Below the pieces are notes generated by a model. The model saw only the letters and a list, made by a program, of their open reading frames with translations, was not told the DNA's origin and searched no databases. This document shows positions 1 to 64,000 of a DNA stretch of 64,000 bases, one piece after another. The number at the start of each line of letters is the position of its first letter. Position 1 is the stretch's first letter. Source of the DNA: Octopus sinensis (Eukaryota); contig NC_043011.1 of assembly GCF_006345805.1 (NCBI RefSeq), positions 35,600,464 through 35,664,463 on the forward strand, written 5' to 3'. The translations under genes were made by a program, and so were the position numbers.

Positions 1-462
1 TCGTATATGTATATATATATGTGTGTGTATATATTTGTATGTCACTTGACAACGACTGTTGGTATGTTTACATCCCCATAACTTAGCAGTTCGGCAAAAG
101 AGACTGATAGGGTAAGTACTAGGCTTACAAAGAATAAGTCCTGGGATCGATTTGTTCAACTTAAGGCAGTACTCCAGCATGGCAGCGGTCAAATGACTGA
201 AACAAATAAAATAAAGTATATTCAGGGTTACACTGCGGCACACCTAGCATCATCTCATGGCACACCAGTGTGCCATGGCATACAGGTTGCAGAGCACTGG
301 GCTACAGGAGAGTGATTTCCAGCAAGTAGAAATGATATAATGATGTGAACAAATAAAAAGAAACTAATAAGGACATTTTAAGTATTTACCGAAAAGGCAT
401 TATCAGCTTGGCGTGCCCTTGGATATTGGATAGCCTGCTTTATAAAGAAAAAGCTTCCGATA

Positions 463-690
463 TTAGCCATTCAGCATTGAGATTACTCCCTCAAATTTAA
501 TGCTTATTTAATCACATTGTTTTGAATTAATTATGCATTACCTTACAGCTTTGAAATTTTGATTGTGTTATTATTTATGCTTAGAATGATATTTTAGGGT
601 AGGTGTGAGAGGCCAGATATGGCTGGCTTAGACACAAACCAGGTAGAATAATTTGGTCTGATATGGCTAGTTTAAATAATGAAGGGATAA
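463..690. mobile_element. Degenerate piggyBac-like MITE (partial second copy near 59440-59598)
   Basis: About 230 bp ending aagggataa, resembling a decayed GGG-TTAA end; the internal sequence recurs at 59440-59598. Confidence 0.45.
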
Positions 691-1219
691 AGTAGTACAC
701 CAATTATACCAGGAGGAAATATACAAAAATCTACAAGGCTATAAAATCAAAGATATTAATAAATGAATAAACAAACAAATAAATAAGTAAATAACCTCCA
801 GCCTTATCCCTATAAGTAAGGAAGTTAAAACAGTAATGGCTGCAAAGAGATCCAATAAGGTAAGATATAGAGAAAAGGAACTTGTATGAATGTTCCATAA
901 GATGAGTCACTATGGAGAGTGTAGAGTCTAATAGTCTGGGACTTAATTTTTTTCTGATGCAGTCAAATAGAGAAAGCATAGCACTGTCATTTCAGTTATG
1001 TTTTCTATCTTCTTTCTGTTTCACCTATTTCACCTTCTGCAAACTGTGGCCATACTTGAGACACCAACATTGATCTTTAGTTAGAGTGTAATTTAGTGGT
1101 ATCACACTGGCTGATAACCAGTCACTATTCACAGGTGCAACTTCATTACTACTTAACACAGGGGTCTTTTGTCTGCAGTGTTTCAACCCTGGGCTGCATT
1201 GATCCTTCTTAGCTAATCT

Positions 1220-1800
1220 GGAACTCTTCAGTTTAGGTTACAGATTTTTTAATTATTTTTTTAACTAAACAGTTTGAAACTTCATATACTGGTGTAATTT
1301 CTCACACTGAACACGGTTTACTTTCAACATTTTTGACAAAATTTCGTATTTTAGAAGTTATTTCGCATTAAAGTTGTCATATTTGGGTAATTTTAACCAA
1401 TCAACGATGTGTATTCAACTGAAGAAACCTACTGCTGTTTGTGATAGTAGCAAAAATTTCCAGGTCATTTCTACTAAATGTATTTTTCAACCACGTGTGC
1501 ATTATAATCCAAACATGGTTGAAAAGTACATTTAGTAGATATGACCAGGAAGTTGTTGCTTTTCGATTACCCTCACAAACAGCAGTAGATTTCTTCAGTT
1601 GAATACACGTCATTGGTTGGTTAAAATTACCCAAATACAACAACTTTAAAACAAAACAACTTCTAAAATACGAAATTTTGTCAAAAATGTTGAAAGTAAA
1701 CCATGTTCAGCTTGAGAAATTACACCAGTATACGAAGTTTCAAACTGTTTAGTTAAAAAAAAATGAAATAAAAACTCTGTAAGGCAAACTCAAGAGATCC
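1220..1800. mobile_element. Foldback-type non-autonomous DNA transposon (near-complete ~580-bp palindrome)
   Basis: 1220-1500 is the reverse complement of ~1515-1800 along nearly its whole length; termini ggaactcttcagttt / aaactcaagagatcc; no TSD found. Confidence 0.8.
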
Positions 1801-2435
1801 CTTGTGGGCTTCCCTGCCCACACTATATTAATGCTGAACTTAGTGTGAATGCCTTATTGCTGTAGAAGATCTGCTACCAGGATTTCCATTCTCAAACTGG
1901 CTAACCAGCTTAGCCTCCTAGCAGCTGGATTAAAGAAGATAATTGCCCACAACCCAAACCACGGTATGACTGTTCTCTCTGTTACCCAATCTCTGTCGAA
2001 AAGCAGTGCCTGAAATGTTTGCTTCATTGGAATAACTTTATTATGAAGCAATAGGATAAGAAAAGCCAAATCTAGTAGCTTAATTCTTTATTGAAGTCAA
2101 CACTGCAGATAGAGCTAACAGTAACACTAATCCATATGGGTGTTATCTCATGGGGATTTGGTTGCTACTTCTAGCAGATCAAGCAATCACATTGAGGCTC
2201 TCTGGTTGGGACATTGAAATTGTATTGAAAGGAACTGTGAAATTCATGTGAAAATTCTCTTTATATCATTCCTGCATGAAGAAAACAGATGCGGGAATTT
2301 AATGATAACCTTACTGTCAACAACAAAGATGATATCAACAACAATGACGGTGACTATTAAGATGCTGCTGCTGATGATGATGGTGATGACAATGACGGTG
2401 GTGATGATGACAATGGTCTTGGTGATGAAGCTCAC

Positions 2436-2507
2436 CTTAATCTTGACACTTGAAAGCAAAATATTTCAGGAAGTAAGCTGTGGATATTACTGGTATTCAG
2501 TTTACGT
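2436..2507 (-). CDS. Possible isolated 72-nt internal exon (RKLNTSNIHSLLPEIFCFQVSRL), weakly LRR-like
   Basis: On the minus strand: (TCT)n pyrimidine tract + TAG acceptor, AG|GTGAG donor, 72 nt, only one open frame (phase 2-2). No partner exons identified. Confidence 0.25.
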
Positions 2508-2514
2508 CTATTTA

Positions 2515-2905
2515 AGAAGAAGAAGAGGAAGAAGAAGACGAAGAAGGAGGAGGAGAAGAAGAAGAAGAAGAAGAAGAAGAAGAAGAAGAAGAAGAAGAAG
2601 AAAAGGAAGATGAAGAAGAAGAGAAAGAGGAAGAAGAAGAAGTGGAAGAAGAAGAGAAAGAGGAAGAAGAAGTGGAAGAAGAAGAAGAGAAGAAGAAGAA
2701 GAAGAAGAAGAAGAAGAAAAAGAAGAAGAAGAAGAAGGTGAAGAAGAAGTGGAAGAAGAAAATGTGGTAGAAGAAAAAGTGGAAGAAGAAGAAGAAAAAG
2801 AAGAAAGAAGAAGAAGAAGAAGAAGAAGAAGAAGAAGAAGAAAAAGAAGAAGAAGAAGAGAAGAGAAGAAGAAGAAGAAGAAGAAGAAGAAGAAGAAGAA
2901 GAAGA
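2515..2905. repeat. (GAA)n microsatellite
   Basis: Long imperfect GAA tract; it explains the poly-Arg and poly-Leu/Ser ORFs. Confidence 0.95.
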
Positions 2906-5786
2906 GATAGAGAGAGAGGATCTGGTATAGCTTATAGATTGAACTCAGAATCAGGAGGCTTGTAAAAGAAGAAGAAAAAAAGCCAAAGAACAAATACAAA
3001 AGACAAAGAAGCAGAAAAAAAAAATAGTGCCATAAAAGTGAGCTAGACCACCTCACCAGCCACAGTGATATTATCTAGCACCGTTATCTTGTTCACTAAC
3101 AACAACAACAACAACAGCAACAACAGCATAAATATCAACATTATTGTTTTCTCTTTAATTATACCCTACAACATGAAACGAAAGATTGTGTTCGATTTGG
3201 AGATGGTGGGGGTTATTGAACACTTAAAGTTGCGCGATCAAACAGAGATTTTTACTTGTCTATTATGAGAAGAGACTACCTGCCACCTCGCTCTCTCTCT
3301 TTCTATAACACACATGATTATATTATATATTTTCTTCACCCTACCCCTCTGTCTCTCAATCTTTCACTCACACACACACAGATACACACACAGAGATGCA
3401 TATCCACGTATACATAAATGTACAAAAAGGCAAATATATGCGCACGCAATCACGCAATCCAACCTGTACGCACATCGCTTCATCTTTTAAACATGTTTTA
3501 CTAAATTTGCATGTTTGCAGTTTATTTTTATGGCCAGATAAAACTTGTTTTATTTACATTTGGTTTAATACCTTGTGAAGATGTTCTCATAAAAATATCA
3601 GGTAGGAAAGAGGTAAAAAGAGAGAAATACAGTGCATGCACACATACCTAGGCACTCATACACACAGAGTAATACATCATATGTATAATATATATGCAGT
3701 TATATACATACATGCATACATATATATATGTGTATATATATATATATATACACATATACATACAAATGCACTAACGCACATATATATAATATATATATAC
3801 ATACACATATACATACAAATGCACTAACGCACATATATATATATATAATATATATGCATGTGTATGTGCGTGTGTATGAGTCATACATAATATAGATATT
3901 TGATATATTTACATAAATCTATGTATATTTGCATGTATATATATTTTACCTGTTTTACTGGAATACTCACCCATCTGCATAAGCACATACATACAATCTA
4001 TACGCATATATGCACTAATACATAAGCACGTGTGTATATAGACACACACATATACACAAACACATGTATATACATATATGTATATGTGTGTGTGTGTTTG
4101 TTACACCACACACACACACACAACATTTATTAACATTCCATTACATAACAACTTATATAAACTTCACGTTTTTATATTCATATAGCTATACACATGCACA
4201 GACACACATACAGACATATATGATATGATAACCATAAATACACATATCTACATACGTTTACAGAGACACAGAAAGTTAAGAGCCCACCATGTTATTGGGT
4301 GATGCTCTGTTTACCTTAGGGGAGCCATTTGAATCAACCCACCTTAACCTCTATCAAAACGCAAATTTTAATACTGATGCTTGGAGGTATTTGGTTATTT
4401 TATAGCTTGGAACCAATCTGATTATCTCCGTTTTGGTCTGTACGTGTTGAAGTTTGATTATGCCGTGGCTATCACTCTGTCATGATTGTGAATATATTCC
4501 ATCATCATTAGAACTAGACAACCAACCAGCGATGGAATGGTTTATGCAATGTCTGAATGTCTTAGATAAGCTGTTTTATTTTCCTTTACTACCAGAGAGA
4601 GTTTAGTGAAAGAAAGAATAATGTAGATCAGGATATTTTAAAGGCCTCTGTGACTGACGGAAAGAAAGAAGGAAGTTATCAGACCAGATAACTCATTCAG
4701 CTGCTTGCAACAGAACAGGTTCTATTAAAGACGTGTTATAGACCAGGTGATGGTGTTAGTCCAGGAAATGGATTAAGATTATCGACCTGGAAGTGGAACT
4801 GTCTCACTGGCAGACTTTGATACAATATCCGTTAACCAAATTTCAATCTCCAGAAGCAATGGTACCTCATGGCAGAATATTACCTGAATCCTCACAGTTG
4901 CTAAACGAACTTCCCAATCACTCAGCCATCCATATCATCATCATCATCATCATCATCATTTAGCGAATGTTTTCCATGCTGGTATGGGTTGGCTGGTTTG
5001 AAAGGATCCAGTGAGCTGCAGGGCTGTGCTTAGCTCCAGTGTTAGCTTTGATATAGATTTTATAGTCTGGTGCCCTTCTGAATACATATGACCCTAATTA
5101 ATGAGACTCTTACTTTTAGAACTATTAATCAACATCATCGTTAATGATAAGAAATGTTTACAATACAGGTGCAGGCATGGCTGTGTGGTGGGAGGCTCGC
5201 TTCCTGGCCACATGGCTCCAGGTTCAGACCCACTGTGTAGCACCTCGGGCAAGTGTTTTCTGCTATAGCCTCAGGCTGACCAAGGATTTATGAGAGGATT
5301 TGGTTGACAGAACCTGAAAGAAGCCTGTCGTATGTATATATATATATAATATATTTATATATATATATATATCATCATCATCATCGTTTAACCTCTGTTT
5401 TCCGTGCTAGCACGGATTGGACGGTTCGACCGGGGTCTGGGAATCCAGGAGGCTGCACCAGGCTCCAGTCTGATCTGGCAGTGTTTCTACAACTGGATGC
5501 CCTTCCTAATGCCAACCACTCCGTGAGTGTAGTAGGTGCTTTTTACGTGTCACCGGTACAGGTGCCAGGGGAGGCTGGCAGCGGCCATGATCGAAGCAAC
5601 AAGGATATCCAGTGGTAAAGCAGAGGTAATGCTGCATTACCTCTGGATATCCTTGTTGCTTATTTTGATTTTAATCACCTTATTTTGAAATTGTATGGAT
5701 AATACCATACTAAATTCTGGTGCCTCAACTTAAGTACCATATTCATCTGAATCTATATATATATGTGTGTGTGTGTATGTGTGTGT

Positions 5787-5824
<38 letters not shown>

Positions 5825-6149
5825 TTGTATGTCTGTGTTTGGCCCCCCCTGCCATCACTTGACACCCGATGTTGGTGTGTTTACATTACTGTAACTTAGC
5901 AGTTCTGCGAAAGACACCAATAGAATAAGTACTAGGCTTACAAGAATAAGTCCTGGGGTTGATTTGTTCCACTAATGACAGTGCTCCAGCATGGCCGAAG
6001 TCAAATGACTGAAACAAATGAAAGAAAAGAAAAGAATAGTCACATCACCATTACATTTCCATCAGTTCTATATGATTTTCAGTTGTCCCTTTTGTCACCA
6101 GGAATGTTATTTCTTCATATGTACAGAGTATAATAGTAGACAAGCTTTG

Positions 6150-6482
6150 GTGAGGGCGCGTGGCTTAGTGGTTAGGGCATTCGGCTCATGATCGTAAGGT
6201 TGTGAGTTCGATTCCCGGCGACGCGTTGTGTCCTTGAGCAAGACACTTTATTTCACGTTGCTCCAGTCCACTCAGCTGGCAAAAATGAGTTGTACTTGTA
6301 TTTCAAAGGGTCAGCCTTGTCACTCTCTGTGTCACGCTGATTATCCCCGAGAACTACGTTAAGGGTACACGTGTCTGTGGAATGCTCAGCCATTTGCACG
6401 TTAATTTCACGAGCAAGCTGTTCCGTTGATCGTATCAGCTGGGACCCTCGTCGTCGTAACCGGCGGAGTCTTTTAATTTAAA
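6150..6482 (+). mobile_element. tRNA-derived SINE, family B, with 12-bp TSD
   Basis: A box tggcttagtgg, B box gagttcgattcc, central tgtccttgagcaagacactt; TSD agacaagctttg at 6138-6149 and 6483-6494. Relatives with other tails near 6620-6830, 26420-26815, 32690-33200, 39066-39285, 46690-46980, 52620-52915. Confidence 0.85.
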
Positions 6483-7182
6483 AGACAAGCTTTGAGCTGG
6501 GAACATTTATTTCTAAATCAAGCCCCAAAATGTCTTTACGCAGCCATTTACACATGGTGTACCAAATAAATGGTTTCCATTGACCACATGGTTCATCCAC
6601 ATTACTCCAGAAGGAGCCTAGGGCTGGTTTCCTGGTTTCTCAGGTGGTGTATAGTCTCCCCTGGATGAGATGCTAGTCTATTGAAGGGCTACTCGTTTTG
6701 CCAGCTGAGTAGATTGGAGTAATGTGGAATGAAGTGTTTCGCTCAAGAACACAATGCATCACCCAGTCCAGGGATTGAAACTACAATCTTACAATCATGA
6801 CTCCAACACTCTAACCACTAAGCCATGTGCCATCACTTTATTGCTTTTGTCATCAGGCAAAAACAGGTAATCAAGTCCTCACCAGGAAGTTAACCAACCA
6901 GAATGTTAAATTTTTTCAAAACTAAGATATTTTGATCAAGGCAGAAATATTTGACCAATACAAATGATGTCCCTAAACTTACTATCAATCAGAACTTGAT
7001 CCTTTTCTGTGGTCAACAAGGAATGAAAACATTTGGAAAAACAAACGATGTCACCAGGAAGTCAACCAATCAGAATGCTGGACTTTGCCAAAGCAAAAAA
7101 ATGTTTTAACCAAAACACACATGATAAAAAAAGATGTCATCAAATTTACAACCAATCAAAACCTGATCCTTTACCATCAAAA

Positions 7183-7222
<40 letters not shown>

Positions 7223-7998
7223 GAGCAAACCCCTTCTGTCCAATGGTCGGTGCTGAGTTGTCAAACATTTAAACCAAATTTTCTCAAAACAACTTGTCCG
7301 ACCGTCCCATAGGTCTCCCCTTTGAGAAACACTGATTTAACCTTCATTTGAGACACCAGCAAAAGAAGAAATAAAGATAGACTTTTTTCTATTCCAAAGA
7401 AAAGCGATTTTATTCACACAAATATGCAACAGAAGTGTTTAAAGCACCAGTAATGATAAGGCTGTTGACTGGGAGAACACAAACATGGTTTAAGCAGTAA
7501 GCTTGGAAGGAAAGAATCATGCCTTTAAGCAGTACAAAAACAACAAAAAATGGAAGGTGCAGTTATGTACAGGTTGATGGAAGAAAAGCAGGACAAAAAC
7601 GGCTTTATCGATCGCATTCTCACAAGGAATCGATTTTTGTAATTTTTTCAAGACTTATACACGCCCTGATATCGTCGGTATCTAGATATCAAATTTGAGT
7701 GCAATCGGGTGGAGGATGCCTGAGATCCAAGACACACACAGAGACAGATAGACAGATCAGATTTTATATAAGAGATGTATATAGGTTGTGAGAGGTAATG
7801 GTGTCAGTGAGACCCAAAGGTGTTAGGTAATGCTGAATAAGTGCTATGGATAGACCATAGTTTTTACTATTGGATGTTACTCATAAGGTATTAGAATCTT
7901 ATATCCCTGCATATCTCACATCTATTTTCATTCCTCCACCTCACACTCTAGTTAGCATCTTATCTAAATTAACTATTGCTTAACCATCTTCCCACACC

Positions 7999-8046
7999 GT
8001 CTCCGATGAAGGAATATATCAAATATCCTGGAAACAGCTGTAAGAC
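7999..8046 (+). ncRNA. Minimal type I hammerhead ribozyme motif, CCGAUGA core, PLE-associated
   Basis: gtct-CCGATGA-(agga..ta/tatcct stem II)-g-GAAAC-AGCT-GTA-agac; stem I gtct/agac; palindromic stem III ACAGCTGT. Confidence 0.7.
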
Positions 8047-8109
8047 CTATTTATAAATGTTCCAAAATCTACACTGCCTTGGTTTTTTTTTATCTCATTA
8101 CGAAATTTT

Positions 8110-8148
<39 letters not shown>

Positions 8149-8539
8149 ATTAAAATTAATATAGGGTAGGAAAAATCATAGAAATTTTTTCTGCCAATGG
8201 CCTAGTATGTATACAAAGTCAATAGACATATCACCATACCAATTTCTGAAGTTTAATTGGAATTTTTATTTGCTGGCCATTGAATCTGCGTGTTATTTGG
8301 TCTCTAATTTATATGTTAATGTTTTGGTGTATCCGCTGATGAGAACTTCACCTTGCAAATTATTTTATTTGCTAATTAAAGTTTGAAACCTAAGATCCAG
8401 CTGTAAAACATAGTAAATGATTTTTATTTTTCATTCCTTCGAAATTGCTCATAACTGTGGTTTCGACATTTTGACTGTTCTTTCTAGTATGTTAGACAAC
8501 CTGTTAAGGCTCACTTCTTTTGTGTTTAAATGTACACTA

Positions 8540-8587
<48 letters not shown>

Positions 8588-8657
8588 TATATATAGGGAG
8601 AGTTTACGAAAAAAGCAAACAGATGTATTAGTATAACGCTCAGGAATAGAAAAAGTC

Positions 8658-8691
8658 TTTTACGTTTCGAGCCTACGCTCTTCTACAGAAA
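8658..8691 (-). ncRNA. Degenerate minimal hammerhead motif in a PLE-like 3' end (related copies at 49309-49342 and 42370-42402)
   Basis: Minus strand ttt-CTGTAGA-a-gagc/gtag/gctc-GAAAC-GTA-aaa; the 49309 copy has CTGAAAA; the 42370 copy has canonical CTGATGA-a-gagc/tcc/gctc-GAAAT-GTT. Confidence 0.6.
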
Positions 8692-8724
8692 GGGACACAA
8701 ACAAGGAAAGAAAAAAAAGGAGAG

Positions 8725-8766
<42 letters not shown>

Positions 8767-9145
8767 CTTTATAAACTAAACAATTTTTACTAATAATATT
8801 CCAAGCACTAACTAGTGACAAACACAAAGAAATTCATGTATTACGACTGACATTGGTAAAAGAACCCCTTCCTGAACTATGATAGAAGTTGTAAAAAAAT
8901 ACATTTTTGTCTTTCTCTACATCTGTTTCTCTTTCTCTCCCCACTTTTGTTTAAATATAAAAACTCAATATGTCTGAACTTTGAATCATGTATATTTGTT
9001 ACGATCTTCATCGAACATTTAAACTTACGTATTTTACTGTCTATATCTGTGAAACTTATTGAAATTTCTGTGAACATTTGAATATTTGATAATTTAAACG
9101 TGTTTTTCCGAATATTACGTTCTAACTTTAAACTCTCCTAAATCC

Positions 9146-9176
<31 letters not shown>

Positions 9177-9409
9177 CATTGATAAGCAGAAAATTGTCAA
9201 AACCGGTTTGGTATTTGAATAAATTTATTACAAAAAAAACACATTTTGAAATCCAAGTGCATTTTAAAACTCCAAAACAAATTCCCCTATATTTTTCCCT
9301 GCTTGAGAATACACTGCTCTCCATATATGTATATAGACATATAGTTGAAATGTACAGACATGCGTCTCAAACCATCCAACCCATGCCAGCATTAAAAACG
9401 GGAAATAAC

Positions 9410-9830
9410 TGATAATGCAGCTGATGATGATGACGATGATAATGATGATGACACTGATGACGATGATGATGATGATGATGACAACAATGATGATAATGAA
9501 AATGATGATGACAATGATGACAATGATGATGATTATGATGATGATGACGACGACGATGACAATGAGGATGACACTGATGACGATGAGGATGACAATAATG
9601 ATGATGACAATGACGATGACAATGATGATGATGATGATGAAGAAGACGATGATGATGATAATGACATTGATGATGATGATGAAGATGATGACTATGATGA
9701 CAATGATGACGATGATGACGACGACGATGATGACAATAATGATGATGAACATGACGACGACGATGATGACAATGATGATGATGATGACAATAACGATTAT
9801 GATGATGATGATGATGATGATGATGACGTA
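9410..9830. repeat. Compound (GAT/GAC/AAT)n microsatellite behind an RTE-like 3' end
   Basis: Preceded by ccatccaacccatgccagcat, the RTE-type tail seen elsewhere in the window. Confidence 0.9.
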
Positions 9831-10227
9831 TATGTAAATATATAAAACGTAGCTACAATATAAATGCGAACCATTTTATTAGATACTAAATCCACAACAA
9901 GTAATTTAATAACACACACATACAGAAAAAAAAATTGGTAAAATTGAAAAAAAAGAAAAAGAAAAAGGAAAATAATAAACAAAAACACTCTTTCAATAGC
10001 GGAAGCGGACATAAACAAACTGTAAGACTACGTTTCTGACAGTTTTTCTTTTCCACTACGACAACTTTCAAAAGTGCTGTTACCTTGAATTTTCCGTTAT
10101 TCGGGATGTCGTTATTTCAGAAATTTACAGTAAATAATGCACAAACCAGCCAATAGACCATACCAAAGGAAATACCGAGAAATTAAATAATCTTTAAAAA
10201 ATAGAAACGACAAAACAAAAAAGAAGT

Positions 10228-10254
10228 ATTTTATTATTATTATTATTATTATTA

Positions 10255-10318
<64 letters not shown>

Positions 10319-10352
10319 TATATTATTATTATTATTATTATCATTATTATTT

Positions 10353-10387
<35 letters not shown>

Positions 10388-10431
10388 CATCATCATCATC
10401 ATCATTATTATTATTATTATTATCATTATTA

Positions 10432-10462
<31 letters not shown>

Positions 10463-10473
10463 CATTATTATTT

Positions 10474-10514
<41 letters not shown>

Positions 10515-10640
10515 ATCATCATCATCATCATCATCATTATTATATTATTATCATTATTATCATTATTATATTATTATTATATTATCATTATTATTATTAT
10601 TATCGTTATTATTTTTATTATTATTATTATGATTATTATT
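10228..10640. repeat. (ATT/ATC)n microsatellite
   Basis: Direct inspection. Confidence 0.95.
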
Positions 10641-10641
10641 A

Positions 10642-10682
<41 letters not shown>

Positions 10683-11097
10683 ATGTATAATATAAAACAG
10701 AACTTTATTTGTTGTACGTGTGTATGTTTATGCATGGGTATGTGTGTGTGTTGTTTCCTTCCTTCCTTCCTTCCTTCTTCCTTCCTGCCATCATTTAGTT
10801 TTCAAATTGTGTGCTTGGTTGTAAATATATCTGTACAGCGAATAGAGAAATAACACTTGCAGGAAACAATGAAAGAGAACGAATAAAGATATGAAAAGAA
10901 TAGGAAAAGAAAAAGAAAAAAATACTGTTTAAAAATATCTTGGACAGACAGACAATAACAATAAGAGGAAGAACAAGAAAACCAACAACGAAAACATTAA
11001 CAAAACAATAACAACAACAGCAACAACAACAATAACAGCAGCAGCACACAGAAGGAGAGGGTAAATGCATATAAAGCCACAGACACATAAAGAAATG

Positions 11098-11156
<59 letters not shown>

Positions 11157-11211
11157 ATATATACACACATTCCCATATATGTACATACATTTACATAGAT
11201 ACACATATACC

Positions 11212-11245
<34 letters not shown>

Positions 11246-11299
11246 CACACATTCCCATATATGTACATACATTTACATAGATACACATATACCTATATC

Positions 11300-11346
<47 letters not shown>

Positions 11347-11933
11347 GTGTATGTGTGTGTAAAAAATAAATATATGTATATATATATGTGTATATATATA
11401 TGTATGTCTATATACACAATATAGATGTATATATAGGCATACGCAAGTGTATATATACCCATATGTATATAGCTATATATGTGTTAATATCTCATGTAGA
11501 TGAACTAATTTTACATCACTTAGGTTCATGTGCATCTGTATGTTATATAGCTGGAATGAATTCATTTCATTCCTCCAGCAGAAAACTCTGAAGGTATTAT
11601 TTCACTTTTATTAGAAGAAATTTATAATTTTCTTGTTGAAATATAAAATTAACATCTTTGCTTCTGTCTCTGTTCCTGATTGATTTATTTACAAACCATT
11701 TGTGAACAAAACAAAAGCGACATATTGACTAGTTAGATTAGTACTTGTCTTTTATTCAACAGTGGCTGATGAAATGAATGGCCAATGAAATATTCAAAAT
11801 GTCCCATGAGGTGACATATGTTGAATATTCTATATCTTATTGTAGAATATGAGGACCATTCTTCCCATTTGTTTGCTTCACATAGATTTATACAAACCTT
11901 TCTAATACACAAACGAATATCTCTATATACATG

Positions 11934-12024
<91 letters not shown>

Positions 12025-12753
12025 ATATCTATCTATCTATCTATCTATCTATCATCTACCTACCTACCTACCTACCTACCTACCTACCTACCTATCTATC
12101 TATCATCTATATAAATATATTTATCTCACTATAACTGAGATAAATATATTTGAGAGTTTATTATGTTTTTTAAAGCCAAATTATATCTTCAAAGATAAGT
12201 ACATATTTCTATCTATTTTTTTACCTTAAAAATTAAAAATTAAATATTTAACATAATAAATGTGTTGTAGGAAATAATCTTAATAAGTTTATAATTTAGT
12301 TTATGGAGTTTTCTTTATAAGAAAAATTATTATCTATTTATTTCTTAAATAAATATTGTTTAACTCTATTTGCTTATTTATTTAACTATATCATTAACCT
12401 GAAGATTGACTATAATTTTAAATCGAATTTATTTCAATTGAATTTAAACTTAATTGTAATTCGAATTTAATTGTAGCCATGAAACGTACGTAGAGTTTTT
12501 TACATATATTATATATTTACCATTCATCTTATACTTTTTGGGATCTAGTTATAAGTTATATATTAAAAAAATATATATATATATATATTATATTATATAT
12601 ATATTGGTTATTTATGTATTGGCTTATGTCTATCACTGTTCGAGTCGCATAATAGTGGTTTTATCTCTAATTTATATTTTATATATTTATACTGTGAAAT
12701 TTGATTTAATAGTAAATTGAATTTTTCCTTGTAGGTTTGGAGTTATACACCCA

Positions 12754-12809
<56 letters not shown>

Positions 12810-13232
12810 CTGTGTGTGTCTGTGTGTGTATGTACATATATACATATATATATATATAGTTCAAATTTATAGGAAAAGAAAGACAGAGACAGGTGTAGGA
12901 ACAACAAGCAAGTGTATTAGTTTGATGCTCAGGAAAAATGGAAAAGTCTTTGACAGAAAGGGATACGAGGAAATAAATAGAGAAAGAATAAAAAAAACGT
13001 TTTGAGCTTAGTGGTCCAAAATGGTGAATGAAAAAAGGTGTATATATTTAGGTGGTGGTGAAGGTGGAGGAGGAAGGATTTATAATTAGGCATGCTGGAA
13101 AAAGGAGGAAAATTAGGAAAAGAGAAAAGTATATATATATATGTATAAATTTATATATTTATTTGTCAATGAATATATATATATGTACATTTTCGGTGTG
13201 AATATTATCGAAATGCCCCATCAATGGCCCTG

Positions 13233-13336
13233 AATTGTACCAGAGGACCTATATTATACACGAGATCATCTGTGACAAATGTGGTATATTCTACGTAGGA
13301 AGCGCAACAAGAAAATTGCATATAAGCATAAAGGAA
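13233..13336 (+). pseudogene. PLE GIY-YIG endonuclease fragment
   Basis: Translates EIICDKCGIFYVGSATRKLHISIKE, matching the IY..C..C...YVG.T.R.L..R..EH pattern of PLE endonucleases. Confidence 0.7.
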
Positions 13337-13688
13337 GGTGTCCGGGGGAAGAGGTAGACCCAGGAAGACAGAGGATGAGGTAGTGAAGCATGACCTTCGA
13401 ACGTTGGGCCTCACAGAGACAATGACGAAAGACCGAGATCTCTGGAAATATGCTGTGACTGCAAAGACCCGACAAATAATGTGAGTTCACGGCTGCTTCC
13501 TACACCAGTTTCGCATAGCCCCAGCCCATCCAAGTTGGCGTTAGGTAGGGCATCTAACTGTAGAAACACTGCCAGATCAGACTGGAGCCTGGTGCAGCCT
13601 CTTGGCTTCCCAGACCCCGGTCGAACTGTCCAGCCCGTGCTAGCACGGAAAACGGACGTTAAACGATGATGATGATGATGATGATGAT
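13337..13688 (+). mobile_element. 5'-truncated RTE-clade LINE 3' end with (GAT)n tail
   Basis: GRGRPRKTEDEVVKHDLRTLGLTETMTKDRDLWKYAVTAKTRQ* is a typical RTE C-terminus, then 3' UTR ending gacgttaaac(gat)n. The same tail occurs near 5372-5595, 28088-28650, 37340-37835, 40625-41205, 47385-47500, 48690-49040, 49410-49630, 50880-51480, 61155-61872. Confidence 0.85.
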
Positions 13689-14674
13689 ATATATATATAT
13701 TAATATTTTATTCTTTTTTTTATTCTTGTTGTTTGTCATTTGACTGCAGCCTTGAAGGATTTTAGTCGAACAAATCGACCCCAGGATATTTTTTGTAAAG
13801 TGTAGTGCTTATTCTATTGGTTTCTTTTGTCAAACCGCTAAGTTACAGGGATGTAAATACACCAGCACTGGTTCACACACACACACACATATGACAGGCT
13901 TCTTTTAGTATCCATCTACTAAATCCACTCAAACGGTTTTAGTCAGCCTGATGCTATATGAGAAGACACTTGCTCAAAGTGCAAAGCAACAGAACTGAAC
14001 CCAAAACCATGTGGTTGCGAGGCAAGCTTTTTCTTAACACATAGCCACTAAGAAAGGGTGTTGCAGGAGCATTGACATATCAGTCTGCTAGCCTTCAGCA
14101 GCTGAGTTATAGTGGGGTTCCTCTTGGCTTCATATAATGTTTGGTAAGTTGTTTTTCTAATGTAGATGGAGCTATGTGAAATGGAGATTAGGTATGGTGT
14201 ACTTCTGTCTTAGAAGTGGTTGTATGGGTGGACGTAATAGAAGAGGGTAGGATGCAATTATGTTTTAGGTGGAGTACTGATGGAAAGATATTATGGAAGG
14301 TTTTATTGCTTGATGTTGGTATTGTATTTTTGTTCAGTCAAGTGTATAAATAACTTTGTAATCAGTTTAGGTCTGTCAGATTCAGGTCATAAGATTGTTA
14401 GAATAGATATTTCGTTTATTGTGTTTTTGGTTTCACAAAAGATGTAGGTGAAAAACTTTAGTTGGTCATCAAATGAGCAATTGGGATTTGATGGTTGCTG
14501 TTATTTGATTACTCTTTAGAAAATTCTACCTGTGCATTTCGGGAAAGTAAATATTGTAGACTATGTTGCTATGGTATTCGTAGAGGAATTTTATTCAGTT
14601 TTAAGTGTAGTTATTTGTCATCATATTGATGATATATTATCTTAGGCCTATGCATATTTGCAATCTCTATTCAC

Positions 14675-14709
<35 letters not shown>

Positions 14710-14899
14710 GCTTAAATTTATGGGTGAGCGTTTGACCCAATCAGATGCACAAGGAGCCATGTAAGCTTTGATTACTGGGTTCAATTCTAGGTTGGGTTAG
14801 CTCATCATCTTTCAGTTAATTGTTTATTAAAAGTGTCGCTTTAAGTCGGAGTATATATATTATTATGATATATTATTATATAGCTATTATATATATATA

Positions 14900-15281
14900 T
14901 TTTATTTAAAAGCAGTAGAAATATAACAAAAGCTGTTACTCAGAGTTTCACGTTCGCGTTCGTCGGACAGTTCTGTTAAAATAGAACAGAAATAACAATT
15001 GGATCAAAACTAGTTAAAGGATACACCTTTAAAAATGGATTTGTTTCATTGGTCCTTTCAAATAACGGTATTAAGCATGCGATAAACAAAATGAATGAAT
15101 TCAATATAAATTATAAATGATAAAAAAATCGAGACCACATATGCAGACATATGAATGCAAAACGTAAATATACACACAGTTACACATATACATATGTATA
15201 CGCAATCTTTCCCGCATGCAAAAATTACTAGGTGTATAAATATAGACTAGAAGTAAAACGACTTTTCTGTTATTATATACT
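14900..15281 (-). mobile_element. Inverted 3' arm of a PLE, including a hammerhead motif at 14933-14970
   Basis: Reverse complement of ~21446-21970 (roughly 90% identical, ~200-bp internal deletion); minus strand ctgt-CCGACGA-a-cg/cgaa/cg-t-GAAAC-TCTGA-GTA-acag. Confidence 0.8.
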
Positions 15282-15425
15282 GTTGGTCTACCTGTTTTGT
15301 CTATTGTTGTCTAACTGACGAAGTCAGCCTTCGTGCGAAGGCTTCGCGTTGGTGTTCCCCCTCCGTGGGGGAAAACTACAATTAATTTGGATTTGCCAAA
15401 GGCTTGTTAAAGCCATTTTTTCAAG

Positions 15426-16802
15426 ATGGAGTCCCCCATCTCTTATTCGCCCGTGACGAGCGAGGATGAATACCCGGCGTTGTCGCCAAGAAAAAAAGAG
15501 GCGTTGTCGCCAAGAAAAAAAGAGGCGTTGTCGCCGAAGAAAAAAGAGGCGGCGTCGCCCAAGAAAATGCAAAAACCAGTACCAGCATCAACTCCAGCAA
15601 AAAAATTCGCTGAAGTGGCTGGGAAAAAGATCAAAAAAATAAATATAGAAAATTTTGAAAAATTTGCAGACTGTGTAAAAAAAGAAGGCACAGAAGTGAC
15701 TGTGGCCACAAACATACAAATACATGACGATATAGAAAAAAAAAAGAATAATATATAAAACTTACGACACAACGACAAAAATGATCCAAAAATCGAAGAA
15801 AAAAAATAGAGTTTTGTCTAAAACCTTTTATGGATAAAATAACGTATATAAACAGAGGAAAAAGATACGGCACAGTGGAGGTGCGTTTTACTACGGAGGA
15901 GATAGCGAAAAAACTATCGATGGAGCCGATCAAAGCAGAAAACATTGTCTTACTACCATTGTATAAAGGAAAAAGGACGTCGAAAATTTCAATGAACAAC
16001 ATACCGCCAGAGGCAGATGCTGAATGTCTGGTGGCAGCAGTGATGGTAGGTCTGGAGGAAAAAATAAACATCCTCCAGGCCACAGTGGAGGAAGAGGAGT
16101 TTTGGAAAGGGCAGAAAATAGTGATAGCCATTCAGGCGGAGGTGCAAACACTGGAAGAAATTCCAGAAACGGTAAAGATTAGTGAAGACGAGAAAATAAC
16201 AGTTTTCGTGGAGGGCAGAAAGCCGAGGTGCTTCGGCTGCGGCAAGAAGGGTCATGTAAGGGCGGAATGCCAACCCCAACCCAAACCGCAGGAAGCACCT
16301 AAGCCAAAAGAAAAAGAAGATAATGTGTCACCAGAAGCAGCGTCGGACGGCCCAGAAGGGAAGACTGAAGGTGTGGAGGTGACGGTGACAGCAGAACCAG
16401 CGGCGGAGGAAAAAAAGAGCGAGGAAAAGATAAATGAGGAGGGGTGGGCAAAATTTACCGGAAAAAAAAAGAAAAACGGAAACCACCCCTCCCAGAGTAA
16501 TTTTAAAAAAGAAAAAAGAGTCAATGAACTCGTATATGGCCGTAAAGGCAGCAAATAGCAGACTCGGAAACGTGTTGGCAGCCATGGCCAAAGTGGAGAA
16601 AGTAGTGAAAAAAAACGACTTTGTAATTTACAGAATAGGCCGGAAGGATTACGGGCGGATAAAGTCAGAATTCTTCCATGACGTAGGCCCACTTAGATTG
16701 GATGTGACATCTCCACATATATTCGAGGGCCTACGTCAGACTCCCCCACGAGGCCCAGAAAAAGAGTTAGAAGAACAAGAGAAAACCGAACCACTGATAT
16801 AA
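15426..16802 (+). CDS. LINE ORF1 (gag-like; RRM-like region + CCHC zinc knuckle), split by three +1 A frameshifts; about 457 aa when corrected
   Basis: ORFs 15426-15758, 15830-16558 and 16434-16802 join if one A is removed from each of A10 (15736-45), A8 (15799-806) and A9 (16462-70); knuckle CFGCGKKGHVRAEC = CX2CX4HX4C. Confidence 0.85.
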
Positions 16803-16810
16803 GGTAAGTA

Positions 16811-19800
16811 ATGGATTACATTTATGTTGGTTGTTTGAATGTGCGCGGCCTGGGAGCAGGCTGGAAGCAAGGTCGCTTCCTGCATGATATCAGGTCGCGT
16901 AATTTAGATGTTATTGTTGCTACAGAAACCCGGTTAGAGGGGCCAAGAGGTCTACTCCCGCTGTTTGACGGCTACGAGAGATTTTTCTCTCCTGGCAGTC
17001 CTACAGGCGGGAGTGGGGTGTTGGTCCTATTAAAAAGAAACCGGGTTTCTGAGAAAAAGTTAATTTTTGCAGATCCAGAAGGTAGGCTGGTCGTCATGGA
17101 TTTGACGTTCAGTAATGGTAAAGTTATCAGACTGGTTGCAATTTACGCACCCAACCATACAGGGCAAAGTGATTATTTTCGTGAACTAGAAAACTTTCTT
17201 GATACTTCGCATTCATTAGTGGTGCTAGGAGACTTTAACACAATTTGCAAAGCGGATGTAGATTGTGTTGGCTCGCGTCCAGATAGAAAAGGCAACAGTG
17301 GCTTCATGGAACTGCTAAGCCGCTTTGAGCTAGCAGATCCTTATAGGCTGGAATTTCCGAACGCTCCATTGTGGACATGGTCAAACAGCGACGGATCTTC
17401 CAGGTCATATTTAGATAGAATACTAATTAGAAAAGTAGACAGTAAAATAGCTAAGTGTCCACAGTTTTACCCGATCAGCTACAGTGATCATAAAATGGTC
17501 ACTTGTAAGCTTGACATAGATAAGGTTAAAAATAGAGGATCCGGTTACTGGAAACTTAATACGTCCCTTTTGGCGATTAAGGAGTACAAAGACCGGATTA
17601 GGAATATAATTCAGAGGGCACTATCTGGTACCATCATTAATAACAAATGGTGGTACGCCCTCAAACGAGCCATCAAGTTTGAGTCTATTAGATATAGCAT
17701 AGGAGTAGTGGCTAGAGAGGCTAGAAGGGAAACTACTCTAGTTAAGGAATTAGAGGAAGCCATGAAAACTGGCTCTGCGGCTCAGGTGGCGTCCAAGAGA
17801 CTGGTGTTAAACCAGCACCTCGAGGCCAAACACATGGGCTGCATTGTCAGGGCTAGAATCCGCCATATGGGATGTGAAGGAATCAACGCCGTGAGATGGG
17901 CCCGAGTGGTGGAAGCTCGGCATGGTAACGATGCCACGATTCGATCTTTGACGAACCAACAAGGTGAGTTGATAAACGAACCCGAGGAGATGTGTGAGGC
18001 CTTTCAGGAGCACTTCGCTCAGCTTTTCGGTGAGTGCGGCGGACTGGATAGGAGGAGGGCCTTTACGGACCTACTCGACGGGCTGCCGCGCTTATCGGGG
18101 CGAGATGCGGAGGGCTGTGAAGGGCCAATCACGCCTGAGGAGGTGGTTGAGGCAATGGCGGACTGCGGCGCGGGCAAGGCGCCGGGTTTGGATGGTCTAC
18201 CCTATGAGTTATATAAGAGTATGCCAGACTTGTTCGGGCACCTACTGGCGGAGGTCTATGCGAACTGGCAGCAGAACGGGCTTATACCCAGATCTGTGCG
18301 CCGGGGAGTAGTGACTCTCGTCAGAAAGGACCCGAGCAAGGGGGAGTGCATTGATAATTTCAGGCCCATCACTCTGCTAAACACAGAGTTGAAGATTTTG
18401 GCCAAAGTGTTATCGAAAAGATTGGCGCGTGTCGCGGATGGTCTGATCGGAGAGGCACAGACATGTGCCGTTCCGGGCAGATCCATTCAGGATAATCTCC
18501 ATCTAATGCGGTACACTATAGAGGGGTTTAATAGTGATTCTGGCAAGGGTGGGGCACTGGTCCATTTAGACCAATCTAAAGCTTTTGATAGGGTCGACCA
18601 TCGTTACCTGGTATCTGCCCTGGCACAGTTCGGGCTGAGCCTTGGCTTCCTCAGGTGGATTATCCAAATTTATGATAACATCGACTCGGTAGTTCGGGTG
18701 AACGGCTTCTTGTCGAAGCCGTTCAAAATCAAACGCTCGGTTCGTCAAGGGTGTCCGCTCTCCCCGCTTTTGTACGTGATGGCTCTTGAGCCATTACTGC
18801 GAAAACTGAGCGGCATCCCGAGACAGCCAGGTAATGGAAAATCAGTGTCAGCGTACGCGGATGACATCACCATCATCGTAACCGAAATGGACCACCTATG
18901 TAAAGTAGGCAAGGCCATAGAGGTTTACGAGACGGTGACAGGAGCAAAAGTTAATCGCGAAAAGTCAGTCGGCTTGCAACTCGGCACCTGGGGAGGCAAG
19001 TCGATGCCTCCTGACAGCGTCGTGGGACGTTGGACGGAGGGTCCGATTAAACTGCTAGGGGTCTGGTTCGGTCCAGACCTCCAAATAGAGAAGAATTGGG
19101 GCGAGGTAACGAGCAAGGTGGCTGCAGTAGCCAAGACCTGGTCTTGGCGGTGGCTATCCCTGAAAGGGAGGGCGGAGGTGGCCAATGTGTTTATCGCATC
19201 GGTTATCACCTACCGCCTTTCCGTCGTTCCTTGCCCTGATTCGTGGTTGATCAAGTTGGAAAGACAGCTCTTCTACTTCTTGTGGAAGGGCGGGAAACCA
19301 CTTGTGAAACGCTCTAGTTGCTGTCAACAACCGTTAAAGGGTGGGCTAGGGATGCCTTGGCTGATGATGCGCAGACATGCGCTGAGGTTAAGACATCTGT
19401 GGCTCTACCTGGATGGTGAACGGGTGTGGTCTTCGCTAGCAAAACTGATGTTTCCCAAGTTCACTAGTTTCGGTGGATGGGAAACCTGGCTGAATCGTAG
19501 ATCGAAACTTGGTACTTGGTACACGGAGTGTCGCAAGGCTCTCCTGCTATTCCGTCGCTCGGGCAACGCCTGCGGTGGGGGTTCCACCACATTCTTCTAT
19601 AGAGGGTTGGTAGAGGCGGAATGTGAAGATACCTTGGGGGAAACCCTAGGTCTCGACGATAATCAGCTGGCCAGTCTGTTCCGACGTACGTTCAAGCCGA
19701 GGACACTGGACAACTTCCAGAAGTCTCTGGCATGGCAATGCTACAGAGGAGCTCTACCTGTTCGGGATAAACTCGCAAGGCACGGTGGCCAAGACAGTCC

Positions 19801-20338
19801 GATATGTCCAAGATGCGGGCGGGATAGGGAAACCGTCCCGCACGCTATTGTTCATTGTCCGGACGTGTCTGAGGTGTGGGTTTATGCCGAACAGCTGTTG
19901 TCAGGTACACGAAGAGTACAGCTGTCGACTGAGTCGATTACAAAAATTGACCCACCGGATTTCCTCGTGAATGAAGGTAAGTTTCGTTTTCTCGTTGTAG
20001 TAGCAATTGCGAAAGAGGTGATATGGAAGACGAGAATGAAAGGTGTACAGTCAGGCAAGTTCATCTCCGGCCCTGGTTTGATGAAGTATTTCATCTTTCA
20101 CCTGAAAAGGAAGATAGGGCTGGAGAGAATATGCCTGACTAGGAGAGTGTATGAAGAACGATGGAAGGATGTAGCACGAAAGTTGCAACATAAGATACAA
20201 CATAAATGTAATACCAAGCGCAACCAAAAGTATCAGTGGGGAGGCGGGGCTCGTGGGGTCCGAGCTAAACCCGCACCCACTCCACCCGTAATGTCTTCCG
20301 GTCTGTCCCATCATTCGATTTCTGTCCATTTATTGTAA
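16811..20338 (+). CDS. LINE ORF2 polyprotein: APE endonuclease, reverse transcriptase, C-terminal CCHC finger (1175 aa, uninterrupted)
   Basis: APE motifs LNVRGL, ATET, VLGDFN, YLDR, SDH; YWKLN linker; RT motifs FRPITLLN, DQSKAFDRV, RQGCPLSP, YADD; CPRCGRDRETVPHAIVHC. Confidence 0.97.
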   Translation: MDYIYVGCLNVRGLGAGWKQGRFLHDIRSRNLDVIVATETRLEGPRGLLPLFDGYERFFSPGSPTGGSGVLVLLKRNRVSEKKLIFADPEGRLVVMDLTFSNGKVIRLVAIYAPNHTGQSDYFRELENFLDTSHSLVVLGDFNTICKADVDCVGSRPDRKGNSGFMELLSRFELADPYRLEFPNAPLWTWSNSDGSSRSYLDRILIRKVDSKIAKCPQFYPISYSDHKMVTCKLDIDKVKNRGSGYWKLNTSLLAIKEYKDRIRNIIQRALSGTIINNKWWYALKRAIKFESIRYSIGVVAREARRETTLVKELEEAMKTGSAAQVASKRLVLNQHLEAKHMGCIVRARIRHMGCEGINAVRWARVVEARHGNDATIRSLTNQQGELINEPEEMCEAFQEHFAQLFGECGGLDRRRAFTDLLDGLPRLSGRDAEGCEGPITPEEVVEAMADCGAGKAPGLDGLPYELYKSMPDLFGHLLAEVYANWQQNGLIPRSVRRGVVTLVRKDPSKGECIDNFRPITLLNTELKILAKVLSKRLARVADGLIGEAQTCAVPGRSIQDNLHLMRYTIEGFNSDSGKGGALVHLDQSKAFDRVDHRYLVSALAQFGLSLGFLRWIIQIYDNIDSVVRVNGFLSKPFKIKRSVRQGCPLSPLLYVMALEPLLRKLSGIPRQPGNGKSVSAYADDITIIVTEMDHLCKVGKAIEVYETVTGAKVNREKSVGLQLGTWGGKSMPPDSVVGRWTEGPIKLLGVWFGPDLQIEKNWGEVTSKVAAVAKTWSWRWLSLKGRAEVANVFIASVITYRLSVVPCPDSWLIKLERQLFYFLWKGGKPLVKRSSCCQQPLKGGLGMPWLMMRRHALRLRHLWLYLDGERVWSSLAKLMFPKFTSFGGWETWLNRRSKLGTWYTECRKALLLFRRSGNACGGGSTTFFYRGLVEAECEDTLGETLGLDDNQLASLFRRTFKPRTLDNFQKSLAWQCYRGALPVRDKLARHGGQDSPICPRCGRDRETVPHAIVHCPDVSEVWVYAEQLLSGTRRVQLSTESITKIDPPDFLVNEGKFRFLVVVAIAKEVIWKTRMKGVQSGKFISGPGLMKYFIFHLKRKIGLERICLTRRVYEERWKDVARKLQHKIQHKCNTKRNQKYQWGGGARGVRAKPAPTPPVMSSGLSHHSISVHLL

Positions 20339-20445
20339 TTCATGAAAATTTTTTAATTCGATTTATTGTAAAAACCCATTCGTGTGTCTGACCCCATCAT
20401 CAGATTGTATTGTCCCATCTATGTTCGCCCCTTGTGGGTAATAAT

Positions 20446-22043
20446 AAAACAACATGGAGTATTTTGGATAGAGCGGTCTCCATACAGGCACGATACACAT
20501 AAAAGAAATTTCAAGTGCGATTTATGTCTGTTGGAGAAATATTTTATTTTATTCCAAGACAATAATTATTTAAATCAAAGAAGCGAACTCTTGAATCCAT
20601 GCAGACACGCAGCTAAATTTAAAATATCGACTAGCAATATCCCATATGGATAGCGTATATTTTTGATTCTTGGACTAGTTTTTAATCACACTGTTGAATC
20701 TGTTTCGTATTATGCATGACTTATTCCGCATCGCAAAGTTTTTGTATATACTTCGATATATTTCTAAAAGGAAAACCTTCGACTATTATATACTAATATT
20801 ATTTTCTTGTTTAGGATTCTGCTTTTATTTTATTTCATTTTATTGTATTTTATAAACCCATTTTAATCGTTTAATTTATAGCTAATTTGATATAAGGTGT
20901 TATATTTTGCATGTCTTTTATCTAAATTTTATTATTATGCATTCAGCAATTTCAAAAAATAATATTGTTTGTATATACGTCAGGTCCTAGAAAGTTTTTT
21001 GGGAATATTTGTATTGGCATGCATATGTATTCAGATGCACGCGCTTATGTATATGTGTAAGTAAGCGTGTATGTGTATACTTATGCACATACATACATGG
21101 ATGTATACGTATGCATGTATTCACTTGAATTTGAGTGGATGTGTATTTACGTACTTATCTCTATATATTTATATATGTGTTCTTATATGTGTATTTACTG
21201 CTAATATACACTTTTATATACACATGTAAACGTAATTTTATTTTGTGTACGTTCGTTACGCATATTCAGACTTCTTTCTTTTTTCCTTTCTCTCGTTAAA
21301 AAAAGGTATTGTCTCTCCCCCTATTCGTTACTTGTACAGAGTCCTGTAACTTTACGCCCCTCTCCCCTTCTCTTACTCATTTCTGTAGCTATCTTTTGCT
21401 TTTAAGATCGTTACCTTTTCTTTCTTTTTCTTACCCCTCTCTGCGTTTTACTTCTAGTCTATATGTATGCATCGAGTGATTTTTGCATGCGGGCAAGATT
21501 GCGTATACATATGTATATGTGTATCTCTGTGTATATTCACGTTTTTCATTTATATGTCTGCATATGCATGTGGTCTATGTACATCTATCTGTGTATTTTG
21601 ATGTATATATGTAGATTGATGGTTTAGTTTGAGTATATACTGTTGTGAAATATTTAATTTTTTATGTATTAATTGTATTAATCGAATTATATTTCTATAT
21701 AATTAATGACAATATGTATTTTGAATCCGCTCCTCGATTTAAGTTTTTTCTCGATTTTTTATAATTTATATTGAATTCATATATTTTGTTTATTTTGTTT
21801 AAGACCGTTATTTGAAAAGGCCAATGAAACAAATCCATTTTTAAAGATGTATCATTTAACTAGTTTCGATCCAATTGTTGTTTCTGTTCTATTTTAACAA
21901 AACTGTCCGACGAACGGGAACGTGAAACTCTGAGTAACAGCTTTTCTTATATTTCTGCTGCTCTTAAATAAAGCATATTACTCTAGCTATGGTATTTGAG
22001 TACTCTTTTTTTCCACCATGTTTCTCATTTATGTGCTTACTCC

Positions 22044-22046
<3 letters not shown>
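20446..22046 (+). mobile_element. PLE remnant: GIY-YIG C-terminus, AT-rich 3' region, hammerhead motif (21903-21940), terminus into (TA)n
   Basis: TWSILDRA/SPYR..KCDLCLLEKYFI..LNQRSELLNPCRH is a typical PLE C-terminus; ctgt-CCGACGA..GAAAC-TCTGA-GTA-acag; ends tgtgcttactccgg(TA)n. Confidence 0.8.
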
Positions 22047-22084
<38 letters not shown>

Positions 22085-22317
22085 CTTCTTTCAAAAATGT
22101 TTAAGTACAAGACAGTTCTGATTGAATATATATATAATAATACATCATATATATGATATATTATTATATAGATATTATATTGCGAGGATGATCCAGTTCT
22201 TGACTGAAGATAAAAGGCTTCCTTGGCTTTTTGTATCGTCTTTCTGGATGTTTTGTTGTCCCTTGTTTATCACCTAGTTTTCCGGATGTTTTGCGTCCTT
22301 GTCCCATTTTGTATTTC

Positions 22318-22368
<51 letters not shown>

Positions 22369-23277
22369 CTTCCTTCCGGAATGATTAAGTACAAGGCTGA
22401 GTTCTGATTGAATTCTTTGAAGGGAATAATTATGCTGTATGTTACATTTGAACATTTGTTCATTTAATTTGTCTTAGCAACACAAAAGCTTAGATGCTAT
22501 TCATAAACCTGTATGATGTGCTGACTTGTACCGAGCTTGTTTTCAATAACAGTCGACTGATACTCATTTTCAGCTGAACAAGCTGGAGCAATGTGAAAGT
22601 ATGTGCATTGCTCAAGAGCACAATTCATCACCTAAGAATTGATCCCAGGATTTTATGATCATGAACCCCCATATACTAATCACTAAGCCAAGTGTGTTTA
22701 CATGTTTGAGATATAGAACGAAGTATTCAAAAATTTGAAGCAAAAATATGGAGAATCGGAGATGATAATATGTTGTGTTATGTAGCTATATTGATTAAAC
22801 AGGGACGATGACAGATTGCTAAATTAATGTTGTGAGTTGATGCGTTAATATAGAGAATTTAATAATGTCAGTCAGCAGCATATTAATATAAGCAGTAGTC
22901 AATAGTTGTACAGTTTAATATCTGGCCTTATCTATAAACAATACAGATATGCATCCACTAAGGTTGGAGGTTAAATTGCAAGTGATGTTGGGTGTAAGGC
23001 TAGAATCTTCATTTATATAAAACAAATTCACATTGGATTTATGAAAAAGTTTAATGTTATCCGTATGAAGCTTTAGAATGGTAACCAAGAAGTTTGATAT
23101 ACTAAGACTGATTTCTGCTATTATTCTTAAACATTTTATTGTATAGATTAAATCCTTCTAAGTTCGGTCAAGGTTGTATTTATTTATTTTTTCCAATGTC
23201 AGCAACCCATCATCTCTATAAATGCCACCTTTTATTGTAGGTAACCTTACCCAAAATAACCAATATAGCAAACATTA

Positions 23278-23339
<62 letters not shown>

Positions 23340-23340
<1 letters not shown>

Positions 23341-23513
23341 TTTATTTAAAAGCAGCAGAAATTCAACAAAACCTGTTACTCTGAGTTTCACGTGAAACTC
23401 AGAGTACAGGTTTTGTTGAATTTCTACTGCTTTTAAATAAAGCATATTACTCTACCCCTGGTATTTGAGTACTCTTTTTTCCACATTGTTTCACATTTAT
23501 GTGTTTCCTCCGG
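23340..23513. mobile_element. Minimal PLE insertion with foldback junction, in (TA)n
   Basis: ctgttactctgagtttcac|gtgaaactcagagtacagg palindrome; right arm runs to the same terminus as 22046. Confidence 0.75.
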
Positions 23514-23545
<32 letters not shown>

Positions 23546-24189
23546 ATATATATAAAGAATATGAGAGCTTCTATATTCAGTTGTTATGTCTTAATAGTTC
23601 TATAGTATTGAGAAATAATGGGAGAGACATCTTGCTTCTTAATCTTGTCATGATTATTTCTAAGACACATCCATCTTATCTTTTAGTGAAAATGATGGGG
23701 CACTGTCTTGAAGGGTTTAGTCAAATAAATATATTTCAAAGCCTGGTGTTTTTTGTATTCGTCTCTTTTGACAAACTGTTAAATAATGGAAATGTAAACA
23801 AGCCTACACAGATTGTCATGTGACGGTGAAGGGACAATCACAAAGACACACACACATGCATACACACATAAATACACACACACACATACACTGTTCTGTT
23901 GAGGTAAGATTAACAAAAATGTACACCATCTAGTGAGAGATAAATATCATTTAATATACATGTTATAAAAATCGATCTTCTAATATTTTCTTGCTTGGAG
24001 GCAGGTTTTTGTAACATGCCATGTGTATCCATGCAATTTCAGGTGCTGAGCACATGCACTACTCAATTTGCAGATCAGGATACTGAATTAGAAAGAAATG
24101 AGAAAGAAAATGAGTTATGTTCCCTTTGACCACATAAAGCCATATTTAAGCTAGCTGTGGAATAGTTCAATGGATAGATATCCTAAGTC

Positions 24190-25400
24190 TGTGAGACAGC
24201 TGTTCAATTTAGAGAGGTGGTGTCCTCCGTTTCACCAACAAAGATTTGTCCATATATTTGCATTTGCTAAAAATTTCAGATCTGGAATTCAATAGTGCAG
24301 TGGAATTCTTAGGTTTAGAAAGAATATGCAATCTTTCAGCTATGCATAAGTTGCATTTCTTAGATCCATTTACACATGACATGTATTTTGCTATGAGTAG
24401 CCACTTGATTTTATGTGGTTTACAGTTGGTCTTCAAATTTGATATGTGGCCAGTTAACTTTGTGGCTTTGCTGTTGTTGATGTGCCTTGAAGAAGGTGGT
24501 TTGCATAACACCTTTTGAAATCACCTTTGCATAACCCAATGTGATTTTCCTTTTTGGTTAAGTTATCTTGAAGCATTGCTGTTACTTCTGCCACATATGA
24601 GATGACATTTACCATTCTGTCTAAAAGATTAACTCATAAGGCATTTATTGGTCCTGAGTTATTGTAAAAGACACTCAATATTCTATGCCATGGGACGGAA
24701 CCTGAAATCATGTGGTTGAACTGTTAGCTTCTTAACCACACAGCCATGACTACAATTCTAGTTTGATTCTAACAGAATTAAGTAACCTTGATTAACTTTA
24801 ATTAACTTTAAGTAACCTTAAGGCGGCGAGCTGGCTGAAACGTTAGCACGTCGAACGAAATGCTTAGCAGCATTTCGTCTGCTGTTACGTTCTGAGTTCA
24901 AATGCCGCCGAGGTCAACTTTGTCTTTCATCTTTTCTGGGTCGATAAATTAAGTAACAGTTACGCACTGGGGTCGATGTAATCGACTTAATCCCTCTGTC
25001 TGTCCTTGTTTGTCCCCTCTATGTTTAGCCCCTTGTGGGCAATAAAGAAATAAGAATTAAGTTACCTGAATTTAAGGTTGGTAATATTTGGTGTGTGGTC
25101 CTTCAATATGATATACAGTGTACTGTGAGCTAAGTACACTCCTACTCTCCTGACTTCTATATGCAGCCTCATGATGTCTTCTTTATCTTCTGTCTTGATG
25201 AATGCGATTGTGTGCCTGTTTGAATTTTCATATATTGCATTTATATTTTTGGATAAGAGTCTATTATAGGCATTCACGTCTATTCTGTATAATTTTTTCT
25301 TCTTATCTGATTCAATGCGCACTTGATTCGACAGAATAAAGGATGTTAAAATACTTTTTAACGTCCTTTTGAAGCGGCAGCATATTCTCATAATTCAAGC
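24190..25400 (-). pseudogene. Degenerate PLE RT and endonuclease fragments, interrupted by SINEs
   Basis: 25062-25391: SDKKKKLYRI..YNRLLSKNI..IILKDH (PLE RT N-terminal region); 24209-24511: IKW..KKCNLCIAERLHI..LLNSRSEIFSKC (GIY-YIG C-terminus). Confidence 0.7.
24821..25052 (+). mobile_element. tRNA-derived SINE, family A, tail 1
   Basis: Head ggcggcgagctggc, B box gagttcaaat, central ctttcatc..gggtcgataaattaagta (resembles Meta-type SINE core; unverified), tail atgtttagccccttgtgggcaataaagaaata. Confidence 0.9.
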
Positions 25401-26042
25401 CAAGCCAAGCCAAGTTAATCAGCCTGAATATAGGGATTATAACTGAAATTTTGATCCTTCAGTATGATATAGTGTATAGGAAGCTCTGACCTCTATATCC
25501 AGCCTCATGGAGATTTCCTTAGTTTCTCTCTTAATGTATGTGCTTATATTTTTCATTAGGGTTTATAGTATTATTGTTGCATAACAATCTGTCGTGATAA
25601 TTTACGTCTGCAATGTATAGGCTTTTCATCTTATGTAATGAAATGTGCTCTCATTTCAGCAAAGTTTAGGATGTTAAATTCCTTTTTACCTTATCTTAGA
25701 AGCTCTTGTGGATTCACCAGAATCGTTTTGTTAGAATAAAAGGGTCACTTTTGAATGCTTCTGTGTGTTTAACAGATGATGGGCTTTTACACTTTTGGAA
25801 TTTATCATATATTTTTATCTCATATTTTATCGTCAGATAAAGAAAAAGAAAAAAAACGTTCCTATCATTTATATCGCCTTTTAAAATCTATCTGCTGTTT
25901 CCATTTATTCTTCATCTGTCGTCCACCCAGATCTTTTCATTGCTCCATTGCCTTAATGTAACTTATATCATTCATTCACAGTTTTAATACATATTTTATC
26001 ATCTTATCTTGAATGTGAGAGAATTATGTGTGTATGAAAGTA

Positions 26043-26093
<51 letters not shown>

Positions 26094-26949
26094 GCGTGTG
26101 TGTATGTTGATGCATGCATGTGTGTGTATGTATGTAAAAAGGAAAGAGTTAAAGTGTGTATATGAAGAAGACACCTGGGTGTGCAGTTTCATGTACATCT
26201 ATACAAGTGAATGCAAAAACACATGCATATGTGTGATTATACGCATAGATGTGTGAGTGTATGAGTGTGAGAGCTGTTAGTGAATGTGTGTTCACATGTA
26301 AATATATAAACAGGTACGAGCAGACATGAATATATTCATGCGCAGATACGAATGTATGGACTGCATGGGGGAAAATTGATGCTAATAATGTGACAGCAAA
26401 TATTTTCTCTGCTTGCTTTACTGATTGAGAGTCGCAGCATTCCGTCGGTTACGATGACCAGGGTTCCGTCGGTACAACGACCAGAGTTCCGATCAGTGGA
26501 ATAGGCTGCTCATGAAATTAACGTGCAAGTGGCTGAGCACTCCACAGACACGTGTACCCTTAACGTAGTTCTCGGGAGAGATTCAGCGTGACACAGAGTG
26601 TGACAAGGCTGGCCCTTTGAAATACAGGGTACAACAGAAACAGAAAGAAAGAGTAAGAGAAAGTTGTGGTGAAAGAGTACAGCAAGGTTCACCACCACCA
26701 CCCTGCTGGAACCTCGTGGAGCTTTAGGTGTTTTCGCTCAATAAACACTCACAGTGCCTGGTCTGGGAATTGAAACCGCGATCCTCCGAACACGAGTCCA
26801 CTGCCCTAACCACTGATCAAAAGTAAACGTTTATTTTTACAGCAATTTGTTTCCAGCCATTTTTCTTAACTTCATTCACACTTCTTGTCAACAAAGTGAT
26901 GTAAATATTAATCAACATATTTATTAATTAACTTATAATATTCTACTAT

Positions 26950-26953
26950 AGTT

Positions 26954-26989
<36 letters not shown>

Positions 26990-26993
26990 CATA

Positions 26994-27040
<47 letters not shown>

Positions 27041-27124
27041 CACAAACACCACCACCGCCACCATCATGACCACTGCCACTATTACCACCACCACAACCAC
27101 CACTGTTTTTGCTTCTTCTGCTGT

Positions 27125-27169
<45 letters not shown>

Positions 27170-27455
27170 AACCACCACCACCACCACCACCACAGCCACT
27201 ATTACCACCACCACCAGCACCACCAGCACCAGCACCAGCACCACCTCGACTGCCACTATCACCAGCACAAGCATCACCACTGCCACTATTACTACCACCA
27301 CCACTGTTTTTGCTTCTGTTGCTGTTACTACTACTACTACCACTACTATTACTACCACTACAACTACTACTACTACTACTACTAACACAACCACCACCAC
27401 CACTATAACCACACACTGTTCACTTCTACTACTACTACTACTACTACAGCTGCTG
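26950..27455. repeat. (CTA/CCA)n compound microsatellite with internal duplication
   Basis: The ccactgccactattac..actgtttttgcttc block occurs twice. Confidence 0.9.
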
Positions 27456-27648
27456 CTGCTTTTGCTTCATAGGAAAACTGATTATTTTCTGTGTTTTTGT
27501 TTTTTGTATTCCTGCAAATATTCTCAGAAACAGTTCAAGATGTTACATTGGTAGTTTATTCATTTCAGTCATTGAACTGCAGCTATACTGAAACACTGGC
27601 TCAAACGGTTTAGTTAAGCAATTCAACCAAAGCACATATCTTCTTTAA

Positions 27649-28866
27649 CCCTTTTATATTACCATATTTCTGTTGAGATGCTCTCTGTTTCTTTCAATTG
27701 CTTTAAATATATCAAAGAATTTAGTAAAATAAGTTAGTTATCATTCAGCTAGTGTTAGGAACATAAATTGTGACTAAGGTTTGGTGGGAAGATTTTAATT
27801 CGAAACTTATGAAAACAAGATGTTTGTACTGGGGCTAGAGCTGGTTTCAGCTGGGTTGGTATCAAAAGGGTTAAGAATATCATGGTGACTTTAACCCTTT
27901 TGTTACCATATTTCTGTTGAGATGCTCTGTCTTTCTTTCAATTTTAAATATAACAAAGAATTTAGTAAAATAACTTTTATCATTAAGCTAGAGTTAGGAA
28001 CATAAATTGTGACTAAGGTTTCGTGAAAGATTTTAATTCAAAACTTATGAAAACAAGACATTTGTACTACAGAGCTAGAGGTGATTTAAAAATAAAACCA
28101 TCCGAACGTGACCGTAGCCAGTACCGCAATGACTGGCCTCCGTGCTGAGGGCACGTAACAAACACCATCCGAGCGTGGCCGTCCGCCAGCCTCGTCTAGC
28201 ACCTGTGTCGGTGACACATAAGAAAACACCATCCGAGCGTGGCCGTCTGCCAGCCTCGTCTGGCACCTGTGTCGGTGGCACATAAAAAACACCATCCGAG
28301 CGTGGCCGTCTGCCAGCCTCGTCTGGCACCTGTGTCGGTGGCACATAAAAAAACACCATCCGAGCGTGGCCGTCTGCCAGCCTCGTCTGGCACCTGTGTC
28401 GGTGGCACATAAAAAACACCATCCGAGCGTGGCCGTCTGCCAGCCTCGTCTGGCACCTGTGTCGGTGGCACATAAAATCACCCACTACACTCTCGGAGTG
28501 GTTGGCGTTAGGAAGGGCATCCAGCTGTAGAAACACTGCCACATCTGACTGGCCTGGTGCAGCCTTCGGGCTTCCCAGACCCCAGTTGAACCGTCCAACC
28601 CATGCTAGCATGGAAAGCGGACGTTAAACGATGATGATGATGATGATGATGGTAACTTTAACTCTTTTGTAACTGTATTTATTTTGAGATGCTCTGTGTT
28701 TCTTTTGAATTAATTTTAAATATAACAAAGAATTTATTAAAATAACTTAGTTATCATTCAGCTAGTGTTAGGAACGTAGAAGAATTTAATTCAAATCTTA
28801 TGAAAACAAGACATTTGTATTACAGAGCTAGAGGTGATTTCAGCTGGGTTGGTATTGAAAGATATC
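27649..28866. mobile_element. Three piggyBac-like MITE copies (27649-27870, 27895-28087, 28662-28866) with an RTE 3' end at 28088-28650
   Basis: Copy 1 has TTAA|CCC...GGG|TTAA; copies 2 and 3 are homologous to it. Confidence 0.75.
28161..28473 (+). repeat. Five near-identical 61-63-bp tandem units inside the RTE 3' UTR
   Basis: Unit aaaaaacaccatccgagcgtggccgtctgccagcctcgtctggcacctgtgtcggtggcacat; no unique spacers. Confidence 0.95.
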
Positions 28867-29389
28867 AAAATATTAAAGTCTAGTCCTGGTACTTAACTCT
28901 GCTTGCTTCTTTTGCCAAGGCACCAAGTTCATGATTTCTTGCTATATCTACAATGTGCACCAACATGAAACAATTGCCTTAATGCATGAATCTACGTTGT
29001 TAGTCATGCCTCATGTAGATTCCATCAGCCATACTCTTCCATATTCACTTAGGGCATGCTGGAAGGAAAATATCAATATAGGAATTTTCCTTTTCCAGCA
29101 TTGATTGCTTTCAATGAAGCTAAGGAGCTCAATCTATCCTTCCAACAATCTATTTAACCCGTAGATGGGGGTCTTGACATGCACTACTGTTTTGAGCCAG
29201 AGTGGACCTGAAAGTAACAGTAATTAAGGAGCAATTCCATGTCCACTCACCCAAATGAAAATAAAACCAGGTATCTACATACTATTATTTGTAGCGTTAT
29301 AAGTACTTTGAGAACCATTTTCTGAAAGCTATTATTTCATGTTCTCTAAAACGTTTATAAACTCTGATGACATCACAATTTATATATAT

Positions 29390-29582
29390 ACTCTTTTACT
29401 CTTTTACTTGTTTCAGTCATTTGACTGCGGCCATGCTGGAGCACCGCCTTTAGTCGAGCAAATCGACCCCGGGACTTATTCTTTGTAAGCCCAGTACTTA
29501 TTCTATTGGTTTCTTTTGCCGAACTGCTAAGTGACGGGGACGTAAACACACCAGCATCGGTTGTCAAGCAATGCTAGGGGGA

Positions 29583-29632
<50 letters not shown>

Positions 29633-29802
29633 CATATATACGACAGGCTTCTTTCAGTTTTCCGTCTACCAAATCCACTCACAAGGCATTGGTCGGCCCG
29701 GGGCTATAGCAGAAGACACTTGCCCAAGATGCCACGCAGTGGGACTGAACACGGAACCATGTGGTTGGTTAGCAAGCTACTTACCACACAGCCACTCCTG
29801 CG

Positions 29803-29805
<3 letters not shown>
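29390..29805 (-). mobile_element. tRNA-derived composite SINE, family C (head, internal microsatellite, tail aagtaaaagag)
   Basis: Head ggcgcaggagtggctgtgtggtaag..ggttccgtgttcagtccc; partial copies near 45-215, 5165-5335, 5840-6030, 13730-14045, 41230-41395, 45460-45860, 56020-56390, 58545-58955. Confidence 0.85.
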
Positions 29806-29862
<57 letters not shown>

Positions 29863-29872
29863 TATACACATA

Positions 29873-30736
29873 CAGGGTGTTTCAAAAAATATGATATTTG
29901 AGATGTGAATATCACAGAAACTACATTTTCAAAGCAAATGAAACTCAACAGGCTTAATGATGAGCAACATAAGATTTATTCCTCCAAATTTGAATGAGAA
30001 ATTCTAAGTTACGTGGATGCCATGAACGATTTCACAAATGTTCAACATGTGTACCACCTGAGATACGGCACACGTCAAGTCGGTAGTCCAGCTCCTCCCA
30101 AACATGCTGCAGTATGTCTTGGGTAACAGTCTCCAGTGCGGTAGTGATTCTCTGCTTGAGTTCCTCTAGGTTTGCAGGAAGAGGAGTGATATAGACCAGG
30201 CTCTTCAAATGGCCCCATGTTTGCACTTTTGCTTGTCATCTACCATTATGGCCTGAACGAACAGCATACATTTCTTTAGGATGCGCCAAATGTTGATGGA
30301 GGAATCTGGGTTTCTAGACTTGTTCTTCTTATGGACTTCTCAGGGTTTCGCAAGAGTCTTTGGCGAATCCGCTCAACTGTATCTTCCAATGTTAGTGGTC
30401 ATCCAGATCCTTTTTCCCTGCACAGAAAGCCTTCCTCTTTGAATTTTCTGTTCCATGTCCAAATCTGCATTGCCATTGGTGACTTTTTAGAGAACTCTCA
30501 CGCAAATGCACGTTGCACAATCTTGTTCGACAGTGTTTGAACATACACCAACACACAAAACGCCTCTTCTCTTCCAGTGAATGTCATTTCAATACCTGAA
30601 AAAATAAATATATCAAACATTAAATATAAAATTTTGACATGTTTCTACACATGCTGTTAAAATTTGAAGTCATTTGAACAAGAACTGGCAAAGTTATTAG
30701 ATTACGAAATGATATCAAATTCTTTTAACTGCCCTG
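29873..30736 (-). mobile_element. Internally deleted Tc1/mariner-superfamily transposon (maT/rosa-like transposase remnant, 30587 to 30032)
   Basis: TA|CAGGGTGTTTCAAAA terminus and imperfect partner ..TTAACTGCCCTG; N-term MTFTGREEAFCVL..WTWNRKFKEEG..; C-term WGHLKSLVY..LEELKQRI..RLDVCRISGGTHVEHL; catalytic core deleted. Confidence 0.8.
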
Positions 30737-30739
30737 TGG

Positions 30740-30770
<31 letters not shown>

Positions 30771-31798
30771 TCCACAGGTGGGGTGGTAGAAATATATATA
30801 TATTTATATATATATACACATACATAAACACTTATAAATATATATGGGATCGATACTAGATGTGTTTAAACGAACGTCATGATTAATAATTATTTAATAA
30901 TAATTTATCGCATATTCCATCTTCTGTCTTTCATTTACCATATATATATTATATATATATATATATAATATATATATATATATCAAATAAAATCAAAAAC
31001 AGAACACAAAGGATATCGCGGTACACATGTTTCAAGCTTTATAAACAACCTCTTAGAGAGAAGCTTAAAGACAGAGAATGATGTATGGATCAGGCCAATA
31101 ATAGAAGGTGCCAATCACTGAAGTAAGGTAATCACACAGAAATACCAATGTCTAATTGTGCACTGATGCCACTTGGAATGAATGTGATGTTTACACGCAT
31201 TTTCTATAGGTAGAAAGCATTTTCTGAGACAAAAGTCATCAGCAAAAACATCATGTTCTTGTTGGAGTGTGCAAGAACTTAGGAATTACAACCGTGTTTC
31301 GTGGTCTGCTACCACAACAGCTCCTATATAGGATCCAGTTAGCTCAAGACATCATCAGGAGGAACCACGTCCGGTTTTGGCCCCTACTCCTCTACCGTTT
31401 TGATGTGGCGGGCCCCCCATCCTTTCGGAGGTGTCTTCAGCTCTGGCGTTGGGTGCATGTCTTCTTTCTTCTGTTCCCTGGCCTCTTCGATGTATTGTCA
31501 GCGAGTGTCAGCCGGTGACTGACTGACTTGTCAAATTTTTTCCCTTTAAATACTTGCCACTAGGCTCCAGCAGGTAACCCCAGCAGGAATAGAGGTATAC
31601 AAATATGTGTTGGTCTGGGAAATGACTCATAGAATTTTCCATTAAGAGAAACAAAACGACTACAAGAATCAGATTAACAAAAATTAAATAAATTTTTTGT
31701 GCGTCTAATATTAGAAGCTTACTTAATCACATTCTTCTTCCCTTACAAATAGATAATTATCAATATTTTAATAATCACAAATATATATATATATATAT

Positions 31799-32501
31799 AG
31801 TAATCCCTCGCCATATTGTGGTTCACCTATTGCAATTTATTATTTAGGCTAATGTCGATTCCTCCGTGGTGTTGTTTTGCATTTATGATAAAATAAATAT
31901 ATACAAATGATAAAAATAATTAAAAAAAAATATGAAGTACAGTAGTTTCTACTTCGTGGATTTTCACCTGTTGCAGGGATTTCGGAATGTAACACCAGTG
32001 ATAGTCGAAGGACTACTGTACACAAATATATGTGTAGGTCTGAGAAAAGACTCTTAGAATATTCCACTAAAAAAAGACACTACAAAAATCAGATTTAAAA
32101 AAATTAAACAAATTTATGTGTTTAATATTAGCAGTATACCTAATCGCATTTTTCTTTCTTTAGAAATAAATAATAATAAATATTTTAATTATCACATCTA
32201 TATACAGTAATCCCTTGCCATATTGCCCTTCATCTATCGCAGTTCATCTATCACGGTTCGCCTATCGCAGTTTATAATTTAAGCTTATGTCGATTCTGCA
32301 TTGCTGTTGTTTTGCATTTATAATAAAATAAATATATACAAATTATAAAAAAATTATTAAAAAAATAATAAAAAATAATACAAATTATAAAAATAAAAAA
32401 TAAAAATATACAGCATAATACTGTTTCTACTTCATGGACTTATCAGTCCACCTATCAGTGGACTTTGGAATATAACACCTGTAATAGTTGAAGGATTCCT
32501 G
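31799..32501. mobile_element. Two Tigger/pogo-like MITEs (31799-32018, 32205-32501)
   Basis: TIR CAGTAATCCCT(C/T)G.. / ..GA(A)GGA(C/T)T(A/C)CTG with TA flanks. Confidence 0.65.
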
Positions 32502-35500
32502 TACACTAATATATAGGTCAAGGAAAAGACCCTTAGAATTTTCCATTAAAAAATTAAACATTACAAAAATCAGATTAACAAAAATTAAATAATTTTTTTG
32601 TGTGTTTAACATTAGAAGTATATTCAATCGCATTCTTCTTTCCTTACAAATAGATAATTATCAATATTTTAATAATTACATATTGTGTTGTTGAGACCCC
32701 CTTCGGTCATGAATGATGCTGGGATTGCACCTAGAAAGTTACCTTCTGAGGCACAAGTCCAGGCAAGGTTGTTTATGGAAGACCAGCAGTCGCTCATGCA
32801 TACCGGTCTCCCCTCTCCACGCCACCGATGTTATCCAAGGGAAAGGCAAAGGCTGATACAGTTTGGAACCAGTGACATCGCAGCTCATTTATTAACATGC
32901 AAGAGGCTGAGCACTCCACAGACATGTGTACCCTTAACGTATTTCTTGGGGTGATGCAGCATGACACAGAGCATGACAAGGCTGGCACTTTGAAATACAG
33001 GTACAACAGAAACAGGAAGAAAGAGTGAGGGAAAGTTGTGGTGAATGAGTACAGCAGGGTTCACCACCACCCCCGGCCAGAGCCTCATGGTGCTTTAGGT
33101 GTTTTTGCTCAATAAACACAATGCCCGGTCTGGGAATCAAAATTACAATCCTATGACCGCAAGTCCGCTGCCCTAACCACTGGGCCATTGCACCTCCACA
33201 ATAATCACGTACATATATATCTATATTTATAATTTTTAACACATACTTGTTATCCTCTCCTATGCAGCAATGATTTACATGATTCGTTTTTCTATATACA
33301 TATTTTCTCCGATTTTGTTGCCTTCTCAAAAGCAAACATCCAATCCAGAAATATGTCACCTACCTTCAAATTTGTTGACAATATATTTGTCTCAAAACAC
33401 TGCCAAAGGCAAGACTAAAATTAATGACTTTTTGATTCAGCAGTTATGAATGCTCTCAATTGGGTTGTTACTGAGTTAGAGAGAAGACAGAAACTGACAA
33501 TATCTCCAGGGCCTTTAAAATCAATATGAATTAATAGAAAAAAATGCTCACTTGGCAAAAATATTTGATTACCTAATAAAATGCAGTTTCTTTTTACCAT
33601 TCTCTCTCCCCTGCTCTCCCTCCTTCTCCCTCTCTGTTATGGTTTTGAACACCAAGGCTGATTAAGTATATAGCAGCTATATAGTGGCATTGATTGTAAT
33701 AACAGTGTTATGTCTCTGTTATGTCTCTGCTTTCATGGTGTTATGCAAATAAGATAATTTTTTTTTCTGGATCAAATACCAGATGACCATGTACTTATCC
33801 CATACAGTATGGCTTATTGAAATGTGTGCGTGTGTGTGTATATATATATATACACCCTTGGAAACATCAGCTTCAAATATGAACGCATGGCTTCTATGAT
33901 GGTAGATCCTATACTTTATCTACTTAACCATTGCTAAACAACTAATATAAGATTTAATCCGATTTCTATACATAATCAATACTTACCATACATAATCGAT
34001 AATTCTTTTTCTTTTACCTTTTTACCTCAGTATATTACTGCTACATGTTGACTATCAGAACAATGAAGTGATTGTATTATTTTATTAAATCACATATTCA
34101 TAACTAAATTCTTCTCCTTGAAGTTGCCAAATACCATTTTGGCTCCCAGCTATAATCTCAGTCCACTTTTAATAATGCTCTAATGTAAAATTATGTTGCA
34201 CAACCAAGTGGTGAATTGGCAGAGCTGTTAGAGCATCCAATGAAATGCCTTGTGGTAGTATTTAATTTGACTTCTTTCATTGTAAGTTCAAACCTCACTG
34301 AGATCCACTTTACTTATTATCTTCCCTGAATCAATAAGTAAAACTCCTGTCGGAAGCTGTGGACTGGTAGAATTGTTAGACCATTGGGAAGGGTGAGTTG
34401 GGTTCTCTATTTATGTATCTGTTTATATATGCTATTGTAGAGATGAGTTCTTCTCACAAAATACTATTGGGTACATAGATCACTTCAGTTCATCTAACAA
34501 GAGAATTAAAATCCCATTCACCCAGTCCGTAGTTCCATGCTATCTTTCTCTTTCTTAGACTCTCTCACTCTTTTTAACTACTTTGTCTTACTCACTTCTT
34601 CCTCTTACTACTGCCCCACTGACAACCTCCAACTTACTCCATTACTGAAAACATACATCCATACACATGTGCTTCATCATTTACAACAGCTTTAAAAAAA
34701 AAATTGCTTATCACTCACATGGCTCAAATATATATTTTTGACCAGTATTTTTTTTTGTAGAATAGCATCTAACACCAGAAGGTAAGTGGAGATTCACAAG
34801 GCCTTTTGAATCCTTTCTTTTCTTCTTTTCAAGGGCTCACGCAAATTTATCAAACCTTTAGAAGTTGCTGCAATACAAAGTTGACGTTCGTTCATAGGGA
34901 CATCAAAGTCTTGTTTCAGATACCTTGTTCTCTCCAATAAACTTCGTTAAAAAAACAAAAAAGATCTAACAAAGGCAACTGTGTGTCATTATGACATCCG
35001 AGATATGTCATTTCTGAGTTATGGCTGTGTGGTTAAGAAGCATGTTTCACAACCACGTGGTTCCAGGTTCAATCTTACTTTGGGAAAATGTCTTCAACCA
35101 TGACATCATCTCGATAAAATTCTTGCCACTCGAATTTGGTGGAGTGAAATTGTAAGGGACTATATCACATATACCAGAGGGTAAAAAAAAATACAGTAGG
35201 ATCAGCTAATCATGATTTTATTCAACATATCCCTCTCTCAGATTCACACACTTATTGCAGAGTTCCTTCAGTTTTTCCTAAGCACTGTAAAAGACCTTGG
35301 GAGGTTGGTTGAGCCTCCAGCCAAGCCTTTTAGGATAATCTTAAAGCCAGGAACTTTTCAGAAACTCTCATATATGTTTAAAGAAGACACTTGTGTGTTG
35401 AGGAAGCTGCTATACTCCATTTCTGAATGTAGAACTCAATATCTCATCAGGTGGTTTATACAGTGTTAACTCTATTTTGTCCCTAAAGAAACCTGCTCAC

Positions 35501-35594
35501 CTCAAGTTGCAAACATTTTCATTTGGAACCAAACAGAAATAAATTCGGAGATACATTATCAAGTAAATAATATAACATAGTGATGATGGTGATA

Positions 35595-35633
<39 letters not shown>

Positions 35634-35634
<1 letters not shown>

Positions 35635-35808
35635 GGAGTAAACACATAAATGTGAAACAAGGTGGAAAAAAGGGTACTCAAATACCAGTGGTAGAGTAAT
35701 ATGCTTTATTTAAAGCAGCAAAAACTGTCTAGCAAAAACTGTCCGATGAACGGCAGCGGGAAACTCAGAGTAACAGGTTTTGTTGAATTTTCTGCTGCTT
35801 TAAATAAA

Positions 35809-35809
<1 letters not shown>
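35634..35809. mobile_element. Short PLE insertion with inverted arms and hammerhead motif (35739-35776, +), in (TA)n
   Basis: Left arm is the reverse complement of the full terminus; ctgt-CCGATGA-a-cg/gcag/cg-g-GAAAC-TCAGA-GTA-acag; right arm ends tttaaataaag. Confidence 0.8.
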
Positions 35810-35858
<49 letters not shown>

Positions 35859-36184
35859 ATTATCATTTGAGGGAATAAAATCCAAACTTACAAGGAAAAA
35901 AATTCAATTTAGAAATACTAAATCAAATTTCACACAATATAATATATATATATATATATATCAAAAATTAGAAAAAAAACACCTTCCATATATATATCAG
36001 GTCAGTAAGAATGAAATGTCCTATTTTCTTATGCACCAAGTTTGACAGTCATTAACTCTAATGTTTTATTTTGACAATTCTTTGTTTTGTAACTTTGAAG
36101 AGTTACATCATCCCTTTCCAAAATGCATTAATGGTGTCTTATTATATTGTAAGTTTTCTATCGTAAATCAATTTTTGTGAACCC

Positions 36185-37125
36185 ATAGATAGATAAAAAA
36201 TTCATGTTGTTTATGAATATGAGTTCTATTGTGGAACCAATTCATCCCAGACAGCTCAAAACATCAATGAGGTATTTGATGAAGATGTGGCAGATGAGCG
36301 CACTGTATGTCGATGGTTTGAGAAGTTCCTGTCTAGTAACTTTACTCTTGAAAATCAGCCCCGTGGCAGTCCTGTGACCAAGGTGGATAATGATGAGCTG
36401 GAAACTGTAGTGGAAGCAGATACATCTCAAACTACGCATGAGTTAGCAAGAAGATTTGATGCTTCGATTCAAACTGTATTGGACCATCTTAAACAAATCA
36501 GCAAGGTAAAGAAGTTGGACAAGTGAGTACCACACAAACTGAATGAGCATCAAATGACACATTGTCTTGAAACTTCTTGCTCTTTGCTGTCACAGCATAA
36601 AAGCGAACCATTTTTGCATTTTGATATGTGTGATGAAAAATGGATTCTTTTCAACAATAGTAAGCATTCTGCATGGTGGTTTTATAGAGACAAAGTGCCA
36701 AACACAATCCAAAAAAGAATATTCACCAAAAAAAAATGCTAATAGTGTCTGTTTGGTGGTCCAGCAGTGGTGTCACTCACTACAACTTCATGAGACCTGG
36801 TAAGTTAATTACAGCAGATGTATACATTAACCATTTGGATGAAATGATGAGTGAACTTGCAAATTAAACAATTGAGATTGGTCAACAGAGACAGGCCAAT
36901 TCTCTTGCAAGACAATGCTCGACCACATGTTGCACAAGGAACGCTACTCAAGTTACAGGAACTGAACTTGGAAGTATTCTGTCATCCACCATGTTCACCA
37001 GACCTTGCACCAACCGACTATCATGTTTTCCAGGCATTAGACAACTTTTGCAAGGAAAAAACTTTAAATCTGAAGAAGATGCAAAAACAGCCTTCCATAA
37101 TTTCATCACCTCTTGCTCTCCAGAA
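36185..37125 (+). pseudogene. Mariner (DD34D) transposase pseudogene, 3'-truncated; 5' end of element near 35997
   Basis: TVCRWFEKF, KLDK*VPH, CDEKW, LQDNARPH, SPDLAPTDYH with 34 residues between the second and third Asp; multiple stops and frameshifts. Confidence 0.92.
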
Positions 37126-37218
37126 TTGCGCAAGGTGCTTCAATTTAAACATCTAATTGAACTGAACCTTAATTGTATATATATATGTGTGTGTGTATGC
37201 GTGTGTGTGTGTGTGTGT

Positions 37219-37285
<67 letters not shown>

Positions 37286-37836
37286 TATGCATACCTTTCC
37301 TTCATTGGACACTAAACTCTGCTTGCAAAGACCTATTGAGGCAAGTGAAATTGAAATCGAAATCAAATTCGATGACTGGCATCTGTGCTAGTGGAGTGCT
37401 AAGAGCACCATCTGAGCGTGATCGTTGCCATAGCAGCTGACTGGTTTCCATGCCGGTGGCATGTAAACAGCACCATTCGAGCGTGATTGTTACCAGCGTC
37501 GCCTTACTGGCACTTGTGCTGGTGGTAAGTGAAAAGATACTCGAGCGAGGTCGTTGCCAGTGCTGCTGGACTGGCTCCTGTGCAGGTGGCATTAAAAAAC
37601 GCCATTTGAGCATTGGCGTTGCCAGTACCGCCTGAGTGGCCCTCGTGCAAGTGGCATGTAAAAGCACCCACCACACTCTTGGAGTGGTTGGCGTTAGGAA
37701 GGACATCCAGCTGTAGAAACTCAGCCAGAACAGATTGGAGCCTGGTGCAGCATTCTGGTTAGCCAGTCCTCAGTCAAATCGTCCAACCCATGCCAGCATG
37801 GAAGACAGACGTTAAACGATGATGATGATGATATAT

Positions 37837-37879
<43 letters not shown>

Positions 37880-38180
37880 TAGATAGATGGATAGATATAG
37901 ATAAATAAATATAGATATACATGTATACACCCATGCACACAGTGATGTATATAAATATATACTTGAAATTCTGATGAGTATATACAAATTGGTTTGATCT
38001 TCCTGTAAATGTCATTTTTATCGAATAACAAACTTTCCCTCTACATTAGATGTTTATTCAATACTGCGTATTTGGGATTGGTTTTTTTCTGTTACTACCA
38101 ACAGATTTTCGTCATTTTATGTGTGTGTGTGTGTGTGTGTGAATGTACATACGTATGTACAGAAGCATGCACACACCCAT

Positions 38181-38324
<144 letters not shown>

Positions 38325-38461
38325 ATGTCTGTACATATACACATATATATTTTCATTTGTCCATACAGTCAGAAGAACATAATAAATCTGCTTAGAAATC
38401 TAGGAATGTTTGAGTTCCACAAAAACGAACAGAGCAGGCTGAATTGCATTCTTCTGATATA

Positions 38462-38693
38462 TGTTTCTTTATTACCCACAAGGGGTTAAATATAGAGGGG
38501 ACAAACAAGGACAGACAAACGGATTAAGTCGATTACATCGACCCCAGTGCGTAACTGGTACTTAATTTATCGACCCCGGAAGGATGAAAGGCAAAGTCGA
38601 CCTCAGCGGAATTTGAACTCAGAACGTAACGGCAGACGAAATATGGCTACACATTTTGCCCAGCGTGCTAACGGTTCTTCCAGCTCGCCGCCT
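38462..38693 (-). mobile_element. SINE family A, tail 1, with 13-bp TSD
   Basis: TSD ttcttctgatata at 38449-38461 and 38694-38706. Confidence 0.92.
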
Positions 38694-39352
38694 TTCTTCT
38701 GATATAGTTGGTTAGAACAACAGTGAAGATTCATAAAACACTTCAGGGATTCTTCATTCGAGGTCTCTCAATTAACATACATTCACAATCAGATACACAT
38801 CACACATAATCACACAAAATAATGAAACGCACATTTGTGTTCTATTATAATATGTACTACGAAGAATTCAATTCTATCCACATGCCCACATTTATAAGTG
38901 ACTCATATACATATATGCATACCTCAACCAATTCAGATACCCACAAACCTCAAAGGTTGCCATGACTTAGACAAAAAAGTCTTTGGAATTCATTTGGATA
39001 ATGTCCAAGGATAGATTTGTTGTAAGGGTAACAACTAGGTAAACGTAAAGTTAACTTCTCGAGTCATGCTGACTCATAAGGGCTGGTTTCCTGGTTTCCA
39101 TGGCATAAAAGTTCTCCACCTGGACAAGGCACCAGTCCCTCGCAGGGTTACTCATTTTTGCAAGCTGAGTGGACTGGAGCAACGTGAAAGGAAGTGTTTT
39201 GCTCAAGAACACAATGCACTGCCTGGCACAGGAATCGAAACCACAATCTAACGATCATGTGTCCAACATCCTAACCACTAAGCCATGTGTGTATGTGTGT
39301 GTGTGTGTGTATGTATGAATGTACATATGTATGTACAGAAGCATGCACATGC

Positions 39353-39405
<53 letters not shown>

Positions 39406-39438
39406 AATCAATCAATCAATCAATCAACCAATCAATCA

Positions 39439-39487
<49 letters not shown>

Positions 39488-40338
39488 CTATCTATCTATC
39501 TATCTGTTTGTTTGTCTATCTGTCTGTCTGTTTGTCTATCTATCTGCCTGCCTGTCTATTTGTCTGTCTATCTATCTATCTATATATCTTTAAAATATTC
39601 CCAAGGAATTCCCAAAGTGTAGTTAGATAGTCAACACTGCTCAACGGAGGCCTCCAACAATATCAAACTTCTCTACAACTTCTCTACACGCATCAACAAC
39701 AACTGACCTCTAAGCCAAAATTCTGAAAATGCACGATTTTTCTTGGGAATATATATTTGACATAATGCAAAATAAAAACATCCTATTTCTTTTGTAACTT
39801 TTAACAATGCTTTTGTCTTCTTTAATGGCCATAGATCGATAGGATTCACCAAATGTTGTTAATATTTCTTTGTCCAGAGATTCAGGTGTGTGCTACAAAA
39901 TTTTAAATAATATGTTTTGTATTTTGTAATATTGTTTCTGTGTTCTTGAGTATAGAGAAGTATCAGCAGACTTCGTCTAGAAAATGTTCACATAGAAAAG
40001 ATTTGGTATTCTAATCTCTATACATTTATTTTGTCTTCTGAGATTTGAATATTTGTTTCCAGTACTTAAATAAAAGCACACCTAGTCTTGTATCACTTAA
40101 AATTTACACTATATATTCTTCAGAGTAGAAGCAACAATAGCCTTTGTCTTCAAATTGTTAATATAAATTCTCTCCATTATGTTTCTGTACTTGCAATTTT
40201 TTTCTAAAAGCCTCAATTCTTCTTGGTTATGCCACATGCAGAGTCATACATATTAATACGCGTGTATAGATACAGGCACGTGGCAAAGGAATCACGAATC
40301 TCGAATATGGTTTTACAAAACATCTATATGTACCTATA

Positions 40339-40384
<46 letters not shown>

Positions 40385-40418
40385 CATATATATTTATTCA
40401 TATATATGTACCTATATG

Positions 40419-40462
<44 letters not shown>

Positions 40463-41431
40463 CATATATATTTATTCATATATATGTACCTATATGTATA
40501 ATATATATATATATATATTTATTCATATATATGTACCTATATGAATAAATACACACCCACACATGTGTGTATTTATACATATACATATACATCAATATAC
40601 GTGCATATATAAATATATTTGTAGGTAATGACAAGCAACTAAGACCTTTGGAGATATGCCATGCTTGAGAAGAGCCGTCAAGCCAAGTGAGATCATAGTC
40701 GTAGCAGACACCAATGTCATTTAACTGGCCTTTTTAAAGCACCCTTCAATCATTGGGCAATATGTTGTACTTGTGAAGACCTACTGAACTGCGCGAAATT
40801 GGAGTTGTGGCCGGTGCCAGTGCCATGTGAGTGGCACCTGTGCTGGTGGCACATAAAAAGCACTGTTTGGGCACTGGGCCACATGGAGGCAGTGACAGGT
40901 GACCAAGACCCTTGGTGATATACCGCGCTTGTATTGACCTGTCAAGCCAAATGAGACCATACTCAAGACTGATGTCAATGTCGGGTCAATGGCACCCATG
41001 CTGGCTGCATGTAAAAAGCATCTACTACACTCCTGGAATGGTTGGTGTTAGGAAGGGCATCCAACTATAGAAACCTTGACAAATAAGACTGGAACTTGGT
41101 GCAGCAACCCCCTCTTACCCGGCTTATCAGCTTTCAGTCAAACCGTTCAACTCATGCCAACATTGAAAACAGACATTAAACGATGATAACGATGATGATG
41201 ATGATATATATATATATATTGTGTTTATATATATTGGTGCAGGGGTGGCTGTGTGGTAAGAAGCTTGCTTCTCAACCACATGGTTCTGAGTTCAGTCCCA
41301 GTTCATGGCACCTTGAGCAAGTGTCTTCTACTACAGCATCAGGGTGACCAAAGCCTTGTGATTTGATAGATGAAAACTGAAAGAAACCAGTTGTGTGTGT
41401 GTGTGTATATATCTTACATACATTTTAAATA

Positions 41432-42160
41432 TATCTTTATATATATAAAACTGAGAATGTGTGTCTGTCTGTGTGTTTCCCTAAAACTTTTTGCCTAGGG
41501 CGAGCCCACAGCAATATCATATCTTCTCCACTACGATTCCCTAAAACTCGAGAACTACACAACCAATTTCATTCAAATTTTACACATGCCTTACTTAGGG
41601 TCCATGTAGTTTCATGGGCAAAAAAAATGTTCAACTTCTTGTATAGAGCGAGCCCATAGCAATATCATATCTTCTCCACTATTTCAGTATTACGTGTTAA
41701 AAGTGAAACAAAAACATTTCTCTATTTTATGTCAGATACTTTCACTTTAACAATAAAAATAATAATAACAATTGAATTATATGTAGTAAGTAATAATTAA
41801 AATCAAACTAAAGTATAATATAATCGTAACATAACAAAAGTAAAAATAGCAATTGGTATAAAATTGCATCAATGACTTGAACTTGAATAAGTGGTTTCAC
41901 ATGAATGGGAATAAATTAAAATAAAATTAGCGTGCAGAAATGGAATAGTCCAGATGGATAATAAAAAATTAAATTAAAGAAAAGACTATTGTCTATAAAG
42001 TATACAATGTAGAGAAAAAAGATTTGAACACATGGAGGAAAGCACCTTCGAAAAGTGTCTTGGTGTGACTATGAAAGATATCTAATCAGAGGTAGTAAAT
42101 TCGCCACAATAGAAGCAAGGTTCGAGTCAACGGAGCGTGCAAGGGAGTACTCGACTCGAA
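41432..42160 (+). mobile_element. Possible non-autonomous Helitron/Helentron-like element
   Basis: Starts atctttatatatataaaactgagaatgtgtgtctgtc, internal duplications, hairpin ttcgagtc..gactcgaa near the end; no clear CTAG terminus. Confidence 0.35.
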
Positions 42161-42683
42161 CTAAACAAAACTGTCCACATTACTCTACCTCTGGTATTTG
42201 AGTACAGTTTTTTCCACCATGTTTCGCATTTATGTGCTTATTCTGGTATATATATATATATATAAAGTTAATCCAAACATGAAAACACAAAGAGAAAACA
42301 CAACAACGCAAGTATGTGGAACAAGTATAGTGTTATTGGACGCTCAGGAAAGGAAAGATAGAAGGAGGATTTAACATTTCGAGCGGAGCTCTTCATCAGA
42401 AGCATAGGAAAAAGAAAGATGCAAGGAAGGGAAGACGGAGGAAAAAAAAGTTGCCAACGTAAAAACAACAAAAGACGAAAACTGTTGGTGTAGAAAACAA
42501 ACAGATGTATTAGCTGATGAATGCTGTATATATATATATATATATATTAATATACATACAGTCGTATGTAATATTATATATACATACACACACAACCATA
42601 TATAATACATAATTATTGTCCATCTTCCCTTCCTGATTATTCTCTCTCATGCTCATCTTGTATCTTGTGAGTAAACACTAGCA

Positions 42684-42853
42684 TAGGGGTCTCCAAGGGG
42701 GTCGATGGCAGTATTCAAGGGGTTAATAAATGCACATCTACTTAATTATCATTATTTATTTATTTTCTTGTACATGCTTGGGAGTCGATGTGGGGGGAGG
42801 GGGTGTCAAGGATTCCATGAAGGGGTTGATGGCCTAAAGTTTGTGGACCCCTG
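42684..42853. mobile_element. hAT-type MITE (170 bp)
   Basis: TIR (t)AGGGGTCTCCAA / TTGTGGACCCCTG; 8-bp TSD cactagca / ctctagca. Confidence 0.75.
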
Positions 42854-43333
42854 CTCTAGCATGAAGGGTCTAAAAGGTTAAGTTCTAAAAGACTTGGAGT
42901 CTAAAGGGTTTAGCGTACGGGTCTAAAAATTTGGAGGAACCTTGCTCTAGCATGGAGGGTCTAAAAGTTTTGGGTCTAAAGATTCTAGCATAAAGGGTCT
43001 AAAAAGTTTGGAGACCCCTGCTCTATCATGAAGGGTCTAAAGGTTCTAGCATAAAGGCTCTAAAAAGCTTGGGGATCCCTGCTCCAGCATAAAGGGTCTA
43101 AAAGGTTTGGGTCTAAAAAAATTGGGGTCTACAAGGTTTGGGGTCTAAAGGGTCTAGCATAAGGGTCTAAAAATTTTGGGGACCTTTGCTCTAGCATGAA
43201 GGGTCTAAAAGTTTTGGGTCTAAAGATTCTAGCATAAAGGGTCTAAAAAGTTTGTGGACCCCTGCTCTAGCATGAAGGGTCTAAAGGTTCTAGCATAAAG
43301 GCTCTAAAAAGCTTGGGGATCCCTGCTTTAGCA
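42854..43333. repeat. Minisatellite of gggtctaaa units and repeated hAT right-TIR + TSD
   Basis: Six further ttg..gacccctgctctagca variants; ~135-bp higher-order unit repeated at ~240-bp period. Confidence 0.85.
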
Positions 43334-43921
43334 GCTCATCACTACCACTGTTGTCTTCTTTCCTGTTACTCCTACTCACCTTCATATAATATAGAGTGAC
43401 CATGTATCTCCTCTACTGCTAGGGACCTGTGCTTGTCTCTGTATCTCATTTTAGCCCCTCAGCAGTTGACATGTTGCCTGAGGGTATTTTCTTTGCCTTA
43501 CAAGTGATCTCACTACTGCCGGCATTGTGCAAAAAGCCCTCTGTAAACTCTGTAATGCAGCTGGCATTAGGAAGGACATGAAGCTGTAGATACCATACCA
43601 AAACTGACATTGGAGCTTCATGCAGTTCTCTGGCACACTGCACCCTGTTGGACCATCCAACGCAAGAGAAGTGTGAAATGCTGGTACCAACGGTTGTGTG
43701 TGTGTGAATGTATATAATTTATGACTGATTTATCTAGAAGCTGATGTATGCTGTTTATTAGGAAAGGAAGCTGGTTTTGGGTGTGGAGTGACAACAAACT
43801 ATGAAACATTCCACCAGGAATGTTCTTTGCTCCTTTTTTTTCCAGAAAATCAATAGCACAGAAATAAGTGTTTGCAGTTTTATTTCCTCTACATCAAACT
43901 TTTTAATATCTTCATTTATTT

Positions 43922-44560
43922 AAGGCAGCAAGCTGGCAGAAACGTTAGCACACTGGGTGAAATACTTAGCAGTATTTCGTATCCTGTTACGTTCTGGGTT
44001 CAAATTTCGCTGAGGTCAACTTTGCTTTTCATCCTTTCGGGGTCGATAAATTAAGTACCAGTTACGTATACTGGGATCCATGTAGTCAACTTAATCCCTT
44101 TGTCCTTGTTTGTCTCCTTGTTTAGTCTCTTGTGGGCAATAATGAAATAAGAAATGTTAGCACACTGGGTGAAAGGCTTAGCAGTATTTCATCTGTTTTT
44201 ACGTCCTGAGTTCAAATTCCCCTAAGGTTGACTTTGTCTTTCATCCTTTGAGGTCGATAAATTAGATATCAGTTGCGTACTAGGGTCGATCTAATCAACT
44301 GACTCCCTCCCCCAAAATTTCGGGCCTTGTGCCTAGAGTAGAACCGAATATTTTTATTAAAGGTGGCAAGCTGACAGAAATGTTAGCACACCGGGTGAAA
44401 TGCTTAGTGGTATTTCGTCTGTCTTTACATTCTGAGTTCAAATTACGCCAAGGTCTTCAGGGTCGATAAATTAAGTACCAGTTGCGTACAGAGGTGGATC
44501 TAATTTACACCCCCTCTCCCCCAAAATTTTGGGTCTTGTGCCTAGAGTTGAAAAGAATAT
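43922..44560 (+). mobile_element. Cluster of three SINE family A units (one tail 1, two tail 2)
   Basis: Shared head and core; tail 2 = aaaattt(c/t)ggg(c/t)cttgtgcctagagt..gaatatt. Confidence 0.85.
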
Positions 44561-46999
44561 TTTCATTTATTTCAATTCTTCTGATTTATGGTGTTTTAGG
44601 CAAAAGATGCATATTATCAAAAGCACAATTATGAAAATTAGGCTATCCACCATGTAGCTAGCTTTACTTATGACTGTTTTATATGGCAGCTGATTTATGT
44701 TTTCGATTGGAGAAGGAATCAGGTTTATATGTTTCCTGAGGAGTGATCAAGAAACCATGAATCTGTCTGTGAGGAAACTCTCTCTTACATTTTCCTGCAA
44801 ATCAATTACATTGAAAGGGTACACTTACATTCGCATTTTGCTCACAGTGTGGCTTTGTGTTATTTAGATTGATTTTTTTCCTTCTCATTTATTCACTGTT
44901 GTGTGTGCACGTATATATGTATATATACATACATATATGTATGTATGTATGTGTGTGTGTGTGTGTGCGTGTACATACACACACACACATAAACATATTT
45001 ATACACAAATATGTGCATAGAAAGCAGACATCTCTATACATAGAAACATCCACATACAATCCTTCTTTTACTGTTCTGTTAATGGTTTCAGTCATTGTTC
45101 TGCGGCCGTGCTGGGGGTAAGTAGGAAAGACTATCTTTAAGGGCTTTTTGTTGATTATATGAAAATGCTTTCCACTTTATTCTGCAGAGAGCAACCCCCT
45201 GTAGTTTGACCAGGAATTCTATTTGCACAGCAAAATGTACATTTACTAAACATACATCAGAAGATTTATTTACAAACTTATCTAGACCAGAAATATTCTA
45301 TCTCAGTATTTTAGCTAATTAATATGAAATCACCATATAAGGCAGTGAGCTGGTGGTATCGTTAGCAATGCTGGGCAAAAAAGCTTAACAGCATTTCATT
45401 CATCTTTACGTTCTGAGTTCAAATTTCACTGAGGTTGACTTTGCCTTTCATCTTTTTTGGGTTACTCTTTTACTCTTTTCAGTTATGTGACTGTGGCCAT
45501 GCTGCAGCACTGCCTTTAGTCGAGCAAATCGACCCCAGGACTGTAAGCATAGTACTTATTCTATTGATCTCTTTTGCCGAACCGCTAAGTTACAGGGATG
45601 TAAACACACCAGCATCGGTTGTCAAGCGATGTTGGGGGGGGAGGGAATACTGACACACAAACATATACACACACATACATATATATATACATATATACGA
45701 CAGTCTTCTTTCAGTTTCTGTCTACCAAATCCATTCACAAGGCTTTGGTTGGCCTGAAGCCATAGTAGAAGACACTTGCCCAAGATGCCATGCAGTAGGA
45801 CTGAACCCAGAACCACGTGGTTGGTAAGCAAGCTGCTTACCACACAGCCACTCCTACGCCTATAATAATTATAAAAAATTTTAAAAATTTATTGATAAAA
45901 AAAAATAGCATTGGGGTCAGTTTAATCGACTTAACCCCTTCCCTGAAATTGCTGGCCTTCTGAAACCAGTATGATATTATATAGTGCTTTACATACAGAG
46001 AACTCAGTACCAGCTAAGAGTATTACTACAGCCATTGGTGTCCAGTAATAAGTGATGTCACTCAGAAAATGTTAAGGTTGTTTTTGGCCTTTGTATCACA
46101 GTAATCTGTTTTTCTCTTCTGTTAGCCAAGCAGCCTTCTCACCATACCACAGTTAGTTGCAACCACCCAACAAATATTTCATAGTATATTTATCCATTAT
46201 GAAACTTTCTTTGTGCTCACCTGCTGATCACAAATCATAGCCCTGTTATACCACCCACATCTAATGCTTACCTGGTAAAACATTGTAGATCTGACCACAA
46301 AATTAAACCATTACATCTTCACTGGAAATAATTGAGATACAGGAATTGGCGTGCGACAGTATGTCTCTCTGGATTTTCTCTGTTTTTAAGAACTTCGTTT
46401 GATATGCCAACTCTAATATGCTTTCTCAAATCCCATTATTATGCCCCAGTCAAATTATTAAGCTTTAAGGTAAGGGTGATGCTTCATTAGTGCAATTTGA
46501 ATCAGGGACATGAGCACCTCTTTCCCCTCCAGTGAATAGCACTATTAGGAAGTCTGAAACTTGGCTTTCATTTGCCTACACTGTTGCAACAGATTTATAC
46601 ACACATATGCATACATACATACATACATGCATGCATGCATGCATACATGCATACATACATACATACATACATCACCGTCACCGTGACCAATCAGGCTATC
46701 AGATGTTGCTACACATCGCTGATCACAATGCGCTTTGCATTGTTTTAGCCTTCAAATAATGCCACCCCACAGGCTAAGCGAGCAGGCCAGCAGAAGAAAG
46801 AGTGAGAGAAAGTTGCAGCAAAAGAGTACAGCAAGGATTGTTGCCACCCCCTGCCGGAACATCGTGGAGCTATAGGCGTTTTCACTCAATAAACACTCAC
46901 AACGCCCGGTCCCGGATTCGAAACCGTGATCCTACAACCGTGAGTCCGCTGACCTAACCACTGGGCCATTGCGCCTCCATATATGTGTGTGTGTGTGTG

Positions 47000-47041
<42 letters not shown>

Positions 47042-47067
47042 ATATTTTGGAATGGTCATATTTAAAC

Positions 47068-47108
<41 letters not shown>

Positions 47109-48643
47109 TATATGCACACACACACACAAACATATATATATATATAATGGGAATCCTGTTATGGGGAAAATAAAGGTAAAACTAAAAATATAATATATAG
47201 ACATATAGTTACAACTGAGGGCAAGGAATTCTTTTACATCATTGGAAGATCAGTAACTTTCAAGAGGAGACTGGCAAATCATTTGAGTTCATTTAAAGAT
47301 AAAAACAAGGGTAATATAATAAATTCTAGACAGGAGCAAACATTGGGGTGCTTACACATGAGGAAATTCACTTTTCTTCATCCTCCTCCTCCTCTTCCTC
47401 ATCTTCATCATCGTTTAACGTCCGTTTTCTATTCCGGCATGGGTTGGACGGTTCGACTGTGGTCTGGGAAGCCAGGAGGCTGCACCGGGCCCCAATCTGA
47501 TCCATGTGGTTGGGAAGCAAGCTACTTACCACACAGCCATAACTGTGCCTATGATTATTTCAGAATTTAATATGGAAAACGGTAGGAAAAAGTGCAGACA
47601 TTTCCTGTATCTCGAATTTGTCTCTTCGTATGTTTTGATAATTTAATTACAATTAAATTAGACAAAAAAAAATGAAAATCTTTAGAGACTCACATGTTTC
47701 CTGCAATTTCTAACATACCAAACAACCACGTAAATGTTGAGTATTGTTTGTTTTAAAGAAAGAGATTAAGACTTATGGTGATGTACTTGCATAGCAAGTG
47801 ACCTGATCTGAGATCGTGTGCTAGAACGAAAACAATTGCAGCATGGAATGTGTTTATAAGCCATTTAAGAACACACACAAAAAACGTCAAATTCACTTCA
47901 ACATTTAAATTTAATTTGCCAAAATATTTTTGGCACTTTGAGACTGTGATCTGTTCACTGACGAAATCCCACGCAGCATCTGCAGATTAAGACTGCAATA
48001 AAATAATGAACAAAATTTAAATTCAATTATTAGTGTTAACACTATACTCATCTTTGTACAAAAGATTTCTTTCAGGGAATATTCTGCAAATGAAATAATC
48101 CTCAAAAGTAATTTTTTTTTTCAGGTTAATTATATAATCACAATATCTGTCCTTCCCCATTAATGTTCACGTTAAATTCCAAAACGATTGTAATTCATAC
48201 TATCTAAAATGTGCTTGTAGGAAATTTCATTAAAAAATATCAAATTTCTGAAACTTACGAGAAAGCAAATTAAGGTGTGTGTGAATTATTACAAAATGCT
48301 CTTGAAAATATTTTTCACAAAAAAAAAAAAAAAAAAATTCTAAAATAATCATAATTCTACATTGTATGAAAGATATTAGCAGAAAGTTTTGCTAAAAAAA
48401 ATTATCTCTTCTTCAGAAAGTTAAGTGGAAACAAAATTAGATCGGGAATATGCTTCTGTAGTTATGCTGAATTAAAAAAACAGGTAACTAATTAAACATT
48501 AAAACATTAATGAACTTAAAAAACATTAAACATTAAAAAGCATTAAAGAAACAGTTAGCTAATTAAAATTCAATCAATATTTTGCAATGAATAAAAATTT
48601 CAAGTTGAAATCTTCAATAATAGAAGCAGTGGAAGCTACATCT

Positions 48644-48681
<38 letters not shown>

Positions 48682-49184
48682 TATATATCGAATTGAACCA
48701 GCCAGGATCCCTGGTCTGGTGGTACGTAAAAAGCACTATCCGACTCGTGGCCGATGCCAGCGCTGCCTCGACTGGCTTCCGTGCCGGTGGCACATAAAAT
48801 ACACCATTCCGACCGTGGCCGGTGCCAGCCTCGCCTGGCACCTGTGCAGGTGGCACGTAAATAGCACCCACTACACTCACGGAGTGGTTGGCGTTAGGAA
48901 GGGCATCCAGCTGTAGAAACATTGCCAGATAAAACTGGAGCCTGGTGCAGCCTTCTGGCTTCCCAGATCCCCGGTCAAACCGTCCAACCCATGCTAGCAT
49001 GGAGAACGGACGTTAAACGATAATGATGATGATGATGATATATATATGTAAATTGAAATTTATGGTAATTTTTTAGATAGGGAAGATTTTAATAATTGCT
49101 TTCTTTCAGTAAACGTTACACACTCCAAAGTAATTAATGCACAGTTTTCTTTATCATACTAGAGATAAACCCACATACATACAC

Positions 49185-49218
<34 letters not shown>

Positions 49219-49669
49219 AGGAGAATTTATGAAAAAACACAAGACGAAGACAGGTGGTGTACAAAACAAACAGATGTATTAGTATAGCGCTCAGGAATAG
49301 AAAAAGTCTTTTACGTTTCGAGCCTACGCTCTTTTTCAGAAAGGGACACAGAAAAACAAGGAGAAAAAAAAGAAGAGAATAAATGGATATATATATATAT
49401 ATATATATATATTGTCATCATTGTTTAAAGTCCATTTTCCATGTTGGTATGGGTCAGACAGTTTGACATGGAGCTGGACAGCTAAAAGCTGTCCAGACTC
49501 CAATTGTGTGTTGTGGTATGGTTTCTATGACTGGATACCCTTCCTTACACCAACCACCTAAAGCAGTGTGCTGGCTGCATTTTATGTACCACAAGCATGG
49601 GTGTTTTTATGTGGCACTGGCACCATCATATATATATATATTATATATTATATATATATATACATATAC

Positions 49670-49702
<33 letters not shown>

Positions 49703-49781
49703 ATATATACATATATACATATATGATGAGCTTCTTTCAGTTTCCCTCTACTAAATCCACTCACAAGATTTTGGTCACCAA

Positions 49782-49815
<34 letters not shown>

Positions 49816-49845
49816 TAGATAGATAGATGGATAGATAGATAGATG

Positions 49846-49879
<34 letters not shown>

Positions 49880-49962
49880 CAGACAGACAAATAGATACAT
49901 AGATGTACAGATAGATACATTGATATACAGATAGATAGACAAACAGATAAATAGATAGATAG

Positions 49963-50042
<80 letters not shown>

Positions 50043-50117
50043 TTAGGAGAGAGATAAATATATATGGGTATATAATGCAAACACATAAATATGTATATAC
50101 AAATACACACACACACA

Positions 50118-50175
<58 letters not shown>

Positions 50176-50464
50176 TATGTATATATACACACACACACAT
50201 ACACATATGTATACATACATATATTTCTATGCATATAGGCACACTCAAAGACACACTCTGTGTGTGTGTGTGTGTGCATACATATATTAGTAGATATACA
50301 CAAAACCCAGTTATTATAAATGTATTTCTACACTTATTGAAAGAGTTGTATTCTGCATTGCCATTTGATCTCATCTCTTCAGAACAAAGAACACAAAAGT
50401 GTATGTATATTTGTAAGCATGTATGTATATATGTGTGTGTGTGTGTGTATACATACATACATGC

Positions 50465-50505
<41 letters not shown>

Positions 50506-50960
50506 CACACACATACATGTGATAAATATCGGCTTTGTTCATTGTATGTATTTATTTGAGCAAGTTTATTTTTTACTATTTTGCTTCATTAGTAAAGTAA
50601 ACAAACCTTGACTAATGAAACACTTTTGGGCCCCATTAACTCCATAATCAGGTTCATCTTTTTCAAAAGCTTTCGCTCACTTTGCTTGACTGTTATTTTA
50701 ATTCTAACAGAAAAGAAAAGAAAAAAATCAAGTATTTCTGCATCCATTCTATTCTTATAATAACACAACCTTTTGATAATGCTGGGGCTAATGAAACTGT
50801 CTCTATGAGGTCATTGAATCAACCTGGGGGAAAAACAGCATATAAATCTCTATCTCAGATCATATCCTCGTCGTCGTCATCGTCGTCGTCGCCATCGTCA
50901 TCATCATCATCGTTTAACATTCGCTTTCCATGCTGGCACGGGTTGGACGGTTTGACATGA

Positions 50961-51071
50961 TGGTTTCCCTCAGGATAGCTGGCGCCAGCGGGAGAACGAC
51001 ACGCAATTCCGTCCGGTAAAGCGAACGACTGGAGGCCCCGGGGACGTTGACGGCCTCGATCTACTCTCGAA
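50961..51071 (+). pseudogene. Retroposed 28S (LSU) rRNA fragment followed by A11
   Basis: TTTCCCTCAGGATAGCTGGCGC and TCCGGTAAAGCGAA.GA.T.GAGG.C..GGG are conserved eukaryotic LSU segments in correct order and spacing; gaggcc/ggcctc helix preserved. Confidence 0.85.
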
Positions 51072-51085
51072 GATAAAAAAAAAAA

Positions 51086-51316
51086 GGTGGCGAGCTGGCA
51101 GAAACGTTAGCATGCCGGGCGAAATGCTTTGTGGTATTTCGTCCGCCGCTACGTTATGAGTTCAAATTCTGCTGAGGTCGACTTTGCCTTTCATCCTTTC
51201 GGGGTCGATAAATTAAGTACCAGTTACGCACTGGGGTCGATGTAATCGACTTAATACCCATGTCTGTCCTTGTTTGTCCCCTCGATGTTTAGCCCCTTGT
51301 GGGTAATAAAGAAATA
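51086..51316 (+). mobile_element. SINE family A, tail 1, fused to the 28S fragment
   Basis: Full head, core and tail; TSD ggtttgacatg at 50949-50959 and 51317-51327 brackets 28S + A11 + SINE. Confidence 0.92.
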
Positions 51317-51530
51317 GGTTTGACATGCAGCTGGTTAGTAGGAAGCTGTCCAGACTCCAATTGTCTGTTGTGGCATGGTTTCTACGTCCAGATGCCCTTT
51401 CCTAATGCTAACCACTTAGCAGAGTGTGCTGGGTGCTTTTTATGTGCCGCTGGCACAGGTGCCCTCATTTAAGTGGCACCAGCGCCTGAAAGGACAAGCC
51501 TGTATGTATGGGAGACAGCAATTTTACTTA

Positions 51531-52116
51531 GAGGCGAGCTGGCAGAAATGTTAGCAGGTCAGGTAAAATGCTTAGCGGTATTTCATCTGCCACTACGTTC
51601 TGAGTTCAAATTCCGTCGATGTCGACTTTGCCTTTCATCCTTTCGGGGTCGATAAATTAAGTACCAGTTACGCACTGGGGTCGATGTAATCGACTTAATA
51701 CCTATGTCTGTCCTTGTTTGTCCCCTCTATATTTAGCCCCTTGTGGGTAATAAAGAAATAGGTATTTCATCTGCCACTACGTTCTGAGTTCAAATTCCGC
51801 CGATGTCGACTTTGCCTTTCATCCTTTCAGGGTCACTTAAATAAGCACCAGTTACACATTGAGGTTGATATAATCGACTTGATCCCTTTATCTGTCCTTG
51901 TTTGTCCTCTATGTGTTTAGCCCCTTGTGGGTAGTAAAGAAATAGGTATTTCATCTGTCTTTACATTCTGAGTTCAAATTCCACTGAGGTTGACTTTGCC
52001 TTTCATCCTTTCAAGGTCAATAAATTAAGTACCAGTTGCATACTGGGGTCGATCTAATTGACTGTCACTCCCACCAAAAAACATTGCGGGTCTTGTACCT
52101 AGAGTCGAAAAGAATT
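51531..52116 (+). mobile_element. Head-to-tail array of three SINE A units (tail 1, tail 1, tail 2)
   Basis: Both junctions read aagaaata|ggtatttcatctg. Confidence 0.88.
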
Positions 52117-53034
52117 TTACTTAGATTGACTCATCTTAAAAAAAATGGTAATATTGAGAAATGTAGTCCAAGATACACTATGTGAAAAAGGCATTGCATC
52201 ATGGCAAGAAAACATTAGATCATAGATCTGTTGGATTGTAGCTAAGCCAAGGATGAACAGCTGAAACAATATGTTGACCTGAAGAGAGAACTATTATCTG
52301 GTTACAACCTTTCTCTCTGTTTGAAGTTTCAAACCAAATCTCTCGGAAAATCTACCCAGTATTTATTAAAATGGTAAGACCTAACTGGGTCGTGTGTATT
52401 ATACTGAATATCTCAAAAAGACAGGATGGCCTTAGATGGACTCTTTTCATGATGGGGTTGCCTGATCAGGACTGAATCAAGTTGATGCTAAACAAGAAGA
52501 TGAATAAGAATATTAAGAAAATGAGGAACATTTCGATAATAATGCTTGCTTACTGATAAAATGTCAATAATAGAAGGTAAAACAATAATTTCCTCCATAT
52601 TTTAGATGTAAGCTGTTTGTTCCTTCTTGAGTCATGCCTAGCTCATAAGGGCCAGTTTCCCGGTGTCCTTGGCATATAGGTTCCCCACCTGGACGAGACA
52701 CTGGTCCGTCACAGGTGAGCTGCAAGATGCAGGAGGAAAGAATTAGAGCAAGTTGTGGCGAAAGTGTCAGCAGAAGTTCACCATTACCTTCTGCCAGAGC
52801 CACATGAAGCTTAGGTGTTTTGCTCATAAAAACACACATCGCCGCCCGGTCTGAGATTCGAACCCAGGATCCCTTGTCCGCGAGTCTGCTGCTCTAACCA
52901 CTAGGCCATGTGCCTCCACTAGATGTAAGTAGAAGGTTGCAAATGGCTGACCCTATACAGTGACGTTCACAATTTACCTCAAGTTTACACAATGCTGCTG
53001 TTCTAATTGGACATTCCTTAAGACATGAAAATAT

Positions 53035-53077
<43 letters not shown>

Positions 53078-53429
53078 TGTCCATAAACTAGTGATATGCT
53101 CTTAGTAAAACTCTCGTAATTTCTTTTACTGTTAAACTCATGTCTCTTTTGCCTCTCTGTGTGTATGTGAGTGGTGTATATGTGTAGCATGTGTGGTATA
53201 CGTGTGTATGTGTATGTGTATGTGTATATAAATTTACTCTTGATCATTAAATTACCTTCGTTATCAAATACCTGCTTCATTTATGCCAATGTCTATGTTT
53301 AATACGATAGTGTTATGCACAGTAGTGAGGTATCTAGGTGTGACAACTCCACTGGCAATCAGCAAACAATTTCGGTTGCTTTTAGGTGCTGACTGGCAAC
53401 AAGCATCCTCAGCATCACCTTTACCATAA

Positions 53430-53732
53430 TCTTTTCTTCCCATGTGCAGAATTTTAGCAATGCCACCATTAATATCAGCATGATGAAAGATAGATGAGGA
53501 GAGATTGATGAAATGCTGGAGATGCAGCATGTAGATGTGAGCTGTGTACAATAGATGAGATGGAGGGAACCTTATTTAGAGAATTTGCCAGCATGGAACA
53601 AAGGTACAAACTCTTCTGGGTAGGTGGGCTAGGTATAATCTTTGCAGGAAATAGACAGAGTGAGGTAGAGTTTATGACAGAACAAAATAACTAAACTTGG
53701 ACTGATAATTAGGCAATATAACATCAACAGTG
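53430..53732 (+). pseudogene. Degenerate RTE-clade APE endonuclease N-terminal fragment
   Basis: Approximate translation INISMMKDR*GEIDEMLEMQHVDVSCVQ*MRWR..RYKLFW..GIIFA. Confidence 0.65.
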
Positions 53733-54086
53733 ATTCTATATTTGAGAGATGAGGAATTATGTACATTATTTACATTATTTACATTTGACAGATGTTTGTC
53801 CTCATATGGCATAGTGGTTAAGTGCACGGGCTACTAACCCCAAGATTCCGAGTTCGATTCCAGGCAGTGACCTGAATAATAATAACAATAATAATAACAT
53901 CGAAAAATACCTTAGGAATGAGAACCCAAGTTCAAAATTTCCCCAAGACACCTGATGAAGACTGGAGGGTATATCAGCCGAAACGTTGTGTTAACAACAA
54001 ACAAGATGAGGATAAATATCCGTCAAATGTAAATAATGTAAATAATGTAAATATGTACATAATTCGTCATCTCTTAAATATAGAAT
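53733..54086 (+). mobile_element. Non-autonomous element: inverted 3' arm + tRNA-like Pol III head + hammerhead + PLE-like end
   Basis: 53733-53805 is the reverse complement of ~54005-54086; A box tggcatagtgg at 53807, B box gagttcgattcc at 53850; hammerhead at 53947-53992. Confidence 0.75.
53947..53992 (+). ncRNA. Minimal type I hammerhead ribozyme motif (second copy near 58218-58263, minus strand)
   Basis: gacac-CTGATGA-a-gactg/10-nt loop/cagcc-GAAAC-GTT-gtgtt; the second copy has a perfect ggctg/cagcc stem II. Confidence 0.8.
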
Positions 54087-56177
54087 TGTAGAATGATGAT
54101 ATTATTACATCCCTGGAACAAGTATTTAAATGACTTTAGTTCTACTGGGTCTGTTGATATGGCTGTGGTTTGCTGTATGTTGCAATAACAATAAAGATCA
54201 AAGAAGGCTGGTTGGGGAAAGCTGTGTGTGACAGGCTGGATTTCTGGTTCATTGACGATGGTCCAAAGAGATCTGGTGTGTGGCCAATGGCTGCTGCCAA
54301 AGACCTAGTGAAACAGAATACAAGGGTTTTTATAACCTTGGATAGGCTCCAGGGGTAAAGTGGTCTTTCCTGCATTGAAAGCAAACTGTTGCAAACACAC
54401 AACTGGACAGTTAGTGACCGACCAATACATGTGTAGAGTACTCTAAGTGAAATTCTTCTCTCTCTGTCATATATACACAAATACGGACGTGGTAGATAAC
54501 AGCTAGCCTTTGGTTGCTCTTTTGGACCCTGTTGTGTCCACTACTCTGATTGGTTAGTATTGCCGCAGTTTGTCTCTTGCTCTATTGTGCACCAATATGC
54601 AACCCAACCAATCGCAGCCTTCTGATAAGATCATGTGAGAAAGTCTCTTCCAAACTTCCGGTGAGCCGATAGCTTAGGATAAAATGCTAGCTTTACACCA
54701 TCTTTCATCTTTCGTCTTTCGGTTCTAGATCTTTTGATGTCTAACCACTGACCACAGAGCACACAGCCAGTTCCAGTGACAACACAACAGCAGCCACATG
54801 GAGACTCAACTTCGTCCAGCAGCATTCAGGGCGTCCATCTCTGTCGCCTCTGTCTTCTTAACATCCTTAACAACATCTCTCTACATACACAGCAACCAGC
54901 AACCCTCACACAGGTCCTATCTCAACACTGTTTGTGAATTACTTCACCATGGTTAACAGCAAACACAACCTGTGAGAACCTCCTGTACCAAGTAACCGGC
55001 TCTGCATAGTAGCCACAGCTTAATGCACGACACGTGCCTCAACTTCTTGATACAGCACTTCATCTATCGTGTACCTTGACTACAAACTGGTATTTATCAT
55101 CCTTGTGTCTGAACATTCTTCTAACGTCATATTATAGACTCTTTCAATGCTCTGTACTTATTGTACACGCATACATCCATGTTTCTACATACACATTATG
55201 TATACATGACGCACATACTGACACACATGTTAACCTATCAATAAAATCTTTTCTTAAACATTCTACTCGGTTGTGTCTCTCTTTTCCTTCTGGCACTTAT
55301 ACGCATTTATCCTTTTCATATTTATTGTATCAACTGTGCAATGTACTAAAGGAGCCATTCTCGTCACCTGTCCTTTGCACAGTCGTTTACAAAACAGGCA
55401 ACTAGTTTGGCAAGCCACTGGATCATGTGATTCAATGGAAAGAAAAGGTCTGGTGAGACCATTCTGTTGTATTTAAGCTTAAACAAACAAACATAATAAA
55501 AACATTATACACTTCTGCATGGAAACGAAAAACTCCTCAGACAAACAGACATCGAATGAAGTGCATGATGGGAAAGATGATAGAAAATTCTGCCAATTAG
55601 GAATTATTTAAACCAACCTTCTGTAATCTATAGACTAAATCCAAGAATGGAACAATGTTCCAGCCAGGTGGAGTGTGGCATTGTGGAGAAAAGGTACAGT
55701 TAATTGAGCTCTAATAGCTAAGAGACAGGTTTGGAAAGAATGGAAACTGAGGTGAACCATGAACGGTACCCAGTAACAAAATGAGAAGAGAGACGTCAGT
55801 TATTCTTAACAAGGAGAGAAACTGAATGTAAGAGGCCTACCTACGTTTTCTACAGTGAAACTCAGTGTGTTGAGTGTTCTAGATTGTGATGCAATGTGTA
55901 CAGAATCGTAGCCATGCATTCATCCACACTAATGTCAAAAAGAAAAATGCATGGAAAGGCAATATAAACATTTACAAATAAAGCTAGAGATGCATACGCA
56001 CACACACATGCATAGGTGCTGGAATGGCTGTGTGGTAAGGAGCTTGCTTTCCAACCACATGGTTCCAGGTTCAGTCCCACTGTATGGCATCTTGTGCAAG
56101 TGTCTTCTTCTATAGTTTTTGGCTGACCAAAGCCTTGTGAGTGGATTTCGTAGATGGAAACTGAAAGAAGCCCATCG

Positions 56178-56213
<36 letters not shown>

Positions 56214-56386
56214 CATGCATGTGCGTATGTATGTATTTGTGTGTCTGTGTCTATGAGCCCCGTAACTTAGCAGTTTGACAACAGAAACCGATAAGTACTA
56301 GGCTGACAAAAAATAACCTCTGTGGTACATTTGATCCACTAAAGATGGTGCTCCAGCATGGCTACAGTCAAATGACTGAAACAAGT

Positions 56387-56423
<37 letters not shown>

Positions 56424-56691
56424 GGGGGGGGAAGAAGATTCTAGTCCAAGTAGACTCAATGGATGAGTTTGCTATTGAAGATGGCAGGGACTAGGGCTGA
56501 AGGGGTTATTAAGGATATAAAGGAAGGGAAATGACTGGGGTGTCAGGGGCAGTTACTAGGATGCTGGAAGCATCTGGCACTTAGGACAGACTCTGGTCAC
56601 TCACATATAGCACAGGGAAGGCAGTAACATTGAGTCTAGGACATTTACCTCTCCCTAAGGAAACTAACCACCTGCCCCCACAAGGCCAATT

Positions 56692-57107
56692 GGATCTTTT
56701 CAGTTTGAACAGCAGTTTTTTCTAGCGGTGTCATATGAAATTGTCACCCATAATTATGACCTTAGTATCGATCTATTGCATTTCAATCTGTTTTAGGGTT
56801 AAGGTTAGGGGTGGGGGGAAGGGTATCTTTTTTTCTTCAGAAATGTAAATAAACCCAATCTGTTTCTTAAACAAGGGACATATTCATACGGCACAGAATG
56901 ATTTTTACCTCAATAGATGTCATTGATTTTTGAAATTGCAGAAATTGAAGAAAAAAAACAACAAGTATCTTACAAACTATAGAATTTTCTCTATAAAGCC
57001 AAGGGAAAAAGATGTTTTATAAACACAATCTACCAGTATACGAAGTTTAAAAGTGTTTAGTTACGTGGAAATTATTTTAAAACCTGCCGTTCAAACCGAA
57101 AAGATCC
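56692..57107. mobile_element. MITE with GG..CC termini and perfect 8-bp TSD (Merlin-like; tentative)
   Basis: TIR GGATCTTTTCAGTTTGAACAGCAG / CTGCCGTTCAAACCGAAAAGATCC; TSD ggccaatt at 56684-56691 and 57108-57115. Confidence 0.85.
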
Positions 57108-58169
57108 GGCCAATTACCTCTGAGGACCACAAATGATGATTTAAAACTTTTTAATTTATTGGAGAGGGGGTAATTAACCAAGGGAGGTAACTGTCCTAAG
57201 AAGTAGTTGCCACCAGTGGTGGTGGTGGGAATTTTCGGGGTAGGTAATTGTCCTGATATGGTATCATCATCAACAGCTGCAATGCTAAACGAGATATAAC
57301 AGAAAGCAAATATAATGGTTGGAATGATGACCTAACTTTATTGATCGGGGTAACAATTAATGCTATATAAACTATCTCTATAACCTTTCTAAGTCTGCAC
57401 TCACATGATGTGTATTTATAGGTAATTTTATTCCATTGCAGTTTAGCAATTTCTATTTTCACATCATACATTAACTGCCAATCTATATATCTCCTTTGAT
57501 TAAAAACTTTCAGACAGATCTTTTAAAAAGGAAATACCTCAGTTCAGATTTAGCCAAGATAATTGTATCAATATAAGAATAGGATATCTGAAGACAATCA
57601 GATATTGAACCAATCAAAATGTAGCACTGAAGGCAAGGAGTATGAAAAGTAAGGTTAATTGCCCGGAAAATTTAAATTATTACCACAATAACTCTTCCCA
57701 ATTAAATTTAGACATATCATTTAATTCACATTTGCTCAGTTCACTTTCAGCTTTCGCTAGGTACATATCACTAATATATAATTATATAATTTATGGCTGT
57801 ATAATTAATTAGTCTTCATTACTTTGAATGCTACTATAGCATCTAGAAACCAGGCAAATAACACATATTTTACACACATTTTATTTCATTCGAAACACTC
57901 TCACACACATGTGTATATAGTATATATACACATAAGGGGATCATTAGTTTTGAGGGTGAGTGTTCAGTTGTTCAATCAATCTTTTCATTAATTTGGTACG
58001 AGCTGAGTATTCCACAGTCATTTATACTCTTAATTAATGTTCTCTAATTTTTTGCTGTAGGGGTACTCATAAATTCGATTGTGTGCAAACTTTTTTTTTT
58101 CTCAAGTATGTTTGCATCTGCGTGAGTAACTATTTTCAATTAAAACAATTTCAGTGTCTTTTTGAAAGT

Positions 58170-58348
58170 ACATTATTTACATTCGATGGATATTTGTCCT
58201 CATCTTGTTTGTTGTTAACACAACATTTCGGCTGATATACCCTCCAGCCATCATCAGGTGTCTTGGAGAAATTTCGAACCGTCAATTGTAAATAATATAA
58301 ATAATGTAAATAATGTACATAATTCCTCATCTCTTAAATATAGAACTG
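58170..58348 (-). mobile_element. 5'-truncated copy of the 53733 element with inverted 3' arm
   Basis: Same hammerhead and terminus; breakpoint at gaaatttcgaacc followed by a forward copy of the 3' end. Confidence 0.8.
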
Positions 58349-60289
58349 TCTTTTTGAAAGATTTGTGTGCAAAATTTCTTTTCTTTGTGTGTTTGTTATA
58401 AAATAAAATGTGTGTGCATATGCACAGGCACACAACTCAGAAGGAACCTGGCCCTTAATTTAATCCTCAGGGAGAAACAGCATGACACAAGATTATAAGG
58501 CTGTTGTGTTTTGAGAGGGATATTCTGTTATTCTGCTACTTGTTTTACTCATTAGATTTTGACCATTCTGGAGCATCACCATAAAGGGTTTTAGTCGAAC
58601 AAATTGACCCCAGGTTTTATTCTTTGTCAGCCTAGTACTTATTCTGTTGGTCTCTCTTGCTGAACCACTAAGTTACAGGGACAAGAACACACCAACACCG
58701 GTTGTAAAGTGGTGATGATAAGGGGGGGGGGGTAATAAACACAGACACAAATACACACACATAGATACATACATACATACATACACACAAACACACACAC
58801 ACACACACATATATGATGGGTTTCTTTCAGTTTCCATCTGCCAAATCCACTCACAAGGCTTTGGTCAGCCCAAGGCTCTAGTAGAAGAAACTTGCCCAAG
58901 GTGCCATACAGTGGGACTGAACCTGGAACCATGTGGTTGAAAAGCAAGCTTTTTACCACACAGTTGCAGTCATACCAATATATTAGACTGCTTCTGAACA
59001 TTTTACATCAGTTATGGGGAAACTGTGGCCCTGCAGGCAGCGTGCGGCCCACTGGACTTCCTTTTAGTAATCACAGCTCACCTGATGCCTCATCTGGCCC
59101 ACTTCTCAGGAAAAGTTGTCTATGTCTAATCTACATCCAATTTCAGTCATCTATACTTGAGTTAGCCTGAGGCTATGGTGACACACACCATACAACACAG
59201 GACAATGAGAGAAGGACTATGTTGTAATGGATTCAGATTTCTTTATTTAATCAATGATTAAACAACTGGATTTTATGCATGCACACACATCTACACACAC
59301 TTCTAAATAAAAAAAAAAGAAAAGAAATTCTACTAGAGAAATTAAGTTTGGAAGGGTTACATTTGGTGGTTTCTGTGAATGGGTTTTGACCAAAAAATTT
59401 TAATATTCTAGTTTTTTTTTTCTTTTTGTGACACATAATCAGGTATTATCTCCTAGCTTCGAGATTTCAATAATACGATTGTTTATATTTAGAATGACAT
59501 TGTAGGATAGGAATGTGAGGCTGTATCTGGTCAGTTTGCACATGAAACAGATAGAATATTTGTGTCTGATATGACCAGTTTAAATGCTAAAGTGTTAAAC
59601 ACCCACAAGAAGGAGATTTGTTTTTCCTTTAACGGCAACTGCTTGGATAACCCCAAGTTTTTGAATCATTATATTACATAAGTACAACTACAGTATTTGT
59701 ATTTAGTATGCAAAATGTTTCTTGGAAGTACTTTCTCTGTCATATTAATCATACTCTAGACAATGAAAACAATAATACAAACAAAACACCCAGGTCACAT
59801 AATACATTTATTGACACAAAAACACAAGAAATAAAAAGAGAGTAAAAAACAGACGTAAAGTCCAAGTGTTTTATGTATTCTCATTACAGGAAACAGCCAT
59901 CCTTGGGCATTTTTATATCGTATTTAGCATGGTATTATTTGGAGATAACCATTTGACTTTAAGACCCATATATTATATTTTCTCTAATTGAAACTGTTAC
60001 TCATACTTGAACACGACTGTGAGAATTGTATAAATGACAGCATGGCTTACTGAAGACTGCAGGAATGGAAGATAAGATTATGGTAATGTTACAAATGCGT
60101 GACAGAGTAGCATAGAGGACATCATGAATGCAAGACATCTACTATTGGGGTAGTGTAGTAGATGTAACTGAAAAACTATGGGACATAACTGGTATTTGCG
60201 GAGTTGGAAATGATTGCAGTGGTAGTATCAGAAAGGAAATTACTGATCAGCTGATTAATTATTCATTAATATATGTTTTAATTAATAAA

Positions 60290-60730
60290 GTGGTGATCTA
60301 GTAGAACTGTTAGCATGCCAGATAAAATGCTTAGCGGCATTTTGTCCATCATTATGTTCTGAGTTCAAATTTGCTTCTACCCTAGGCACAAGGCCTGAAA
60401 TTTTTAGAGAGGGGGCCAGTCGATTAGATCGACCTCAGTACACAACTGGTACTTAATTTATCGAACCCAAAAGGATAAAAGGCAATGTTGACCTCGGCAG
60501 AATTTGAACTCAGAATGTAAAGATAGACGAAATACCATGAAACATTTCGCCCGGCACGATAATGTTTCTGCCAAGCTCACCACCTTGTTCTGAGTTCAAA
60601 TTCTGCCGAAGCCAACTTTGCTTTTCATCCTTTTGAGGTCAAATAAGTACCATTTGTGCACTGGAGTGAATGTAACTGACTTAACCCCTTGCCTCAAAAT
60701 TGCTGACTTTTTGCCAAAATTCGAAGTCAA
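60290..60730. mobile_element. Nested, opposite-orientation SINE family A fragments (tails 2 and 3)
   Basis: Head and core on both strands; tail 3 aaaattgctgactttttgccaaaattcgaagtc. Confidence 0.7.
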
Positions 60731-61154
60731 TATATATATTCTCATCTTGGCTTAATGGTTAGGGCATTCAAGTCATGATTGTAAGATACAAGTGGCATGT
60801 TGCATCCTTGAGCAAGACGCTTTATTTCTCATTCCCCCAGTTCAGTCACTTGGTAAAAATAAGTCATACCTGTAATTGAAAGAGCCAGTCTTGTCCTGCT
60901 CTGTGTCATACTGAATCTTCCTGAGAACTACATTAACACAGTACACCTGTCTGGAGAGTGCTCATGATTAATTTCATGAGCAGCAGCTGTTCTGTGGATC
61001 AGATCAGCTGGAACACTCATCATTATAATTGATGAAGAGTTAGGCCTGCCCCATTAAGAATGAATAGCAGTTGGACATGGGAGGTAACTATAAAAAGGAG
61101 TCAGAGAAAAAAAGGGAAAGAAGTGAGTGCCTTTATATGTATGTGTGTGTGTGT

Positions 61155-61872
61155 TCATGTGTGCATGTGTGTATCATCATCATCATCATCATCGTTTAGC
61201 GTCCGTTTTCCATGCTAGCATGGGTTGGACGGTTCTACTGGGGTCTGTGAAGCCAGAAGGCTTCATCAGGGCCAGTCAAATCTGGCAGTGTTTCTACGGC
61301 TGGATGCCCTTCCTAACGCCAACTACTCCGTGAGTGTAGTGGGTGCTTTTTACGTGCCACCCGCACAGGTGCCAGACAGAACTGGCAAACGGCCACGAAC
61401 GGATGGTGCTTTTTATGTGCCACCGGCACAAGGGCCAGGCGAGGCTGGCAACGGATATGAAACGGGGCGGTGCTGGCAACGGTCGCGAAACGGAAGGTTC
61501 TCTTACATGCCACCGGCACTGGTAACACATCTGCAATTTCCATTGATCGATTTCCATTCTGATCCTCACTTGCCTCAACGGGTCTTCACAAGTAGAGTTT
61601 CGACATGCCACCAGCACTGGTAACACATCTGCAATTTCCATTGATCGATTTCGATTCTGATCCTCACTTGCCTCAACAGGTCTTCACAAGTAGAGTTGAT
61701 CCTCACTTGCCTCAACAGGTCTTCACAAGTAGAGTTTTGTGTCCCAAGAAGGGAAGGTATGCATACGTAGGCTGGCTCCATCCCAAGTAGAAGGCCACGG
61801 GTTATGGACTCACTTGTCCTGCCGGGTCTTCTCGCGCACAGCACACTTCCAGAGGACTCGGTCTCTAGTCGT
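61155..61872 (-). mobile_element. 5'-truncated RTE LINE 3' end with local duplications
   Basis: Minus strand TRDRVLWKCAVREKTRQDK*, UTR, (GAT)n tail. Confidence 0.85.
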
Positions 61873-63444
61873 GACTGAATAAAATCCTCTCTCTCTCTTG
61901 CTCTCTCTCAAACACAGAGAACAGATGGAAGAAATAAAAATGCCCCTTATTAGCTGTTCATCTATCGAAAACTGCAGTTTTGGCTTCTGAGGACAGAATC
62001 ACTCGGCAATGAGATATCAACAAACATCAGACACAACTGATTATGACTGATATAGCAGAGATGATATAGATCAATCACGAAAAGTTGTATAGGTAAGTCT
62101 TAGCGAAGTCACAAAAGACATACATAAGTATATGGTTATGCCTCAGTGACTAGGAGCAAAAAAGAAAAATAATGTTTTTAATGATTAAAATAAGATGAAT
62201 GAAGACAATACAAGACAATAGAGAAATGTACTATACAAGAAAAGAAAGGAAATGTAGTATTAGTGTTTGCTTAAACTGTTGTTCTTGAGCAAATGGGAAG
62301 AATAGCAGAAAGTTGGGAAACTGATGTGTTTGCTTTATATTCTCTAGATTAGTGGTTCAACAAATAGTGATCAATGAAATAAGCACAAAACTAAAAAAAT
62401 ATACCTTGGTCAATATGACCAATTAAAACACTATTGAAGGCAGTGTCCCAGTATGACCACAGCCTAATGGTAGAAGCTAGCAAAAGTAAAAAAGGGTACA
62501 CGATGAGATGATTTGTGCTAGAAAGTTCAGTCCCTCCAACAACTAAAGTCAAAGTGACAGATCAAACTTCTGATGAGAGAAACGATTATTTTTTCATCTG
62601 TTTTATGTAACACAATCTACAGACAATGCTCTATGATTACTGATGATTCTGGTGAAGGTTTATATAAAGAAAAATAATACAGAACACTAAGAAATAACAA
62701 AAAAAAAGAAGAGAAAAATAAAAGAATAAGTTGATAATAGCAGGATTTTGACTTAGAATAGAATTGGCTTATTATAAATAATGCATGGCATTTAGCCCAG
62801 TGTGATATCATTTTATCACACTTCACTCAATAAATATTATCATTTATTCAACTTTTGTGGCAGTATTAAAGAGAAAGGTTTGCCATCTTTTAACCCTTTA
62901 GTTTGGACTTAGTTCCAAAGTCAATCTGTTGCCAGTTAAGTAAATGTAATTTGATATTCAGCTATCTTCTCTGCAAAGCAAATGAAAATCTGATTAACTT
63001 ATTTCGTTTTATACACATAAGGGAAAAAAAAATAATAGATGTTGTAAACAGAAACATATACACATTAACGCAAATATATTTATGTATTCGTATGCATACA
63101 CACACACACATATATTAATATACGTGTATGCACATCTGTGTGTGTATGTGCATAAATATATACATACATACATACTTACATAGATACATACCTATATACA
63201 TATGTATATATGTATATATGTATATATATGTATGTATATTTATAGCTAGATAGAAAGATATAAATAGATAGATATAGATATATATACACATACACACATA
63301 CATGAATATAAATATATACATAGACATATATATAGCTGGAAAAAGAAAGATTAAAAACAATACTTATACATGTATAAAACTGAAATAATGAAACATATAC
63401 ATACATACAAGCATAATATATGCATGCGGGTATGTATGTGTGTG

Positions 63445-63482
<38 letters not shown>

Positions 63483-63824
63483 TGTATGAGTGACTTCATC
63501 TTTATGTATGTATATGATGTATATTACATTATTGTAATAACAAACACTAACGTCAGCAGAAACAATTATTGCAATAAGCTTCGTTCCTATAAGAAAAATT
63601 ATAAAAAAAACAAAACAACAGCAAAAAAACTAAAAAGCACCATTTTACAGTGCAATAAAAAACAAAAATATTACGAGGAACATAATTGTAATGCATACAT
63701 ATTTGTTTTTATGAACTCAGAGTCTATGAAGGGAAATAACATTTCAATACAATATACATATTTACAGCATCAATGTAAAATAATTAGAGTCACTGAGACT
63801 GTTTTTTTTAATTTCTAATCTATA

Positions 63825-63855
<31 letters not shown>

Positions 63856-64000
63856 GCACACACATCCCATACATGCACATGCACACACGCACACATGAAC
63901 CATCTTTTATATTTACTATGGTTTTTAACATTATCATTTCAACATTGTGTTCTTCCATAATTATGCATTCCTCTGAGTATTTGATCTGTTCTGTTTGTCT

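What the first reader, a model, noticed from the sequence alone, without database searches (positions are those of the whole stretch)
50949..51327. 28S rRNA fragment + A11 + full SINE inserted as one unit within a single TSD
Seen: ggtttgacatg (11 bp) flanks a ~110-nt 28S-like fragment, an A11 tract and a complete tail-1 SINE, and removing the insert restores the host RTE-tail repeat. Known: template-switch chimeras (e.g. U6-L1) arise during L1 reverse transcription, and rRNA decay intermediates are oligoadenylated. Inference: the RT copied the SINE, then jumped onto an oligoadenylated internal 28S fragment. This would be a genomic fossil of an rRNA decay intermediate, or the founder of a 28S-headed SINE family.
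Basis: partly seen in the sequence, partly recalled or inferred. Interest (0 to 1): 0.8.

Follow-up and report, generated by a model that had tools for sequence, protein, structure and literature searches.

The report
28S rRNA piece fused to SINE
A 109-base piece of the animal's own 28S ribosomal RNA, a short A-rich tract and a complete SINE were pasted into the genome together in one retrotransposition event; this is a real but already known kind of template-switch chimera, and it recurs in this genome with U6, U6atac and 5S RNA.

Summary
An exact 11-bp duplication, GGTTTGACATG, occurs only at 50949-50959 and 51317-51327. It encloses ATG filler, a 109-nt sense 28S fragment (50963-51071), GAT, A11 and a full-length SINE (51084/51086-51316).

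- **28S match:** the fragment is 109/109 identical to at least 8 rDNA-like loci of the same genome.
- **Empty site:** deleting the insert plus one duplicate restores, without a gap, an abundant host repeat.
- **Target site:** length and GGT start are typical of simple insertions of this SINE. The 28S piece has no duplication of its own.
- **Copy number:** the 28S-A-SINE junction is single-copy among scored hits, so it founded no family.

The event belongs to a recurrent class here:
- 17 U6-SINE junctions were found, against 0 for the reversed control pattern.
- A U6-A11-SINE and a 5S-A-rich-SINE insertion each sit inside one duplication.
- A U6atac-A17-SINE sits at a site where removing it restores the host SINE. 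Its duplication is short and ambiguous.

A-rich spacers occur in 6/17 U6 chimeras versus 0/29 simple insertions. This favours, but does not prove, an oligo(A) tail on the acceptor RNA.

28S/LINE-1 chimeras are already described in primates. This is a new member of a known kind, of moderate interest.

The parts
50949..50959 (+). 5' copy of the target-site duplication GGTTTGACATG
   Evidence: Exact 11-mer present only twice in the window. It is part of the host repeat in other genomic copies.
50960..50962 (+). 3-nt filler ATG at the 5' junction, matching neither the target nor the 28S
   Evidence: The rDNA reads ...CCGAA before GTTTCCC, whereas the window reads ATG. Extra bases at the 5' junction are common in this SINE family.
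50963..51071 (+). 109-nt internal 28S rRNA fragment, sense orientation
   Evidence: 109/109 identity to at least 8 rDNA-like loci. Maps to Rfam LSU_rRNA_eukarya model positions about 965-1062. L005 is a contiguous 28S covering model positions 1-2085.
51072..51085 (+). Non-rDNA spacer GAT + A11; the last two A's coincide with the SINE's usual 5' AA
   Evidence: The rDNA continues CTCGGAACGGG here, not GATAAAA. An unbiased sample of SINE copies has 0-2 A's before GG(C/T)GGCG. Only 54 of 37,628 exact heads carry 9 or more A's.
51086..51316 (+). Full-length SINE (head GGTGGCGAGCTGG, B-box-like GAGTTCAAATTC, tail AATAAAGAAATA)
   Evidence: Aligns over positions 1-233 to other copies in the window and genome at 94-96% identity. 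It differs from a majority consensus at 11/233 positions; 5 are CpG transitions and several are shared with other copies.
51317..51327 (+). 3' copy of the target-site duplication GGTTTGACATG
   Evidence: The GGT start is typical of this family's target sites and overlaps the SINE's AAATAGGT end.
50855..51518 (-). Host interspersed repeat, interrupted by the insert, ending in a (GAT/GAC)n tail on the minus strand
   Evidence: 1742 first-look candidates in the genome. The joined flanks align at 75-85% identity to other copies across the insertion point.

Best explanation
This is a bipartite chimeric retrocopy made in one target-primed reverse transcription event.

1. The LINE-encoded enzyme that mobilises this SINE nicked the host repeat at a GGT-starting site.
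2. It primed on the SINE RNA's AAAUAGG(U) 3' end and copied the SINE to its 5' end (AAGG...).
3. It then switched template to the 3' end of a second RNA. That RNA was an internal 28S rRNA fragment ending near nt 1483 and carrying a short A-rich extension (GAU + about 9 A).
4. The cDNA's terminal TT, copied from the SINE's 5' AA, could pair with that A tail.
5. Synthesis ran 109 nt into the 28S and stopped at G1375.
6. The cDNA was joined to the upstream target end with three filler bases, leaving an 11-bp duplication.

Shown directly: single duplication, exact empty site, sense-sense order, 28S identity, recurrence with other RNAs.
Inferred: the order of template use, the TT/AA pairing, and that the A tract was on the RNA. 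An RNA-borne tail would mark a nuclear surveillance or decay intermediate.

The composite is a dead-end single copy, not a new SINE.
For: - Exact 11-bp duplication found only at the two ends. The gap-free empty site is restored against paralogous host-repeat copies.
- The duplication's length (family range 10-17 bp) and GGT start match simple insertions of this SINE. The enclosing duplication is therefore the SINE machinery's.
- The 28S piece plus A tract has no direct repeat of its own.
- The 28S piece is 109/109 identical to the genome's rDNA and lies in sense orientation.
- Same architecture inside a single duplication elsewhere: U6-A11-SINE with a 14-bp duplication (GTATTTTGTCTGCC), and 5S-AAAAGA10-SINE with a 9-bp duplication (AAGAAGCTT). 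A 425-nt unit ending AATAAA+A13, fused to a SINE array, sits inside a 16-bp duplication.
- U6atac-A17-SINE also restores its host SINE, but its duplication is 8 bp or less and ambiguous with the SINE tail.
- 17 U6-(0-30 nt)-SINE-head junctions genome-wide versus 0 for the reversed control pattern.
- A-rich spacers of 5 nt or more occur in 6/17 U6 chimeras versus 0/29 simple insertions (Fisher p = 0.0013). Four of the six are on U6 lacking its U-tract.
- Literature: truncated 28S with homo- and heteropolymeric A-rich tails exists in human cells (PMC1474067). 28S/LINE-1 chimeras, mostly sense, 50-482 nt, n = 18, are reported in primates (10.1101/2025.02.02.635956).
Against: - No orthologous or allelic empty site and no read-level support could be examined.
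- The empty site is inferred from paralogous repeat copies that are only 75-85% identical.
- The A tract could have been added by the reverse transcriptase before the jump. Some non-chimeric copies carry 4-6 extra A's outside their duplication (L045, L043, L058).
- GAT between the 28S and the A's fits either a mixed tail or untemplated filler.
- No other 28S-SINE chimera was found, so breakpoints cannot be shown to recur.
- The source RNA could come from one of the many dispersed rDNA pseudo-copies rather than from mature rRNA.
- The SINE differs from consensus at 4.7% of positions while the 28S piece has 0/109 changes. This is only marginally compatible unless several SINE differences are subfamily variants, and several are indeed shared with other copies.
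Confidence: 0.8

Rival explanations
1. Same single-event chimera, but the A11 and GAT tract was never on the rRNA fragment. The reverse transcriptase added untemplated bases (T's on the cDNA) after reaching the SINE's 5' end, then jumped end-to-end onto an untailed 28S fragment.
For: Some ordinary SINE copies have 4-6 A's between their duplication and the head (L045, L043, L058, L032). Short filler of other composition is common at 5' junctions. Eleven of 17 U6-SINE junctions have no A run, so an A tail is not required for the jump.
Against: None of 29 unbiased simple insertions has an A-rich run of 5 or more, versus 6/17 U6 chimeras. A-rich spacers sit preferentially on U6 copies lacking the U-tract, which is what trimming followed by tailing of the RNA predicts. 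Nine to 20 untemplated bases is long for known end-addition by reverse transcriptases (from general knowledge, not tested).
Confidence: 0.3
2. Two separate insertions. Either a 28S-poly(A) processed pseudogene was inserted first and the SINE later landed exactly at the end of its A tract, or the 28S piece was later inserted exactly at the SINE's 5' boundary.
For: This SINE's 5' junction often forms at A runs of the target, where the A run lies inside the duplication (L036, L040, L049, L034). Poly(A) tails are therefore attractive landing sites.
Against: The A tract is not duplicated after the SINE tail, and the SINE would have no duplication of its own. The enclosing 11-bp duplication starts GGT, as SINE targets do, not A-rich as poly(A)-type elements' targets do. 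The 28S-A piece has no flanking repeat. The same nesting inside one duplication recurs with U6 and 5S, and probably U6atac.
Confidence: 0.05
3. Assembly artefact or DNA-level patchwork, for example capture of fragments during double-strand-break repair, rather than retrotransposition.
For: rDNA fragments are scattered through this assembly with odd truncation points. One locus joins sense 28S to an antisense SINE part (L026).
Against: Perfect duplication, exact empty site, intact SINE ends, sense-sense order and repeated analogous structures at independent loci.
Confidence: 0.03

Closest known systems
Bipartite chimeric retrogenes made by LINE template switching (U6-L1, 5S-L1 and others in mammals; Buzdin et al. 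2003, cited in PMC4758252; tripartite cases in Magnaporthe, PMC2104539)
   Same: Two unrelated RNA copies are fused head-to-tail in the same orientation. The retroelement sits at the 3' side, one target-site duplication surrounds the whole, and small nuclear or ribosomal RNAs are the 5' partners.
   Different: The 3' partner here is a full-length SINE with a specific non-poly(A) tail, so the enzyme is not L1. The host is a 2.7-Gb invertebrate genome whose SINEs look cephalopod-like to me (from memory only). A subset of junctions carries A-rich tracts between the parts.
[quoted passage not shown]
   Same: Internal 28S fragments of 50-482 nt, mostly sense, fused 5' of the retroelement in one insertion. 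Template switching or RNA ligation is the proposed mechanism.
   Different: Those fragments cluster around 28S nt 3636-4115. This one lies at about nt 1375-1483, is fused to a SINE rather than a LINE, and is followed by GAT+A11.
SINE28 (28S 3'-end-derived SINE, PMC4994717) and 5S-headed SINE3/DeuSINEs thought to arise by a SINE-to-5S template switch (PMC4824008)
   Same: An rRNA-derived segment joined to a SINE body. The 5S-SINE locus found here is the kind of event proposed as the origin of such families.
   Different: Those are amplified families with a transcribable head. The 28S-SINE unit here is a single copy with no sign of amplification.
Polyadenylated truncated rRNA decay intermediates (Slomovic et al. 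2006, PMC1474067)
   Same: An internal 28S 3' end followed by an A-rich extension containing occasional other bases (here GAU + A's).
   Different: Those were observed as RNA in human cells. Here the tail is only inferred from DNA, in a different phylum.

Membership tests
Template-switch chimeric retrocopy (U6-L1 type) | One target-site duplication encloses both parts and removal restores the target | tested here: met
   The empty site is shown against paralogous repeat copies, not an orthologue.
Template-switch chimeric retrocopy (U6-L1 type) | Both parts are RNA-derived, in the same orientation, with the retroelement 3' and its 3' end intact | tested here: met
   Sense 28S lies upstream of a full-length SINE with the canonical tail.
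Template-switch chimeric retrocopy (U6-L1 type) | The 5' part lacks its own duplication | tested here: met
   No direct repeat flanks 50960-51085.
Template-switch chimeric retrocopy (U6-L1 type) | Recurrence with abundant small RNAs in the same genome | tested here: met
   17 U6-SINE junctions versus 0 control. U6, U6atac and 5S confirmed by Rfam. Single duplications shown for the U6 and 5S loci; a short, ambiguous one for U6atac.
Template-switch chimeric retrocopy (U6-L1 type) | Presence/absence polymorphism or orthologous empty site showing that both parts arrived together | not testable with these tools
   No relatives or reads of this genome are available (header).
rRNA-headed SINE family (SINE28-like) | Multiple genomic copies sharing the same rRNA-SINE junction | tested here: not met
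   Only the window locus covers the junction. All other hits stop at the 28S edge or start in the SINE.
rRNA-headed SINE family (SINE28-like) | The head supplies a promoter so that the unit is transcribed as a whole | not tested
   No promoter assay is possible. By general knowledge, an internal Pol III promoter in the SINE would start transcription downstream of the 28S piece.
Independent processed 28S pseudogene (poly(A)-dependent retroposition) | Own duplication flanking 28S + poly(A), with an A-rich target start | tested here: not met
   The only duplication starts GGT and also encloses the SINE.
Oligoadenylated rRNA decay intermediate as template | Non-genomic A-rich extension at an internal rRNA 3' end | tested here: inconclusive
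   GAT+A11 is not encoded in the rDNA, and the 109-nt fragment contains no AATAAA. The DNA cannot show whether the A's were on the RNA. The enrichment test favours it.

The most novel reading that the evidence does not exclude
The A-rich, occasionally G/U-interrupted tracts that separate 3'-shortened cellular RNAs from the SINE head are post-transcriptional surveillance tails of the TRAMP/TENT4 kind. The RNAs concerned are an internal 28S fragment, U6 without its U-tract, 5S, and possibly truncated SINE RNAs. On this reading the genome holds a fossil archive of nuclear RNA decay intermediates. They would have been captured because the SINE's 5' AA lets the partner reverse transcriptase jump preferentially onto A-ended RNAs.
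Probability: 0.4. Interest if true: 0.6.

Novelty: new member of a known kind. Interest (0 to 1): 0.42.

Why it matters
The locus is a clean, young example of template switching by a non-L1 retrotransposition machinery in an invertebrate. That machinery is evidently prone to such jumps, given at least 17 U6-SINE chimeras plus 5S, U6atac and 28S cases. Jumps of this kind are the proposed raw material for composite SINEs such as 5S-headed families.

If the A-rich junction tracts prove to be RNA tails, such chimeras would offer a DNA record of which RNAs were trimmed and oligoadenylated in the germ line of a non-model animal. The single 28S locus on its own does not change current understanding.

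Tried and rejected
- **Rfam on the window:** it did not report the 28S piece, only low-complexity microRNA look-alikes. Identity was established through the genome's own rDNA instead.
- **Is the A run part of the SINE?** I first thought so, because 29 of 29 copies had 4 or more A's. That was selection bias from a query containing the A run. An unbiased sample shows only AA.
- **Is there a family of 28S-A-SINE units?** Rejected.
- **Other 28S pieces upstream of A9-SINE heads:** none found among 52 loci, tested against the first ~3 kb of 28S only.
- **GC-rich piece at L135:** it is another dispersed poly(A)-ended repeat, not rDNA.
- **5S-SINE pattern search:** only one locus.
- **ARAGORN:** no tRNA found in the SINE, so its tRNA origin is unverified.
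- **Folding the 28S piece plus tail:** nothing special, z = +1.39.
- **Idea not verified:** that the 5' stop coincides with conserved 2'-O-methyl sites (yeast Gm805/Am807/Am817 exist). I could not verify that they map to this motif.
- **Blocked steps:** one multi-locus Rfam call failed.

Full report
**What is in the sequence.** Reading 50500-51800 shows this order:
- GGTTTGACATG at 50949-50959
- ATG at 50960-50962
- a GC-rich stretch from GTTTCCCTCAGGATAGCTGG to CTACTCTCGAA at 50963-51071
- GAT, then eleven A's (51075-51085)
- a SINE from GGTGGCGAGCTGG to AATAAAGAAATA (51086-51316)
- GGTTTGACATG again at 51317-51327

The 11-mer occurs nowhere else in the window. About 0.06 copies are expected by chance, and no shuffle gave two.

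**The 28S identity.** Rfam run directly on the window missed the piece. A search of the window's own 2.7-Gb genome with 50949-51090 gave at least 8 loci that match query bases 15-123 at 100%, and many more at 93-99%. In those loci the flanks continue as ...GGTTCCCTCCGAA before the match and CTCGGAACGGG... after it. The window's fragment is therefore exactly 50963-51071, 109 nt.

Rfam places the homologous stretch of locus L002 at LSU_rRNA_eukarya model positions about 965-1062. Locus L005 is a contiguous 28S covering model positions 1-2085 and starting at base 127. This puts the fragment at roughly 28S nt 1375-1483. It is an internal piece, in sense orientation relative to the SINE. The fragment contains no AATAAA or ATTAAA hexamer.

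**The SINE and its normal insertions.**
- The SINE is full length relative to other copies in the window and to its closest genomic relatives, which are 94-96% identical.
- In an unbiased sample of those relatives, the head is AAGG(C/T)GGCGAGCTGG with 0-2 A's in front.
- Duplications are 10-17 bp. The base after the AAATA tail is almost always GGT, so the target shares a few bases with the SINE's 3' end.
- A few to about a dozen filler bases at the 5' junction are common.
- The 11-bp, GGT-starting duplication of the window insert is therefore a normal product of this SINE's machinery.
- The genome has 37,628 exact AAGG(C/T)GGCGAGCTGGCAG heads. Only 54 are preceded by 9 or more A's.
- An earlier impression that all copies carry 4 or more A's came from a query that contained the A run. 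I discarded it.

**The empty site.** The left flank belongs to an abundant repeat with 1742 first-look candidates. I joined the flanks in a script, removing 50960-51327. The result aligns across the junction to many other copies. A multiple alignment shows ...GGTTGGACGGTTTGACATG(G/C)AGCTGG... running uninterrupted. The insert is thus precisely bounded. I could not confirm the 'RTE' label for the host. On the minus strand it is a retroposon ending in a (GAT/GAC)n tail.

**One event or two.**
- The 28S-GAT-A11 segment has no direct repeat of its own.
- The SINE has no duplication other than the one that also encloses the 28S piece.
- No A run follows the SINE tail. Had the SINE landed in a pre-existing poly(A) tail, the A run should be duplicated, as it is at L036, L040 and L049.
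- The enclosing duplication has the SINE's target signature.

A single event is by far the simplest reading.

**Not a family.** No other locus covers the junction among the scored hits. All other hits to 50949-51090 stop at the 28S edges. All other hits to 51030-51150 begin in or just before the SINE.

**A recurrent class.** I fetched about 110 nt upstream of the other A9-plus-head sites and scanned 20 of them with Rfam. Three are small RNAs running to their 3' ends:
- a full-length U6 (model positions 1-105, 103 bits)
- 5S rRNA (86 bits)
- U6atac (55 bits)

Each is followed by an A-rich tract and then a full SINE. About a dozen further sites are pieces of the same SINE, some of them 3'-truncated (L142, L170, L134), followed by A runs. 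Others are other repeats. None is a further 28S piece.

- **U6 locus:** GTATTTTGTCTGCC (14 bp) flanks U6-A11-SINE and restores an older host SINE.
- **5S locus:** AAGAAGCTT flanks 5S-AAAAGA10-SINE plus a partial SINE, and restores another SINE family. The 5S 5' GCTT overlaps the duplication.
- **U6atac locus:** removal restores its host SINE around a short ATAGGATT site, which is ambiguous with the SINE tail.

Locus L038 has a 16-bp duplication enclosing a 425-nt unit that ends AATAAA+A13, fused to a SINE array.

A pattern search for the U6 3' end, 0-30 nt, then the SINE head found 17 loci, against 0 for the reversed control. The analogous 5S pattern found only the one locus.

**What the A tract is.**
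- Among the 17 U6 junctions, six have A-rich spacers of 5-21 nt. Some are interrupted by G or T, for example AAAAAGAAAAAAA and ATAAAAAAAATAA.
- Four of these six follow U6 copies with no U-tract.
- The other eleven mostly keep 2-6 U's and join the SINE's AA after 0-4 extra bases.
- None of the 29 unbiased simple insertions has such a run (Fisher p = 0.0013).

The A tracts therefore go with the acceptor RNA rather than with the SINE's 5' end. They prefer 3'-trimmed RNAs, which is the pattern expected of surveillance oligoadenylation. Human cells contain truncated 28S molecules with A-rich tails that include other bases (PMC1474067), and this matches GAU+A(n).

This remains an inference, for three reasons:
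- Two of the eleven A's are the SINE's own.
- An A tail is clearly not needed for a jump.
- Addition by the enzyme is not excluded.

**Age.**
- The duplication is perfect, and the 28S piece has 0/109 differences from current rDNA.
- The SINE differs from a majority consensus at 11/233 positions. Five are CpG transitions, and several are shared with other copies, so they may be subfamily variants.
- The insert looks fairly young, but I cannot date it.

**Comparison with known cases.**
- Template-switch chimeras are well known (U6-L1 and others; Buzdin 2003, as cited in PMC4758252; PMC2104539).
- 28S/LINE-1 chimeras were recently catalogued in primates: n = 18, 50-482 nt, 83% sense.
- SINE-to-5S switching has been proposed as the origin of 5S-headed SINEs.

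This locus is a new member of that kind, in a different phylum and with a non-poly(A) SINE as the 3' partner.

**Limits.**
- No reads, alleles or related genomes were available.
- Only the first ~3 kb of 28S was available for screening partners.
Its SINEs look cephalopod-like to me, from memory only.

Noticed in passing
G000:C29:10554137-10554585 (L185, L173, L186): A full-length U6 snRNA copy, then A11, then a full SINE, inserted inside an older SINE copy with a 14-bp duplication GTATTTTGTCTGCC. Genome-wide there are 17 U6-(0-30 nt)-SINE-head junctions versus 0 for the control.
   Followed up: partly
G000:C7:13475840-13476510 (L136, L131, L137, L184): 5S rRNA, then AAAAGA10, then a full SINE and a partial SINE unit, inside one AAGAAGCTT duplication. 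The 5S 5' GCTT overlaps the duplication. This is the kind of event proposed as the origin of 5S-headed SINEs.
   Followed up: partly
G000:C27:14151490-14151960 (L187, L172, L188): U6atac snRNA, then A17, then a SINE, inserted in another tRNA-like SINE. The duplication is short (ATAGGATT) and ambiguous with the SINE tail.
   Followed up: partly
L038:1071-1943: A 16-bp duplication TATATTTCTCCTTGGT encloses a short SINE-tail-like start (AAAGAAATA), a ~410-nt unidentified unit ending AATAAA+A13, and a SINE plus a partial unit. This may be a multi-jump chimera.
   Followed up: partly
window 51533-52063, and many loci (e.g. L094, L102, L108, L123): Full SINE units are often followed directly by 5'-truncated units that start at internal position ~50 (GGTATTTCG). 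This sequence resembles the family's preferred target and the SINE's own 3' end (AAATAGGT). Nested insertion at this internal hotspot explains some cases (the U6 locus). Template switching may explain others.
   Followed up: partly
L002-L030 (e.g. G000:C18:3.79-4.75 Mb, C19, C3, C2): Dozens of dispersed 28S-derived segments lie on chromosomes. They share truncation points (L005 coordinates 974, 1352, 2959) and are spaced about 46 kb apart on C18, which suggests segmentally duplicated rDNA pseudo-copies. L002 departs from the canonical 28S after base 1714.
   Followed up: no
L026:1373-1629: A 167-nt 28S fragment (98-99% identical to rDNA) abuts the first ~98 nt of an old SINE copy in the opposite orientation. 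This is a different kind of 28S-SINE junction, and it has no A tract.
   Followed up: no
window 49565-50522: Rfam hits to mir-297, mir-466 and similar families, all below gathering score. They fall on (TG)n/(TA)n low-complexity sequence and are not real microRNA genes.
   Followed up: no
L142, L170, L134: Copies of the same or a related SINE truncated at internal positions (~169, ~228, ~115) are followed by A9-A18 and then a new full SINE. They could be A-tailed truncated SINE RNAs used as acceptors. Their duplications were not checked.
   Followed up: no
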